Below, piece by piece: positions 1-64,000 of a stretch of DNA of 64,000 bases. The stretch covers positions 164,459 through 228,458 of the IMG/VR virus record IMGVR_UViG_3300035698_010479; one strand, written 5' to 3'. The stretch's first letter is position 1. Every line of letters begins with the position of its first letter. The translations under genes and the position numbers were made by a program. A model generated the notes under the pieces. That model saw only the letters and a list, made by a program, of their open reading frames with translations, was not told the DNA's origin and did not search any database.

Positions 1-43
1 TTACCGTAAAATTGGACTTTCTTATATTAATATTTGTTGCCAT
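1..43 (-). CDS. 5' fragment of a gene running off the window (MATNINIRKSNFTV...)
   Basis: ATG at 43 directly after the stop of the 49..546 ORF, same strand, open to the window edge. Confidence 0.45.
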   Translation of the reverse strand, partial: MATNINIRKSNFTV

Positions 44-48
44 ATATA

Positions 49-546
49 TTATCCATATAAAATTGTGGGTATCCAATGAAAATCATATTCATAAGGGTCC
101 CCTTTAACGATCACTTCCGATGTTATATCAAAATCTACTTCGCCATTATTTAAGGTTACCACCATATCTGATAAGTCTATACCTGATGATGGGTGCTTCT
201 CTTCTATAACAAAACGTATATGTTCTGTTATAGGTACATTAATACCCACGGGGGAAAAATTTTTTAAAGTCGGTGGGTATCTATCTACATCAAAATCCTG
301 CCAATCTATTATGCTACACATATCAGCAATAGCTTTATTTATTTCAGGCTCTATAAAGTCTTCTGTAACTTTGTGTACAAATCTTGGTACTATCTTATTA
401 CCACTAGAGTCCAGAGATGCGGTTCCTATCTCTAGCAACCACACCATTTCACCCTCTTCATCCTTTAAAGCATATTTACGTAAGTTTAAATTAAACTTTA
501 CTGCTTTTCTAGGATTTAAAGTATGCTTTACAATTATATCAGACAT
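49..546 (-). CDS. hypothetical virion structural protein, tail-tip region
   Basis: 165 aa, tightly packed in the tail operon; the C-terminal half is beta-rich and Ig-like. Confidence 0.6.
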   Translation of the reverse strand: MSDIIVKHTLNPRKAVKFNLNLRKYALKDEEGEMVWLLEIGTASLDSSGNKIVPRFVHKVTEDFIEPEINKAIADMCSIIDWQDFDVDRYPPTLKNFSPVGINVPITEHIRFVIEEKHPSSGIDLSDMVVTLNNGEVDFDITSEVIVKGDPYEYDFHWIPTILYG

Positions 547-1511
547 TAAGAAAAGTCAATTTGATTTATCATAATTTTTGCCATATATCTTAATAATTCA
601 TCTATATCATTGTAGTAACTATCAGGTGAGTTATCTGGATCTACCTTCTGTAGAATCTGAACATATGCTCCTGAAGCTACAGTGTAACTGTTAGGTATAC
701 CTATAAAACTATTAGTAGCAGTTGTAGCTACAGTTATATTAGTAGTGTTGACTGCCAATGCAGTAAAATAGTTACTCTTAGTTCCATCAGTAATAACAAG
801 TGCATCACCAACATTAACACCGGTAGTCATATTTATAACTAATGTATCCGCGTTCGCAGTATAATCAGATAATAGGGGTGCTTCCAATATAGTTATATCA
901 GATAGTACTTCACTCATAACAGGCTGGTCAAAACCCAACATTGCCGCACAATCGTTTACAGGGCTATTTCCAACTCTAACAGATGACCTTGCAGGGCCTG
1001 TAAAATAGTTAGATATTGTACCTGAGGATATAAAAAATTTATTATCCGAAAACTTTACTGAACAGTTTTTATAAGCCAGTTTAAAACCGGCATCAACTCC
1101 AGAAGCAGTAACCACACGTAGTTTGGCCTGTATATCCATAGCAATTTCTTCACCACGTTTTAATACGCCATTATTATGATCTAGTGTTATATTATAATAA
1201 CCATTAGAAGTACCACTAACTGTAGCGTCCATTTTTACACCGAGAACGCAATGTGTGGAGTCTAATGCAAATTTACCATTTGTGCCTTTAAACCCTGAGC
1301 TTTTAACCCAACCTATCTTGCCCCCAGCTATATAAAGACTCTGAATAGATGTCCTAGCTGTAGTATCTGAATAAGCTGATGTCGATGCAGATATTAAATA
1401 TTTTTCATCACCTTCTGAACCTGAAGGTACTAAAATAGTTGTGTCCAATGTAACTTTTTTTGTCACACCAGGAAAATTTTCTAAATCTTGTACGTCTAAG
1501 CTAATGGACAT
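546..1511 (-). CDS. putative tail-tip/baseplate structural protein
   Basis: 321 aa, Thr/Ser/Gly-rich beta-type composition, RBS GGAGG, located downstream of the tape measure gene. Confidence 0.6.
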   Translation of the reverse strand: MSISLDVQDLENFPGVTKKVTLDTTILVPSGSEGDEKYLISASTSAYSDTTARTSIQSLYIAGGKIGWVKSSGFKGTNGKFALDSTHCVLGVKMDATVSGTSNGYYNITLDHNNGVLKRGEEIAMDIQAKLRVVTASGVDAGFKLAYKNCSVKFSDNKFFISSGTISNYFTGPARSSVRVGNSPVNDCAAMLGFDQPVMSEVLSDITILEAPLLSDYTANADTLVINMTTGVNVGDALVITDGTKSNYFTALAVNTTNITVATTATNSFIGIPNSYTVASGAYVQILQKVDPDNSPDSYYNDIDELLRYMAKIMINQIDFS

Positions 1512-1541
1512 TATTATATCCTCCGTTATTGAATTATTATA

Positions 1542-1829
1542 TTATACATAAAAAAAAGCTAATCCGGTATTTAAAAGGTACTGACACCCACTATAGGTGC
1601 ATTGATAACCCCAAGTACCCCCAACATTAATCGGACGCATATAATAGTGTTTGTTATCATCTCCTATGTGTGCTGCTTTTGCTGGCAAAGTACCTGATAC
1701 AGAGATATCTAATAAGTGTCTAGTCCTTATATCTGTAGCTTCTATATCGAAAGGGCAAGGTGCATAACACTTACCGACATGATCAAATACTTTATATTCT
1801 GGAAAATTTCCACATGTATAGTCTGCCAT
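1542..1829 (-). CDS. small Cys-rich hypothetical protein
   Basis: 95 aa with C, CxxxC and CxxxxC clusters; in operon. Confidence 0.55.
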   Translation of the reverse strand: MADYTCGNFPEYKVFDHVGKCYAPCPFDIEATDIRTRHLLDISVSGTLPAKAAHIGDDNKHYYMRPINVGGTWGYQCTYSGCQYLLNTGLAFFYV

Positions 1830-1831
1830 TG

Positions 1832-2260
1832 TTATCCTATAAAATTATATATTTGTAAATCTTTATTAGAAACATACGTCTTATATGAAGTATAAAAATC
1901 ATGCGTTTCTCTTTCGTGTTGTTTACAATCAATAACTAACGTGTCACTATCTTCCAACTTAGGTACCTTATGTATTTCAGAGTCGTGTGTAATATAGCAA
2001 TCGGATAATAACACTTTATTAGCAACATAGGTTACTTCCCCCCATGCTAGTTTACCTATATATACATTGTCTACTAAAATAAAGTACTGTTTAAAAAAAT
2101 CAAGAAACATAAAGTTATTACTTTCAATTTTTTCGGCAAACTGTAAAACAGGTCCAGAAAAATAAGCATTTAGTAAACTACACGTATTATCTGAATATAT
2201 CGCTTTTTCCCAGCATAACTCTAATCTATATTTCTCACCAAGTAAAAATAAATCACGCAT
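1832..2260 (-). CDS. hypothetical protein
   Basis: 142 aa with operon-like spacing; no recognisable motif. Confidence 0.55.
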   Translation of the reverse strand: MRDLFLLGEKYRLELCWEKAIYSDNTCSLLNAYFSGPVLQFAEKIESNNFMFLDFFKQYFILVDNVYIGKLAWGEVTYVANKVLLSDCYITHDSEIHKVPKLEDSDTLVIDCKQHERETHDFYTSYKTYVSNKDLQIYNFIG

Positions 2261-2271
2261 AAAAGCTCCAA

Positions 2272-2937
2272 TTATAAGTATAAAGGATTATAAGGCATAG
2301 AACAGTTACCAGTACCGATATCACCTGAACCGCCCGTAGATGAACCAACTGCAGCTATAACACCATTGTATATAAAATCTGATCTACCAATTTGTCCAGC
2401 TGATACACTACCAGTTGTACCTTGGTCAGTAGCTCCAGTAAAAGTTATACCAACTACATTTTCTGCTGTACCAACTGGATCAGAACTAGTGATGGAACCT
2501 TCTGATATACCCCGTAGTACATATGTAGGCAAAACAACATTAGCATCACCTAAAGTAACGTAATTCATCAACGACCAAGACTCTGTACCTGGCGATCTAG
2601 CATCCCCTTTTGAATAGTTATAACTACTGACATACCATGTAGTGGATGTTGGCCCAGATGAACCTGCACCACATCCTGCTGGTGATACTGTGGCAGCTAG
2701 TTGATTCGCATTTGCGCAAGTTGTTGTAGGAGTTGTTGTATACGAAGGTCCTGGAGAATACACAGTAACGTTTAAAGTTTCTGTTGGGCTTTTCAACTCT
2801 GCCGCAGTATAAGGGTCCCAACTACCAAGAACGTATGCTCTCTGTATATTAGGACTAATACTCCAGGAAACTTGTGTAGCGTGACTACCAGCCCCGCCGA
2901 AGGATATTGTTGTAACTGAACCTATTATAACACCCAT
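2272..2937 (-). CDS. putative tail-tip protein, possibly tube-like fold
   Basis: 221 aa, G/S/T-rich, alternating beta-strand patterns (QVSWSISPNIQRAYVLG, YVSSYNYS) typical of tube-fold tail proteins. Confidence 0.5.
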   Translation of the reverse strand: MGVIIGSVTTISFGGAGSHATQVSWSISPNIQRAYVLGSWDPYTAAELKSPTETLNVTVYSPGPSYTTTPTTTCANANQLAATVSPAGCGAGSSGPTSTTWYVSSYNYSKGDARSPGTESWSLMNYVTLGDANVVLPTYVLRGISEGSITSSDPVGTAENVVGITFTGATDQGTTGSVSAGQIGRSDFIYNGVIAAVGSSTGGSGDIGTGNCSMPYNPLYL

Positions 2938-2939
2938 AT

Positions 2940-3146
2940 TTAGTCCCCTTTTTTACATATTAAGAAAGAAGCATAGTCGCATTCGTATCTTTTTTCACAT
3001 TCTGGGCAATTATGCCTTTTATATGATGCCAGTCTAGCCTCTATTTGGGCGTTGGAAAGATACTTATATTCCCCAAAAAGCTCCTTACTTACATCATTGA
3101 CCTTGTTAGTATATTTACTTCTTTTTGAGCAGCTTCCGCAAGTCAT
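2940..3146 (-). CDS. small Cys-rich (metal-binding) protein
   Basis: 68 aa with CGSC, CPEC and two further Cys. Confidence 0.55.
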   Translation of the reverse strand: MTCGSCSKRSKYTNKVNDVSKELFGEYKYLSNAQIEARLASYKRHNCPECEKRYECDYASFLICKKGD

Positions 3147-3156
3147 ATTAGTATTC

Positions 3157-3411
3157 CTAATTAGTTGTTGTTATTAAAGTAACATGTGTTTCATACCAAC
3201 CATTGGTACCAATAATTTGGTTCAATGACATAGCAGTAACTTCACCATCAAATGTTCTACCACCAGCATCAATTGACGTGGTATAACAAAAATTAGCTGT
3301 TTGATGCACAGTTGTATAAGACACAGTGGCTCTACCCATTATATCATAGCTAATAGATAATGAAGTACACTCTATAAAACCACAAGGTAAATTTATTGTG
3401 GAATTGCCCAT
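3157..3411 (-). CDS. hypothetical tail-tip protein
   Basis: 84 aa, beta-rich, translationally coupled to neighbours. Confidence 0.5.
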   Translation of the reverse strand: MGNSTINLPCGFIECTSLSISYDIMGRATVSYTTVHQTANFCYTTSIDAGGRTFDGEVTAMSLNQIIGTNGWYETHVTLITTTN

Positions 3412-3686
3412 TAGCTTCTTTCCTCTACAAAATCTGGATTTTCCACAGTACTACCAGAAAAAACATCTCCACTAACATCTAGTAGTCTGGAAAAAGAACC
3501 AGACATCAAATCTCCACCCTGGCCTCTAAAGTCACCACTACCAGGAAGATTTTCTGTATATAAATAGTTAACTACAGTTGATTCTTCACCCATAAAAGTC
3601 TGCAGTATAAACTCAGAACCACCTACTGGCATTGGTGACCCAGCACGAAGCCTATATGTTCTACCAATTACTTTAACGTCTGCCAT
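3411..3686 (-). CDS. hypothetical protein
   Basis: 91 aa; its stop overlaps the next start at 3411. Confidence 0.5.
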   Translation of the reverse strand: MADVKVIGRTYRLRAGSPMPVGGSEFILQTFMGEESTVVNYLYTENLPGSGDFRGQGGDLMSGSFSRLLDVSGDVFSGSTVENPDFVEERS

Positions 3687-3694
3687 AATTTATC

Positions 3695-4300
3695 CTAACT
3701 TATTGAGTAAATGAAACTCATATTAACTACCGGAATTTGCCCTGGAACACACTGTATGTTAATATTCTGTAGTTTACAACTACCGTATCCCCCTATACCA
3801 TATGAGGTTAGATTAATTGTACAACCGGCTTCCGTAGTAGTATTTATATCCCACGGGTTTCCACTGTAGATCAACCCATAGCCATCTTTTTGTGTTGAGT
3901 TTTCGTACAAAGAAGCTGGTCCTGAACCAGCTGTGGCACTTACTACTTGATACTCACTTATAGGATTGGGAACACCATTTATAGAGGGAAATTTTGCATA
4001 CCCACCTACCTCACCAGATACATAGGATCTTCCAGCCCCTCCAAATAAATACATATTTTCTTCACAATTACTTTTTATAATCCAGGGGATAGTAACACCA
4101 GCTCTACCTGGGCAACCTACATATCGTTCTTTTGAAGCATACGCAGTAATAGATACAGTACCAGTGCTTGGTGACACTGTATAAGCATTAGTTCCACCGG
4201 CGCTTATTAAATTCATCTGTGTAGACCCTTGAGAGGTTACGGAAATAATACCTTGAGCAGTTATATTAAAATTTCCAACTAAATTACAACAAGAAGTCAT
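3695..4300 (-). CDS. putative tail-tip structural protein
   Basis: 201 aa, G/S/T-rich, RBS AGGAG, in the tail operon. Confidence 0.55.
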   Translation of the reverse strand: MTSCCNLVGNFNITAQGIISVTSQGSTQMNLISAGGTNAYTVSPSTGTVSITAYASKERYVGCPGRAGVTIPWIIKSNCEENMYLFGGAGRSYVSGEVGGYAKFPSINGVPNPISEYQVVSATAGSGPASLYENSTQKDGYGLIYSGNPWDINTTTEAGCTINLTSYGIGGYGSCKLQNINIQCVPGQIPVVNMSFIYSIS

Positions 4301-4311
4301 TATAGTTCTCC

Positions 4312-4707
4312 TTAGGGTGTAGTAGGTGTAGTAGTTGGAATATCTGCCATATACGTACCATAAGCAGGGCCACCTTGCTCTATAGATCCATGTGTGTGAA
4401 TTGGTATGGATATGATAGAAATTATATGCTCTTCATTATTAGCTGTAAAAAAATGAATTCTATTTTCTCTACTTTGTAAATGTGTATATCTTACTTTTAG
4501 TACAGGCTCGTCTAATTTAGTTATACTACCTACTAACTCATCCTCTGAAACAAAGCCGTATATATGTAACCTAGGCTCTCCATGAATTTTTACCATATCC
4601 GCAGATTTTTTAGGAAAAGTGCCCTGTCTTTCTTTAGGAAATACTGGTACTGATATATCTACATAATGTCCAGCAGGTATTGATATAGTAGCTGCATTGT
4701 ATGCCAT
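4312..4707 (-). CDS. hypothetical tail-tip protein with C-terminal HxH
   Basis: 131 aa; contains IPIHTHG near the C-terminus. Confidence 0.5.
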   Translation of the reverse strand: MAYNAATISIPAGHYVDISVPVFPKERQGTFPKKSADMVKIHGEPRLHIYGFVSEDELVGSITKLDEPVLKVRYTHLQSRENRIHFFTANNEEHIISIISIPIHTHGSIEQGGPAYGTYMADIPTTTPTTP

Positions 4708-5306
4708 TATGGGGTTACTCCTGCAGTAGTATCTACTAAGGTTATCGCACTGAAACTAAAATTTAAAGACATATCAGAGTTGGCTAAATTAGTAACACCA
4801 AAAGCGTTAAGATCAGAAGAGTTATTACTTTTATTATTTTTCTCTTTAGCACTGGTAACATCTTGGTCTGTATATTGTACATTAGCATTTACTAAAGCAA
4901 ATTGGCCTCCTTTTTCAGCTGCCCTAACTACACTTTCTATAATAGCCCAACGTGCCTTAGAGTCCATCTGACGTCTAGTGTATTTCTCACCCTCTAGTCT
5001 ATAAAGAACATCGCTACCTGAAATATTCAATACAGTATAATTAGGATCATCAAAACATATACTAGGTCTGGAAGATAGAATTAAACCAGTAAATATTTTA
5101 CTTTCTCTACCTTTCTCACCAGCATATATAATCACCTCATTATTATCAATAGATCTAAGGTGTGAAGATAGTACTTTAACAGACGCAGAAAAAGTAGATT
5201 TACTATTTCTAGTTTTTGTCACATTAAAAGATAGTATATACGGCGTTGCAACAGAAATACCACCGAAAGATATAGTAGCTCTAATTTTTACACTTTCTAT
5301 TGACAT
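4707..5306 (-). CDS. putative baseplate-hub-like/distal tail protein
   Basis: 199 aa; the SFNVTKTRN..STFSASV...IIYAG..KIFTG.I pattern resembles the N-terminal part of hub (gp27/GPD-like) proteins; second gene after the TMP. Confidence 0.5.
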   Translation of the reverse strand: MSIESVKIRATISFGGISVATPYILSFNVTKTRNSKSTFSASVKVLSSHLRSIDNNEVIIYAGEKGRESKIFTGLILSSRPSICFDDPNYTVLNISGSDVLYRLEGEKYTRRQMDSKARWAIIESVVRAAEKGGQFALVNANVQYTDQDVTSAKEKNNKSNNSSDLNAFGVTNLANSDMSLNFSFSAITLVDTTAGVTP

Positions 5307-7309
5307 TACCCCTCCACAGCATTATTATGAATAGTTATAGAAACCCTATCTCTTATGGCCAGTACACTAGCACAACCATTAATACACATTATTGGCCCTA
5401 TACCATCAACATGTACAACATACTGTACATGATTTCCTAGATCTTGTATAATAGTTCCTTTGGAGGATACTTCTTCGGTTTGTTTGTAATAAATTCCGCC
5501 ATCTATACCAGCAAAATCTCCAAAATATTCTGGGCCTTCAGTTACATTTATTAAATAAGAGCCTTGGTCTGTGTATGAATACTCCACTACGTTTACAATA
5601 CCACCGTTTATACCCCTATCACCTACTTTTGGGTTATCTGTAGGTGGACATGTATGTGTAAAAACCTCACCATTATCTGCCTTTAGTAAGTCATATAATT
5701 TACGTGATAATATTCTAGTATGTCCTTCATCTAGTGAAGCTAATGTGAGGCTTAAAGTCCTACCGGAACTCATGGTTGATAAGGCCCTCTCCATAGCAGT
5801 ATCTTGTAGTTCTTGAACGGTTGTTGGATCATTATCCACAATGCCATCTGTTTGGTCAATTATATCACCATTTATAGCAATTGGTGATGGTAGATCTCTT
5901 ATGGCCATTCCTAGAATTTCCACTGTAAGATTTTGAGCTATCTCAGACGCTCTGCCTGTAGGATCTGTAACAATAAAACATGGAGAGTCTAGATTTATTT
6001 GGGCCCATATTTGTTCTACAAGAACACCATTATTGTTTTCAAGCGGCAATATTGTACCTTGTGCTGGATCAGCACCTTGAAATAATTCTATTAAATCCTC
6101 ACTTGCATCATCAATATAGAAATTAACGCCAGTACCAACAGTAGCGAAGTCATTATATCTTAGATTATCGACAAACTGAATACATGGAAGATTTTCAAAA
6201 GTATTATCCTCTTTATTATATAATGTTGCATAGTGTATACTTTCATTTAGTTTTATAATGTTCCTGTATATATTTCTGGAAAACACACATAATACTGTGT
6301 TTGTTATATCATTTTCAGAAATAGCAGCTGCGTCGTCAACAGGAACGCCCCAACAACTTACCAATGGTATACCTACAACAAATACACCCTGTATACCTAA
6401 AAACTTACTAACCACTGAACCTCTAATATCATCGTAAGTAAGCCCCTCAATACTAGGTATAACTAAAGGTATAGATGATGATGAACAATTCATTACAGTT
6501 GTGTCGAACGTTGTACAACCACTTAATGATTCATCATTAAAAACAGATATCTTTCTTTTTACTAATGTACCAATATTTGGGTGTGGTCCTGGTCCGATCT
6601 TTGCTTCTGGGTCTGAAAGTATTACAGGAATAGATGACTGACTTTGCTGATAAATCTTAGTAAATGGTGTAACCAAGTCTGCCGGTGGTGTAATTTTCCA
6701 TGAAAAGCCTATAAATCTCTCAAATGGTGAGGTTAATTCAAAACCTATATCATTTATACCATTATTCCAATTACTATTTGGTGAATTTCTAAATGGATCA
6801 TTATAAGTCACAGTAGCGTGTGTGGTAAAATTACTAAAAAGGCAACTAGAATTTAATTTTGTAGTATCATGTACTGTACTATTACTTGATTCGGACCCTA
6901 TAATTTCGTACCACTCATACATTATACGTTCTTGTTTAGGTTTAGCCCCTGTTATTTGAACGCCAACATCAGGTCTTACATAACTTCTTGAACCTATACT
7001 ATAATAAGGACTTATATCAGCATTACTATCACCAACTTCATAAAATTCAGCTTTTCCATCTGCATTTATTCTCACTTCAAATAAGTTGGAACTTTCATTC
7101 TTAGCGTATTCCTCCAGCAAAGATGTTTTCAATGTTGATAATGCATCAGCTCTCTTTATATCTACATTATTTAAAGGACCTCCCCCGTTACCTTCATAAC
7201 TAATACCAAAAGTTGCTAGTACATCTTCAGCTACGCTGGATTTTTCAGGTACTTCATAGATATCTTGAAGTACCTGAAAACCTGGCCACACAAAATTTTC
7301 TGTTGCCAT
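5306..7309 (-). CDS. putative tail-tip hub/distal tail protein
   Basis: 667 aa, acidic, immediately downstream of the TMP (canonical Dit/hub position). Confidence 0.55.
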   Translation of the reverse strand: MATENFVWPGFQVLQDIYEVPEKSSVAEDVLATFGISYEGNGGGPLNNVDIKRADALSTLKTSLLEEYAKNESSNLFEVRINADGKAEFYEVGDSNADISPYYSIGSRSYVRPDVGVQITGAKPKQERIMYEWYEIIGSESSNSTVHDTTKLNSSCLFSNFTTHATVTYNDPFRNSPNSNWNNGINDIGFELTSPFERFIGFSWKITPPADLVTPFTKIYQQSQSSIPVILSDPEAKIGPGPHPNIGTLVKRKISVFNDESLSGCTTFDTTVMNCSSSSIPLVIPSIEGLTYDDIRGSVVSKFLGIQGVFVVGIPLVSCWGVPVDDAAAISENDITNTVLCVFSRNIYRNIIKLNESIHYATLYNKEDNTFENLPCIQFVDNLRYNDFATVGTGVNFYIDDASEDLIELFQGADPAQGTILPLENNNGVLVEQIWAQINLDSPCFIVTDPTGRASEIAQNLTVEILGMAIRDLPSPIAINGDIIDQTDGIVDNDPTTVQELQDTAMERALSTMSSGRTLSLTLASLDEGHTRILSRKLYDLLKADNGEVFTHTCPPTDNPKVGDRGINGGIVNVVEYSYTDQGSYLINVTEGPEYFGDFAGIDGGIYYKQTEEVSSKGTIIQDLGNHVQYVVHVDGIGPIMCINGCASVLAIRDRVSITIHNNAVEG

Positions 7310-7310
7310 A

Positions 7311-10300
7311 TTATACTCTCTTTATTGAATATATATGAGTCATTGCATTGTTCTGGCTTTCTTTTAATTCATTTATAGACACATTAAGTACTTGTTTCAA
7401 TGTTATTATTGATGAGGTTAGCCCAGATACCTCTGAAGAAGTAGCTAGCATATCTTTCTTAAGTCCAGCTATTTCAGATTTCTGATTAATATCTAGTACG
7501 GGCAATTCAGCAACAATATCCTTTACGGTAGTTTTAATTAAAGATATCTGATCGGCAGAACTTTTCTCTAAATTACCTACACGAGAATCAAAATCTTTTA
7601 AAGTACTAGCGAACATATCACCCATATCAGCTCCCACAGAACTTGTTTTAACATTAATATCCTTCAACTCATCTAAACCTAATATCTTAATATCTCTTAA
7701 ATTCTCTAGGCCTGTTATTGATATATTTTTCAATTGGTCTATATTTTCAATTCTAATATTAGCTAATTTTTCTAATCCCTCAACTTTTATATCTCTTATA
7801 CTATCTATACCAGTTATCTTAATATCATGTAGGTCATTTATACCTTCAATTTTGATATTCTTAAGCTCACTCAAACCTTCTATCTTTATATCTTTTAGGT
7901 CACTCAAACCTTCTATCTTTATATCACGTAAGTCGCTCAAACCTTCTATCTTTATATCGGTTAGTTTATCAATACCTTCAATTTTTATATTGGTTAATTT
8001 ATTTAAAGACTTCTCAAGGTTACTTACAATTTTCTCAAAAGCATCTAAACCTTCTATTTCAACTGTCTGCTTTGCTGGTGCTTGTGTATTAATACTAGCT
8101 GAGTTATTTTGAGTAGTGTTATTACCAAAGTAATTTTTGTCCAGTATTACTTCCCCACCTTCTAAAAAGTAACTGCCGGATTTATGTGCAACACCACCAT
8201 TATGTCTAACCTGTCTACTTAAATTGTTAGAGTTAACATCACCGCCTGCTAGGAAATTATTTTTAGTGTTATCACCTCTTGTAAGTATCTCCCCTTGTTT
8301 TTGTTTAGTCAGCCTGCTTATTATTTCTATCAACATTTTTTCAGGAATGGTGCCTGACATAGACTGCATATATTTCTTATAAAAATCTGGGTCGTTACCT
8401 GCACGTGTAGTGAAACCATTTAGTTGTTCATTATATGTACGTAAACCATCTATATTTCGTTCACTTCGTTTTTTAAATGTACCTTTACCATACTTTTCAT
8501 CCACTAGTTTAGCCATGTCTGATTTACGCTTATCTAAGTAAAAACTCTCAAAATTACTAGAATGTTGAAAAGCTTCAGACATCATAAAATTAGCTTTTTG
8601 ATTTGTAGCTACAGCAGCCATACCACCAGCACTGGCCAAAGTTTTTACATTTCGGTCAGTTATAGATAAACTTTTAAAAAACGATTCTCTACCTTTATCA
8701 TCTAATGTAGAAAGATACGCTTTTCTTTCTGGAGTATCGGCGCTTGCCAGATTAACTCTTTTTTGTAGTTCAGATAAAGCATCTGGACCTTTATTTAAAT
8801 TATCAGCAACGAATGGGGTCCCTTTACCTGTACCATTCATAACTGTAAGACCCTTTATATCACTCCAACGTTTTGTAGGTAGATTAACACTAGCACCAGC
8901 TCTAGTTGCATCAATTTGCTTTGCTATTAGTTTAGTAGTAGGTTCTTTCATAGCATTTTCGTAGTATGCAGTATTACCCCTACTTATATTACCTAGTTTA
9001 GTAATTTCATCAGTTAATTGTTTTTTGCCCTCTTCTTCTTCAGGTGTAACTGCATGAGTTAGATTAGCATCCTGTAAGCTAAGATGTAAACCCCTACTGT
9101 CTATTGAGTTGCTATCTCTAAATTTAGCTAAAGAACTTATTTTATTTATTAATTGTTCAGTAGTTTCCTCGGAGTTAATAATATTATTACTAGAAGTACT
9201 ATTATCTAGACTGGCAGCAACGCGTTCTTTTAAAGATACACCAGAAGTGTTCTGATTACTAGGTGTTAAGCTAGTATTGTTTTGCCATACACCTTTATTA
9301 TCTTTATAAACATCTGTTGTATAAACTTGTTTAGGTTCACTAGGGTAAGAAACTATAGCGTCTTTACTGTACATATCAAATAGCTGCTTTCTTAACTTTT
9401 CTTGTTCATCTACAGAGCCGCCTTTCGCAAAGCCTTTGGTGGCTATGGAGTCAACCATATTTTTTAAGCCTATAGGTCCAGTGCGTGTAACTATATTAAT
9501 CAGTGAAGCACTATCACCATATATGGCTTGACCTTTACTCATAACTTCTTTCAATAATGCTTTGTTATTCATTATTTCTTTAGTATATTTAGAAACATCC
9601 AAATTCGTTCCCATAATACCTTGGGCTTCTTTTAGATAACCAGATAGTCCTGATTTTGTTGTTACATTAGTAGCTTTAGATACTACATTTTTAAATAAGG
9701 CAGCAGAACCAAAGCCCGATAAGATATCTACTGGGTCTATCATTGGTGTTTCTAAACCACCTATCTGCTGTGAATAGTCTTTCTCATTGGCAAAGCCGTG
9801 GTTATTATAATCTTCTTTGGACCATGAAGATCTTATGGTAGCATCATCTGGTAATCTACCGCTGTTAAAGGCATCAGCAGTTGCTGTCCCACCAATTTTT
9901 GCGACCTCTTCAGGAGTTAATAGTAACTCACCATTACTAACATTGATGGGTACTTGGCCACCTTTTGCAAACGAATTAAGCCTGCTTTTGGTAGCTTGAG
10001 CATATTTAGCCTGTATAACATATGAACCAGAAGGTACAGCCATTGATATATCATCTGAAGTACCAGTACCAGCACCCCTGATTATAGATCCTACAGTTCC
10101 ACCAGAAGCAAGGCCTGTTGGGTCAGAGAATGACCTAGAAAGTATATCACCCACCTTACTTAACTCTTCCATAAAAGTAGGTGATTTATCCACCTTTAAT
10201 ACACCTAAAGCCTCTACTAGTTGTGAACTTGTCAACAGGGTATTAATTATTTTATCCGTCTGTGCATTAAGCGCAGATACTACTGGATTAGAAGAAACAG

Positions 10301-13300
10301 AACTAAGAGCATTCTTTAATTCATCCTTACTAGCACCACCCAAACTTTCAGTTGTTTGAGAAGATACTTCACGCATGGAATTAAAATCTTGTTCATTTAT
10401 GGGCGTTCCACGGTCAACTAAACTATTCATTAAATCGTTTAATTTTTTGTAACCATTATCTAGACTAACTATAGCAGATCTATCAGATTCCTTATTTTTG
10501 GATACTCCAGCAGTATCAAAATCGGTATAATTGTTATCAGCTATGCGCTCTTGTATTTTTATACGGGAAGAAGCAATTGCTGCCTGATAATCTTGTCCTG
10601 GCCTAATCGCGTCACGTATAGCTTGCGAAGAACGTAATCTCTCTTCATGTTGTTTGTATTCTTCTTGTTTCTTTGGTAGATTAGCATTTCCTAGTTTGGC
10701 CTGCATCCATTCCTGAGGAGAAGTACTTTGCCCATGCATAGTTTTAAGATACTGTGCCTTCTCTATATCAAACTGGTTGGACTTACCGCTTATTAAAGTA
10801 CCTCCACCATTTCTAGCAAAATCCTCACGCTGATTTATATCTATTTGTTGAGGTGCAAATGGACTTGAACCTCCATATAAACTATCCAATTTACTTTGCA
10901 GACCGGATGCCCCCATAGAGGCAGCATACATTGAAGTTTTTACACTAACAATAGCAGTTTCAAATTGTTTTGCTGCATCGGTGGCTTCCATAAAATTACT
11001 CATCTTCATACTAGCAACTTCTAGTGCATGTCCAGTTTCTTCTAACTCCTTTTTAGCTGCAGCAAGTGCTAAAGTTTTTGTAACAATATCACCTGATACT
11101 ATACTAGCTTGAGCACCCTTACCAAAGTAACCGTTATTAGATGTTTGAGGGTCTTCTAATTTAAGATTATTTAAGGTATCTTCTAACTCTTTAACTTTCT
11201 GTAATTGTCCATCATATAAATTAGTATTTACTTTATATTGTGACATAGTATCTTTCATACCAGCACTTGCTTGAAGATGTGCATATTGTGTGTTACTTAT
11301 ACTATCCACACTATTAGGTATTAAAGATATATCATTTGTAGCACCTCTTAGTCTACCACCCATACCTCTATTATTAACATTATACAATGCATCAGTACGT
11401 ACACTGGTAATAGTAGCAAGTTTATTTTTAATATTCTCTATAGTTCTAGCTGCTGCGTCTGTCTCTTTAATTACAGAATGTAATGCTACCCTATAGCCAT
11501 CTTGTTTTTCTGTAACATTTTCAAGTTCTTTACCTATGTCTTTTAAAAAATCGTCCCATTTTTCAAGTTCATCAGCATCAGTAGCTTGTGATCTATTCTG
11601 CAAACCAGCATTCATCCTCGAAGTAAGACCTACTTTTTTATCTTCTAAAGCTGAGTACTCTTTTAAAACATTCTGTCCTCTATATTTATGGTTCAGAGAG
11701 TCCTCTGGATTAACAGAGTTTATAACCCTTAAAGAGAAATTTTTAAAATCCTCGGCCCAATCTGTTGGCCCGTAAATACCTTTTTGATCTTCTTTTCTTT
11801 TTTGAACTAGTTGGTAAAGTTCCATACTATTTAAATCGGTAACCCCTTTGGTTTCTATATTTAAATCTTTAGGTCCAGAGAAGCCCTCAAAAGCACCAGT
11901 ACCAAGTTTAAGAGAATTCTTAAAATTTTCAGCAAAATTAGCATCAGCTATTGACTTATTCATAGCCTCAATCTGCATTAAGAATTTTTCAGCAATATCT
12001 GCCTTTCTCATCTCTTCTTTTAGTGTGGCTATCTCTTTATTATACTTGTCATGCTCAGATATTAAAGAACTTTCAATAGCCGCAGTATCATCAAGTGCTT
12101 TATTATATTCTTTCGCAGTATCAAAAATTCTGGATACTTCTTCAGTGGGTACCTCTGCCCCGTTGTTACCGTCAGCCATTGGGTTACGTGTAGTATCATA
12201 AACTTTTTGAGCTGCCTCTGAATTAGCAAGTATAGCATCATATATTGCAGTGTTTTCACCCTCGGCTAAATTACCTAAGTCTGTTGCTTTGGTTTTATCA
12301 GCTGATTTCTCTGCAGCGTACCTTGATAAAGTAAATGCTGAAGCAGCAGCTGCCGCTTGAGCGAACCTATTCACACTATCTTGGTCAAGTGATACAACAG
12401 ACGCTGGTAAACTAGAAACTTCACCACCATTGGTATATCCCCTAACTACACCACCATTAGCAAAAGAAGTCTTTTGTCCGTGTTGTAATTTTTTTAGGTT
12501 TGTCTCACCTATTTTAGAAGCGTCTTCAGGTGATATAAAGTATTCCCCATTACTTACACGTATATCTGATTTTGCTGACCCGCCGGATGCAAACTCGATC
12601 TGTTCTTTAGCATTCTGTGCATACTTAGAAGGTACTATAAAAGAACCGTCTGGCACGTCATTCATATTGATAGAGTCAGATGTACCTGTTCCAGGACCTT
12701 TAATCATACCTGAACCTACAGTACCACCGCCAGCATGTCCAGCTAAAGAGTCGTTATACTTATCGTAAATGTCTTCATCTTCATTTAAATTTGCATATAA
12801 TAGTGAGCCTCCAGCAGCTCCTAAAGTTCCTGTAGCAAGCGCCTCATACATTTTAGGATTTGCCTTCTTAAATGCCTCATAGGCACTAGGGGAAGCCGTA
12901 GCGGTTGCTTTAATTGCAGCTGTAGTTTTTCGAGCACCTGTTACTAAATTTTTATTTTGTAAAATTTTCCCTATTTCGGCCAAACCAGAGGCAGCTGCTC
13001 CTATACCTAAACCAACGCCTGTACCAGTTAATTTTAATAAACCCTTAAGCCCTGTAGATATAAAACCACCACTAGCGTAAGATTCCTCTTCATTGTTAAG
13101 CAAGGAATAAGCACCTAAAGATCCTGCGGCAATTGCAGAATATTTTAATTTTGACATTTTAGATAGTTTATCCTGCAAGCCAGCTTTTGTATTTTTTATA
13201 TCTTCTAAATTAGGTGCTTTACTAGATATAAAATCCTTACCCATAAGTGCACCATCAATTAAGAAACTGGCAGCTGTACCAACACCAGGAATGTTACTAA

Positions 13301-16300
13301 CTAATCCAGAAGCCATTTCCATACCGGCACCTAGATAGTCACCTATGGCTGCTCTTTCAGCAGCAAATCCTGCGGCGGCTACTGTACCTATGCCTGGTAT
13401 CTTTTTAAGGCCTATCTTACTTGCAGCCTTAGCTGTATATTTACCTATAGTGCCTTTTGTGTTACTTATAGCATCCCCTAAAAACATTTTAGTTACTTCA
13501 GAATTAAAACCAGCTTTCTTACCAAAAGAAGCTGCAATATCAGCTCCTTTTGTTTCAGCAGTAGCTTGGAAAGCTTTAAGCTTGTCTAAGGTATCAGCCC
13601 CAAACCCCGTGGCCTTACTGTAGCCTAATGGGTCTGATACTGCACCTTTTAAAAGAGTAGCTTGATAACGAGCTTTTTCTAAAGTATCCCCTAAAAACAT
13701 TTTAGTTACTTCAGAATTAAAACCAGCTTTCTTACCAAAAGAAGCTGCAATATCAGCTCCTTTTGTTTCAGCAGTAGCTTGGAAAGCTTTAAGCTTGTCT
13801 AATCTGTCATTAACGTAGCCGCCGTCAGCGTACATAACTGGTGGACCATTTTTTAAAGCGTCTAATACTGGTTTTAACTTTTTACGCTGTTCTTCAGTTA
13901 AAACTTCCTCACCTGCAGTAAGTAGGGATGGTTGTACATCACCTGTACCTGGTACTATTTGTTTAACGGTACCACCAGTAGAAAACTTTTGTATGAAACC
14001 TCCAGCAGCATTACCTGGAGTAGATTCAGAACTACCATTAACTGCATCTGTATTGTTTTTTAATGCTTCAACTAAGGCGTCCAATGCGCCTAAAGATGCT
14101 GTAGCTGCGTAATCAGCTGCTTTACCTGTAAATTCTCCGGCTGAAGACATTTTACCTTTTATATCTTCGTAAGACTCACCAGTTTTTATCTTAGCACCCT
14201 CATATACTTTTGAAGCTTCTTCTTTGAGGTTGACCTCCTCACCACGTGCCATTTTATCCGCAGAAGATTTAATAGCATCTTGGCTTGTGGTTTTAACATA
14301 CTCTTTTAACTCAGCTAATTTATCTTTTAAATCTTGTGCACCTTGATTAACAGATTCCTTTGTATTTTCGCGTAAGTCTGCATTTGGATTTTCTACTTTA
14401 CGTTTAAATTCTTTAGCTTTCCATTCAGCGTCAAATACAACGTTATCTTTTGTATTACTAAATGATTTTGATGCAGCTGAATATTTTGCATCTCTATCAT
14501 CATTTTCCTTATTAGGTGTTACCTTAAGGTCTAAGGTTTCTTCTGTAAACTGCTTCATAAAACCTTCAGAGGCATCCTTAAATCTACTAGCAGCTTTACC
14601 TTGTTTTAGTGTACTGAATATACCATCGTCTTTCATTGCTGCAGCAAATATCGTAACTTCTTTACCAAAATCTTTTACCAACGGTGGCAAATCATCACCG
14701 GTCATACCTTGATTTAATTTAGCTGCACCATAAACACCAAGAGCTGCCCCGCCTGCACCAATTCGTTTGATATTGTCTTCGGACATTCCTAAATTACGCG
14801 CTAAAAGCATACCGCCAGAAGTACCACCGGCAGCATATCGCATAGTACCATACATTCTAGCTTTCTTCTCTTCTGCAGCTTTGGCAGTTGTGAGTGACTC
14901 CATCTGAGGAGCATAGTCAATGAAGCCTACTTCGTTCTCTCTCTTTTTTAGATCTTGAATTTCTTTTTCATAATTTTCAATCTTCTTATTTGAGAAGTTG
15001 CTATTAAAGGCTTGGTATACACCAAAACCAGTAGCGGCTCCGGCTATATTTTTTGAGTTTAGTATTGTGCTCTCTTTTGACTTAGCTATATTTTCAGCTT
15101 GTATGCTCTGTACACCCTCTACAGTTTTATCGAAAGTAGGTGTACCTTTCTTGGTTACTAAACCAAACCAAGATTTTTCGTCAGGCATATTAGCTTTCAT
15201 TTCTGAAGATAATGTTTTGAAATCCAAACCACCAAAAGCTCTCTGAATAAGTTCTTCACCTTTGAAGTCGCCTGAACCAAATATACCACTATTTACTTTA
15301 TTAGTAGCACCAACTATACCCATACGGTCTACCAACTGCTTAGTAAGGTTATCTAAAGCAGCATTTGCTTTAGTAGTTTTATCAACATCTCCAGCAGAAG
15401 CTGCCTCATTTCTAATAGATGCTACCCGGTCTAATGCCTCGCTTAAACGTTCATTTTTAGTAATATTTGGCGATGGTAACATGAAATCCAATGCGTCCAT
15501 AAAACTAGTTTGCATAGCTTCAGAACCAGCCGTATCCGATAGATTATTTAGTATTTCATCTAATTTATCTACAGTTTTAGCAGTGTTCTCCGCAGTATTA
15601 CTAGTATCTATCTTAAGTTCTGCAATACCTAAATCACCTGTCTTAGCTACTATGTCTGTGTATTTAGCAAAATCCTTATCACCTATAGTCGAACCAAAAC
15701 CACCTGATAGATTTTTTATACTTTCTAGAGCTACTTTTGATCTTTCTACAGTATACATCTGTTCAGCTTTACCAGATTTTCTAATTTCTAACTCTTTAAG
15801 TTTTTTGGAGTTTTCTTCAAATTTAGAAGACTTTATTAATAATCGTTCTTGTGAAGATAAATCTGCCTTATTATATTTACCTAAATCTACGTTGGCTAAT
15901 GAAGCATCTCTACCTTTTAATAGACCAGAAGTTTCTTTTGATAAAGGAGATCTTGTCTTCTCTACTGCTATGTTTTCCTTAACAGCACGAGTATTAGCTT
16001 CCATAGTTTTAGTCAAATCAGCGAATACTGCACGATACTGTAAAACTACTTGATTATTTCTAAGTATATTTTGAAGCTTCATTAGAGACTCGTAAAGACC
16101 AGTCGACATTTCAACACTACTTGTGTCCAAACCGTCAAGATGCATTTTTTCCAACTGCTCTAAACTAGTTTTGTATTCATGGAGAGGTTTATTGTAATAT
16201 TTTTCAAAATCATCAGCCCAACCTTTCTGAAAAGGTGACTCACCAAAACCTTCAGTAGGATTAAAACCTTTATCTCCTTGAATAATAGTAGATGTACTAA

Positions 16301-19300
16301 TGTCGCTAAAGAAACGTTCTCCAAGATTGAAGTCTGTTTTGAACCCCTTCTTAGCTAGACCTACTAACCCTGCACTGGCACCAGTAATAATAGTACCTAA
16401 CGCATCTATTCTTTCGGACATATCTTGTTCTATAACTTTAGTTGGTAATATAGATTCAACTAAATCCTGCATATTATTATCAAATTTACGTTCGTCTATT
16501 TTTAAAGTCTTAGAGTTAAAGTAAGTAGCTACCCATTCAAATATACCATCTGAAGTTTCCTTAAGTTTTACAATGGCTTGTTGTCCTGCCATATTGAAAC
16601 CTTTGGCAGCGTCATCTGTAAAAGTAACTAGGTCACCGCTTAATACTTTACCCTCTCTTTTTGATACACCAGCAGTTTCTGTATTAGCTACACTAAGTGC
16701 TTTAGTAGCACCAAGATTATTACTTTCAGGGAACAAACGTTTCATTACCTCTGCTCCTAATACATCCTCTTTTGTAACCTTTCCTTTCACACCTTTAACA
16801 TTAAACTGGGGCTCAACGTCTATCATCAACTGATAGCCCGCCTGTAATTCGTCAGCACCCATTATACTAGCTACTTCGTCTTTACCAAAACCAGCTGTTG
16901 GTATGTTTGATAATGATCTTTTAAATTCAGAATATGTAACATTAAAAGTATCTTTAATCTTAGCCAATTTACCCTGTAGATTTTTTATATCGTCATCATA
17001 AACTGTGGACATGGGCGAAGCGTTTTTCTTTGCAACTAAATTATTAAGCTTTCCTGTAAGTATTTCAAGACTTTTAGCAGGTGCTACACTTATCTGATTA
17101 CTTATTAATTCACCTATAATAGGTATCTCTTTAGTAAGGTCTTTAAGTTCACTCTTCCACGTTTCAGAACCATCTGTTTTTGTTAGTGCCTCTATATGTC
17201 TAGCAGCAACACTAGAATCCTTTGCGGCTAAATCTCTAACTTTAGACCTCTCAAAAGTATTTAAAAGTGTTTGATAATTATCAGAAGTTCTTAGGATAAC
17301 ATTACCAAGCTTGTCGTAACCAGAGATCATATTTGTATTTTCTCTAGCTATTTTTTCACCTAATTTTAATGCGTCTGTCTGTACAGATGATAGGGCATTT
17401 AAAGGATTAACATAGGTACCAAGATACTTCTGTCTATCAGCAGTTGCTGGGTCTTCACTTTTAGCTACATCCTTTAACTTTCTCTTAATATCCCCTGTAG
17501 ATTTTTCAGTATCTCTGATACTAAACAAATCTGTCTCATCTTTTGTTATGGCACCATACATAGAATCAGCAAAATCTTTAGAAGATCTTGTCGTCTTCAT
17601 GAATTCAGCGCCAAGTGTTTTTATAGCGGGTGTCAACAAACCCAAAGTTAATAACATTGGTGCCATAGATTTTATAACACCTGCGTTATCTTTGGCCCAG
17701 TTTTTAAATATATCCCCACCGGCACCTAATTTTTTTGAAAACTCATCTATAAAGATACCAGCAGCAGCACCACCTAATCCAGCCACCTCTGTTGCCACAC
17801 CTAGGAAAGATGAAGCAACTTTACCTATACCTTTCATACCGCCTAAAGCAAATGCACCTTTTACGCCTTCTGATTTAGAATATTTTGATGCTGCCCCACC
17901 TGCCAAATCTTTATATGTAACATCTTCGTCTTTTCCATATTTACCACCGCCTAGCGATGATACAACGGCACTCAACCAAGAGCTACCTCTAACCATAGAT
18001 TGTCCAAAACCCTGACCAGCTTTACCAGTACCTTGTAAACCCCCTCCTACTGTGTCATTAAAAGATTTTCCAGCTGATACTAACATGTAAGCAGCCTTTC
18101 CTAAAGCTGATTCAAAATCTCTAATACCTTTACCCTGGCCTCTGCCTTCTACTTGGTCAGCTACTAATGTTTTCAAACCTCTTGAAGATGGGTCAGTAGC
18201 CCCTGCACCCATTATTTCAAAAGAAGCTGTTTTAAGTTCATCTTTTATAGAACCTATTAAATTACCAACTATAGGTGTACCACCAGAAAAGAAGTTAGAT
18301 ATAGTATCTAGAATTTTAGCGCCTTTAGATAAATAGGTAAATAACCCTAACGCGGCTACACTGGCTATCTTAAAAGAGGCTGGTATAGCAGAGACAGTTT
18401 CAGCCATAGCTCGCATACCCTGAAGACCAAACTTGGCTGCTGGGAAAGCTATTTTACCAAAAGCCAACTGTAATTCTAGGGAAGCTGACTTGGTCTGTTC
18501 AACTTGTTTCGAGTAAGTCTGCATTAACTCTGCATTTCTTCTTGAAGCCGAACCTTGTGAATTCATACTATCTTGCACGCCGTCCAATGCTTCCTGCCAG
18601 TTATCCATAAGAACAAGTAAAGAGTTATATTGTCTAGTACCACCTATAGCCTGTGCTACAGTTAGTTTCTGGGCACTATTTAACTCTTTCCATTTCTCTG
18701 CTAGGCCGCTAAGAATATCAAAGCCGCCACGTAACTCACCTGCACCGGTTATAGTAGGAACATTAAGCTTAGCCAACTCATTAGGTCCTTTCTCAGAAGA
18801 TAATCTTCTCATTATAAATCTCAAGGAAGTACCTACCTCTTTACCAGACTGTCTAGTAACAGAACCTATAGAGGCCACAATACCGTTTAACTGGTCAAAA
18901 GTAATACCAGCTGTGCTAGCAGCTGCTGCTGACTTTTTAATAGCTTCAGCCATATCACCTGCTGTAATAGCATGTTTAGATTCAACTTCAGACCATGAAT
19001 CTAAGAAACGCATAGATCTATCACCCTCAGTTCTAAACACCTTCATAGCTGCGGTAAGAGCTTCTGTAGCATCTTTTGCTTTTAACGTAGTAACGTTAGC
19101 AGCCAACATAGATGTGTTAGTTCTATCGGTAACTTCTGATTGAGACAAGCCCTGTTGCGCGTATACAACCATAGCATCTATAACACCAGTAGTACCGGTG
19201 CCATACTCTTTGGCCATACCAACAGCCGATTTCTGTAAACCGGAAAAATCTGTAGTTTTAGCTGGCATAACCATTTTTAATCTTGCCATACCTACTTCTA

Positions 19301-22300
19301 CTTCTGCTACTGTTTCAACTGCCTCTTTTAATTTATCTACGCCGCCATAAATTAATGAAGAAGCTGCGCCCCATTTTACAGCTCTCTCAATAGCCCCTAA
19401 GAAGCCTCTATTGGCACCAGCTAGAGAAGCTGCCATATCTTCTTGTTTTGCTGTAAAAATACCTACTGTTTGTCCTGCAGTATCTACAGACTCACTTAAT
19501 TTATGAAAAAGAACTCGTTGATTTTCGATAGGTTTACCAGAATCATCAAATACCTTAGCATCATAAGTATAACGCTCTCCTACCTTTGCACCACCCTCTT
19601 CGTTACCTTTACCGTAGTATTCCCGTAATTTTGATATATTGCGTTTATGTAAGTTAGCTTGCATTTCTGGATCGGCCCATTTAGGTACCTGTACAACACC
19701 CGTGTCACCCCATACACCTGGTCCACCAGGTTGTGTTTTTCTTCCCATATCAACTTTAGAGAGCTTATTTTCTGCGTCTTTTAAAAGTTTAATAGTAGTT
19801 TCTAAATTCTTACTTTCTACAGATAGTGGGCTATCAGAGACATTAAACTGTTTAAATAACTCTAAAGCACTTCTAAGTCTTGTTACTCTCTCTGCGGCAC
19901 CCTCAAAATTCCAGGCCTCAGCAATCTCAGGTCCTAGTCTTTCCAGTAATCTACCATTACTCATGAGAGCTATGGATTCATCGTTCATTTCTGTAAGGTC
20001 TTTTATAGCATTTCTTGCTTTGTCTGTAGGTGCAGTTATATTACCTCTATTTTTACCAGAAAGATCTCCTGTTATATCATCAAATACTTTTTTAAGTAAG
20101 TCACTATCTGGATCAGTTATATCACCTAAATCCCTATTTGATTTTCTTTGTATATCTACAGGAGCTTGATATACACCAGCTGCTTTAGCTATATCTGGAA
20201 AAGCCCAAACTTTATTAGCAGTATATATGTCGCTTCTTTTACCAGTATCATCCGTTATTTTTTTCTGTACAGCAGTAACAGCTGATTCTAGTCTATTATA
20301 AGCCTTACCTTCTTCATTACCACCCATACCTTTAACACTTTCATAAGCTATTTGGGCTTCCTCTGCCTTATCCATTAAATACCCTACTACAGCGTCTTTA
20401 TATAGCCGCCACGCAGTAGATATGTCTTTACCCGACATACCCTGTGCAGGATCTTGTTGATTCAATATACGGGCATTTTTAGTGAAATCTAGGAATTCTG
20501 ATACATCTATACCTCCACGGTCTTTTGCCCCTTCGATATAATCCTGAGCTTCTGTTGTAAGTTTCTTAGCTTCATTATTAAAATCCATACCCCTAGCTTC
20601 ATACAAAGATTTGGAAGCGTCCCTTAATAATTGTAAATTAGACAACTCTACTGACGGGCCTGTTCCTTCATGTGGTTGTAATGTTTGTGCTCTACCCGCA
20701 GCTGATTTACGTTGTTCTTCCGTAGTTTTAAATTTATCTACAGTTTGATTTATATTTCCTATACCTGAGTCATCATCTTTAAACGCACCTGTGGTATAAG
20801 CAGAATTACCTGTATTGCCAAGATTAGCGGAGTCTATTAATTGGCCTAATAATTTTACAGGGAATACTAGACTAGCATTAATACCTTCAATGAATACTGG
20901 AATTACTCCTCCAGTTGTTGGTATAGCTAGTTTAGTACCTTCTGGTGGACTAGGTGGTAAGTTGCCTCCTGTTACGCCTGTATTAAATGCTGGGTGTGGT
21001 GGCTCTTCACCTCTATTAGTATTGTACTCAACCCCAGTTTGATTTTGTGGTGTAATAGTAGGTATAACACTTGCTGATTCTTGAGTTTTAAATACTCCAA
21101 GAGATGCGTTAGCTATAGCATCTTTATCTTCAGTAACACCTATAGATATATCTCTTCCAGCTGTTGGTAATGGATCTTTTCTGTATCCTGATACTTCTGA
21201 AATTCTAGACATCCTGGCACGAAGTATTTCCAAGTCTCCTAGTTTATCATTATACTTAGAAATACTATCTATCTCTTCAGATTTAGCATTCTCAGGGATA
21301 TCCGATAATTTAGCTACATGTTCAGGAGAAGTAAGTATACTATTTTGCTTTCTATCACTTATAGGTGCTAAACCTAAAGTATTTTCCATGGAGCCTATTA
21401 ATTCTTTTATAGGTCCCATAGGTGCTTTACCTAAGGCAAACTGTTCACTAGTTGTTCCATATAGCAAACTACTAGCTTTAGAATAATCTTTTTGATTAAC
21501 ACCTTCTTTCCCTAGAGAATCAAAAGTCTTTACAAGCTCAGCGTAAGCGCCTTTACTTCTAAATGTCTTAGCTACTGAGTCCAAACCATCTTTAAATTGT
21601 TCATCGAAGGTATCATCTACTTGGAAACCACCAGTTCTAAATTTATACATAGGGTCATTAATATTAGTGACCATACTAGATACATCTATACCCTTAGGTG
21701 GGTTACCATCTTTAGGCTCATAACGTTTACTTAATATTTTATAAGCCACCTCAGCGCTCATTGGTTTTTCACTTTTAGCTTGAATACCCTTTATTGCTAA
21801 CTGTTCAATAGTACTTTGAAGATCTCTTAAAAACCCATCAAAGCCTAGATTCTTTACTAAAGTGTCAGTTAAGTCAGATCTATTCATATCAGAAACATTA
21901 CCTATGTTAGCACCTGTTGCTGCTACTTGATCTTTCAACTCTTGTGTAGAAAACTTACCAAAAGTATTTCTTAATGACTCCTCATTTATATTCTTAAACT
22001 TCTTTAAATCATCATAACTTTTATTTTTGTCAAGTTTCTGCATTAAGTCTGCTAAACCACTAGGACCTGTAGTAACACCTTTGACCAATTCACCAGCTAT
22101 TGGTCTCTCACCAGCATGTTTTACATCCATACCTTTTTGAATAGTAAATCTAAAGAACTCATTTAATTGAGTATTTCGTTCTCGTGTAACAAAGTCGTTA
22201 TCTATTTTTCCTGATTTAGTCTTATCAGAAAGAGCTATCTCACCTTCACCAAAACCACGTTTACTTTCATATGCACGCATAAGTTTAGTCATACTTTCAG

Positions 22301-25300
22301 TATCTGTACCAGTGTTTATTTTAAATAACTGGGCATTTACTGCTGTATCTAACTTCATATTAGCTAACTCTTCTTTCAAGTGTCCTTCAATTAAAGATTT
22401 GATATTTATATCTTTTATTGTGTCAAGCTGTAATGAAGCTGCTTGTGAAGCATCACCAAGATCTTCAATATCTTTTATAGAACTATCATCAAATTTGGCT
22501 CCTGCTTTATCAAAAATTGCTCTCATAACACGACTTACCGACTCACCGCCAGAAGTCATATTTAGATCTTGTTCTTTACTAGCCAAAATACCAACCTTCT
22601 CCTTAGGATTTAAATAAGATAAGTCTTCAGTTGTAAAGGGTTTATCAAGAAAAGAGTAACCTTTCGAGCTATCAAATTTTTTACTAAATGCTTGAGACAT
22701 ATAAGATAGTGGTAAATCACCTTGTGAAGGTTGTTTAGAATCATAGGAATAAAAATCACCAAATTTACCAGCTGTAGAGTCTATATCTTCTGTAAGCATT
22801 TTAAAATGCTTATAAATATCATTTCTAGCTTCAGATGTTTTAGCGGTATGGAGCTCAATCTGGTCGCCGTCATAATCAAGTTTCTGTGCATGAGCCACAT
22901 ATTTTGGAAGTACTGCAGATATCGCCTCGTTTAATCTATCAATTGTATTGGTTAACTCATCGGCTTTAGGGTCATCTCCGGTATCTCTTGCAGATTCTCT
23001 TTCTATAGACAAGGTTTTTACTTTATCTTTTATAGAATTATAAACCTCTTCAAAAGCACCCATATCCATCTCAGGTGTTCCAGGTACCATTAAGGAATCA
23101 TCCCCTATACCACCTGCAGTTTGTACAAGTTTAGCTTTGTAGGGTTTTAGTGAGGAAGTTCCAGTAAATGGAAAACGTACGCTCTCTATATAAGGAGATA
23201 ATTCTTCGTTAACATACCGCTTGATATCTTCAGCCCTGTCGCCACCGTTTACTTTTTTAGCAGTGTTTTCTAGTTTATCTGAGTAGACCAACAAATCTTT
23301 TAAAGAGCCCTCAACTTGATTACCTTTATCACCATTTAATAAAAAGCCTTTATCGGCATCGTATTTCTTGGTAAAATTTACTCTAAGTTTTTCAGCTAAC
23401 TTACTAGACACACCCAACTCATGTTGTTTTAATACGGGCATACCAATTTCTTTGTACTTAGCAACATTGTCTGAATGTTCTGCAGTAAGTTTGTCAATTT
23501 TAGAAATTTCACTAGTGAGGTCTAATCCATCGATCCCACGTAATGTTTCAGAAAAAGCCATCAAATCCTCTGTCTTATCTACTGTAGCATTTGTAGCTTT
23601 TGCTAAAACTGATGGAATATTTCTAGTAAAGAAAGTTCTAGCTACTGATCCTTTTTTACCTACTAAAGTTCTTTTTAAAGATTCTTGATAAGACTGTTTG
23701 GCTCTTTCGAGACCTTCCTGTCTTTTAATTACCTGATTGTTATATTTTTCTTCTTTATCAGCACCAGTACCATAACTAAACATACTATCTTTATCACCTA
23801 AGGCACTAGATATACCACTCATAACATCTAATCTAGTACTTGAATCAGTAGCTCTTGCCAGTACACTTGTGTCTGCTTCACCGGACATGCCAGTACCAAT
23901 GAGCATATTTTTCATTGCTGCAAGAGTCGTTGGTGAATTAAACCCTTCTTTAGTTCCTAAATGTTTTACGAAATCTGACTCACTTCCTTGAGCACTATCA
24001 AATCTACCACCAGTATTATATTTACTGTTATAAAAATTTTGTACAGATTTATTTAAAGAACCCTCATCTGTAGATAGTTTACCTTGGTCATCAAGTTTGT
24101 TGAGTAACTTAAGAAGATCTTGCTTTACAGCATTTACTTTGGTCACAGCTTCGGCAGTGTCGGTATTTTCTAAGCCAGTACTTCTACCCCTACTATCTTT
24201 AGAAAAATCCTTTGTAAATAATGAAGACATTGCGTTAGAAGTAGTACTACCAAAAGCACCAGACATACCAGTAATATCAGTATCTAACAACATACTTGAA
24301 TCTTTATTATAGAAGGATTCAAGAGATCTAGACTTGTCAATAACATCTTGTAGTTTACTACCTAGTTTTTTGATGCCATAAGAGCCAGCCTGCATAGGAT
24401 CAGCGTAAGTAGTTCTTGAAATAGACCTTGGTATATATAAATCTTCACCAGGTGCATCTTTACCTTTAGTGGATGGTATAACTGTTTTATAAGCCTCAGG
24501 TAGTTTATCCGTATCAAATATGGTACCTAGTAGTGAACCTGGGTCGCCTTCATTAAAAGTTTTTGTGGCATCCTTATTTACTGATTTTAGGTCCTTTATA
24601 TCTATTTGTTTAACTGATGCCAGTACACTGGTTTTATAGGCGTCATTTGTATTTACTAAATATGTAAGGATATTATCATAGTGCTCTGCCTGCTTATCAG
24701 TAAAATTTTCATTTAGACTCTTCATAAATGCCGAGTCTTCACCAAAAGTAGAAGTGTATGCGGCGTATGCTGGTATATTTAATTTTATACCTTTACTTAA
24801 GGAGTCGATAGCACCTTTAGACCACTCTTCTGTTTGAGTAGGTTCTTCCACAATAGATAGAAACTTTTCACCAACTAAACTTTTTCTTCTTTTATTTAGT
24901 TCGTCTACAACCTCTACATAGTAACTAGATTTCTTTTCTAGTTCTATCATAGCTTTTATAGCGTCTTGTGTACTTTTATCTTGTAATTTTTCTTTAGAAA
25001 ACATACTTGTTATCTTGCTTTGAAGTTCTTCATCTGTCTTACCTGACCCTGAAAAACCTAATGCCTTACTATATTTTGAAAATGATCCACCTGAAGCACC
25101 GGATATTAAACCAGTATTCTTATCATCAATAGTATTTTTTATTACAGTATTACCCTCACTACCTGCCAAGTTATTAGCAATCATCTCTAAAGGTTCGGTT
25201 TGTAGACCACGTTTGGCAGCACCATAAGAACTAATACGTACATCAATGGCTTTAGCTACTGTCTTGTCGCCAACATGCTTATTTTTTATCTGGTCTATAC

Positions 25301-28300
25301 CTTGTATATTTTGTGCTAAGTCCATATCTAATGCAGCAAAGGCCTTTTTAGCATTATCAAATACGGCTTTATTTTTTATAGCCTCTGTTTCTGTAACTAA
25401 GCCTTTTTCTACATCAGTAAAGATATCCAGTATAAACTTATTACCTGATTCCCTTAAATTCTGAGACAGATCGTCTATATTTACACCAGTACTAATACTA
25501 ATTCTTTCTTTTGTTTTATCATCCTGCTGACCTAATATATCAGCGGATAACTCTCCCATGGACTTAGGCATAAATGCTACACCTAATCCAGCTTTCTTTT
25601 GTTCGTCACCAGCTAAAACTTTAACATTAGATGTTTTATTAGCTGCTAATATATCACCTAAAGTAGATGGACTTGTAGGTGTTGTAGATACACCTTTTGA
25701 GCCATATCTAGTAGTAAGTTTTCTACCAAAGTGATTTAAGAATAGTTCAGCTAATTTTGCAGATTGTACTTCAACAGATGCACCCCTATTAGTGGTAACT
25801 TCATTTTTAACATCTGATATAAAAGCTTTATCTGGACGGCGCTTATACTTCTCATCGCGACCCATTATGGACATTATATTTCCAGTTACCTCTTCTATAT
25901 CGGAGTCTTTGATTGGACCTTCATTTATGGCGGAGGCTGTTCCTGAAGAAGCTTTGGGTCTTACAAGCTTTCGTACTGCAGTAGTAGCTGCATCAGCCAA
26001 CTTACCAGAAACTAGTATTTGATCTTCAAAGGTACCGGCAGTGTGGCGTAATTCCGCTAGGACGTTATAACCAATACCTGATTTACCAAATCTACCTGAT
26101 TGAATTACTTTATCTTCAGATTCAGATCTTAGTTTAGGAAATTCTGAAGTAACTCCCTGTGCTTTACCGAATAAACCAGTATCAAACCCTTTTGCAGAGG
26201 ATATACCTGAGATATTCCGACCTGTTTGTTGATATTCTAACGAAAAAGGTGCTATCTCACGTAAGTTACCTGTGTACATAGGGACTGTTCTGCCAGACCT
26301 ATTCATAGAATCAGGGGTTGTTTCCAAACTACTTGCAGGGGATTCGGGTAAACCTAGACTAGTAAGTTGTTTTGTAGTACCTGTATTTAATAAAGACTGT
26401 CTATACGCTACATCAGGAGATACGTCTTTAATGCCCTCTAGTTTACTAGCCTCATAAAATAATTCATTAGTTCTTCTATTAAAATTAGTTATAAATGCTT
26501 TTTTAGATTCATTACTAGAATTAAATTTTTTCTCTTCTTTAGAAACATCTTCATTAAAATTAGTTTGCCCTTCAGGTGTTAATAACTTAGAGCCTTCAGC
26601 ACCAATAGAATGGGCCTTTGAGTAGTTAAACATAGCAGATACTGTATCACCTTGATGCATACCACGTCTTGGTGCGTTTTGTTCAACTATAGGCATCATA
26701 CCTGATAGAGATGATAACGTTTTTTCGAAGTCGCCTATAGCACCTGTAGATGTGGCTATATTACCCACAATTTTGTCTATATCTTGTGTTGTGGCTCTTC
26801 CTATAGCATCATATACATTTGAAAAATTTAGAGAGTCTAGAGACTTAATAACTTTCGTGGCTGATAACCCAAGTGCGTCCATACTAGTCATAAACTCATC
26901 TATAGACTTAGTAGATTTTAAAGAATCATCAACCCTTTTAGATAATGCAGAAAACTCATCTGTAGCATTTAATTCATTTGAGGTGCCTTTAGTTATTCTC
27001 TGCTTTTCTACACTAATAGGTATTAAAGCCTTCTTGTAAAAAGAAGCTGCATCTTCTTTTGTGGCTGCAGCGCCGTTTTTAGAAGCTACACCCTTAAGTA
27101 GCAGTCTAGAGGCGTCTTCAAAAGTGTTAGCGGTGTCTGGTACTACATCACGTGGATCGGTATTAACTACTACACTTCTAGCTGCTTTAGCTAAACTTAA
27201 TATTTCAGGAGTTATATTTTCTTTATATGCTTCTTGTTTATCTTTTGGAAGTTTATGTAATAAATTAGTAGCATTTTTTAAATAGCCTTCAAAGGCCCTT
27301 TCATGACCAGATTTATACTCAGCAAGCTGTAAAGTAGACCTCTGACTACCATGTTGTGTCTCCAGTACGGTGCTACCAGTATTAGTTAATTTAGCAGCTG
27401 GAATCGCAATAGTGCGTTTGACTTCAGATAAAGTTTTTTGTATATCTGAAAATCCTACGGTTTTAGTAAATATATCTTTAAGAGAATCGTTAGATGTTTT
27501 TCCGAAAGCCTTAGCTATGTCATCAACAGAAGTAGACCCAATATTAGGTACACTTAATTGCTCAATGATATCCTTACCTAAAGCTGTACGTACCTCTGGA
27601 TTAAGTCCTTGAACACCACTTTCTTTAACATTTGTTTTTAACCACCCTGCAATCTCAGTTTTTAGTGTACTAGGTGTTTGGCCTTTATCTCTTAGTAGAT
27701 TTGTGGCAATTTTATCTGAGTAGGTTTTTAAAAGTTCTTTAGGGGTACCTTCCTGTTTACCAGTTAAACTTCTCAGTTTCTTCATGTCCACAACATCCAT
27801 AGCCCATTCACGTCCTCTGAGGTTGAAGGCTTTATTATGTGAACTACCAGTACCTTCATTCTCCACTACTTTCCAATCAGTGAATTGACGCTTTCCTGGC
27901 TGTGGGCGTAATCCTTCAGAAACCTTAGTATATATAGTTTGCTGTAGTTTATCCAAAGACACTGATAGTTTGGACATGTTATCATAAACTTTAAGTTCAT
28001 ACTCGTTCTTAGTATTCTCTGGAGCAGCATATTTTATATTGGGTTGTATAAATTTTTCAGAATACTTTACGCTAACCGCTTTTTCGGCATTAGTTAGAGA
28101 GTAGTTACTTTTGGAGGCATCATTTTTAAACTTTTCTACTACAGAGGCTAAAGAACTTTGTCCTGTAGTATTTTTATCAATAGCTTGTATAAGTTTGGAG
28201 TTGTCTTGTTTAGTACCACCTTTACCTACGATTGCAACTATGTTATTAACTTCTTTAACCAAGTCGCCTATAGCAGTGGAATCTTGAATAGTAGTTACAC

Positions 28301-29732
28301 GACGATCACTTTTTACAAATTTACTTATATTATCATTAGAAAGTGATACTTGAAGGTCTGGTACTTTACCTAGCTTTGCAAAATCGTGTTCAATAGAAAG
28401 TACATCACTCTTCTTTGTCTTATCATTTGTTATAAAAGAAGATTCCTTTCTATCAAGAACGGAGTTCATAGAAACACGTGTACTCTCAAGTTCTGCTACT
28501 AGTTTTTCTAATCTACTTCTCTGAGCTTCAACACCAGTACGATTACTTTCTGGTAACTTAGAAGCCTCGGATCTGTCGGGTAAATTACTAAGTTCTTTAG
28601 TTTTGTTATATTGTTCCCGGCCTAAAGATCCCTTTACATAATCAAATCCACGTACTAATTTAGTTAGTTCTTCTTGAAGAGCCTTTATAGGTGTAGTAAT
28701 GATATCTAAAGATATTCCACTTTTATTTAGCTCGTTTATCTTACCTTGTAATTGTTCTAGTCTATTATATATACTTGGGATATCATCTCTAGCTATGTCA
28801 ATATTTAGCTTTATTACGTCTTGGTCAACAAGCTTATCTAATTTACTAGTAGCTTTTGTAGTATCCGCCTCTACAGTTATAGTAGTAGATTTATCTTTAA
28901 AAGTTTCTGTGATTGTCTTTTCTGCTTGGGCCGTATCAACAACAATATTCAGAGATATTTCTTGTTCAAGGCGATCACGAACCTGTTTTATGTTTGCATT
29001 TAAGCTCTTATCAATCATTGATAAGCTAGCAACAGCACCAATAGACTTATCATGGTCAATCTTAGCTAGTGGCGCTTTTATAGTTTTATAACTTTCTTTA
29101 GTATTAGATAACTTTGTAAGTAAACTTTCAAGCATAGTTATAAGTTTGCTTGAGTCAGGTGTTTCTTTATTACTCTCTGCTACAAACACCTTGGCCATAT
29201 TAGGTAGAACAGATAAATTCTTTGAAATAGCTGATAACTCTTGTACTACTTTAGTCATATCAGATATTTCTTTCTTAGATACAGTAGATGCGGCTGTTTT
29301 TACAGAACTGGTTACAGCCGTTTTTTCGTTGGAAACTTTATTAGCCTTAAAGAAGTTTTGAAGTTGTTCAGTAAGAATGGTTTTTACAGTAGCTGTTACC
29401 TCTTTCTGTATCTCTCTACTATTTACAGGAGTATCGCCTACAGAAGATTTATTGACTATATCTACAATAGCGTCTTTAACATCTCTGGCTAGAGACTTAG
29501 AAAAAGCTGAATTATCTTTAGATATACCTTTAGAATCTCCTGGCAAACTACTAGATATAGCTTTAGATATAGCCCCACTTAAAGTGCTTTCTAAAGTTTT
29601 CATAGAGGAGTTTATGGAACTTTCAATGGCGTTACTAATACCGGAAACATCAAAATCACTGTTAGTATTAGCGCCCTTGTTATTGTCAGAATATGATTGG
29701 ATCTTGATTATGTGCTCGCTTGTTCCAGCCAA
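7311..29732 (-). CDS. giant tail tape measure protein fused to a two-barrel (beta/beta-prime-like) RNA polymerase
   Basis: 7473 aa, TTG start with AGGAGG 8 nt upstream, sited between tail chaperones and tail-tip genes. TP901-type TMP core at aa ~3440-3760. RNAP motifs: FEDQILVS aa1235, GRKLTTRYGSKGV aa1336, GKKG aa2025, RFP aa2186, DYDGD aa2286. Confidence 0.92.
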   Translation of the reverse strand: MAGTSEHIIKIQSYSDNNKGANTNSDFDVSGISNAIESSINSSMKTLESTLSGAISKAISSSLPGDSKGISKDNSAFSKSLARDVKDAIVDIVNKSSVGDTPVNSREIQKEVTATVKTILTEQLQNFFKANKVSNEKTAVTSSVKTAASTVSKKEISDMTKVVQELSAISKNLSVLPNMAKVFVAESNKETPDSSKLITMLESLLTKLSNTKESYKTIKAPLAKIDHDKSIGAVASLSMIDKSLNANIKQVRDRLEQEISLNIVVDTAQAEKTITETFKDKSTTITVEADTTKATSKLDKLVDQDVIKLNIDIARDDIPSIYNRLEQLQGKINELNKSGISLDIITTPIKALQEELTKLVRGFDYVKGSLGREQYNKTKELSNLPDRSEASKLPESNRTGVEAQRSRLEKLVAELESTRVSMNSVLDRKESSFITNDKTKKSDVLSIEHDFAKLGKVPDLQVSLSNDNISKFVKSDRRVTTIQDSTAIGDLVKEVNNIVAIVGKGGTKQDNSKLIQAIDKNTTGQSSLASVVEKFKNDASKSNYSLTNAEKAVSVKYSEKFIQPNIKYAAPENTKNEYELKVYDNMSKLSVSLDKLQQTIYTKVSEGLRPQPGKRQFTDWKVVENEGTGSSHNKAFNLRGREWAMDVVDMKKLRSLTGKQEGTPKELLKTYSDKIATNLLRDKGQTPSTLKTEIAGWLKTNVKESGVQGLNPEVRTALGKDIIEQLSVPNIGSTSVDDIAKAFGKTSNDSLKDIFTKTVGFSDIQKTLSEVKRTIAIPAAKLTNTGSTVLETQHGSQRSTLQLAEYKSGHERAFEGYLKNATNLLHKLPKDKQEAYKENITPEILSLAKAARSVVVNTDPRDVVPDTANTFEDASRLLLKGVASKNGAAATKEDAASFYKKALIPISVEKQRITKGTSNELNATDEFSALSKRVDDSLKSTKSIDEFMTSMDALGLSATKVIKSLDSLNFSNVYDAIGRATTQDIDKIVGNIATSTGAIGDFEKTLSSLSGMMPIVEQNAPRRGMHQGDTVSAMFNYSKAHSIGAEGSKLLTPEGQTNFNEDVSKEEKKFNSSNESKKAFITNFNRRTNELFYEASKLEGIKDVSPDVAYRQSLLNTGTTKQLTSLGLPESPASSLETTPDSMNRSGRTVPMYTGNLREIAPFSLEYQQTGRNISGISSAKGFDTGLFGKAQGVTSEFPKLRSESEDKVIQSGRFGKSGIGYNVLAELRHTAGTFEDQILVSGKLADAATTAVRKLVRPKASSGTASAINEGPIKDSDIEEVTGNIMSIMGRDEKYKRRPDKAFISDVKNEVTTNRGASVEVQSAKLAELFLNHFGRKLTTRYGSKGVSTTPTSPSTLGDILAANKTSNVKVLAGDEQKKAGLGVAFMPKSMGELSADILGQQDDKTKERISISTGVNIDDLSQNLRESGNKFILDIFTDVEKGLVTETEAIKNKAVFDNAKKAFAALDMDLAQNIQGIDQIKNKHVGDKTVAKAIDVRISSYGAAKRGLQTEPLEMIANNLAGSEGNTVIKNTIDDKNTGLISGASGGSFSKYSKALGFSGSGKTDEELQSKITSMFSKEKLQDKSTQDAIKAMIELEKKSSYYVEVVDELNKRRKSLVGEKFLSIVEEPTQTEEWSKGAIDSLSKGIKLNIPAYAAYTSTFGEDSAFMKSLNENFTDKQAEHYDNILTYLVNTNDAYKTSVLASVKQIDIKDLKSVNKDATKTFNEGDPGSLLGTIFDTDKLPEAYKTVIPSTKGKDAPGEDLYIPRSISRTTYADPMQAGSYGIKKLGSKLQDVIDKSRSLESFYNKDSSMLLDTDITGMSGAFGSTTSNAMSSLFTKDFSKDSRGRSTGLENTDTAEAVTKVNAVKQDLLKLLNKLDDQGKLSTDEGSLNKSVQNFYNSKYNTGGRFDSAQGSESDFVKHLGTKEGFNSPTTLAAMKNMLIGTGMSGEADTSVLARATDSSTRLDVMSGISSALGDKDSMFSYGTGADKEEKYNNQVIKRQEGLERAKQSYQESLKRTLVGKKGSVARTFFTRNIPSVLAKATNATVDKTEDLMAFSETLRGIDGLDLTSEISKIDKLTAEHSDNVAKYKEIGMPVLKQHELGVSSKLAEKLRVNFTKKYDADKGFLLNGDKGNQVEGSLKDLLVYSDKLENTAKKVNGGDRAEDIKRYVNEELSPYIESVRFPFTGTSSLKPYKAKLVQTAGGIGDDSLMVPGTPEMDMGAFEEVYNSIKDKVKTLSIERESARDTGDDPKADELTNTIDRLNEAISAVLPKYVAHAQKLDYDGDQIELHTAKTSEARNDIYKHFKMLTEDIDSTAGKFGDFYSYDSKQPSQGDLPLSYMSQAFSKKFDSSKGYSFLDKPFTTEDLSYLNPKEKVGILASKEQDLNMTSGGESVSRVMRAIFDKAGAKFDDSSIKDIEDLGDASQAASLQLDTIKDINIKSLIEGHLKEELANMKLDTAVNAQLFKINTGTDTESMTKLMRAYESKRGFGEGEIALSDKTKSGKIDNDFVTRERNTQLNEFFRFTIQKGMDVKHAGERPIAGELVKGVTTGPSGLADLMQKLDKNKSYDDLKKFKNINEESLRNTFGKFSTQELKDQVAATGANIGNVSDMNRSDLTDTLVKNLGFDGFLRDLQSTIEQLAIKGIQAKSEKPMSAEVAYKILSKRYEPKDGNPPKGIDVSSMVTNINDPMYKFRTGGFQVDDTFDEQFKDGLDSVAKTFRSKGAYAELVKTFDSLGKEGVNQKDYSKASSLLYGTTSEQFALGKAPMGPIKELIGSMENTLGLAPISDRKQNSILTSPEHVAKLSDIPENAKSEEIDSISKYNDKLGDLEILRARMSRISEVSGYRKDPLPTAGRDISIGVTEDKDAIANASLGVFKTQESASVIPTITPQNQTGVEYNTNRGEEPPHPAFNTGVTGGNLPPSPPEGTKLAIPTTGGVIPVFIEGINASLVFPVKLLGQLIDSANLGNTGNSAYTTGAFKDDDSGIGNINQTVDKFKTTEEQRKSAAGRAQTLQPHEGTGPSVELSNLQLLRDASKSLYEARGMDFNNEAKKLTTEAQDYIEGAKDRGGIDVSEFLDFTKNARILNQQDPAQGMSGKDISTAWRLYKDAVVGYLMDKAEEAQIAYESVKGMGGNEEGKAYNRLESAVTAVQKKITDDTGKRSDIYTANKVWAFPDIAKAAGVYQAPVDIQRKSNRDLGDITDPDSDLLKKVFDDITGDLSGKNRGNITAPTDKARNAIKDLTEMNDESIALMSNGRLLERLGPEIAEAWNFEGAAERVTRLRSALELFKQFNVSDSPLSVESKNLETTIKLLKDAENKLSKVDMGRKTQPGGPGVWGDTGVVQVPKWADPEMQANLHKRNISKLREYYGKGNEEGGAKVGERYTYDAKVFDDSGKPIENQRVLFHKLSESVDTAGQTVGIFTAKQEDMAASLAGANRGFLGAIERAVKWGAASSLIYGGVDKLKEAVETVAEVEVGMARLKMVMPAKTTDFSGLQKSAVGMAKEYGTGTTGVIDAMVVYAQQGLSQSEVTDRTNTSMLAANVTTLKAKDATEALTAAMKVFRTEGDRSMRFLDSWSEVESKHAITAGDMAEAIKKSAAAASTAGITFDQLNGIVASIGSVTRQSGKEVGTSLRFIMRRLSSEKGPNELAKLNVPTITGAGELRGGFDILSGLAEKWKELNSAQKLTVAQAIGGTRQYNSLLVLMDNWQEALDGVQDSMNSQGSASRRNAELMQTYSKQVEQTKSASLELQLAFGKIAFPAAKFGLQGMRAMAETVSAIPASFKIASVAALGLFTYLSKGAKILDTISNFFSGGTPIVGNLIGSIKDELKTASFEIMGAGATDPSSRGLKTLVADQVEGRGQGKGIRDFESALGKAAYMLVSAGKSFNDTVGGGLQGTGKAGQGFGQSMVRGSSWLSAVVSSLGGGKYGKDEDVTYKDLAGGAASKYSKSEGVKGAFALGGMKGIGKVASSFLGVATEVAGLGGAAAGIFIDEFSKKLGAGGDIFKNWAKDNAGVIKSMAPMLLTLGLLTPAIKTLGAEFMKTTRSSKDFADSMYGAITKDETDLFSIRDTEKSTGDIKRKLKDVAKSEDPATADRQKYLGTYVNPLNALSSVQTDALKLGEKIARENTNMISGYDKLGNVILRTSDNYQTLLNTFERSKVRDLAAKDSSVAARHIEALTKTDGSETWKSELKDLTKEIPIIGELISNQISVAPAKSLEILTGKLNNLVAKKNASPMSTVYDDDIKNLQGKLAKIKDTFNVTYSEFKRSLSNIPTAGFGKDEVASIMGADELQAGYQLMIDVEPQFNVKGVKGKVTKEDVLGAEVMKRLFPESNNLGATKALSVANTETAGVSKREGKVLSGDLVTFTDDAAKGFNMAGQQAIVKLKETSDGIFEWVATYFNSKTLKIDERKFDNNMQDLVESILPTKVIEQDMSERIDALGTIITGASAGLVGLAKKGFKTDFNLGERFFSDISTSTIIQGDKGFNPTEGFGESPFQKGWADDFEKYYNKPLHEYKTSLEQLEKMHLDGLDTSSVEMSTGLYESLMKLQNILRNNQVVLQYRAVFADLTKTMEANTRAVKENIAVEKTRSPLSKETSGLLKGRDASLANVDLGKYNKADLSSQERLLIKSSKFEENSKKLKELEIRKSGKAEQMYTVERSKVALESIKNLSGGFGSTIGDKDFAKYTDIVAKTGDLGIAELKIDTSNTAENTAKTVDKLDEILNNLSDTAGSEAMQTSFMDALDFMLPSPNITKNERLSEALDRVASIRNEAASAGDVDKTTKANAALDNLTKQLVDRMGIVGATNKVNSGIFGSGDFKGEELIQRAFGGLDFKTLSSEMKANMPDEKSWFGLVTKKGTPTFDKTVEGVQSIQAENIAKSKESTILNSKNIAGAATGFGVYQAFNSNFSNKKIENYEKEIQDLKKRENEVGFIDYAPQMESLTTAKAAEEKKARMYGTMRYAAGGTSGGMLLARNLGMSEDNIKRIGAGGAALGVYGAAKLNQGMTGDDLPPLVKDFGKEVTIFAAAMKDDGIFSTLKQGKAASRFKDASEGFMKQFTEETLDLKVTPNKENDDRDAKYSAASKSFSNTKDNVVFDAEWKAKEFKRKVENPNADLRENTKESVNQGAQDLKDKLAELKEYVKTTSQDAIKSSADKMARGEEVNLKEEASKVYEGAKIKTGESYEDIKGKMSSAGEFTGKAADYAATASLGALDALVEALKNNTDAVNGSSESTPGNAAGGFIQKFSTGGTVKQIVPGTGDVQPSLLTAGEEVLTEEQRKKLKPVLDALKNGPPVMYADGGYVNDRLDKLKAFQATAETKGADIAASFGKKAGFNSEVTKMFLGDTLEKARYQATLLKGAVSDPLGYSKATGFGADTLDKLKAFQATAETKGADIAASFGKKAGFNSEVTKMFLGDAISNTKGTIGKYTAKAASKIGLKKIPGIGTVAAAGFAAERAAIGDYLGAGMEMASGLVSNIPGVGTAASFLIDGALMGKDFISSKAPNLEDIKNTKAGLQDKLSKMSKLKYSAIAAGSLGAYSLLNNEEESYASGGFISTGLKGLLKLTGTGVGLGIGAAASGLAEIGKILQNKNLVTGARKTTAAIKATATASPSAYEAFKKANPKMYEALATGTLGAAGGSLLYANLNEDEDIYDKYNDSLAGHAGGGTVGSGMIKGPGTGTSDSINMNDVPDGSFIVPSKYAQNAKEQIEFASGGSAKSDIRVSNGEYFISPEDASKIGETNLKKLQHGQKTSFANGGVVRGYTNGGEVSSLPASVVSLDQDSVNRFAQAAAAASAFTLSRYAAEKSADKTKATDLGNLAEGENTAIYDAILANSEAAQKVYDTTRNPMADGNNGAEVPTEEVSRIFDTAKEYNKALDDTAAIESSLISEHDKYNKEIATLKEEMRKADIAEKFLMQIEAMNKSIADANFAENFKNSLKLGTGAFEGFSGPKDLNIETKGVTDLNSMELYQLVQKRKEDQKGIYGPTDWAEDFKNFSLRVINSVNPEDSLNHKYRGQNVLKEYSALEDKKVGLTSRMNAGLQNRSQATDADELEKWDDFLKDIGKELENVTEKQDGYRVALHSVIKETDAAARTIENIKNKLATITSVRTDALYNVNNRGMGGRLRGATNDISLIPNSVDSISNTQYAHLQASAGMKDTMSQYKVNTNLYDGQLQKVKELEDTLNNLKLEDPQTSNNGYFGKGAQASIVSGDIVTKTLALAAAKKELEETGHALEVASMKMSNFMEATDAAKQFETAIVSVKTSMYAASMGASGLQSKLDSLYGGSSPFAPQQIDINQREDFARNGGGTLISGKSNQFDIEKAQYLKTMHGQSTSPQEWMQAKLGNANLPKKQEEYKQHEERLRSSQAIRDAIRPGQDYQAAIASSRIKIQERIADNNYTDFDTAGVSKNKESDRSAIVSLDNGYKKLNDLMNSLVDRGTPINEQDFNSMREVSSQTTESLGGASKDELKNALSSVSSNPVVSALNAQTDKIINTLLTSSQLVEALGVLKVDKSPTFMEELSKVGDILSRSFSDPTGLASGGTVGSIIRGAGTGTSDDISMAVPSGSYVIQAKYAQATKSRLNSFAKGGQVPINVSNGELLLTPEEVAKIGGTATADAFNSGRLPDDATIRSSWSKEDYNNHGFANEKDYSQQIGGLETPMIDPVDILSGFGSAALFKNVVSKATNVTTKSGLSGYLKEAQGIMGTNLDVSKYTKEIMNNKALLKEVMSKGQAIYGDSASLINIVTRTGPIGLKNMVDSIATKGFAKGGSVDEQEKLRKQLFDMYSKDAIVSYPSEPKQVYTTDVYKDNKGVWQNNTSLTPSNQNTSGVSLKERVAASLDNSTSSNNIINSEETTEQLINKISSLAKFRDSNSIDSRGLHLSLQDANLTHAVTPEEEEGKKQLTDEITKLGNISRGNTAYYENAMKEPTTKLIAKQIDATRAGASVNLPTKRWSDIKGLTVMNGTGKGTPFVADNLNKGPDALSELQKRVNLASADTPERKAYLSTLDDKGRESFFKSLSITDRNVKTLASAGGMAAVATNQKANFMMSEAFQHSSNFESFYLDKRKSDMAKLVDEKYGKGTFKKRSERNIDGLRTYNEQLNGFTTRAGNDPDFYKKYMQSMSGTIPEKMLIEIISRLTKQKQGEILTRGDNTKNNFLAGGDVNSNNLSRQVRHNGGVAHKSGSYFLEGGEVILDKNYFGNNTTQNNSASINTQAPAKQTVEIEGLDAFEKIVSNLEKSLNKLTNIKIEGIDKLTDIKIEGLSDLRDIKIEGLSDLKDIKIEGLSELKNIKIEGINDLHDIKITGIDSIRDIKVEGLEKLANIRIENIDQLKNISITGLENLRDIKILGLDELKDINVKTSSVGADMGDMFASTLKDFDSRVGNLEKSSADQISLIKTTVKDIVAELPVLDINQKSEIAGLKKDMLATSSEVSGLTSSIITLKQVLNVSINELKESQNNAMTHIYSIKRV
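7659..7988 (-). repeat. 10 tandem 33-bp (11-aa) units, consensus IKIEGL.DL.D, near the TMP C-terminus
   Basis: Read directly: IKIEGIDKLTD IKIEGLSDLRD IKIEGLSDLKD IKIEGLSELKN IKIEGINDLHD ... IKILGLDELKD. Confidence 0.9.
13473..13802. repeat. perfect 117-bp direct repeat (13473-13589 and 13686-13802), in frame inside the TMP
   Basis: Base-by-base identical; both copies encode DKLKAFQATAETKGADIAASFGKKAGFNSEVTKMFLGD; offset 213 bp. Confidence 0.92.
18500..19420 (-). other. tape-measure core domain (PhageMin_Tail/TP901-like); boundaries approximate
   Basis: GMAKEYG..TTGVIDAMVVYAQQG...SMLAANV...ATEALTAAM...LDSWSEV..KHAITAGDMAEAIKK.AAAA..AGITFDQLNG...SGKEVGTSLRFIMRRL is the typical TMP core pattern. 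Confidence 0.88.
22000..26400 (-). other. embedded RNA polymerase module (beta-like DPBB then beta-prime-like DPBB); boundaries approximate
   Basis: Collinear counterparts of RpoB and RpoC conserved blocks; catalytic DYDGD at 22863-22877. Confidence 0.88.
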
Positions 29733-29736
29733 TAGT

Positions 29737-30753
29737 TTACCCTCCTGAGGTTCTTTTCTTGATATCTGTTCTATCTTTTATTTTCTGAGCTTCTTTCGGT
29801 TTATCATACTTTATATCATAGTAAAGCTCATTTGACTGAGTAATAATTACTTCCTCGGAATCAAATGCAGATAATGAGCCTTTATTCTTATTTTTTTTAT
29901 TCTTGTCTCTCTGTATAGAAGATTCATTATTCATGTCTTTATAATAATCATCCATAAATTTATCTAAAGCTTCGTCATCCTCTATAACTGCATCGGGTGG
30001 TCTATCAGAAGACATCATGGAATAAATTTGCTCGTAATAATTTGACCAGTATATTAGATTTAACTGGTCTGTTGTATAGTCTACTAAAGGTACTCCAAAT
30101 AAAACTTCGGATGTCTTTAAACTAGATGTATATCTTATTCTCCATAAGTTACTTCTAGCTATAAATCTTATTGTAGCACTGTCTAAACCACGCATAAAAT
30201 CCATGAAAGCCGAAAAAATTTCGTTCTTATCATCGGTGTTTCTATCCATTAAAAAAGCATCGTAAGAGTACCAATACTTGGATTTATCCTCTGTGTAGAC
30301 ACATTCACTACATATAAAACCGTACATATCTTCTTCTGCCTTATTATCCGCAGACATATATAATTTAGAATATTTTTTTGCTAATATATTAGATAAATCC
30401 GCTTTTATTTCAGAAATAGTTTTTTTAATTCTATCTTGATTAGCTCTAACTTTTAAAGTTTTAGCTAGAAGGACTTCTTGACCCTCTAAGCGAGATCGTA
30501 GTTTGGCAACTGCGTTTTCATCATCCCTTGAAAAAATACCCCTAGAGATAATTAATTCCTCTAATGCTTTTTTAGGAAGGAGTCCATCACTAATGGCTTT
30601 TTTGTATGATTTATCCCAAAGCAGTTTAGATTTTATTTTTAAAAAATTATTAGGATATTGTAAATAAAGTAGTTCATTATTTATATATACTAAACATTTA
30701 CCTAAAGCTATTTTACGGATAAGTAAATCTGTGTCTTCATATGATATTTCCAT
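29737..30753 (-). CDS. tail assembly chaperone, long form (GT-like)
   Basis: 338 aa, helical, directly upstream of the TMP; its N-terminal part resembles the 30808 ORF. Confidence 0.65.
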   Translation of the reverse strand: MEISYEDTDLLIRKIALGKCLVYINNELLYLQYPNNFLKIKSKLLWDKSYKKAISDGLLPKKALEELIISRGIFSRDDENAVAKLRSRLEGQEVLLAKTLKVRANQDRIKKTISEIKADLSNILAKKYSKLYMSADNKAEEDMYGFICSECVYTEDKSKYWYSYDAFLMDRNTDDKNEIFSAFMDFMRGLDSATIRFIARSNLWRIRYTSSLKTSEVLFGVPLVDYTTDQLNLIYWSNYYEQIYSMMSSDRPPDAVIEDDEALDKFMDDYYKDMNNESSIQRDKNKKNKNKGSLSAFDSEEVIITQSNELYYDIKYDKPKEAQKIKDRTDIKKRTSGG

Positions 30754-30764
30754 AATAACTATAA

Positions 30765-30793
30765 TGTAGGTACTAAAATTATTAGTACCTACA
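30765..30793. terminator. 12-bp stem hairpin between the two chaperone genes
   Basis: TGTAGGTACTAA-aatta-TTAGTACCTACA; no strong U-tract. Confidence 0.45.
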
Positions 30794-30807
30794 GTAGTAT
30801 AGATTAA

Positions 30808-31566
30808 TTATTCAGATTTTTTACCCTTTTTTATAACTTTCTTAGTGTCATCTATAGGAAGATCTTCTAGCATAACATTTTCTTCGTTTGTATTCACGGA
30901 TGTATCCTCTTCATCAACAACAAGAGAAGCTAAGTCTTTTGCTATCTGAATTGATGCTTCTTCTTGTAACTCACGCATAGCAACTGCTTCTGGGGTGTTC
31001 TCTAAAAACTTACTATCTAGGCCTTGTAGGTATAGCATTGCCTCAAAACGGGATTGCTGCGCAAGTGATTGCTCTTTCTCTGTAAGATAATCCTCGAATT
31101 TTTCCCATAGACGATTGCCTTCCGAATCAATTATTAACCTAGAAGTAAGATATTCAAGTCTAGAGTCATCTGCCATCTGCTCACAAGTATTACCTAGAGG
31201 TGCTGAAAGACGCTGGTTCCATTGGAACAGTTCATCTCTAGCCATAGCTACACGGTAGGCAAGTTCAGATTTTTCTTCGGAATTTTTTGCATTTTGTAGA
31301 GCCTCTATTTTAGCTGCTAATTCTGCTGCTAACTCATTTGACCTTTTTTCAAACTCCGGTCCGATAATACCCCTGCGCATAAGAATATCAGTCATCTCTG
31401 CAGTAGTTGTTATACCGTTTACAAGGCTTTTGGTGTAGGATTTACTGTATTCCCAATCAGCTCCTCTAATATCTTCCGCTGTTGGTGGTACTATAAAATA
31501 TGTGGTATCTTTCTTTACATTTAAAAAACTTCTTAGTCCTTCAGTACTAAATGTTTTACTTTCCAT
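30808..31566 (-). CDS. tail assembly chaperone, short form (G-like)
   Basis: Start revised from 31608 to the ATG at 31566 (AAGGAG RBS); 252 aa, helical with an acidic C-terminus; lies between tail tube and TMP. Confidence 0.65.
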   Translation of the reverse strand: MESKTFSTEGLRSFLNVKKDTTYFIVPPTAEDIRGADWEYSKSYTKSLVNGITTTAEMTDILMRRGIIGPEFEKRSNELAAELAAKIEALQNAKNSEEKSELAYRVAMARDELFQWNQRLSAPLGNTCEQMADDSRLEYLTSRLIIDSEGNRLWEKFEDYLTEKEQSLAQQSRFEAMLYLQGLDSKFLENTPEAVAMRELQEEASIQIAKDLASLVVDEEDTSVNTNEENVMLEDLPIDDTKKVIKKGKKSE

Positions 31567-31576
31567 AACCGTCTCC

Positions 31577-31819
31577 TTACTTATTTTTAATTTCAATGAT
31601 ATCATCACTCATATCTAGGTGTTTTACATCATAACAGTCCAATTCAGATATAATAGTCCTTATACAATCGTTACCTATACGTAGTATCCTACCTCTAAGA
31701 ATTTTAAACGTATTGGTGTCCGAAACTGCAATAGATGTATAGTCTAAAACAGATTCAAATAATTTGGTCACTTCTTTTTTAATTAAAGCATCCAATTGTT
31801 TTTTATCAACCTCTCCCAT
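31577..31819 (-). CDS. hypothetical protein
   Basis: 80 aa, AGGAGG RBS. Confidence 0.65.
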   Translation of the reverse strand: MGEVDKKQLDALIKKEVTKLFESVLDYTSIAVSDTNTFKILRGRILRIGNDCIRTIISELDCYDVKHLDMSDDIIEIKNK

Positions 31820-31892
31820 CTCTACCTCCTTTTAAAAAACTCCTTTTAAAAACTTACTTTAAGCCTACTATTATATAGTCAGTTAATTAAAT

Positions 31893-31930
31893 AAAAAAAA
31901 ATGGTACTCATGAAAAATCACGAGTACCAT
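31893..31930 (-). terminator. intrinsic terminator after the tail tube gene
   Basis: ATGGTACTC...GAGTACCAT stem followed by a 9-U tract on the minus strand. Confidence 0.8.
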
Positions 31931-31962
31931 TATAACTACTTTAGAAATTTAAAACTTACTTA

Positions 31963-33552
31963 TTAACCACGTCGTCTAATTTTCTTACCATCAGTAATAT
32001 TACCAATAGTTATATCACCTTTGACAACATACAAATCGTTAGTAGAACGGAAAGAGAAGGACTGAGTTGCATTCGCACCCATATCTAAAGTCATACCCTC
32101 ATCAGTAATTTTAAGATGCTCAACTACGATTGTTTTTAAAGCTTTTTCTGCGTTACCGGCAGAATAAGTTCCCATAGTACCGTCAACCCAGTAATGCTGA
32201 CCAACTAAGTCAGAAGTAGCTGCAACTAGACGGTTAGAACCAGTTCCACCAGCTTCCTCATCGGTTTGTGCATAAACTTTAACTACAAGTTTTAGATCCT
32301 CAGAAGACATAAGGTCAGCTAGGGCTATACTATCCAAAGTACCAGCTTTGAAAGCAGATAGTTTGTTAGCAACTTTGGCCCAGTTCTCCAAGTCACCTGC
32401 GGTAGACTCAACTGCTACTGTAATAGGAACAGGAAGTGTAAGTGGACGGTCATAAGGAGAAAGATGCCCTAACTCGGTTAAAGGCTCACGAGTAAGTGAC
32501 GCCGAGATGGATGCACTGGTTAAACGCCATGCAATGTCGAAACTTGCAGATGTATCAGAAACAATATGAACTTCAATCTGTCCCTGACGTAAAGCACCTA
32601 CAAAGTCTGGGCGGTTTAAACTATCCATAAGTGCAAAATATTTATTGTTTGTACCAGAACCATAAGCATCTGCAGAGTATATAACAACCAATCGGTCAGT
32701 AGCTACAATTGCAGTGCCTGTAGGGAAATACAAACGATGTTGTGTTCCGTTATCATGATAAATGAAAGTAGCTACAGCCGCAGTTGTACCAACTGCAACT
32801 TTAATGTTTACCATGGTATTCGTGGATGCGTCATACCAAGTTACAGCAGGTGCGCCATTAGGGTCTTTTCGTAGAAAACCAATACCACCAGTAAGAACAG
32901 CAATGTTAGCAGCTGCACCTAAAGTAAGATCTACATAACCACTGGTTACATCTCCAGCAGCAATAGTGAAGTTATCACAGTTTACGAAGCGACCATCATT
33001 CAACAACCACATTTTGTTATCTGTCTCAAGGCCATAATTCTCAGTGGCGTTAGCACCAGATGAGTAACTAAACTCCAAACTATTTGCATAAACTTTGTCC
33101 AAAAACAATGTTTGGTCAATGTTTGAAGCTAAAGAACCCGCAGAACACTCCTCTTGAACTGGTGCCCATAAAGTAACACCTGGTAGAGCTCCACAAGATA
33201 TAGCAAAGTCAGGTACACAAGCGCCGTGTAGATAAACACCGGTAGATGCTAAAGAAGCATTAACAACTTCTAGGTTTGAGTTTGTACTAGTAGCAGTTGC
33301 ATCCATAGCTCTTCGTTCTGGAAGAATCTGAGCAATCTGTGCCATAGTTGTAACGTCACCAAAGTCATTGGTGTTTAATGTTACAGCTACTGCAGGTACG
33401 TCATCAACAACGTCAATGATGTCGAGGTGACCTAATTCGAAAATATCTTCACTAGTGAAGGTAGTTGTACTACCAAAAGACTGCACTCTATATAACAAAC
33501 TGCCATTACACCATACTGACTGTGAGGCATATATTATTCGGTTACGAGCCAT
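31963..33552 (-). CDS. major tail tube protein with two tandem tube domains
   Basis: 529 aa, upstream of the chaperones and TMP, own terminator; duplicated ELGH (aa39, aa360) and GANAT (aa166, aa492) motifs. Confidence 0.78.
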   Translation of the reverse strand: MARNRIIYASQSVWCNGSLLYRVQSFGSTTTFTSEDIFELGHLDIIDVVDDVPAVAVTLNTNDFGDVTTMAQIAQILPERRAMDATATSTNSNLEVVNASLASTGVYLHGACVPDFAISCGALPGVTLWAPVQEECSAGSLASNIDQTLFLDKVYANSLEFSYSSGANATENYGLETDNKMWLLNDGRFVNCDNFTIAAGDVTSGYVDLTLGAAANIAVLTGGIGFLRKDPNGAPAVTWYDASTNTMVNIKVAVGTTAAVATFIYHDNGTQHRLYFPTGTAIVATDRLVVIYSADAYGSGTNNKYFALMDSLNRPDFVGALRQGQIEVHIVSDTSASFDIAWRLTSASISASLTREPLTELGHLSPYDRPLTLPVPITVAVESTAGDLENWAKVANKLSAFKAGTLDSIALADLMSSEDLKLVVKVYAQTDEEAGGTGSNRLVAATSDLVGQHYWVDGTMGTYSAGNAEKALKTIVVEHLKITDEGMTLDMGANATQSFSFRSTNDLYVVKGDITIGNITDGKKIRRRG

Positions 33553-33714
33553 AGTTTTTCTCCTTATAAAAAAGTTATATGCTTATTCAATTAATTGTTT
33601 TTAAACACCGTTAGTTACTGTAGCAATACGGTGAAATTCACTTTATAGGTTAGTTTAGTTTTATTCCTTTTCCTTACCACTATACTACAGGTTAGTTAAT
33701 TACTTACATTAATA

Positions 33715-34575
33715 TTAGCAATATGAAACTAAATTAAAGCTTATTTTAGACCTATAAGCATTTAAGTCAGATAAAGTTGCCGACTCATTACGACTACTTA
33801 ATGTTAAGGGTAAATTTATATTTCTAGCTTCAACATCCTCAAATCTTAGATTTGATGTACCGCTTACAACTGTTCTATCAAATAAGTTAGTTGCCTTATC
33901 GTTACTATTTTTACTATTGTAAAATGTGCCATCAAAATCCAAAACAGACCCTCTTGGAAAATCATATATTGGACAGGTTTTTAAATATAAACTATCATAT
34001 ATCAATTCTGTTATATCAGCTCTTTCAGCGGATGATGATGCAAAAACAAATATATTACTCTTCCTAATTACCTTCTTACCTCCACCTAACTGAAATCCAG
34101 TTTTCTGTGTAGCAGCTATATCAATAACTACAACTGGTGCGGATGATGCGGATAATGAGCTCCACTCATCCACTAAACTTATATACTGCCAGTAAAAATC
34201 AATGTATTTAGGTTTTAAATAACTTGGTATAATTATCTTACCATCTATATAATCTACTCTATATAAATTACCACTTATCGTAGTTAATGAGTCATCATAT
34301 ATAGTAACTCTATTGGATTGTTCAGGTGTACCAGAAAAAGTTGTAGAACATATTAAAGATTCAGTAGATAAGTCATCAAAATATGCAATGCCTCTACCGT
34401 ATTCGAATGGAGATGGCTCAGCTGTTGTTATTATATCATAGACACTTAAAGAGTTATCTGACTTAACTCTGTTTAACACCAGTTCATCTTTATCTTGGTA
34501 CTCTATAAAATCAACTAGTACTAGGTCTCTTAGGTATCTATATACACTAAGATCTTCTTTTCGTATCTTATACAT
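33715..34575 (-). CDS. putative tail terminator/completion protein
   Basis: 286 aa, immediately before the tail tube gene; VVVIDI...FQLGG...NIFVFA...ERADITELIY pattern. Confidence 0.55.
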   Translation of the reverse strand: MYKIRKEDLSVYRYLRDLVLVDFIEYQDKDELVLNRVKSDNSLSVYDIITTAEPSPFEYGRGIAYFDDLSTESLICSTTFSGTPEQSNRVTIYDDSLTTISGNLYRVDYIDGKIIIPSYLKPKYIDFYWQYISLVDEWSSLSASSAPVVVIDIAATQKTGFQLGGGKKVIRKSNIFVFASSSAERADITELIYDSLYLKTCPIYDFPRGSVLDFDGTFYNSKNSNDKATNLFDRTVVSGTSNLRFEDVEARNINLPLTLSSRNESATLSDLNAYRSKISFNLVSYC

Positions 34576-35234
34576 TAATAAGCTCTCCTTTTTATATCTT
34601 CCAACGACTTATCAACAATCTTATTAGTTAGAGCTTCCTTGCTTTTATTAAAAAAGCCTTTACCATCTTCAAATAACTCTATGGCTTGGGTGTTAGAAAA
34701 TGGAAACCTTATAAGTTTTTTATTTAGTATATTTTGTAGTATACCATGAATATTTAAAGATTCATCAACCAAATAAAAGTCTAAATCATTTGTAATTTCA
34801 CCAAAAAATCCTGGAAGGTCTAATAGTGAATTTTTTATTTGCTTACTCAATTTTTCATAATTAATTAAATAATTATAATCATTTATTGGTAGTTCATAAT
34901 AACTATTTATAACACCAATAGATAACCAATGTAAGAATTTTAATCTTCCCTCAAATTCAAAATTATCTTCATCAGGCACAAGCATCTTAACTTCACCTTT
35001 AGCGGCTACTGAAACATATGTAAAATTATTTAATGCCTCTTCATACTCCTCATAGAATAATAAAGGATTAGCCAAACTACCTTCCTCTATATTATCCACT
35101 AGTAACAGGTCCGTATAGCTTTCCAAATATACTTCTTTAAGTTTAGGTAAAAAACTATCAAAAATATCTAACGTATTTATAAAAAGTAACTTCTCCAAGT
35201 CAACTGCTACTTTATCAGCACTACCTCTTTTCAC
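34575..35234 (-). CDS. putative head-tail/tail completion protein
   Basis: 219 aa; assigned from synteny only. Confidence 0.45.
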   Translation of the reverse strand: MKRGSADKVAVDLEKLLFINTLDIFDSFLPKLKEVYLESYTDLLLVDNIEEGSLANPLLFYEEYEEALNNFTYVSVAAKGEVKMLVPDEDNFEFEGRLKFLHWLSIGVINSYYELPINDYNYLINYEKLSKQIKNSLLDLPGFFGEITNDLDFYLVDESLNIHGILQNILNKKLIRFPFSNTQAIELFEDGKGFFNKSKEALTNKIVDKSLEDIKRRAY

Positions 35235-35818
35235 TAGTATTCCTTATCACTACTATTAGAGGGTGGTGATATATTATCTGATGTAAAAGCAAGCACTATT
35301 AGTAAAGCAGTTTCACCTATGCCTCTTAAAGTAGGTGGTTTAGACAAAACACATCTTGCCCCATCTACAACCATGTATGTACAGTTTGTAAATAATTCTT
35401 TGTATTTAGGTTCTATCTTTAACTCAACACTTGTACTACCTGAAAATCCTGGGGAATCACTTACAAGGGCCCCACCAGATTCTGGGTCCCAAGTTATTTT
35501 ACACTTAACCCAAACTTTGCGTATGGTTTCAAGAAAACCCTTACCTTTGCATATAGGACATCTACCTGTAGAAAAATATTTGTATTTCAGACCAGGGCCA
35601 CCTGATTGTATATACTCATTTTGTTTTTGTAGAGCTTCTGGTAATGTCCACTTACATGTATTTGTACTACTACTTGTAAGTTTATCAAAGAAACAATTAA
35701 AACATTCATGTTTTGTTGGCTGTTTAAAAACTTCAACAGGGCTACCTAAATCAGACATAATGTTTCTTATAACTTGAGTATATCTTTTTTTAGTGAAGGT
35801 ACTTATTCTTTTTCTCAT
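35234..35818 (-). CDS. putative head-closure protein with Zn-binding motifs
   Basis: 194 aa; contains CFNC and CPICKGKG; synteny after the adaptor. Confidence 0.5.
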   Translation of the reverse strand: MRKRISTFTKKRYTQVIRNIMSDLGSPVEVFKQPTKHECFNCFFDKLTSSSTNTCKWTLPEALQKQNEYIQSGGPGLKYKYFSTGRCPICKGKGFLETIRKVWVKCKITWDPESGGALVSDSPGFSGSTSVELKIEPKYKELFTNCTYMVVDGARCVLSKPPTLRGIGETALLIVLAFTSDNISPPSNSSDKEY

Positions 35819-35845
35819 TTCAAATCCTATAATTATTTAATTACA

Positions 35846-36802
35846 TTAATCTATTCTTACACCACCAAAACCAATAAATCTTTTTACTTTTACTGCCTCA
35901 TCTAGTTGCTTTTTCAATCTAGCTAATAATTTATCTCGTGCTACAAGACCAGCTGCAGGATTATATGTATCTCTACTATCCACAATTTCTGCGCCATCCT
36001 CGATTGCAAGCTCCCATAATTCACCACTTAAAATATCATAAGCAGTCTGTAGTAAATATATATCTTGTGTACAATTTGAAGTAGTTAAAGGTGCTGGAGG
36101 AGAACACGTATCATAAGCATCTAGTATTTGTTTATCACTATTTCTAAAAGTATAATACCACACATCTATAGTTTGAGGTACCCCGGATATGGTAGTATTA
36201 TTTAAATCAACTATAGAATTAAATTTTAAATATTTATAACCATTAACTGAAGGATCCACACTAGAGGTATATTGATTTCCGTATATGTTTATACTTGTTG
36301 GCCACCCTTTTTCCTCTAATTCAAATACCATAGAATTTGTATGGAAAGAGGCTAGTGCACCGTCCCCAAAAGATCTATGTAACTCAACTGGATCTCCAAT
36401 AAGAAGTCTTATTTTATTTACTAATAATTTATCTGACGTACCTAAGGAAGTCTCCGAGGGGTACATAGGATTATAATAAATAGAACCTATACTTCCTTGT
36501 ATAGGATCTGACCAACCACTACTAGAACTACCTACATTGTTAGAGTATCTAGTAATATACCAGCTATCGGCAGTGCCATCAGGGTCAACAAAATAATATT
36601 GGGTGAATGAGTGTGACAACAGAATATCACTTACATTATTTCTATTGTTCACTTGGTCTATACCGGTCAAAATAGTAGCAAATTGAGATTCATCTACAGG
36701 TATAGTTGGTGAGGAGCTTCCGATATAGCGAAGTATGTTGATCCTACTAAATACATATAAAACATCTACTATGTTATCTACGGTTATTGATAAATTTATC
36801 AT
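35846..36802 (-). CDS. putative head-tail adaptor/neck protein
   Basis: 318 aa, beta-rich N-terminus and helical C-terminus; synteny after the capsid. Confidence 0.5.
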   Translation of the reverse strand: MINLSITVDNIVDVLYVFSRINILRYIGSSSPTIPVDESQFATILTGIDQVNNRNNVSDILLSHSFTQYYFVDPDGTADSWYITRYSNNVGSSSSGWSDPIQGSIGSIYYNPMYPSETSLGTSDKLLVNKIRLLIGDPVELHRSFGDGALASFHTNSMVFELEEKGWPTSINIYGNQYTSSVDPSVNGYKYLKFNSIVDLNNTTISGVPQTIDVWYYTFRNSDKQILDAYDTCSPPAPLTTSNCTQDIYLLQTAYDILSGELWELAIEDGAEIVDSRDTYNPAAGLVARDKLLARLKKQLDEAVKVKRFIGFGGVRID

Positions 36803-36875
36803 AATTTGTTTAGACCCCGTTTATATGTAAAAGTTATTACCATATTATATAACTACTTTATTTTTAAATATACTT

Positions 36876-36909
36876 AAAAGGCCCACACAAAAATTATTAA
36901 GTATGGGCC
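36876..36909 (-). terminator. intrinsic terminator
   Basis: GGCCCATAC...GTGTGGGCC-TTTT on the minus strand. Confidence 0.6.
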
Positions 36910-36916
36910 AGTATTA

Positions 36917-37387
36917 TTATCCGTTTGGATGCATACTTAATTCCATTACACGCTTATCTATAATTCTACATAGAGATTCCTTATTAGGAAGTGGTTTACA
37001 TTCCCTTAAAGCAAACTTAAGAAGTTTAATATCCATAATACCAGGGATTATCTCTCTTGCTTTTCGTACTGGTAAGTTCATTACATCTTGTACACTCATC
37101 TTACTAGCTACTACATCTCCAGCACCATTAGTTTCATATTTAACTGTACTTGGTTCTTTTACTGCTGGCTCAACTGGTATATCTTCTTCCTCTACTATAA
37201 TCCAGTCGTCTGCAGTACCTCGTAGCTTAACTTCTCTTAACCACTTTACAAAGTCTTTTTCGCTGATGTTATGACGTTTACCGTATAGTGTATACAATTC
37301 ATCAAGTGGTACCTTACCACCAGGTCTAACACTCATCTTAAAAATATGTACCCAAGCAGTTTTTTTACTTTTTATGTATCCCTTCAT
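36917..37387 (-). CDS. hypothetical protein
   Basis: 156 aa, AAGGAG RBS. Confidence 0.65.
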   Translation of the reverse strand: MKGYIKSKKTAWVHIFKMSVRPGGKVPLDELYTLYGKRHNISEKDFVKWLREVKLRGTADDWIIVEEEDIPVEPAVKEPSTVKYETNGAGDVVASKMSVQDVMNLPVRKAREIIPGIMDIKLLKFALRECKPLPNKESLCRIIDKRVMELSMHPNG

Positions 37388-37407
37388 GACTTACTCCTTT
37401 TCCAAAA

Positions 37408-37728
37408 TTAATTTTCACTTCTCCTTGTCCGATCTATAAAATTATGTAATACATTTGAACTTTTATGAAGCAGTAATCCTATAATGAACCAATCTACCCA
37501 AAAACTTACTATATGTATATTTAGTACAACCAAACCAACTAATGTACCTGACCATACTGAGAAACATATTGGGCAATCAAGCAGATCGTGTATAAAGTTA
37601 AAAACTTTATTAGCTTTTCTTTTAAAAAACCACGCCCTAACTGGTTCAAATAAAACAGACTTAACAACAATGTCTGTTACTGTTTCAGTGAGTACCACTG
37701 ATATTAAAAATAGAATTATATTGTTCAT
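37408..37728 (-). CDS. small membrane protein, DUF1360-like
   Basis: 106 aa, 2-3 hydrophobic segments, LLDCPICFSVW motif resembling the DUF1360 CxxCxSVW signature. Confidence 0.6.
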   Translation of the reverse strand: MNNIILFLISVVLTETVTDIVVKSVLFEPVRAWFFKRKANKVFNFIHDLLDCPICFSVWSGTLVGLVVLNIHIVSFWVDWFIIGLLLHKSSNVLHNFIDRTRRSEN

Positions 37729-37871
37729 ATCATATAAAAGTTAGTTTATTGTGGATTAAAATGTTTTAATTGGGTTTACTACATTCTTTGGTATGCATAT
37801 CTTCTAATGTAATATCACTACTAACTATTAATATCAAATATAGTAATACGATTAAAAGTAGTAACTAAAAC

Positions 37872-37905
37872 AAAACCCACTACTAAATTAATAGTAGTGG
37901 GTTTT
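37872..37905. terminator. bidirectional intrinsic terminator after the major capsid gene
   Basis: Perfect 14-bp stem AAAACCCACTACTA-aattaa-TAGTAGTGGGTTTT. Confidence 0.85.
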
Positions 37906-37929
37906 ATAACTATATAATATTACTTAATA

Positions 37930-39003
37930 TTATATTTGTGAACGGTCAATGACTCCTAGTCCCAACATACGACTATCAAGGCACGCAAAACCGAGCTCTG
38001 CCCATCCAAAAAATCCTTGTTTTTGAACACGTAGAAGAGTTGGGTCCTCATGTGCTTCGTACTCTTTTCTAACAGGCATAACTAAAGAGTCATTAGAAGT
38101 CATATCGAAACCATAAATCTGAGTCTCACCTAATGTGGTTACTGTACCATCGGCATCAGTAATGTTAGCATTATCCAAAGTATAAGAATTATATTTACCA
38201 GCACCGTCAGCAAGGAATTTGCCATACTGTGAAGTATTACCATTAATATTGTACAATCCAGGAGCACCTAAATGTTGTACTTCATGAAGAGCTACGTTCC
38301 AGATACTTCCCATACCAGCAGCTGTAAATACTTCTCTACGGGTAATAGGATCGATATCAGTATCAGTCCACTCACGAATATCTGCAGCGTCTTCTGGAGA
38401 TACATATAGGTCAGTAAGGGTTCTACCTAAACGTTTGAAGCCAACCAACATTTTATTTACCAATTCTTTAGAAAGATATCCGGCACCAGTAGCAGCGGTA
38501 GGAATCTCATAAATTGGAGCTGGTCTAGCACCTAAAAGACCTTTACCAGAAAAACCGGAAGTAGCAGCTGGTACGATTACTCTCCAACCACATTCTTCCT
38601 CATAATTAGCCAAGTCTTTTGCAACTCTAGCAGCGGTTCTTTGAACAACATCAATACGTGAGTCACGTGCATAGGTAATCTTCCAGTCTGCGGAAGCATT
38701 AATACTGAAAGTAGGTACATAAACCTCTTCACCGATACCCTCGATGAAGTTCTGGGCCTGATAACCTAAACCAGGAAGAACCCATACTGGGATTTCAAAA
38801 TCTTCGGCAACTGGGTATACTGCTTGTGCACCTGGTGCCAATCTTTCAACTGCAAACAACTGACGCATAATGGACTCTAGCTCTACTTTCTGTAAAATAG
38901 GTGTAGTGATAGCAGCTGCGAAAGCCCTATAAGCTGCCATACCTTCTGGAGTCTGAACTTCAGCGGTAGCAGCAAACAATTTTCTCATTTCATTAATATC
39001 CAT
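37930..39003 (-). CDS. major capsid protein (HK97 fold)
   Basis: 357 aa after protease/scaffold/decoration genes; strong RBS and terminator; E-loop-like YVPTFSINAS..WKITYARDSRIDVVQR..ARVAKDLANYEE. Confidence 0.85.
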   Translation of the reverse strand: MDINEMRKLFAATAEVQTPEGMAAYRAFAAAITTPILQKVELESIMRQLFAVERLAPGAQAVYPVAEDFEIPVWVLPGLGYQAQNFIEGIGEEVYVPTFSINASADWKITYARDSRIDVVQRTAARVAKDLANYEEECGWRVIVPAATSGFSGKGLLGARPAPIYEIPTAATGAGYLSKELVNKMLVGFKRLGRTLTDLYVSPEDAADIREWTDTDIDPITRREVFTAAGMGSIWNVALHEVQHLGAPGLYNINGNTSQYGKFLADGAGKYNSYTLDNANITDADGTVTTLGETQIYGFDMTSNDSLVMPVRKEYEAHEDPTLLRVQKQGFFGWAELGFACLDSRMLGLGVIDRSQI

Positions 39004-39072
39004 TGTAGCTCCTTTTATTGTATTTATTTATGGAAGGGTAGGTATTATCCTACCCCTTAATCCATGTGTTAT

Positions 39073-39699
39073 TTAAACTAATAGTTTCACTCTGAGTGCA
39101 AATTTAGTACCACCACCAAAAGTAGAGGTAGCTTTAGCTGCAGATACACCTTTAACTACTTTAGCAACTACAGTGGTGTTACAACGCTCACCAGAAACAT
39201 CAGTACCATTAGATGCAACTGTAGAGTTAGTAAGTTTACCTTCATCAGCTGCTGGGAACATACTCTGTCCAGGTATAGGTTGGGAACCATCAGCAACACT
39301 AACTACGCCACTTGTGGTTGTACTAACACATGTATAATGGATTGTATCATAAATACCAAGATGGGCTACACCTACAGGTACTGTAGTAGTACCAGTGATT
39401 GCGCCAGTGTTACTATAAGTAGGTTGGGCGATTGCATCACTTGAACCAAGATCACCTGGCATAACAAAACCAACTGGGTGAACTGAATGATAACCAGTTT
39501 TTACTTTTTGCATTAAAAATCCAAAAGGATCGGCAGTAACGCCATGAGCAAATTTCAAAACTTCTGATTCTTCTTTAGTACTGTCCAAATATACAACAGC
39601 ACCGGCATAAGCTATAGCTCCACCAATACCAGCGGTATTGACTGAGCTACCATATAAACAAAACTGATCTTCTACAACAGGGTGTCTAGGAATAAACAT
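39073..39699 (-). CDS. head decoration/cement protein
   Basis: 208 aa, G/T/V-rich, directly upstream of the MCP. Confidence 0.6.
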   Translation of the reverse strand: MFIPRHPVVEDQFCLYGSSVNTAGIGGAIAYAGAVVYLDSTKEESEVLKFAHGVTADPFGFLMQKVKTGYHSVHPVGFVMPGDLGSSDAIAQPTYSNTGAITGTTTVPVGVAHLGIYDTIHYTCVSTTTSGVVSVADGSQPIPGQSMFPAADEGKLTNSTVASNGTDVSGERCNTTVVAKVVKGVSAAKATSTFGGGTKFALRVKLLV

Positions 39700-39716
39700 A
39701 TAATTTTCCTCCTCAA

Positions 39717-40424
39717 TTATTTTTTAGTAATAGATTTAGCAAGTGCATCTCCCAAGTCTCTATACTTCGAAATAAGATCCTGAGAAGGGGTTGTTTCTAA
39801 ATTTAAAGCGGCCTGAACTGATTGGGTAGTATCCACATTTGCTGGTGGTACTACAGTGTCTTCTACAACAACTTCTGCTTCAACTACTGCGGCTTCAACT
39901 ACTGCGGCTTCAACTTTCTTAGCTGCAAGAGACGCAATAACCTGAGCTTTAACAGCAGCCAACTCGTCTTTATAAGCTACGAAATCTTCGTCACTCATGG
40001 TTTTAACTTTATCTCTTTGAATAGAGGCCTGTTCACGAACAACACCCACTTTTTCAAGCTCAGTCATACGAGTATCGGCTAAGAGCTCCATCTTAAGTGT
40101 TGAAAATTCAAGACTAAGCTTTTCTAATTCAGTATCAGATGCATTCTTAGCTTCAGTTGCTACTGATAGGTCATCTTGAAATTTCTGTTCCAAAGCAGCT
40201 TTCTCTTCTTTTAGTGTTAGAATTTGAGCAGATAGGTCTGTTATTACAGTACCCTGGTCTACATTATTCTGATTTGCTTTTGCCAACTCTTCTTGCATTA
40301 CTGTCAATTTATTTGCAGATGCGTGAAGAGCGTCTTCAGTCTTCTTACGTTTAGTATCTTCCTCTTTACTAGCGAAAATAGTTGTAACGACTTTTTCAAT
40401 TTGATCTTTTAACTTATCTTCCAT
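39717..40424 (-). CDS. capsid scaffolding protein
   Basis: 235 aa coiled coil, E/K/A-rich, between protease and MCP; short 15-bp repeat (VEAAV) at 39877-39915. Confidence 0.7.
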   Translation of the reverse strand: MEDKLKDQIEKVVTTIFASKEEDTKRKKTEDALHASANKLTVMQEELAKANQNNVDQGTVITDLSAQILTLKEEKAALEQKFQDDLSVATEAKNASDTELEKLSLEFSTLKMELLADTRMTELEKVGVVREQASIQRDKVKTMSDEDFVAYKDELAAVKAQVIASLAAKKVEAAVVEAAVVEAEVVVEDTVVPPANVDTTQSVQAALNLETTPSQDLISKYRDLGDALAKSITKK

Positions 40425-40508
40425 TATATTCCTCCTAATTAAATTCTAAATAAATTGTTTTATAACTAACCTAAGTTTACATTAATCCTATCCATGTCCA
40501 AACGTGGT

Positions 40509-41594
40509 TTACTTTTTAAGTAAATCGTTTATAGTATCTACTAGTTTGTCTATCTCTTGTTCTTTCTGTAATGCTGAAATTTTACGTTTAGCAACTTCTG
40601 TAATAAATTCGGATGTAAATAATTTAGCTAAACAGCTAGAGTTTGTAAAATCACCAGTTGTTGTACAAGTGGCCTCGAATTTACCACACCAATTACTACT
40701 AATAACATTAGAATCTTGATCTTTGTAAATTGAATCAACTGATTCTTTCTTATAATACACACATATACCAGGAGAATCATCAGCTGCTATAACTAATTCT
40801 AGTTTTGTATCTACATTACTAGAGGTTACATTATTACTTGCTGTTTCTAACGTATCATAATCAAATTTTACAATATCATCATTGACTATATTATCTACAG
40901 CTGCAGTGGCTTCAAATATTACAGATGGTTTATTAGCTGGTTGTTTAACTATACCTACACCGGAAAAACAAATTCCTCTTAGTACTTTTGCTATAGTACC
41001 CTCATCAATAATCTCTCCTGATTTTATCACTTTAGCAGCTTTACCATAAAGAGACTCGTTAGCTACGTCAAATCCCATTAACTGGGCTTCCTCAGCAGTC
41101 ATTAGTGTACTCCCAACAAGTATATCATAAGAAGTATAATAAGCTTCCATAGATACTTTCCACTCACCATCTTTTATCTCTTTAGCCAAAGATGGGAACC
41201 TTGTTTTATAAACTACACTAGCTATTTCAATATGCATATCTTGTGCGTCTAGTTTATCAGAAGTATGTGCGGCTAGCTCAGTACTGTTTAATTTATTACC
41301 TTTTGCGTCAGTGTATTCGCAGGCGTATATATGGCCAATGATCTCATTTTCTTCATGCTCAACATCAACTGCTTTAGCCACTACAGTCTTTCTAGCCTTC
41401 ACTAACTCACTGCTCATAAAATGGGCATTATTTAAGTTAGTACCTGAACTTACAAATCTACTTGTAAAATACATTAAATCTGGTTGACGTTCCTCTACAC
41501 CTGGTAAAGGAATTACAGAAGCTACTTCTTTACGCATAGCTTCTGTCTCTTTTACATAATCTAAGCTAGCTGTCATATAAAATTTATGTTTCAT
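40509..41594 (-). CDS. prohead (capsid maturation) protease
   Basis: 361 aa after the portal; DVEH...IIGHI and WKVSMEAY motifs (His and Ser of the herpes/HK97-type protease fold). Confidence 0.7.
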   Translation of the reverse strand: MKHKFYMTASLDYVKETEAMRKEVASVIPLPGVEERQPDLMYFTSRFVSSGTNLNNAHFMSSELVKARKTVVAKAVDVEHEENEIIGHIYACEYTDAKGNKLNSTELAAHTSDKLDAQDMHIEIASVVYKTRFPSLAKEIKDGEWKVSMEAYYTSYDILVGSTLMTAEEAQLMGFDVANESLYGKAAKVIKSGEIIDEGTIAKVLRGICFSGVGIVKQPANKPSVIFEATAAVDNIVNDDIVKFDYDTLETASNNVTSSNVDTKLELVIAADDSPGICVYYKKESVDSIYKDQDSNVISSNWCGKFEATCTTTGDFTNSSCLAKLFTSEFITEVAKRKISALQKEQEIDKLVDTINDLLKK

Positions 41595-41609
41595 AGTAAT
41601 TTCCTTATA

Positions 41610-43397
41610 TTATAATTTATCTTTTATATTAATAAGTTCTTGTATAAGCAAACCTACATCATCTTTAGACATGCTAGCTACTACACTATGTAAAGAATTA
41701 GGTGCTATAACCTCCTCATTAGCCTTTATTTTACTTGGGTCTGTTTCCGGTGTTTTTGTATTGGTGGTACCAGTAGGACGTCCTTTAGAAGGTGTACCAG
41801 TTGCGGAGTTTTGAACCTCTTGTAATGGTGCAGCTTGTTGAAATGGACTTCCTATTAAACCGAAGACACCTTTTTCTACTAAAGATAGCTCTTGTTCCAT
41901 ATTACCTAATTCATTAGTGTAGTCAAAACCCAAAGTCTCTAAAGCAGTTCTGTAAGATATCATACGTCTATCTACCATAGAAGCAATAACGTTTTTGTAT
42001 AGGATGTCATTTCTAAGTATATTTTCATCCCACCTAACTCTAGGGAACCTATCAAAACCCATAGCTTCAGCTATTTGTCTATACTCGTTATATATCCATC
42101 TAGTTACTTGTTTTCTAGCATAATCTATATCTTCTTTTACAGCACCTATAGCCCACTCTGATCCAGAAGTTACATTAGTGGCATCCAGTAAAGCTCTGGT
42201 AAATGATAAACCACCTGTGATATCTTCATTAACCTGCTCATACTTACCTTGACCTAAAATGGATTCTATTTCAGGACTTATTATTTTTTCTATTTTTAAT
42301 GTATGGTTCCATACAACATCAAAACTTTTACTAGGTGTATCAAACAGCTTAGCTACTGCCTCTAACTCTTCTTGTGATACCACCGGGAATTCATCATTAC
42401 CTATTGTAATTTTAAGGATATAGTTAGATATACCATCTAAAGTACTTAAATCAGCATTACGTAATGCTTTTTTATATTCTATACTTTCAAATACACGTGC
42501 TGTTCTAGGTCTAGCGTATCTTTCATAAGGTTGCTTTTTATATGTGATATTACCAACAAGTCTTGAGTCTAATAGATAATCACCACTACCAGATGCTGCT
42601 TTTTTAAGTTCCGTAGGTAATGACTTTATAAGTAGTTTTTCTTCATCTGTTAGTTCGGATGAATTTTTCTTCAACAAGTCCCCTAATTCTTTAGGTGGTG
42701 TAAGAGACACTGATACATTGTTGAACAATAGGTTACCTGTTATATTAACAAGGGTGGGATTCAGTACCGTATAACCTACTGGAAGGTGTCCTTTAGACCA
42801 AATTTTCTTTTTAGCTCCTGTGGCTAATTGACCTGTAGACTTTGTAGGAGTGGCTTTCTTTTTACCAACGGGTTGTATTGTGGAAATTCTAGGCTCATAG
42901 TTGGCTATATATTTATAAGTAGTTACATGAGAAGTTTTAAATAATTCTAAAAATATCCAATCAATTACTTCTTCGAAATTAACATCAAAGACCCAGGTAT
43001 CAAAAAAATTCTTAATATCAGGATCGTCTATATCATTTTCAAAACCTTTACAAGCTAGTGAGGAAAGTATATTAATAACTGAACCTACAATTGGTTCAGT
43101 GTAGTAATATCTCATTACCTTTTCATATAATATTTTTGGATCTTCATCATATACATCTTTACTCATACCAATGTCCAAATAGGACCTAGATAATGAATCT
43201 CTTGTAAGAGTAGAAGCGTGTTCTTTGTATGTGTGTGGTATTAACGGATTGTCAAGGAAAGCTAGAGCCTTTTTGGTTGGCTCAACAAGGAACGTAGTGG
43301 TTCCTGTGGATTCATTAACTGAAACCGACTTGATGCCTACATCTGGATAGCGTTCTTTTAATTCCGCAGTTATTTTATCTGAAACATTCGTATCCAT
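41610..43397 (-). CDS. portal protein
   Basis: 595 aa directly after TerL; typical helical portal patterns and a P/T-rich low-complexity C-terminus. Confidence 0.8.
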   Translation of the reverse strand: MDTNVSDKITAELKERYPDVGIKSVSVNESTGTTTFLVEPTKKALAFLDNPLIPHTYKEHASTLTRDSLSRSYLDIGMSKDVYDEDPKILYEKVMRYYYTEPIVGSVINILSSLACKGFENDIDDPDIKNFFDTWVFDVNFEEVIDWIFLELFKTSHVTTYKYIANYEPRISTIQPVGKKKATPTKSTGQLATGAKKKIWSKGHLPVGYTVLNPTLVNITGNLLFNNVSVSLTPPKELGDLLKKNSSELTDEEKLLIKSLPTELKKAASGSGDYLLDSRLVGNITYKKQPYERYARPRTARVFESIEYKKALRNADLSTLDGISNYILKITIGNDEFPVVSQEELEAVAKLFDTPSKSFDVVWNHTLKIEKIISPEIESILGQGKYEQVNEDITGGLSFTRALLDATNVTSGSEWAIGAVKEDIDYARKQVTRWIYNEYRQIAEAMGFDRFPRVRWDENILRNDILYKNVIASMVDRRMISYRTALETLGFDYTNELGNMEQELSLVEKGVFGLIGSPFQQAAPLQEVQNSATGTPSKGRPTGTTNTKTPETDPSKIKANEEVIAPNSLHSVVASMSKDDVGLLIQELINIKDKL

Positions 43398-43469
43398 AAT
43401 TTTCCCAATAAGTGTAATTAAATTTTATTATAAAAATAAATATGTAGTAGTCTAAATATACTAGTTAGT

Positions 43470-46400
43470 TTATTTCTTCCTAGTTAAAACAGCCATAGAT
43501 AAACTAGATGAAACACTATTTATACCTGTAGCAGCTGACCAATTAGAAGTGTTTCTGTTTCTAACTAATCCACCACTACTATGCATCGAGGTTTTTGATG
43601 TTTCGTCTACTATTTCATGGTCTAATGCTTTTACACCGTAACTTGCTAGTATTAAAGCAGAGTATATATCTTTGTTTTGTCCCTTCTTAGGTGTATCAAA
43701 GTGAAGAGATCCACCAGATGTTTGTGTTACAACTATGTTTAAACACTGTTTCTTTAACTCGTTTATTAAATCATACTCGTCTAGTATTAAGTCAGATACT
43801 ATATCTACTGGTACTATTGGAAATTGTAAATGACCATCTTCAAATAAAGATAGTGCTGCAAAGTTAGCGTCAGCTATCCAAGATGTACTAAATGTAATTA
43901 ACTCAAGAATTCTATTACCCTTTAAAGTTAGCGTGTCTTTATCATTTCTATTTAGTATTGGCTCAGCACCATTATAACCCTCTGCTAGTAAGTCTGCAAC
44001 GGATTTACCACCGCCTCCTCTATCCATAAATATACGTAATACATTATAACTACTACAAAGCTCTTGCAGAGACATAGTTATGTCTTGTGTTGTTCTGCCG
44101 TCTAAAGCTAGTACTCTCACTATCTTATTTGGTTTACCTAATTTAATTATTACCACACCACATTTTGCTTTACCACCCTGATTAGGATCTATACCTATTA
44201 TATAAGAAGAGCCTTTATCACCACTTAACTCAATAACATAATCCATTGTAGAGCATTTTTCTAGTATTGATGCTTTAAAGAATCCTTCAGAATCAGATAC
44301 CATGGCCCCTAAATATTCCATAGCAAATTCATGACTAGACATAACCCTTTCAGCGTTCTCGATATTTTTAGGGTCTAAGAAGCCGTCCGGTAGTGCTGTA
44401 TATGGTATTTGAAAAACAGCATGATCTTTAGAACCTTCCTCAATCTGATTCCAATACTCACGCATACGTTTGTACATATGATTAAACTTATAGTAACCAG
44501 AGGAAGTACCAATCATCTTGTTGATGGAGTCTTCTTCAAAATCATCTTCAAAAGCTAACCCTGCCTCTATTAAAGCAGTTCTTCTTTCTAACTCCCTGAC
44601 CTTTTTCATTGGATCTAGTTTAGTGATACTCATAGGAGCTAAAACTGTTTCAATTATCTTAGATGGTACTTGTGCAAACTCATCTACTATAACACAGTAA
44701 AAACGTGAACCACGAATCTTTCCACCATCAGCACCTAGAGGAAGAGCCTCTATAAAAGCACCATTATGGCCATTCACTGCTCTAAACTTTAAGTAGCACG
44801 TGTCCGAGCCTCTAATTGGCCGTTTCTCTGTAGCGGCCTTAAGTATAGGTGCACTGGTATAAAGTTTTTCTATCTCAGCAAATATCATTTTTGATTGCCT
44901 AAATGACGGGCCAATTAGACCCACACGATATCCTGGGTATAATAAGGCTAGTAGAGCAGATAATGTACCTGATAAGAATGTATTATGATTAATAAAACCA
45001 TTTGTCATATAATTAGGCTCAACTTCTGATTCCATATCCATCTCAAAGTCATAACAGTCACCTTTCCAATCTTCTATAGATACAACCGTGTCAAAGTAGT
45101 AATTATATCTTAGTATCTCTTTTAAATTGGTGATAAAATGTGATACCTGTTCTAAACTAAATCCCTTATCTTCTATGCTTGTACATTGCTCTAAAAATTC
45201 ATGCAGTTTAACATAAGTTAATTCTTTTTTATTATTAGTTTCTATATTAAAAGATGGCTTTTTAGATGTTCTGTAAGTAGTTTGATAATAAGTAGTTATA
45301 GCTTTACATACATGTAGTACATAAGGTACTGTATCTTTATTAGGATTTAATACCTTACTTGAAAAATAATTATTTAATATAGTTTGTTTTCTTTTTAATC
45401 TAAAACCTATAAGTTCTTTGAACTTATAGGCATCTTCAGAAAACATGTCTAATAAATAGGCTTTACCAAAATCTGACTTAGTCTTTTTCTCTCTAAGTCT
45501 AGCTATGATACCTAAGTTGAGTAGCATCATTTGAATCTCTTCCAACAATTGTCTAGACACAGAACAACAAGATACACCACCGTTGGTATTATGCACTGTA
45601 CCATCTGTGTCAAAATAACCTTGAAGGAAAGCAATTTGTGACTCTCTTTTAGAAGTACGTATAGAATATGGTACAGTTTTATCATATGCTAAAGTTATAG
45701 GTACTTTATATGTGTTTATAAACTTATTTATACCTTTAGCATAAAATATTACGTCGCATGTACATGACCCAGACTTGTAAGTTATATTATAATTAATATT
45801 ATTAAGTGTGCAAAAAGCAGCAGTAAAAGAAATTAAGTCTTCATCCTCGGAAGTTATAAAGGCACCTGAAATTTTTTTTCCAATATAACCATCCCCTATT
45901 AGTAAACCCAGTAAATACGCGTCATCTATAGGTACTTTATTAACACCAAAAACTTTTTGTCCTCTTTGAATACAGACTTTATCACCAACACTAAATTCGG
46001 CTAGTGTTTTATAAACAAAGTTACCTTCATAATCAATTGTAAGTAAAGGGTGATGATCGCTCCCTCTTTTAATAATACCGTTCTGTGTAATTAACTTCTT
46101 ACCTTGTATACCTTTTTCTAAACATAGTTTTTTAGTATTTCTAAAACCTTCTGATGTAAACATTTTGGTATTATAGTCAATAACTTCATCCTCCCCATCA
46201 GATAAGTATTCTGGTATCTCTGGGAGTACCTCATTTAGATATACAATACCTTTATTAAAATATGTAGTAATTTCACGTAAATATACCGATTTTCCAAAAC
46301 CCCTTGTAGCCACAGAAAGTGTATAAGGTTTGAACCACATAGCTTCAAATACTATACGTTGTACAGGAGCTAGGTCTACTCCTAAAAGTTCATAGGCAGC

Positions 46401-46484
46401 TATACAGGGGTTATTTCTATAAAACTCTATTAGGTCTGGACCTTGTTGTAATACAATATCCATATTTTTGGTTAGCTTAGACAT
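43470..46484 (-). CDS. terL: terminase large subunit containing an intein
   Basis: Walker A ATRGFGK|T split by the intein; GSRFYCVIVDEF Walker B; GIDP and MDRGGGG nuclease motifs; KDIYSAL C-terminal Asp; 568 aa after splicing. Confidence 0.93.
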   Translation of the reverse strand: MSKLTKNMDIVLQQGPDLIEFYRNNPCIAAYELLGVDLAPVQRIVFEAMWFKPYTLSVATRGFGKSVYLREITTYFNKGIVYLNEVLPEIPEYLSDGEDEVIDYNTKMFTSEGFRNTKKLCLEKGIQGKKLITQNGIIKRGSDHHPLLTIDYEGNFVYKTLAEFSVGDKVCIQRGQKVFGVNKVPIDDAYLLGLLIGDGYIGKKISGAFITSEDEDLISFTAAFCTLNNINYNITYKSGSCTCDVIFYAKGINKFINTYKVPITLAYDKTVPYSIRTSKRESQIAFLQGYFDTDGTVHNTNGGVSCCSVSRQLLEEIQMMLLNLGIIARLREKKTKSDFGKAYLLDMFSEDAYKFKELIGFRLKRKQTILNNYFSSKVLNPNKDTVPYVLHVCKAITTYYQTTYRTSKKPSFNIETNNKKELTYVKLHEFLEQCTSIEDKGFSLEQVSHFITNLKEILRYNYYFDTVVSIEDWKGDCYDFEMDMESEVEPNYMTNGFINHNTFLSGTLSALLALLYPGYRVGLIGPSFRQSKMIFAEIEKLYTSAPILKAATEKRPIRGSDTCYLKFRAVNGHNGAFIEALPLGADGGKIRGSRFYCVIVDEFAQVPSKIIETVLAPMSITKLDPMKKVRELERRTALIEAGLAFEDDFEEDSINKMIGTSSGYYKFNHMYKRMREYWNQIEEGSKDHAVFQIPYTALPDGFLDPKNIENAERVMSSHEFAMEYLGAMVSDSEGFFKASILEKCSTMDYVIELSGDKGSSYIIGIDPNQGGKAKCGVVIIKLGKPNKIVRVLALDGRTTQDITMSLQELCSSYNVLRIFMDRGGGGKSVADLLAEGYNGAEPILNRNDKDTLTLKGNRILELITFSTSWIADANFAALSLFEDGHLQFPIVPVDIVSDLILDEYDLINELKKQCLNIVVTQTSGGSLHFDTPKKGQNKDIYSALILASYGVKALDHEIVDETSKTSMHSSGGLVRNRNTSNWSAATGINSVSSSLSMAVLTRKK
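44982..46289 (-). mobile_element. intein with LAGLIDADG homing endonuclease (436 aa, aa66-501 of TerL)
   Basis: Starts SVYL, ends NGFINHN followed by Thr; LAGLIDADG-like LLGLLIGDGY and FLQGYFDTDG. Confidence 0.92.
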
Positions 46485-46981
46485 TAATCTACGTCATCCT
46501 TACATGTATTTTCTTCAAGTAGTTTATTTATAGGTTCCTGCTCTTCCCTCATTTTTACAGCCTTGGCTTCCAATTTTAATTTTTTAATATTGTCAAATCC
46601 AACAGCTAGGTCTATAATAGAGAAACCTTTAAACTCATTAACATCTACCCTATCCTTACGTCTTGAGGCTAAGTTATCTTTGATTTTATCACTTTGTTTT
46701 CTTAATTTTTCCATTGAACTAGAATAGTTTAAATGGTCAGCTGCGGAACCCTTACTTGATTTTAACAATCTAACTTCTATAACTTTATTAGTAGCTAGTG
46801 TAAGTATGTCGTCAATATCACTTGAAGTAAGGTCATCTTCATCAAAGTCCTTAAGGTATATATCTATAAGACCATTATAGATAGGGAGTTCATCTTCTTC
46901 AAACATGTCATTTACTGGCATAATTTGAGTAAGCAACTCCCTAGCCTTAGGTGGATTTTTAGGTCTACCTACTTTCGCCAT
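46484..46981 (-). CDS. putative terminase small subunit
   Basis: 165 aa, helical, stop overlaps the terL start; basic GRPK N-terminus. Confidence 0.55.
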   Translation of the reverse strand: MAKVGRPKNPPKARELLTQIMPVNDMFEEDELPIYNGLIDIYLKDFDEDDLTSSDIDDILTLATNKVIEVRLLKSSKGSAADHLNYSSSMEKLRKQSDKIKDNLASRRKDRVDVNEFKGFSIIDLAVGFDNIKKLKLEAKAVKMREEQEPINKLLEENTCKDDVD

Positions 46982-46982
46982 A

Positions 46983-47450
46983 TTATAATTTTACCCCCAA
47001 TGCGTGACATACTGTATCAAAGTCTAAATCAATATCATCACACTGTTGTCTAAGTTCACATATATCCTCAGGGCTATTAAGAATTTGGCCCATATGTGGG
47101 TTGTCTTCTACACTGATATTATATTCTATTGATATTTCTCTGTAACGTTTAGAATTAAGAGATCTTTCGGTACAAATATTTGTTGTAGCATCGTAATCAG
47201 TTTTAATTTTATTAAACCAATTTCTAACTTCAACTGAATTTTTTATTTCTTGTTTGTACTGTAGATATAGCTCATCAGATAGAGGGTACATATTTCTGAA
47301 ATATTGCATTAGTGTTTTTGATATTTTTTCTTTTGTGGATTCTGAGTGATGTTGACCCTTTTTAGAATCACTAATTGCCTGTTTACTCACATCACTTAAT
47401 CTAAAACCTAGTGGCCTGCCTCTACCTCTTGTTGGTTCACTCTCCATCAA
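46983..47450 (-). CDS. NUMOD3-motif DNA-binding protein
   Basis: G.RLSDVSKQAISDSKKG.HHSESTKEKISK matches tandem NUMOD3 repeats; no nuclease motif seen. Confidence 0.6.
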   Translation of the reverse strand: MMESEPTRGRGRPLGFRLSDVSKQAISDSKKGQHHSESTKEKISKTLMQYFRNMYPLSDELYLQYKQEIKNSVEVRNWFNKIKTDYDATTNICTERSLNSKRYREISIEYNISVEDNPHMGQILNSPEDICELRQQCDDIDLDFDTVCHALGVKL

Positions 47451-47775
47451 TAGTTACCTCCTTAAGAGAAGCATATTTTCCACATGCTCTACATATTACA
47501 CCCACAGCATTAGTATGTACAAATACTTCAGCATTACAGTTTGAACATAATTTAACTACAGTTTTTTTTATACCGCTAAACGTAGGTTTTGTAAAAGAGA
47601 ACTCTAATTTTTTATGCTTATCTACAAAAGAGGTTTCCTTATGTATTCTAGCATTATGTTTTGCTACACCTACTTCTGGTTCATATCTTCGAGGTGTACC
47701 TGGTGTTAATTCGGTAGACACAGTGGTGTCTGCTACAAACTTATTCAAGTCGCTTTTAAATGCCTCATTAACCAT
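47437..47775 (-). CDS. Zn-ribbon protein
   Basis: 112 aa; CSNC...CRAC near the C-terminus. Confidence 0.6.
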   Translation of the reverse strand: MVNEAFKSDLNKFVADTTVSTELTPGTPRRYEPEVGVAKHNARIHKETSFVDKHKKLEFSFTKPTFSGIKKTVVKLCSNCNAEVFVHTNAVGVICRACGKYASLKEVTIDGE

Positions 47776-48343
47776 CGAATCTATCCTCTTGTTTTACAGT
47801 AAGTGACTTTTTACTAGCAACATAATCAGCTAAATATACACACATTTCTTCAGGGGTGTAAGAAGCTAGTGGTTTAGACCAAGGTTTTATACTCCATGGG
47901 CCGTAATGAAATCCAACACAATCTCGTATCATAGTAAAATCTTTCTCTGAAACCATTTTTAGGTCAGCATAAACCTCCTCTACTAGTTTTGCCCCTAAAT
48001 CTGGATGCCATTTAACAGTATGACCAGATTTTTCGACACCTTGTTTTCTTAAGTCATGCAAAATACAAGCTGAAATAATTTGATCTCTATGTTGCTCACA
48101 GCCTAAACCTCTAGATAACCCGTAAGCTACAGTGACAACACGTTTAGTATGAATCACTGTACCGTAACCAGAAAGTTCATCTACGGGATGGTATTTTCCA
48201 GAAGTAGATGCAGGTGCTGAATAAAATATATAGTCAGGTGCCATCATGACACATACTTCAGTGAAACTTTTAACATCATTATTAAAAACCAAATCTAATT
48301 CAGGTCTAAATACTTTTAATTTCTCATCTGGAGATAATTCCAT
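47768..48343 (-). CDS. HD-domain phosphohydrolase
   Basis: PAS.SGKYH, HTKRV, ILHDLRK, H.GPW. Confidence 0.8.
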   Translation of the reverse strand: MELSPDEKLKVFRPELDLVFNNDVKSFTEVCVMMAPDYIFYSAPASTSGKYHPVDELSGYGTVIHTKRVVTVAYGLSRGLGCEQHRDQIISACILHDLRKQGVEKSGHTVKWHPDLGAKLVEEVYADLKMVSEKDFTMIRDCVGFHYGPWSIKPWSKPLASYTPEEMCVYLADYVASKKSLTVKQEDRFDG

Positions 48344-48380
48344 AATAACAACTCCTTTAAATAAATATTAATAAATGATA

Positions 48381-48410
48381 ATAAGTGTAAATAAGTGTAA
48401 ATAAGTGTAT
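48381..48410. repeat. three tandem copies of ATAAGTGTA(A/T)
   Basis: Read directly, upstream of the HD gene. Confidence 0.8.
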
Positions 48411-48537
48411 ACATATTACGTACTATATGTAAAGTGTAACACATTTAAGTAATAATTACAACATAAAACTAAAAAATTACAAATCACTACTAAATAGTGT
48501 GTAACTATCTGTAATGAGATGTAATTTATATTACATA

Positions 48538-48768
48538 TTATTCTGGTGGTAGTACTACTTCATCCTTATCTAGGTTAACTTGTTTAACTGTTGGTGAATT
48601 AGCAGCTGGGTTGTACCCCGTCTGTGGAAAAGTATCACCTTTAAAGCGCCTTAAACCATTATATGTAGTACCATCCATAAATTTAGCTTTACTATCTTCG
48701 ATGAATGGGTTCTTTTGTTGATACTTAACAAATTTAGGAAATCTGTATTCGTCAATGGATATCGGCAT
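48538..48768 (-). CDS. hypothetical protein
   Basis: 76 aa, in operon. Confidence 0.55.
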   Translation of the reverse strand: MPISIDEYRFPKFVKYQQKNPFIEDSKAKFMDGTTYNGLRRFKGDTFPQTGYNPAANSPTVKQVNLDKDEVVLPPE

Positions 48769-48778
48769 AGTATAACCC

Positions 48779-49072
48779 TTAAATAGTTTCTGTACTTTCT
48801 TTAAATCTTTTTAAGAAATCTGAAAACTCTTGTTTATTTTTTACGCTAGCCATAGCTTTATCACCAACTGGGGCTTGTCCAAAATAATTAGTCATGTCCA
48901 TAACAAAATCAGGGATAACGTCTCCCTCCCACTCATAGTTAATATTCATATATTGGTCTTTGCCTTTTTTTATACCAACTGAAGCGTAATTATAACCATT
49001 TCTGCTTTTATACAAACTAACATTCATTATCTCACCAGAAACAAATTCTAGCGCGTATTTCATATCTGCCAT
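48779..49072 (-). CDS. hypothetical protein
   Basis: Start revised to the ATG at 49072 (GGAGG RBS); 97 aa. Confidence 0.6.
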   Translation of the reverse strand: MADMKYALEFVSGEIMNVSLYKSRNGYNYASVGIKKGKDQYMNINYEWEGDVIPDFVMDMTNYFGQAPVGDKAMASVKNKQEFSDFLKRFKESTETI

Positions 49073-49662
49073 ATCATTGTCCTCCATATATACTCTATTT
49101 TTTTATTTAGATCTTCTAATGTACCAATGTTATCAACACAAGCTCTTCTATCATGAGCTTCAAATACAGGTAGAGAAGTTTCCGAAGTGTGATTTTTATT
49201 ATTTACAAAAGTAACTTTATCTCTTTGTATGTGCATATGTAAACCATTTTTTTCTTCCATTACCCAATCTATCTCATTAGGAAATCTCCCATCAGTTATG
49301 ATAGTATGCTGTGCGTCACTTCCATATAAGGCGCTATGTTTTATAGTATTGACCCAACAATCAGGGTTTATTTTCCTAAACACATCCGTACCTATATACT
49401 GCAATAGTTCTCTAGGGGTCCAACATCTATCAGTTTCCAATAATGCCCCAGTATTCATAGGCATATTATTTATTGGTTCTTCCTTTAAATCTCCATAAAG
49501 TTGTTCGAAACTTAATAAAAAACATTTACTCAACACGTGCTTTAAAAAATCAGCATACGCTACTACTCGTACTGTTTGTTTATTGTCTAAAAATAACTTT
49601 TCCAAAATAATTGCTACTGTATCCTTTCCAGACCTTGCCTTTCCTGATAATACTATAATCAT
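49060..49662 (-). CDS. deoxynucleoside monophosphate kinase
   Basis: LSGKARSGKDT P-loop, RELLQYIGTD, IITDGRFPNE, HTSE: T4 gp1/T5 dnk-type motifs. Confidence 0.85.
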   Translation of the reverse strand: MIIVLSGKARSGKDTVAIILEKLFLDNKQTVRVVAYADFLKHVLSKCFLLSFEQLYGDLKEEPINNMPMNTGALLETDRCWTPRELLQYIGTDVFRKINPDCWVNTIKHSALYGSDAQHTIITDGRFPNEIDWVMEEKNGLHMHIQRDKVTFVNNKNHTSETSLPVFEAHDRRACVDNIGTLEDLNKKIEYIWRTMIWQI

Positions 49663-49665
49663 ATT

Positions 49666-50091
49666 TTAGCCTTCCCATTTAGTTATTAAATCACTATGCA
49701 ATACTGCTAAATAAATACTTTGATATTCTTCAAATAAAATATCGTTTTTAGAAAAAAGTGTGTTTATATCCAAATAAGGCGCAGCATTAGACTCAATTAA
49801 ATCCGTGAAAGTTAACATCTTGGCTTTTAATGTATCTAATAAATGTATAGCCTCAAAAACACTTAATTCAACATTACTAACGCTTATAAAAGTATCTTTA
49901 TTTAAATTTTCTATAAGTATAACATGACTTCTAATCTTACTTAATAATTCAAATTTATATGTTATAGCATTAGTGTATAATTCAGAAGCGCTACCTACAT
50001 CATTATTACTAATATATTTTATATATTTATTAATAGTAGTAAGTTTTGAGTGCAGATAACGCCTTCTTAGTAATATTTCACTTAAAATCAT
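49666..50091 (-). CDS. hypothetical helical protein
   Basis: 141 aa, in operon. Confidence 0.55.
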   Translation of the reverse strand: MILSEILLRRRYLHSKLTTINKYIKYISNNDVGSASELYTNAITYKFELLSKIRSHVILIENLNKDTFISVSNVELSVFEAIHLLDTLKAKMLTFTDLIESNAAPYLDINTLFSKNDILFEEYQSIYLAVLHSDLITKWEG

Positions 50092-50310
50092 TTAAATAAG
50101 CTCCACCTCTACAGCTTGTACACCTTTCTCGGTATCTTTCAAAACAAACGAAATAGGTTGTTTAGCTTTTAAAGTTTTATAACCATCCATATTAATTACG
50201 GAGTAGTGTAAGAAGTATTCTTGTTCCCTCTTATCACCATCAACTACTGCAAAACCATAACCCCTGTCGTTACTGAACCACTTAACAAAACCTAAAACTC
50301 TGTCACTCAT
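50092..50310 (-). CDS. csp: cold-shock domain protein
   Basis: G.VKWF...RGYGF (RNP1), YFLHYS (RNP2), GYKTL, KGVQAVEV. Confidence 0.9.
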   Translation of the reverse strand: MSDRVLGFVKWFSNDRGYGFAVVDGDKREQEYFLHYSVINMDGYKTLKAKQPISFVLKDTEKGVQAVEVELI

Positions 50311-50445
50311 AATTTACTCCTTAATTAAAAAATTCACTAATCCATATAATTAGTACACTATAATACAAGTAGTTACATTAATCACATCTTAATTCATAAT
50401 ATTTACAACCTTCAATTTTATGAACTTTTTGTGACATATTTCCAT

Positions 50446-50958
50446 TTAACTTAAATTCCATAAAGCTACTTCAGCAGCTCGTCGTCTTGTTAGCCCAGCC
50501 AAAACTTTTCCTTTAGCCTTATTCCAACGTTTAAACTGACCAGGTACTGATTTATAATCACCATTATTAAGAAGCAACATTAGTGTAGACTTCTTTAATG
50601 CAGTAACTCCAATATTAAAAGCTAGGCTTATTAATGCACATAATTGATTATTAGAAACTTGAACTTTTAATAAAGATTGTACACCAATAGTGAATTTTCT
50701 TAAATCATCATTAAGTAGAATTATGGCTTCATCCATGGTAATACCGTTAGGGTATATAGAATAAGCTAATTTTTTATTTTCCTTACCTTTAATTTGTTTT
50801 CCATATGAATCAAGCACAACGTGACCCCACCCTATTGTCCAATAGTTTGCAGGACATAAATAAGGATCAAGATTTACCGTTGAAGGGTCACCATCTAGAA
50901 TACCTTCAAAAGACTTTATCAACTTTATAGCATTTTTTAAATCAATTGTAGTTTCCAT
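50446..50958 (-). CDS. endolysin, GH24 phage lysozyme
   Basis: IKSFEG...YLCPANYWTIGWGH, NQLCALISLAFNIG, W.KAKGKVLAGLTRRR.AE. Confidence 0.92.
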   Translation of the reverse strand: METTIDLKNAIKLIKSFEGILDGDPSTVNLDPYLCPANYWTIGWGHVVLDSYGKQIKGKENKKLAYSIYPNGITMDEAIILLNDDLRKFTIGVQSLLKVQVSNNQLCALISLAFNIGVTALKKSTLMLLLNNGDYKSVPGQFKRWNKAKGKVLAGLTRRRAAEVALWNLS

Positions 50959-50962
50959 TTCA

Positions 50963-51196
50963 TTATTTTGAAGCTTTAGTAGTTTTTTTAGTTACTACTT
51001 CTTCTTGAAGTGATTCAATTAGTGCCTCTTTCTTAGCAAGCTCTTCCTGTAATTCTGCAATCTTATCATTTACCTCTTGTACTTCTTTCTCTGAAAATAC
51101 GATAATATCGTCCATAGATTTATTCTTCTGAATATCTCTAGGAGATTTTATTTGTGGTATTACACGCGTATCTGAATTCTGTTTATTATAGTCCAT
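50963..51196 (-). CDS. hypothetical coiled-coil protein
   Basis: 77 aa, AGGAGG RBS. Confidence 0.6.
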   Translation of the reverse strand: MDYNKQNSDTRVIPQIKSPRDIQKNKSMDDIIVFSEKEVQEVNDKIAELQEELAKKEALIESLQEEVVTKKTTKASK

Positions 51197-51210
51197 GTTA
51201 TTTCCTCCTA

Positions 51211-51789
51211 TTAAATAATTTTATCCACTAAGCCATAAGTTAAGGCTTCTTCGGCAGTCAACCAATAATCACGTTGCATGTCTTTTTTAATCTTAGTTAA
51301 AGTCTGCCCTGTCAAAGTTACGTATTGTTTTGCCATTTTATCATGTAGTTTTTTATATTTTTCTACTTGATTAAAAATATCGCCTGCCTTTCCCTCTGTA
51401 CCACCAGAAAACTCATGGATCATTATTTCCGTATTAGGTAGTACTGACCTCTTACCTTTTGCTCCTGCCGCCAAGATAAAACTTCCTGCTGAACAGTTCT
51501 GTCCTATACCTACAGTACATACGTCAGGTTTTATATGATTCATAACATCATATATAGCGTACATAGATGTTATAGCCCCACCAGGACTATTTACGTACAT
51601 GAAAATATCTTTCTCAGTATCTTGAGAACTGAGATACAGTAACTGTGCTACTGTGTTATTTGCCATATCGTCATTAAAAACACCTTGAATATACACGATT
51701 CTATCTTTAAGAAGTCTACTAAAAATTTCATAACTTCTCTCTTCTTTAGGATTGTCACCTTCAATAACATAAGATAAATTCATAAACAT
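51211..51789 (-). CDS. clpP: ClpP-family protease proteolytic subunit
   Basis: IFSRLLKDRIVY, YVNSPGG, CSAGS (Ser), MIHE (His), RDYWL (Asp). Confidence 0.92.
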   Translation of the reverse strand: MFMNLSYVIEGDNPKEERSYEIFSRLLKDRIVYIQGVFNDDMANNTVAQLLYLSSQDTEKDIFMYVNSPGGAITSMYAIYDVMNHIKPDVCTVGIGQNCSAGSFILAAGAKGKRSVLPNTEIMIHEFSGGTEGKAGDIFNQVEKYKKLHDKMAKQYVTLTGQTLTKIKKDMQRDYWLTAEEALTYGLVDKII

Positions 51790-51837
51790 CTCCTTTAAAA
51801 TTAAAATTCTATATCATATTAATTACTACACTACTAT

Positions 51838-51865
51838 AGTATAACACATAAATAGTATTTTGCAA
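51838..51865 (-). promoter_or_regulatory. sigma70-like promoter upstream of clpP
   Basis: TTGCAA-16 nt-TATACT with TG at the extended -10 position. Confidence 0.5.
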
Positions 51866-51868
51866 GGT

Positions 51869-54109
51869 TTATATAGGTACTTGCTGAAACTCTAAATGTC
51901 TTATACTAAACCATCCTTGTGGTGCATGTACTTGTTCAATAACACATACTATATATTGGTAAGCTTCAGTATTATCAAATTGAAATATTTGTGGGTCAGA
52001 AACATCATATAACACATGTTCTCTAACGTTTATAGTAGTTAGTAAGGTTAAATTATCTATATTTGTCCCAGTTAGATTGTTAAAAGCAACTGCTGAGTTA
52101 GTACCATATATCTTTACTACTTTAACACCACTATTAACAGTTGTTCCAATATAGTGACCATTCTCTATATAAACACATCTTGGTATAAAAGGTATTGTAT
52201 AGTCAATATTTATCTTCTGTGGGTATGAACCGTGATTGCCCAAAAATGATTTATATAAAATGTCACCAGTAACGGAAGATAATGGATCAAGTGCGTAAAA
52301 AGCATAGTATGGTGTACTAAAAAAGGTTGTACTTTGTATTTTATTCAAGGAAAATTCCACAGGATACACAGGCGTAAAATTCTTTGGTGGTTCATTTTTA
52401 AATGGATGTGTAATAGGTAAGTCGTCTACCAAACTGTACGTCCATGCTAGGTAACCTTCAGATTTTACTCTGTTATAAGCTGTGTTTCCAGTGCTTAAAA
52501 TTATAAGTTCTTTCAACACACCCTGTAACTGAAATTGTGGATAAGATGAGCTATAATAAAACATATTTAAGGTATTCCAGCCAGCTAAATTTACATTTTC
52601 TAAACATAAAATAAAAAATTTGCCACTATTTAAGTCAGTATATACTTGACCTCTGTTAGCCCACGATACTTTAGAACCATTTAATGTAATATCTGGAGTT
52701 CCAAAATTCTCAGATATAATAGTTTGACTACTACTAATTTCCCCAGCAATACCATACCATGCATTATTATTTGATCCAAAAATAACAAATGTTGGATCTT
52801 CTACCTTCATAACTACATATATACTTTGTAAACCTAAATTATATGGTACTGTTATACTTAGAAGTTTAGTTGAATCTGTATATGATATACCATCGGAATT
52901 TAATACTGGCTGAAATTCTATATTGTTTTGCACAGCATTTCTACCATTGATTGATTTATCTTTCCATGCCGCTACACCGCTAGCAGACTGAGTTATTGTT
53001 GACTCATCTGTAATAGTATACCAACCTTCTGGGCTAATTAAGTCTACTGTCCACTCTATATTAGTAGGAGCTCTTGGAGGTGGTAATACAACAACAGGTA
53101 ATGTACCTGCAGAAATAACTCTATCGTATATTAAAGCATTGAAACCATCTTTAAACGCAGTTATAGTATAGTATGATTTGTTTATTTCGATATTACTAAA
53201 TCTAAAATTACCATCATAATCAGATCTAGTTGTATCTATTAACATACCATTTACGTTATAGTACAGTCTAACAATAACATTAGGCCATACAGTACCACTA
53301 ACAGTAACTTTACCCTCTATATAGCCACCTATGTTGGTATTTATATCACCGTTATTATATACTGTAGATGTTCTTACTCTAGTAGCTTCTGTAGATAAGG
53401 CTTTAAAACTTGGTGGTGTAAGTATATTTATTGGATTATAATAAGAGTTAAATGGAGATATTTTTATGCTTCTTCGCCAAATATTTTTAGTAGCATAAAA
53501 TAGTGATTTATTTTTAAGTTGCCCTGGAAACTTATTTTTAACATATGGCCTGCAAGTTATTTTATCTATCTTACTAACTATATCTATAGAATCTTTAAGC
53601 GTAACAAATTCTATATGTCTTATGCCAAACATTGTTGCTGTTGGATCTTGCACATCCACTATTATTGTAACAGTATATCTAAAACTATATTCTACGTATA
53701 CATAAAAATATTGGTTATCTATAACATCTTCAGCTACGTGTGGTAGCGCCACAAATTCTCCTAGTAATGTCAAATCTGTTAAATCGTAGCCAGAGGTGTT
53801 TAAGAAAGCTGTCGAAGAATTAGTTCCATATACTCTAAATGTTTTTATACCAATATTTGTCAAGCCACCATAATTATGAAAATTATTTAGGCATATTCTT
53901 GACACTACAAATGGTCTACCATGATCTATATTTAGTTTTTGTGGTGGTGTATTATTTAAAGAAGCCCATGAACACCAACTGTACTGATTTATTAAAGATA
54001 GGTCAGGATTTGTAGCAAACCAAGGAGAAGTATCCGTATTATATAATGAGGTAGCTTTTACATACGTAGTGTTATAAAGAGGAGGATAATTGTTTATTGT
54101 GGCAGGCAT
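51869..54109 (-). CDS. mosaic tail fibre/receptor-binding protein
   Basis: 746 aa; ~165-aa beta-sandwich domain duplicated at both termini, central Ig-like (EGKVTV...RLYY...SDYDGNFRF) and lectin-like segments. Confidence 0.65.
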   Translation of the reverse strand: MPATINNYPPLYNTTYVKATSLYNTDTSPWFATNPDLSLINQYSWCSWASLNNTPPQKLNIDHGRPFVVSRICLNNFHNYGGLTNIGIKTFRVYGTNSSTAFLNTSGYDLTDLTLLGEFVALPHVAEDVIDNQYFYVYVEYSFRYTVTIIVDVQDPTATMFGIRHIEFVTLKDSIDIVSKIDKITCRPYVKNKFPGQLKNKSLFYATKNIWRRSIKISPFNSYYNPINILTPPSFKALSTEATRVRTSTVYNNGDINTNIGGYIEGKVTVSGTVWPNVIVRLYYNVNGMLIDTTRSDYDGNFRFSNIEINKSYYTITAFKDGFNALIYDRVISAGTLPVVVLPPPRAPTNIEWTVDLISPEGWYTITDESTITQSASGVAAWKDKSINGRNAVQNNIEFQPVLNSDGISYTDSTKLLSITVPYNLGLQSIYVVMKVEDPTFVIFGSNNNAWYGIAGEISSSQTIISENFGTPDITLNGSKVSWANRGQVYTDLNSGKFFILCLENVNLAGWNTLNMFYYSSSYPQFQLQGVLKELIILSTGNTAYNRVKSEGYLAWTYSLVDDLPITHPFKNEPPKNFTPVYPVEFSLNKIQSTTFFSTPYYAFYALDPLSSVTGDILYKSFLGNHGSYPQKINIDYTIPFIPRCVYIENGHYIGTTVNSGVKVVKIYGTNSAVAFNNLTGTNIDNLTLLTTINVREHVLYDVSDPQIFQFDNTEAYQYIVCVIEQVHAPQGWFSIRHLEFQQVPI

Positions 54110-54115
54110 TAAATT

Positions 54116-55291
54116 TTAATCCCAAGTTAAAGAGATGTCTACCATAAATTGTGAGTAGTTTGTTACAGACGGACTACATATAAGTGTAAGAAAGGTTTTT
54201 CCAGCAAGATCCCCATTACCGTCAAATATATCACCTTGATTTAAAGGTAACCCATGTAGAGGATTCCATATACCATACATTTTACCCCTCAACACAGCTT
54301 GTGCAGCGGTTCCCACACCCTCTCCTATAGTTACTGGACACATATATAAACCACCATCTACTGGACTTGGGTAAGGCATACCAGTACCGTAAAAACCCAT
54401 ACCTGACTGTTGGGCTTTTGTATAGTCGCCAAGCTTACCTAGTACACAAGATGAACCTACCTGAGTAAAAGATCTTGCACCATACATAGCATATAATGAC
54501 GTGTTTAAAATAGCACCCAAATTAGTAGCTAAAAAACAAAAGTAAAAATAACTGTATGATGCATTACCAGTATTAGCAGATAAAAATGTGCTGTAAGCAT
54601 CCCCCTGTTTGTATGAAGCGTAGTCACCAAATCCATGCATAGCGTAGGAAGTGTAATCACTACCTCCTGTAAATCGTACCCACATATAAACTGTTTTATT
54701 ATCAGCAATAATAATCCATTCCCTTTCGTTTGTAATGTTAGCAACATTAGATTTTTGCCACCACAACCCCAAAGATATCTGCGTATTGGTTGGAAATGGT
54801 CCAGTACCAGTGCTAACGGCTGTCATATTTTCATAACCTAAACATCGTGCAGAAGTAGTACCAGTATCATCTATACGTAAATAGTGTTGATTACCACCAC
54901 CCTGTTTATAAGCAGCTAAATTTGTTCCAGCATGTGGTTTGGTCCAACCAGCACTAGCTGAATTTGTTGTTATTGTGCCAGTGGCTGTTGAAGCACTTAT
55001 GCCAGTAGCAGAATAATAGAAAGAAAAACCATCTATTATTGATATAACAAATTCACCGTTATAACCAGCTTCTACAGCACCAGATATTGTTTGTCTAGAA
55101 TAAGGATTTAGATTATGTAAAGTAGCTGTTGCCACAGTTACTATACCATTTGAATGGGTCATACTCAAAATACTTTGAGTACCGTAACCAGTAACAAGGC
55201 AAGCATCTAGCACATCTATTAAATATCCAGGATTACCAAAAAGTGATGGTGCACCATAATCAGATGACCTGAAGAGTTTAACGTTACTCAT
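54116..55291 (-). CDS. tail-fibre-associated protein
   Basis: 391 aa; APSL.G..GYLIDVLDACLVTGYG and SAGWTK patterns recalled from phage tail-fibre proteins. Confidence 0.65.
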   Translation of the reverse strand: MSNVKLFRSSDYGAPSLFGNPGYLIDVLDACLVTGYGTQSILSMTHSNGIVTVATATLHNLNPYSRQTISGAVEAGYNGEFVISIIDGFSFYYSATGISASTATGTITTNSASAGWTKPHAGTNLAAYKQGGGNQHYLRIDDTGTTSARCLGYENMTAVSTGTGPFPTNTQISLGLWWQKSNVANITNEREWIIIADNKTVYMWVRFTGGSDYTSYAMHGFGDYASYKQGDAYSTFLSANTGNASYSYFYFCFLATNLGAILNTSLYAMYGARSFTQVGSSCVLGKLGDYTKAQQSGMGFYGTGMPYPSPVDGGLYMCPVTIGEGVGTAAQAVLRGKMYGIWNPLHGLPLNQGDIFDGNGDLAGKTFLTLICSPSVTNYSQFMVDISLTWD

Positions 55292-55314
55292 TTTACTTCT
55301 CCTATATTAAATAT

Positions 55315-55575
55315 TCAGCTATTAGAAAGTTTTGGTTCTATAAGCAAAAATTTTGTACAATCAAGTACTATGTGGTCTAGATCTATACAAAGTTTAGTAC
55401 AATACTCATGTGTAAAACTATCGAGACCTTCTTCAGGTACATTAGAAGTTGACTCGTAGGTATCATCCATCTCATAGTACTCAACATCAAGACCTTCAGT
55501 ACTAACTACTCTAGAAACCCTATGATCACAATGTTTGCATAGAGAGTTACTAAGCATATAGCCTATATCCATCAT
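55315..55575 (-). CDS. small Cys/His-rich protein
   Basis: 86 aa; contains CKHC, HEYC, C, C. Confidence 0.55.
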   Translation of the reverse strand: MMDIGYMLSNSLCKHCDHRVSRVVSTEGLDVEYYEMDDTYESTSNVPEEGLDSFTHEYCTKLCIDLDHIVLDCTKFLLIEPKLSNS

Positions 55576-55778
55576 TTGGCTTTCTCCTTATGGGCTCTAG
55601 AAACGGTCTCTGGAGTTTTATGGGTTAATATCTTATTTTGCTTACGCATCCTCTTTATTTTACAATTAATAGAATCCTCATCTCTACCTGGAAGTTTATC
55701 CATTAGTTCAAAAACAGTATTCGTAGAATAGTTATCTATTAATATTTTTTCTTCTGAAAAATTCCACATTCGGCTCAT
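55572..55778 (-). CDS. Myb/SANT-like helix-turn-helix protein
   Basis: W..SEEKIL..Y......EL...LPGR...SI..K pattern. Confidence 0.6.
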   Translation of the reverse strand: MSRMWNFSEEKILIDNYSTNTVFELMDKLPGRDEDSINCKIKRMRKQNKILTHKTPETVSRAHKEKAK

Positions 55779-55968
55779 ATAGTTCCTCTTCTAAATAATC
55801 TGTCATTGAAGTACATATTTTTATATCATCTAATAAATTACGCATTATACGTAAGGTCTCTTCTTGTTCGGTTCCTTTTGCTATAACTATATCTATGTTA
55901 GATTCTAGATTACTAATAGTATTGTTTAAATCATTGATAGACCTTTTGCGTTGAAATAAATTCTCCAA
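55732..55968 (-). CDS. hypothetical coiled-coil protein
   Basis: 78 aa, TTG start, AGGAG upstream. Confidence 0.45.
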   Translation of the reverse strand: MENLFQRKRSINDLNNTISNLESNIDIVIAKGTEQEETLRIMRNLLDDIKICTSMTDYLEEELYEPNVEFFRRKNINR

Positions 55969-56047
55969 AGTATTTGTTTCTCCTAATAAGTTATTGTTAT
56001 TACAAAGTAGTTATAATAAACTAAACCTACAATAAAGCTTGGTTAGT

Positions 56048-56689
56048 TTAATTACCTCTAATACCCTGCCATGTTGGTTTATATGGTATTGCTGAATAAA
56101 CTATTACTTGTCCTGATGGCTCACTTAGCTCTACAGTTGATTTGTTTTGAAATACCATATTTAATACTGTAAAATATGAGGTTTCTTTAGCTATACTCAT
56201 TTGTTTATATTCTGGTACACTAATAGAATTAGTAAACTCAAATGTTGGCGTCTCAGTTATGAAGACTATAGTATCAGTAATTATTTCAGGATTTTTATAA
56301 CACCAACTAATTTTGAATGATATGGAAGATACAGTTATAAATAAATCTTTTGAAAAAACATTAACGCTAGCACCTTGGGCATTAACTCCTTTAATTAAAA
56401 CCATATAATAACCTGGTTCTAAGTTTGAGTAAGTTAAATTATTACCTGTAGTTGGTGTTGTTTCCAATAAGGTGTGTGTAATACCACCACAAGCAACACC
56501 TAAAGTTACTTTGTTTAACTCTATAATGTAAGAGCTATAAGTTATGGTTGGATTTTTCCAAAATACTGATAAAGCTTTAGCTTCATAATTATACACCCCA
56601 TATACGTCTACCTTCACTGAGTCGGCGTATATAGGGGTAGAAAATGCTAGCAAAAACACTACCAATATAAATAGTAGTCTCTTTATCAC
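56048..56689 (-). CDS. exported protein with Fn3/Ig-like domains
   Basis: Signal peptide MIKRLLFILVVFLLAFSTPIYA; W.NP...Y.IEL...L.PG.Y.V.I.G.N pattern. Confidence 0.6.
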   Translation of the reverse strand: MIKRLLFILVVFLLAFSTPIYADSVKVDVYGVYNYEAKALSVFWKNPTITYSSYIIELNKVTLGVACGGITHTLLETTPTTGNNLTYSNLEPGYYMVLIKGVNAQGASVNVFSKDLFITVSSISFKISWCYKNPEIITDTIVFITETPTFEFTNSISVPEYKQMSIAKETSYFTVLNMVFQNKSTVELSEPSGQVIVYSAIPYKPTWQGIRGN

Positions 56690-56693
56690 CAGT

Positions 56694-57029
56694 TTATTCC
56701 TTCAAGTGAATACCAGAGGGTAGTGGGGGTAATGTTTTTGCGTAAGAGAAAGGGACAGCAGTTGAACTACCCCACAAGTTGGTATAAGTTACGGCTACTA
56801 CGTTATTACCGTTTACAGAATTTTTAATATCGAATGTACAAATACTTTTTGTTTCGTCAGCTAAAATAGTTGGGGCTACGTCCACAGATGCTCCACTATT
56901 TAATGTGAATTTACAAGTAGTTACCACAGCAGTAGGAAATTCACCTGTGACAGCAAAAGGTGCTGATATAACTGTTGAAGCCGTACCTATGACTAGCAAC
57001 AGGGCCAAACCACTAATTAATTTCTTCAT
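56694..57029 (-). CDS. small exported beta-sandwich protein
   Basis: Signal peptide, two Cys, N.WG.S..VPF.Y.K..P..P C-terminus. Confidence 0.65.
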   Translation of the reverse strand: MKKLISGLALLLVIGTASTVISAPFAVTGEFPTAVVTTCKFTLNSGASVDVAPTILADETKSICTFDIKNSVNGNNVVAVTYTNLWGSSTAVPFSYAKTLPPLPSGIHLKE

Positions 57030-57125
57030 AATTTGTCCTCATAATTAATTTTATTAAATAAAACGTCAGTAAAATAAAATAACTTACTATTCTTATAACT
57101 AGTAAGTTAGTTTATTTTAGAATGT

Positions 57126-58427
57126 TTAAAATGTTTTATCTTGTAATTTTTCAGCCAGTTCTAATAGTTCACTTCTGTAAGAATATTTTAAATTAACATA
57201 AGCTAATGACTTATGTGGTAGTGCTCTAAGAAGTTTAAGCAAACCACTGTTAGATGGTTTTATACTATAGCTCTGTATCAAATCCCCTGTCATAATAATC
57301 TTGGACTCTTCTGTAGCCCTACTTAAACAAGCTGAAATTAAATCTATTGTACAAAGCTGCACTTCATCAAGAAGGAGGAAATCATCCATCAAACTTAACC
57401 CTTGTATACTATTGATGTCTATTAACTCAAAAAATTTATTAAATAGCTCTGTCTTAACAAAATCAAATGATTTACCCTCTTTAGATTGGCCTTTAGTATT
57501 ACCAAATAAGAAGTATAGGGAACTAAGAAAACCCATAGCCCATGAAAATAATTTATCATCCGTGTTTCCAGGAAGGAACCCAATATTATATCTATGGTCA
57601 ATGCCTATAGGAGGCCTACTAATAAATGTTTTTTTACTATTTTCAGCTAGTGCAAACGCAGAACTAATTAAGCTTTTACCAGACCCCCATTTTCCGGTAA
57701 TTAAAACATTATCTGCATTGGCTAACGCGTAGAATGCACATATTTGATATACATCTTTTGATTTTAGTTTGAAATTTGGTCCTTCTATAGTTCTATATTT
57801 AGGGTTGTTGTCTATCCTTTCTAGCATATATGTTTTAGGATTATTAGCATAAACACAAACGTCTTCATCATTTTCATCTCTAATAAACATAAAAAACCAG
57901 CTTTCACGTGTAACACCTTTATTATCTTCCAACCAAGTTAGTAATTGTTCATATTCACCCATGAAGTACTTTTGAAGAAAACAAAAAGCCTTAGGTATAC
58001 CGTTATCTCTAAACTCAGGTAACTGTGACTCACTTATATAAATATAAGGGTCAAATATACCATTAGCTATATTACCATACAATCTTACAGGTACTTCTTT
58101 ACTCTCAGCAATTATACTCATTGAAATATCTTTTGTGGCTATTGTAGCACCTGTTTTCTTTGCAGCAGCAATTATTAAATCATCATTACTAGAAATATCT
58201 TCTTGATTAACAACAAATTCTATTACACCTGGTCTAGTCTTTTTAAATTCTTTTATAGAGTTTATAGCAGCTCTAGCTGAGAAAGATAAATCTGGATTAA
58301 ATTTATGCTTATCTAACTCCTTTAATACTACTGATGATAATACTATCCCTGTATACTCTTTATTTAATTTAAATAATATATTAGGGTCATCCAATAACAG
58401 ATTAGTATCTACTAGTATTTTCGACAT
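57126..58427 (-). CDS. phoH: PIN-PhoH (PhoH2-type) RNase/ATPase
   Basis: PIN: ILVDTNLLL, ELD.HK, NDD.I, TKD..M; ATPase: GKWGSGKS, LLDEVQ, GDLIQ, RS.L. Confidence 0.88.
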   Translation of the reverse strand: MSKILVDTNLLLDDPNILFKLNKEYTGIVLSSVVLKELDKHKFNPDLSFSARAAINSIKEFKKTRPGVIEFVVNQEDISSNDDLIIAAAKKTGATIATKDISMSIIAESKEVPVRLYGNIANGIFDPYIYISESQLPEFRDNGIPKAFCFLQKYFMGEYEQLLTWLEDNKGVTRESWFFMFIRDENDEDVCVYANNPKTYMLERIDNNPKYRTIEGPNFKLKSKDVYQICAFYALANADNVLITGKWGSGKSLISSAFALAENSKKTFISRPPIGIDHRYNIGFLPGNTDDKLFSWAMGFLSSLYFLFGNTKGQSKEGKSFDFVKTELFNKFFELIDINSIQGLSLMDDFLLLDEVQLCTIDLISACLSRATEESKIIMTGDLIQSYSIKPSNSGLLKLLRALPHKSLAYVNLKYSYRSELLELAEKLQDKTF

Positions 58428-58436
58428 TGAGCCTCC

Positions 58437-58477
58437 AAAATAAAAAGACGCCAGTACTTACAATAAGTACTAGCGCC
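58437..58477 (-). terminator. intrinsic terminator
   Basis: 14-bp stem GGCGCTAGTACTTA-ttg-TAAGTACTGGCGTC followed by a U-tract. Confidence 0.75.
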
Positions 58478-58916
58478 CATTAGTATTGACACTTGGCAGT
58501 TTACTAAAAAACCATAAGTAAAGCCAAGCAATTAAGAAAACAACCAAACTTGATGTTACAATAACATATAGCTTCCTAACTAAATTATAAATATAAGTAA
58601 CTCTTGGTGCATTGAAGTCTGAACAAACCTTGATTAACATTTCTTGAAGTCTGGTTTCCATAATAGCCAGGTCATTTATAACTACCAACCCAAAAACTAT
58701 TAAAGAAGTAAGTATGAATGACACAAATATACCAATTGGTATATATAAATCACTTTCGTTAAAAATAGATCTTGCCGGGTAAACCTTTCCTAAAAGTGTA
58801 AGTATAAATAAATAAGAAGATAACCACCAAGCTAACCCAGAACTCCAGGCTAGGGTAATTAATGAGAAACTATTACTAATTACTATCTTATATACCTCCA
58901 AATCAATAGAATTCAT
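58470..58916 (-). CDS. multi-pass membrane protein
   Basis: 148 aa, three strongly hydrophobic segments. Confidence 0.65.
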   Translation of the reverse strand: MNSIDLEVYKIVISNSFSLITLAWSSGLAWWLSSYLFILTLLGKVYPARSIFNESDLYIPIGIFVSFILTSLIVFGLVVINDLAIMETRLQEMLIKVCSDFNAPRVTYIYNLVRKLYVIVTSSLVVFLIAWLYLWFFSKLPSVNTNGR

Positions 58917-59380
58917 TATTTAGTACTTTTAGGAAGTGCTTTTTTTGTACTACTTTTTATTTTAGATGGTGTTTTATTTGTTAAGTCATTAATATCATCA
59001 GGGTCATCTTCTAAATAGTCTATATCATTTCTATTTTTATTAATTCTACTTTGATTTGTCATAAGTAAATTTGATATGCTATTTAAATGATCTTTAACAT
59101 CCGAGTTTAACTCATGTACGGAATCTGATAATTCTACAAACTTATTAGTTATTTTTAATATACTCTCATCATGTCGTTGTTCTTTAAGTGCATATTTTTC
59201 AAAAGATTTATTTTGTAAAGTTTGCAGCACATTAATACGAGAATCCATGTGGAAATACAAACCTGTCATAGTGGCCATGTAAATAATAATTATATACACA
59301 GCAAACTTCTCGATTCTTAGTGCTAAGCTTGTCATGATATTAGTATCTCCAAAGTAATTATAAAATAAGTTTTCAGCCAA
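58916..59380 (-). CDS. single-pass membrane coiled-coil protein
   Basis: N-terminal TM segment then heptad-rich region. Confidence 0.6.
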   Translation of the reverse strand: MAENLFYNYFGDTNIMTSLALRIEKFAVYIIIIYMATMTGLYFHMDSRINVLQTLQNKSFEKYALKEQRHDESILKITNKFVELSDSVHELNSDVKDHLNSISNLLMTNQSRINKNRNDIDYLEDDPDDINDLTNKTPSKIKSSTKKALPKSTK

Positions 59381-59447
59381 TCTGAACCTTACACCTATTA
59401 TAGGTTACTTTAATTAAGAAGATACTAATACAGTTATGAGTACCCCC

Positions 59448-59795
59448 TTAATTACCGCTTAAAAGGCTATTTCTATATAATTTTTTTATTAATCTTACTT
59501 CTTCTATGAAACCGTCAATGTTTTCTGAGTTTGAAATAATTGCACCAGCGGCCAACTCAAAAAGAGTATTTTGTTTTGATACTAACAAATCAATTTCAGA
59601 TTCCTTCTGTTGTATTATATTGGCTTCCCAGGTGTTTAACACCATGTCCACGAATACCTCCTTGTTTGGCATCACGGATAGTAACTCTCTAAACATAACT
59701 AAAGTAATGGTTTCTATAAAGTCATTTGTAATCTGCCTAGGTTTGTTAGTTAGTTTTGATAATTCATACATAATTTTTGCACTGTTTTCATCCAT
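59448..59795 (-). CDS. hypothetical protein
   Basis: 115 aa, AGGAG RBS. Confidence 0.6.
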   Translation of the reverse strand: MDENSAKIMYELSKLTNKPRQITNDFIETITLVMFRELLSVMPNKEVFVDMVLNTWEANIIQQKESEIDLLVSKQNTLFELAAGAIISNSENIDGFIEEVRLIKKLYRNSLLSGN

Positions 59796-59808
59796 TGTAA
59801 TTCTCCTG

Positions 59809-60003
59809 TTAGTTTTTATAATCTAGATCTAAAACTGAAATTCTTCTGTTGGTTTGATCTTCATAAACATGTAAATTATCTACTAATGACATATGTCCTA
59901 TATGACCTACAAGTTCTGAAGTTCTTAAATTTGATTCTACCACATCTACATTAGTGTATTCATTAATAGGTTTTTTATTAGTCCTAAATATTTCTAATCC
60001 CAT
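59809..60003 (-). CDS. hypothetical protein
   Basis: 64 aa, AAGGAG RBS. Confidence 0.6.
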   Translation of the reverse strand: MGLEIFRTNKKPINEYTNVDVVESNLRTSELVGHIGHMSLVDNLHVYEDQTNRRISVLDLDYKN

Positions 60004-60088
60004 GGTATCTCCTTAAGTATATTATTGTACTACTAAGCTGTTTCAATAAAACATATTATAGTACTAATTCAACCATAAGTCAATTTAT

Positions 60089-60412
60089 TTAGAAGTATAC
60101 ATAAAATGTTATACCTACTCCTGCAGCTTCTCTATAATCCAATGATTCATGAATACTAAAGTTGTTAATTAGATATTCTTTAACAAATCCAATAGTTAAC
60201 TTTAAACCACAAGTATTATCTTGTGATATATTATATCTAATGTTGTATCCTAGTAAACCTAAGCCTTTAATGTGTTTGAAATTTTGGTCATTGTAAGATT
60301 CAGTACTTATGTCTTTGTAGAAACTATTAGAGCTAGCTATTGTGGAGTAACTTAGAATTAATGCTACTATTATAATCTGTAATGTCTTTAGTAGATTCAT
60401 ATTAATCACCAA
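60089..60412 (-). CDS. exported/outer-membrane-type hypothetical protein
   Basis: Signal-peptide-like N-terminus, beta-type body ending in Phe. Confidence 0.5.
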   Translation of the reverse strand: MVINMNLLKTLQIIIVALILSYSTIASSNSFYKDISTESYNDQNFKHIKGLGLLGYNIRYNISQDNTCGLKLTIGFVKEYLINNFSIHESLDYREAAGVGITFYVYF

Positions 60413-60529
60413 ATGTTAAACAACTTATATTAGATGTCTTTACTATAGTACATGTTATTTATTACTACTTATAATACATATTGTAATACAATAACTGTAC
60501 TACTTACTAATTTGTTAGAGTGAGTGCAG

Positions 60530-60810
60530 TGAGTACTTATGCCCCCATGTACGACTAAAAATAAAGAGGTGTCGCACATAAGGGGCAGAATAACTAACTA
60601 TTTGACTAACTTGTCGTCGGTCGTTTGTTTCGTTTTTTTAGGGGAATAACGTGCCCAGGTCTACCTTTACCACGCGAAGCCTAGTCCTATCACCAAGTCT
60701 TCTACCCCACATTCTGGATGTTTCCATCTAGGACGGCGGGATGCCAATTAAGTGCATCCTGTCAGGGTCTCCCTATTAATTTCATAGCCGGGCAACGCTA
60801 TACCTGCAAA
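60530..60810 (-). ncRNA. candidate structured non-coding RNA, unclassified
   Basis: GC-richer island without an ORF, containing many nested helices; G-U pairs favour the minus strand. Confidence 0.5.
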
Positions 60811-60901
60811 GTAAGTTATTTATTAAATAATTCCTAATGCACCCTCAAAGGCTTTACTAAAATCAGAGGGATTTAAATATAAAGATAAGTATGTATATAA
60901 C

Positions 60902-60930
60902 AGCGTAACAAATAAAATCTATAAAGTCAA
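60902..60930 (-). promoter_or_regulatory. sigma70-like promoter pointing into the structured island
   Basis: TTGACT-17 nt-TACGCT. Confidence 0.45.
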
Positions 60931-60945
60931 CACTTATTTTTTAAA

Positions 60946-61086
60946 TTAGAAGGCTCCGTTATGAATAAGGATTATTAAAGATACGAAAGAAGTTACTATA
61001 CTGAGGGCAGCGAGAGCTAATAGTACCAAATTTGTTTTAGCTTGCTGCTCTGCTACCCATGAAGGTGATCTGTGTCGTGTGTTCAT
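60946..61086 (-). CDS. small single-pass membrane protein (46 aa), absent from the ORF track
   Basis: MNTRHRSPSWVAEQQAKTNLVLLALAALSIVTSFVSLIILIHNGAF; AGAGAG upstream; follows the TAACTAAC motif. Confidence 0.5.
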   Translation of the reverse strand: MNTRHRSPSWVAEQQAKTNLVLLALAALSIVTSFVSLIILIHNGAF

Positions 61087-61116
61087 GTATATCTCTCTGG
61101 TTAGTTAAAAGAAATT

Positions 61117-61149
61117 AAAAAGGGTACTACTTAATTTTAGTAGTACCCT
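61117..61149 (-). terminator. intrinsic terminator after the lipoprotein gene
   Basis: AGGGTACTACT-7 nt-AGTAGTACCCT plus a U-tract. Confidence 0.8.
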
Positions 61150-61157
61150 CACTCTTG

Positions 61158-61616
61158 TTACTTGATCACTAAACCAATTCTTGCTTTGGCTGTTGCATTT
61201 ACAATCTCAACTACTTTCCAAGCTACGACTAACTTTTCATCAGGTAGTATACCTTGTACATCTAATTTTTGAGCTATACTAGCTTTTACTACCTCTACCA
61301 AATCATTAAATGATTGTAGTGTTAAAGGATCTAAATTTAACTTAGCTGTTTCAATAGCTAGTGCTGAATCTAAGCTGCTTAATTCAATAATCTCTATAGT
61401 GTTATCATCTCTTAGAGCCAATAAAGCGCTTGTTACTTCAAAAGCCGGAATAACCGTTTTTGGATAAGCCGCCATAGATGCTCCTACAGAAAGCTGGATA
61501 ACTGCGGCCTCCACTGGGTCAATTTTACCATCACCAATAGTTGATGTACCATCAGTAGCACATCCTTGCAGCGCCAAAAATACACACATTACCAACCCAA
61601 TTATGAGTTTTTTCAT
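61158..61616 (-). CDS. lipoprotein
   Basis: MKKLIIGLVMCVFLALQG-C signal II-like N-terminus. Confidence 0.75.
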   Translation of the reverse strand: MKKLIIGLVMCVFLALQGCATDGTSTIGDGKIDPVEAAVIQLSVGASMAAYPKTVIPAFEVTSALLALRDDNTIEIIELSSLDSALAIETAKLNLDPLTLQSFNDLVEVVKASIAQKLDVQGILPDEKLVVAWKVVEIVNATAKARIGLVIK

Positions 61617-61697
61617 ATACTTCTCCTTTTATTTTCTTTTGAAACAGCATTACCACCATGGTATTACTGTTGTATCTCCTCCTATAATTATACGTCA

Positions 61698-61706
61698 GTT
61701 AGTTTA
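61698..61706 (-). promoter_or_regulatory. TAAACTAAC motif (representative copy; see findings)
   Basis: Same 9-mer at 33649, 37740, 43464, 56042 and 57106; here followed by TATAAT and AGGAGG. Confidence 0.5.
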
Positions 61707-62038
61707 TTATACTTTTAAGTTTTGGGCTTTTCGACGGACATTTAGTACTCTTCTCATCACGACCACTAACATTTGTTAACCGGCGCTAGAGGGGATAAAA
61801 CAGTACCACCCTTCCACGTAGCACAAGTACCATAGCTAGGTGTACCAAGTGCACCAATAAGAACGTAGGAAATCATTAAGAGCTGCAGTACTTACCTTAC
61901 TACTACTACTACTACTAACAAACGCTAATAGTACTTTGAAGACAAATACGCTGTTTCAAAAATAACTTCTCTGCTAGTAGTATAGTAGTATAGTAGTATA
62001 TGTATAGAGGGGTAAACATGGTAAGAGATGAGGGTGTG

Positions 62039-62104
62039 GTAGTAATAAATATAGTACTTAAAAGCTATAGTACTTAAAAGCTATAGTACTATATTTATTA
62101 CTAC
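62039..62104. repeat. perfect 20-bp inverted repeat enclosing 16-bp tandem repeats
   Basis: GTAGTAATAAATATAGTACT (62039-62058) / AGTACTATATTTATTACTAC (62085-62104); ATAGTACTTAAAAGCT x2. Confidence 0.88.
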
Positions 62105-62174
62105 TATAAGTTGGTGGTTGCTAATAATTGTACAATAAGTAAATAGGGCTGTCTCGTATAGTAAGAACAATTTT

Positions 62175-62993
62175 TTATAATGTTATAATCATGCGTATTT
62201 CTACGGGTGGTACAACACTAGCGTCTGGTGGTATTACTTCATCTAATGTGAATATATAATTAGGTGATTTAGGGCTTTCAGTATCGTCTATATAAACGGC
62301 CGCCATAGTAAAATTAGTAGTATTATGTGTCAGTACAATACCATCACACTCCATCGACGATGTAGGTACCAAATTGATTGAAATTTCATGAGGATATGCT
62401 TTAGCAGTTGGACTCCATTGAGTATGCCATAAAGTTTCTGGTATACCATCAAAGGCATTAGAAGCCTTGCCATCCTCTTTTGCTGTTTCTTCACTATCAA
62501 CAAAAGTAATACTCCATGGGACATCTGGTAGTTTAGTACCTGCAGCATCTGTAGTTTCATACAACACTTTTAATTCGGCCAAGCTTGTCCATGCCCCGCC
62601 GTTTATTTCACTAAGAGCAACGAGTCTCAAAAATTTACCAATTACTGGTGTGAATAAAACCTCTTTTTCAGTCATAGCTTTATCAAATGCCCCTTTAGCT
62701 ACCGGAATTCCCCAATTTACTCCATCGATACTAGTGTATATTTCATAATTTGCAATAGTTCCGTTGACTCCTCCATCTTGTCTGGGTAAATATTTGATAC
62801 CTCTTATCTTTGTGATGTCGTTACTTATAGAGTTACACACAGGAAGTCCCTCTTGGTATAGTCTATAACTCTTAACAGTTCTACCTGTTGCAGACACAGC
62901 TGAGAAGTCCACCTGAAGGGTTTTTATAGCGGCAGCTGTTGCAAAAGAACCCAAACTTACTAGCACTAACAATAACATAATAATTCGTTTCAT
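62175..62993 (-). CDS. exported protein with a circularly permuted F5/8 type C (discoidin) domain
   Basis: Signal peptide; YLPRQDG..NG.I..YEIY.S.DG.NW...AEL precedes W.I..VDSEE..EDG.ASNAFDG...T.WHT.W...PHEI. Confidence 0.78.
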   Translation of the reverse strand: MKRIIMLLLVLVSLGSFATAAAIKTLQVDFSAVSATGRTVKSYRLYQEGLPVCNSISNDITKIRGIKYLPRQDGGVNGTIANYEIYTSIDGVNWGIPVAKGAFDKAMTEKEVLFTPVIGKFLRLVALSEINGGAWTSLAELKVLYETTDAAGTKLPDVPWSITFVDSEETAKEDGKASNAFDGIPETLWHTQWSPTAKAYPHEISINLVPTSSMECDGIVLTHNTTNFTMAAVYIDDTESPKSPNYIFTLDEVIPPDASVVPPVEIRMIITL

Positions 62994-63277
62994 ATGGCCC
63001 CCAAATAAATTTTTATCTTACAATAATAAAGTTAAATAAAGGTGGTGGTCGAGTTGCTTAAAATACTAGAAATTTATATTTATAGGCACCCTTATAGTGA
63101 TACAGCCTTATTAGGGATTCTTTCGTTTTTATAGGGGGAGTTCTTTGTTTGGAAGAGTTATAGTGGTACTCTTTCTTTGAGAGTAATTAAGCTCATTTTG
63201 CAGTTTTTAACTAAACTGCTTTAAATATTTTTATTTCTGGGGTATTTGACCCCCTCCCCCCCCCTAAGGAGCCTCCC

Positions 63278-63532
63278 ATGTCTGAAATCATCCTTGTTGC
63301 ATCAAAAAAGAACATTTTCATGTCTTCTGACAAAACTGTCGTTGCAGACCTGTCGGTCTACGATGATGCAATGCTTCTTACTACCAAAAAAGGTAAATAC
63401 GTCCTTAAACAGGATGGTATTGCTGAATTTCCATCTTATTCCACCTTTTACAGCGGTGGTGTAGACATCAGTGGCCGTCTTTATGAGGTACAGGTGGAAG
63501 TTATGAAGCGTACCGCGGTACTGTCTTGGTAG
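63278..63532 (+). CDS. small hypothetical protein, probable early gene
   Basis: 84 aa, AAGGAG RBS, own terminator. Confidence 0.75.
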   Translation: MSEIILVASKKNIFMSSDKTVVADLSVYDDAMLLTTKKGKYVLKQDGIAEFPSYSTFYSGGVDISGRLYEVQVEVMKRTAVLSW

Positions 63533-63538
63533 CCCATC

Positions 63539-63573
63539 AATAGGACCAGCTTTTATAGTGGTCCTATTTTTTT
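63539..63573 (+). terminator. intrinsic terminator
   Basis: AATAGGACCA...TGGTCCTATT followed by a T-run. Confidence 0.82.
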
Positions 63574-63637
63574 GAAGGAGCTAACATATCGTTGGCTCTA
63601 AAAAACCAAAGCAGCCAAGGCTGCAAAGGAGTTCGCC

Positions 63638-63955
63638 ATGACTTACTCAAAAGATTTCGGAACCCTGAACCTCATCGGTTGTTACTTAGTTAACGGTGAT
63701 CCTGTTCAGGCCAAGACACAAGAGGTATCCAAGATTACCCACTTCGTGGATAATGTTGATGAGCCCAAGGTGTCTATAGACCTTACCAAGCGCTACCTTT
63801 TGGTTTCGCCTAACGGTAAGTCGATGCCTACCTCTATTGGTATACAAACCAAGAAAGGCACGAAGTATACCTATAACCAGAATGGTTACTTCATCGAGGC
63901 TCAGCTCAAGAAAATGGTAGGTACTATGACCTACACCAGGGGTGTTACCAAGTAA
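63638..63955 (+). CDS. small hypothetical protein, probable early gene
   Basis: 105 aa, AAGGAG RBS, own terminator. Confidence 0.78.
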   Translation: MTYSKDFGTLNLIGCYLVNGDPVQAKTQEVSKITHFVDNVDEPKVSIDLTKRYLLVSPNGKSMPTSIGIQTKKGTKYTYNQNGYFIEAQLKKMVGTMTYTRGVTK

Positions 63956-63960
63956 CCCTT

Positions 63961-63998
63961 ACTGTACCGCTGCCTTCGGGTAGTGGTACAGTTTTTTT
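63961..63998 (+). terminator. intrinsic terminator with cUUCGg tetraloop
   Basis: ACTGTACCGCTGCC-TTCG-GGTAGTGGTACAGT-TTTTTT. Confidence 0.92.
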
Positions 63999-64000
63999 GA

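What the first reader, a model, noticed from the sequence alone, without database searches (positions are those of the whole stretch)
62175..62993. Circularly permuted discoidin (F5/8C) domain inserted in an Fn3-like exported protein
Seen: the canonical second half of the F5/8C domain (IRGIKYLPRQDG...LRLVALSEING..WTSLAEL) comes first, joined by YETTDAAGTKLPDVP to the canonical first half (WSITFVDSEE...NAFDG...WHTQW...PHEISINL). The whole unit sits between SYRLY..G.PVC and MEC....NFTMAAV..DDTES.KS, which read as the two halves of an Fn3-like domain. Established: F5/8C termini are adjacent, so permutation is structurally feasible. Inference: an unusual domain-insertion event that produced a phage-encoded exported lectin.
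Basis: partly seen in the sequence, partly recalled or inferred. Interest (0 to 1): 0.6.

Follow-up and report, generated by a model that had tools for sequence, protein, structure and literature searches.

The report
Circularly permuted discoidin lectin, phage-encoded
A large salt-lake phage encodes an exported sugar-binding protein whose discoidin (F5/8C, CBM32) domain has its two halves in swapped order, evidently cut out of register from a tandem-repeat ancestor; it is a clean example of protein topology evolution, but not the first permuted discoidin domain.

Summary
ORF 62175-62993 (-) encodes a 272-aa protein with a signal peptide. Residues 63-145 match the second half of the F5/8C profile and residues 160-214 match the first half. 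The nearest relatives (45-63% identity) are secreted proteins with two tandem canonical F5/8C domains. Residues 63-214 align colinearly with exactly one repeat period taken out of register, and the linker is the former inter-repeat linker. AlphaFold2 folds the core alone as one compact domain (pLDDT 92.8, pTM 0.88). Contigs from independent salt-lake runs bridge every junction, so it is not an assembly chimera.

First, a differently cut natural permutant of this domain already exists at the C-terminus of Bacteroidales GH35 beta-galactosidases, including the solved BT0290 structure (6EON). The core model superposes on it across the old-termini junction (Z 11.7, 1.9 A, 108 residues). Second, the Fn3 reading of the flanks is only weakly supported (profile P 0.02 and 0.19, in register; AF2 pLDDT below 50). 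The rival reading, decayed outer half-domains, has no sequence support.

Verdict: a real, probably functional permuted lectin domain. It is a new variant of a known kind, of moderate interest.

The parts
62175..62993 (-). Whole gene: 272-aa exported protein (P0001) plus stop codon
   Evidence: An identical protein is encoded on an independent ENA contig.
62928..62993 (-). Signal peptide, about residues 1-22 (basic n-region KR, hydrophobic core, small residues A-A-A before the likely cleavage site)
   Evidence: Read from the sequence. No signal-peptide predictor was available.
62808..62927 (-). N flank, residues 23-62. It has no detectable relatives, contains an SYRLYQEG motif (Fn3 C-strand-like) and Cys53.
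   Evidence: Searches find no family. hhalign to the Fn3 family A3 gives P 0.19, in register. AF2 pLDDT is below 60.
62559..62807 (-). Canonical C-terminal half of F5/8C (strands b4-b8), residues 63-145, placed first
   Evidence: PF00754 profile positions 44-127. 63% identity to P0002. AF2 pLDDT 92-98. Aligns to sialidase CBM32 chain 518-597.
62517..62558 (-). Linker, residues 146-159. It joins the old C-terminus to the old N-terminus and is homologous to the inter-repeat linker of the tandem relatives (shared DVPWS).
   Evidence: pLDDT 89-91 in the core model. Bridged by contigs of runs X1 and X2.
62352..62516 (-). Canonical N-terminal half of F5/8C (strands b1-b3; DSEE, WHTQW and PHEI motifs), residues 160-214, placed second
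   Evidence: PF00754 profile positions 8-66. Own HMM positions 2-58. Aligns to sialidase CBM32 chain 459-516. pLDDT 91-97.
62178..62351 (-). C flank, residues 215-272. It contains Cys216 and an NFTMAAVYIDDTESPKS motif resembling Fn3 F-G strands. No relatives were found.
   Evidence: Searches find no relatives. hhalign to the Fn3 family gives P 0.02, in register. Smith-Waterman against P0118 gives p 0.013. AF2 pLDDT is below 50.
63023..63052 (-). Promoter-like site about 30 nt upstream of the start codon. The gene is the first of a leftward unit and diverges from the plus-strand ORFs at 63278 onward.
   Evidence: consensus match only, 9 of 12; ORF layout.

Best explanation
The gene encodes a Sec-exported carbohydrate-binding protein of a roughly 230-kb salt-lake phage. 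Its single F5/8C (discoidin, CBM32) domain is a natural circular permutant. The chain runs b4-b8, then a 14-residue linker, then b1-b3. The new termini lie in the b3-b4 loop, one residue apart in the canonical fold. The unit is exactly one repeat period taken out of register from a tandem F5/8C array, and the former inter-repeat linker now closes the old termini (permutation by duplication followed by loss of the outer halves). The two halves pack intramolecularly into a normal beta-sandwich. This rebuilds a sugar site that needs residues from both halves: W193 from the second-placed half and R71 from the first-placed half. The roughly 40-aa and 58-aa flanks are not recognisable F5/8C sequence. 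Most likely they form a small Fn3-like beta-sandwich, with the lectin domain protruding from its C-C' loop. The only two cysteines, C53 and C216, sit at the base of the insert and could clamp it with a disulfide after export. Shown: the permutation, its tandem-array origin, the reality of the sequence, and the confident single-domain prediction. Inferred: sugar binding, the Fn3 nature of the flanks, the disulfide, and the role. My best guess for the role is binding a glycan of the infected cell's envelope, for example receptor masking or superinfection exclusion; I give that about 0.3.
For: Order of the halves. Colinear 63% alignment of residues 63-214 with P0002 105-255, where the tandem period is 150 residues. 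All 150 best hits among 1.84 billion representatives match only within residues 58-214, and they are multi-repeat F5/8C proteins. The invariant family residues are kept in both halves. The AF2 core model has mean pLDDT 92.8 and pTM 0.88, with all five models at 88.6 or above. The model superposes across the b8-linker-b1 junction on the experimental structure 6EON (Z 11.7, rmsd 1.9 A, 108 residues). The two halves given as separate chains score ipSAE 0.59 against a best control of 0.00. The tool's verdict was 'weak support'; its mark was reached by 51 of 78 solved complexes and 2 of 108 mismatched pairs. The three runs agree in at least 91% of their contacts and the partner pLDDT is at least 67. 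Junctions are bridged with no mismatches by contigs of three independent runs, and an independent ENA contig carries the same gene. GC3 of the core is 0.237 against a phage mean of 0.230, so the segment has long been resident. The sialidase CBM32 galactose contacts are Trp542, Arg572 and Glu578 (PMC10167667); by the alignment they map to W193, R71 and G78. For the flanks. The nearest homologue's gene sits directly upstream of a 118-aa signal-peptide-plus-Fn3 gene, and this gene pair recurs. Two members of that Fn3 family carry an 11-residue insertion in the same loop.
Against: No experiment of any kind exists. The full-length AF2 model is poor (mean pLDDT 61, flanks below 50), so how the flanks sit is unknown. 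The Fn3 similarity is weak (P 0.02 and 0.19; empirical p 0.02-0.05), and Pfam fn3 matches nothing in the phage. Glu578 of the galactose site is Gly here and throughout this subfamily, so the ligand is unknown. No orthologue with the same architecture was found, so conservation of the whole arrangement cannot be tested. The MSA rows for the core come from tandem arrays, where these two halves belong to different domains. The split-chain test passed only weakly, and a solved relative exists, so that pass may reflect the model's memory of the fold.
Confidence: 0.6

Rival explanations
1. Decaying tandem protein. P0001 is a signal peptide-D1-linker-D2 protein like its 320-340-aa relatives. The outer halves (N-half of D1, C-half of D2) have shrunk and diverged beyond recognition. 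They are either relics left after the inner halves took over as a permuted domain, or they still complete two degenerate sandwiches.
For: The overall layout is colinear with the signal peptide-D1-linker-D2 relatives. The global MAFFT alignment shows scattered matches: PVC against PxC before b3, L.E[VI], and EI..I. Predicted strand and helix spacing in the N flank loosely parallels a true N-half. The ESM-feature search with the C flank lists F5/8C clusters first, at score 0.86, which is lead level only.
Against: The flanks score like their own shuffles against HMMs of the canonical halves (539 and 548 of 1000 shuffles reach the real score). hhalign against the F5/8C profile gives P 0.49 and 0.16, and both alignments are out of register. 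The flanks are 13 and 26 residues too short. Identity falls from about 63% to noise at the same structural loop on both sides, which looks like breakpoints rather than graded decay.
Confidence: 0.2
2. Intermolecular complementation. The C-half of one chain pairs with the N-half of another, giving a domain-swapped dimer or oligomer instead of an intramolecular permuted domain.
For: The split halves are predicted to associate as separate chains. That result is equally compatible with association in trans.
Against: The 14-residue linker is modelled confidently as closing the domain in cis (pLDDT 89-91, pTM 0.88). The same b8-linker-b1 connection exists in cis in the solved 6EON domain.
Confidence: 0.08
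3. Non-functional debris. This would be a fragment of a tandem F5/8C gene captured by the phage, whose half-domains neither fold together nor bind anything.
For: It is a singleton with no orthologues. It lies in an accessory region of small unknown ORFs near the end of the record.
Against: The frame is intact, with a signal peptide and a start context. It spans exactly one full period with no strand missing or duplicated. All family-invariant residues are kept in both halves despite full amelioration of GC3 to the phage value. The single-domain model is confident.
Confidence: 0.07
4. Assembly chimera or misjoin within a repeat.
For: The source is a metagenomic record, the gene lies 1 kb from the record's end, and depth in the public runs is low.
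Against: Junction 1 (62807/62808) is bridged by X3 record 18. Junction 2 (62351/62352) is bridged by X1 record 5 and X2 record 11. The linker is bridged by X1 record 6 and X2 record 12. All have zero mismatches. An independently assembled 4845-bp ENA contig carries the identical gene and runs about 2.9 kb past the record's end.
Confidence: 0.02

Closest known systems
Canonical F5/8C / CBM32 domains, e.g. the galactose-binding module of Micromonospora viridifaciens sialidase (1EUT, 2BZD) and domain 1 of galactose oxidase
   Same: Same family by sequence (E 1.4e-29; 37-43% identity over the alignable half). Same predicted sandwich: 84-91 residues superpose at 1.3-2.0 A. The Trp542 and Arg572 equivalents are kept.
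   Different: Strand order is b4-b8 then b1-b3, so sequential aligners superpose only one half. The Glu578 equivalent is Gly. The domain is embedded between unrelated flanks.
Secreted tandem F5/8C proteins (P0002, P0004-P0024 and many multi-repeat arrays), some in exosortase-type polysaccharide loci
   Same: Closest sequence relatives (45-63% identity). Residues 63-214 are colinear with C-half of D1, the linker, and N-half of D2. The linker motif is shared. They also carry a signal peptide.
   Different: They contain complete canonical domains. P0001 keeps only one out-of-register period and has unrelated flanks.
C-terminal domain of Bacteroidales and Verrucomicrobiota GH35 beta-galactosidases, including BT0290 (PDB 6EON)
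   Same: It is a natural circular permutant of the same domain, with b8 joined to b1 by a short linker. It aligns colinearly with P0001 over b6-b8, the linker and b1-b3 (34% identity, E 1e-18). It superposes on the core model at Z 11.7 and 1.9 A. It is widespread in the ESM Atlas.
   Different: The cut site is between b5 and b6 (PF00754 position about 72) rather than between b3 and b4 (position about 44). It is appended to an enzyme rather than nested between flanks, and it is bacterial rather than phage. I found no paper in the held library that calls it a permutation.
Textbook permutation-by-duplication cases and beta-sandwich permutants (C2 domain topologies I and II, concanavalin A versus favin, DNA methyltransferases); own knowledge
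   Same: The same evolutionary logic applies: tandem copies followed by loss of the outer parts. Here the extant tandem relatives and the retained linker make the route visible.
   Different: Different folds and families.
Small secreted Fn3 proteins (116-129 aa: P0118, P0267-P0272) encoded next to lectin-domain genes
   Same: Signal peptide plus about 90 aa, close to P0001 minus its core (120 aa). There are in-register weak matches at the C strand and the F-G strands. A natural 11-residue insertion occurs in the same loop.
   Different: The similarity is not statistically secure, and Pfam fn3 does not detect the flanks.

Membership tests
F5/8 type C / discoidin / CBM32 (PF00754) | Significant match to the family profile above the curated cut-off | tested here: met
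   69.2 bits against a cut-off of 28.2, E 4.8e-19.
F5/8 type C / discoidin / CBM32 (PF00754) | All parts of the domain present exactly once | tested here: met
   The two pieces tile the model once: positions 55-140 and 2-58 of 141. In Pfam the pieces cover 44-127 and 8-66.
F5/8 type C / discoidin / CBM32 (PF00754) | Canonical N-to-C order of the strands | tested here: not met
   The C-half comes first. The cut lies between canonical residues 516 and 518 of the sialidase module.
F5/8 type C / discoidin / CBM32 (PF00754) | Compact distorted beta-sandwich fold | tested here: met
   This rests on prediction only. The AF2 core has pLDDT 92.8 and pTM 0.88. It superposes on CBM32 structures and on 6EON.
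F5/8 type C / discoidin / CBM32 (PF00754) | Ligand-contact residues of the galactose-binding type (Trp542, Arg572, Glu578 of MvCBM32) | tested here: inconclusive
   W193 and R71 are kept. The Glu578 position is G78, as in the whole subfamily.
F5/8 type C / discoidin / CBM32 (PF00754) | Carbohydrate binding | not testable with these tools
   Needs a glycan array, ITC, or pull-down on host envelope.
Circular permutant arisen by tandem duplication | Extant relatives with tandem copies, and a permutant colinear with the junction of two copies | tested here: met
   P0001 63-214 aligns with P0002 105-255, and the period is 150 residues.
Circular permutant arisen by tandem duplication | The linker closing the old termini is homologous to the inter-copy linker | tested here: met
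   The alignment runs through the linker and shares the DVPWS motif.
GH35-type permuted F5/8C (6EON C-terminal domain) | Same cut site (between b5 and b6) and attachment to a GH35 catalytic domain | tested here: not met
   The GH35 order is C-half(33-83), N-half, C-half(1-27). P0001 is cut at profile position about 44 and has no GH35 domain.
Fibronectin type III (PF00041), for the two flanks taken together | Match to the family profile | tested here: not met
   Pfam finds nothing in either flank alone, and there is no fn3 hit anywhere in the phage. The joined flanks could not be sent to Pfam because that needs a typed construct.
Fibronectin type III (PF00041), for the two flanks taken together | Profile similarity to bona fide Fn3 proteins, in register | tested here: inconclusive
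   hhalign gives P 0.02 (C flank, F-G strands) and 0.19 (N flank, C strand). Joined flanks against the A3 HMM give empirical p 0.02-0.05.
Fibronectin type III (PF00041), for the two flanks taken together | Seven-stranded beta-sandwich | tested here: inconclusive
   AF2 predicts strands in the flanks, but at pLDDT below 50.
Sec-exported protein | Cleavable N-terminal signal peptide | not testable with these tools
   Read by eye from residues 1-22. No predictor was available.

The most novel reading that the evidence does not exclude
P0001 is a two-step natural topology rearrangement. One out-of-register period of a tandem CBM32 array, i.e. a complete circular permutant with adjacent termini, was grafted into the C-C' loop of a small secreted Fn3 protein and is clamped there by a C53-C216 disulfide. 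The two parents are a conserved neighbouring gene pair in bacterial exosortase-type polysaccharide loci. The phage would then carry a fusion of that pair, which it uses to bind its host's surface polysaccharide.
Probability: 0.3. Interest if true: 0.55.

Novelty: new variant of a known kind. Interest (0 to 1): 0.42.

Why it matters
This is a clear natural case of permutation by duplication. The tandem progenitor family is still extant at up to 63% identity. The permutant is exactly one repeat period, and the old inter-repeat linker is retained as the closure. Together with the GH35/6EON domain, it shows that the discoidin/CBM32 sandwich tolerates at least two different cut sites. That is useful for engineering lectin or CBM insertions and biosensors. 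It also warns annotators that split or partial PF00754 hits can be complete domains. If the flanks do form a host domain, this would be a compact natural template for a domain nested in a loop. For phage biology, it adds an exported lectin to the accessory genes of an uncultured jumbo phage.

Tried and rejected
- **Decayed outer halves.** I tested whether the flanks are decayed outer half-domains. HMMs of the canonical halves with 1000 shuffles gave no signal. hhalign gave P 0.49 and 0.16, both out of register. I kept this only as a 0.2 rival.
- **Relatives of the flanks.** A word search on residues 215-272 found only the protein itself. phmmer of both flanks against PDB sequences gave nothing or chance hits. 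Pfam on each flank gave nothing. The ESM Atlas search with the C flank scored 0.86, which is lead level and may be coloured by the context of the whole protein.
- **Orthologues in phages.** The search for related loci in viral contigs found none. INPHARED tblastn gave three partial hits at 35-38% identity, to the domain only.
- **Other proteins with C-half before N-half.** Among the 273 proteins collected, the apparent cases (P0256, P0197, P0246 and others) are gene fragments or frameshifted products.
- **Full-length AF2.** The model was too poor in the flanks to decide their fold. Foldseek on it recovered only one half of the domain.
- **Complex prediction on the two halves.** ipSAE was 0.59 with a best control of 0.00, and the tool's verdict was 'weak support'. 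I use it only as minor support.
- **Foreign composition of the core.** None was found.
- **Literature.** There were no hits for a permuted discoidin or CBM32 domain, and the BT0290 paper is not held.
- Sending the re-ordered domain or the joined flanks to Pfam or AF2 would need typed constructs. I did the equivalent only inside scripts with HMMs of my own.

Full report
**What is there.** The window is the last 64 kb of a 228,458-bp IMG/VR virus record with about 34% GC and an estimated completeness of 86%. It is a phage. It has terminase, major head, tail-assembly and PhoH matches and a tape-measure match. Its terminase is at most 27% identical to those of Bacillus and Psychrobacillus phages. 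It is the first gene of a leftward unit. A promoter-like site lies about 30 nt upstream. A lipoprotein-like gene lies 558 bp downstream.

**The sequence is real.** Logan contigs from four salt-lake metagenome runs lie on the region; those of X1-X3 listed over the gene have no mismatches, X6 shows a T>C at 62729. Junction 1 (nt 62807/62808, residues 62/63) is bridged by X3 record 18. Junction 2 (62351/62352, residues 214/215) is bridged by X1 record 5 and X2 record 11. The internal linker is bridged by X1 record 6 and X2 record 12. An independently assembled ENA contig of 4845 bp encodes the identical protein and extends about 2.9 kb beyond the record's end. An assembly chimera is therefore very unlikely.

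**The domain is circularly permuted.**
- Pfam PF00754 matches at 69.2 bits in two stretches: residues 60-141 on profile 44-127, and residues 171-231 on profile 8-66.
- An HMM built from 46 canonical domains of the closest relatives gives two partial hits on the native protein (model 55-140, then model 2-58). It gives one end-to-end hit of 191.8 bits once the halves are re-ordered.
- Against the solved galactose-binding module of the M. viridifaciens sialidase, the query's second-placed half aligns to chain 459-516 and its first-placed half to 518-597.
- The cut therefore lies in one loop (b3-b4). The new N- and C-termini are one residue apart in the canonical fold.

**Origin.**
- The best relatives (P0002 at 63%, others at 45-54%) are 310-342-aa secreted proteins with two tandem canonical domains.
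- P0001 residues 63-214 align colinearly with P0002 105-255. That span is the C-half of domain 1, the inter-domain linker, and the N-half of domain 2.
- The tandem period is 150 residues. The core is therefore exactly one period out of register, with no strand missing or duplicated. The 14-residue closure is the old inter-repeat linker (shared DVPWS).
- A phmmer search of 1.84 billion representatives found 4059 relatives. In all 150 best hits the match lies within residues 58-214, and none shares the flanks.
- GC3 of the core (0.237) equals the phage mean (0.230), so the segment is not a recent import.
- All family-invariant residues are retained in both halves.
- This is the classic signature of permutation by duplication and loss of the outer parts (own knowledge of that model).

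**Does it fold as one domain?**
- The full-length AF2 model, made with a shallow MSA, was mediocre: pLDDT 61 and pTM 0.56, with the flanks below 50.
- The core alone (residues 58-218, 86-row MSA) gave mean pLDDT 92.8 and pTM 0.88. All five models scored 88.6 or above, and the linker scored 89-91.
- Canonical CBM32 structures superpose on only one half (84-91 residues at 1.3-2.0 A), as expected for sequential aligners.
- The top VIA-align hit, 6EON, superposes 108 residues at 1.9 A (Z 11.7) across b6-b8, the linker and b1-b3.
- As separate chains the two halves scored ipSAE 0.59, against 0.00 for the best of three controls. The tool's verdict was 'weak support'; its mark was reached by 51 of 78 solved complexes and 2 of 108 mismatched pairs. 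The runs agree in at least 91% of contacts, and the partner pLDDT is at least 67. I count this as minor support only.

- I followed up 6EON (BT0290, a GH35 beta-galactosidase). Bacteroidales GH35 genes (L088, translated as P0273; also L093 and L087) end with C-half(33-83), then the N-half, then C-half(1-27).
- The P0273 tail is orthologous to 6EON 595-779 right up to the C-terminus (212 bits).
- Pfam sees only a truncated PF00754 hit there, positions 7-72 of 127.
- The tail aligns colinearly with the P0001 core at 34% identity.
- ESM Atlas clusters of GH35 enzymes from Bacteroidota and Verrucomicrobiota give the same partial superposition.
- A natural permutant of this domain, cut between b5 and b6, is therefore widespread and already solved. 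P0001 is an independent permutant with a different cut, between b3 and b4.
- I found no paper in the held library describing either as a permutation. The BT0290 paper is not held.

**The flanks.** I tested two readings.
- *Relics of the outer half-domains.* The flanks score like their own shuffles against half-domain HMMs. hhalign to the F5/8C profile is non-significant and out of register. Only anecdotal matches appear in a forced global alignment, plus a lead-level ESM feature hit.
- *Two halves of an Fn3-like domain.* The gene of P0002 is followed by a 118-aa gene for a signal peptide plus Fn3 (P0118). This pairing of a lectin-domain gene with a small Fn3 gene recurs in exosortase-type polysaccharide loci.
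  - hhalign of that Fn3 family against the C flank gives P 0.02 on the F-G strands. Against the N flank it gives P 0.19 on the C strand. Both alignments are in register.
  - Joined flanks give empirical p 0.02-0.05, and Smith-Waterman gives p 0.013.
  - P0001 minus its core is 120 aa, against 116-129 aa for the family. Two family members carry an 11-residue insertion in the same C-C' loop.
  - The protein's only two cysteines, C53 and C216, flank the insert.
- I favour the Fn3-like reading at about 0.45-0.5 and give the relic reading about 0.2. Neither is shown.

**Function.** In the sialidase module, galactose is contacted by Trp542, Arg572 and Glu578 (PMC10167667). By the alignment these positions are W193 (second-placed half), R71 (first-placed half) and G78. 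The site thus needs both halves. Its specificity may differ from galactose, because the Glu is Gly throughout this subfamily. A signal peptide is not expected on a virion protein (own knowledge). The gene lies in an accessory region next to a lipoprotein-like gene. I therefore propose an exported envelope-glycan-binding protein, perhaps for receptor masking or superinfection exclusion. That role is inference, at about 0.3.

**Verdict.** This is a new variant of a known kind: a second cut site for a permuted discoidin/CBM32 domain, in a phage, possibly nested in another domain. Interest is moderate.

Noticed in passing
window 7311-29732 (-): A single open frame of 7473 aa. Its only Pfam hit is the tape-measure family PF10145, near residue 3500-3700 (E 3e-25). 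If it is one tape-measure protein, it would be extraordinarily long and would imply a tail of about a micrometre by the usual rule of about 1.5 A per residue (own knowledge).
   Followed up: partly
window 43470-46484 (-): The 1004-aa terminase ORF has an N-terminal 500 aa resembling 'intein-containing DNA helicase' genes of Bacillus phages, plus an endonuclease PHROG. The terminase part proper is at residues 500-950. This may be an intein or a fused nuclease.
   Followed up: no
window 51869-54109 (-): A 746-aa protein with weak virion-structural and CarboxypepD_reg matches. It has a sub-threshold F5/8C-like N-terminus (residues 27-100; E 0.002-0.05). This may be a second, divergent discoidin-like module in the same phage.
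   Followed up: partly
window 61158-61616 (-): A 152-aa ORF with a lipoprotein-type signal (a lipobox-like ...LQGC). It matches no family in Pfam or PHROGs. It is the next gene downstream of the lectin gene, which suggests a small cluster of envelope-targeted accessory genes.
   Followed up: no
window 61617-62174: A 558-bp intergenic stretch with direct repeats (a duplicated unit of about 19 nt beginning AGTACTATAGC), an (AGT)n run, and TACTA-rich repeats. Public-run contigs have no coverage at 61808-62009.
   Followed up: no
window 63605-63978: Contigs of runs X1 and X2 join 63605 to 63978, skipping 372 nt. The skipped part contains the 105-aa ORF 63638-63955. This looks like a deletion or insertion polymorphism in the phage population, but only 23 nt lie on the shorter side. 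There is also a 1-nt length variant at 63256, in a G/C run, in X3.
   Followed up: no
L088:1387-3738 (P0273), L093, L087; PDB 6EON: GH35 beta-galactosidases end in a circularly permuted F5/8C domain (b6-b8, linker, b1-b3, b4-b5). Pfam reports it only as a truncated PF00754 hit, positions 7-72.
   Followed up: yes
L006 8001-9602; L115 1445-4357; L114 2331-4351: A conserved bacterial gene pair: a secreted PKD/F5/8C (or lectin-like) protein followed by a 116-118-aa signal-peptide-plus-Fn3 protein and then a 380-410-aa unknown. It sits in loci with PEP-CTERM/exosortase-domain and glycosyltransferase genes.
   Followed up: partly
ESM Atlas, row 1: A cluster of 97 hypothetical 152-aa proteins (Bacteroidota, no Pfam family) matches the core model over residues 16-157 (TM 0.69/0.73, 129 aligned). 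This may be another family with a permuted order. No sequence id was returned, so it could not be checked.
   Followed up: no
L002 (ENA contig, 4845 bp): This contig extends about 2.9 kb beyond the end of the IMG/VR record. It carries ten more small ORFs (59-107 aa, no Pfam hits) on the strand opposite to the lectin gene. The virus record is therefore truncated here.
   Followed up: no
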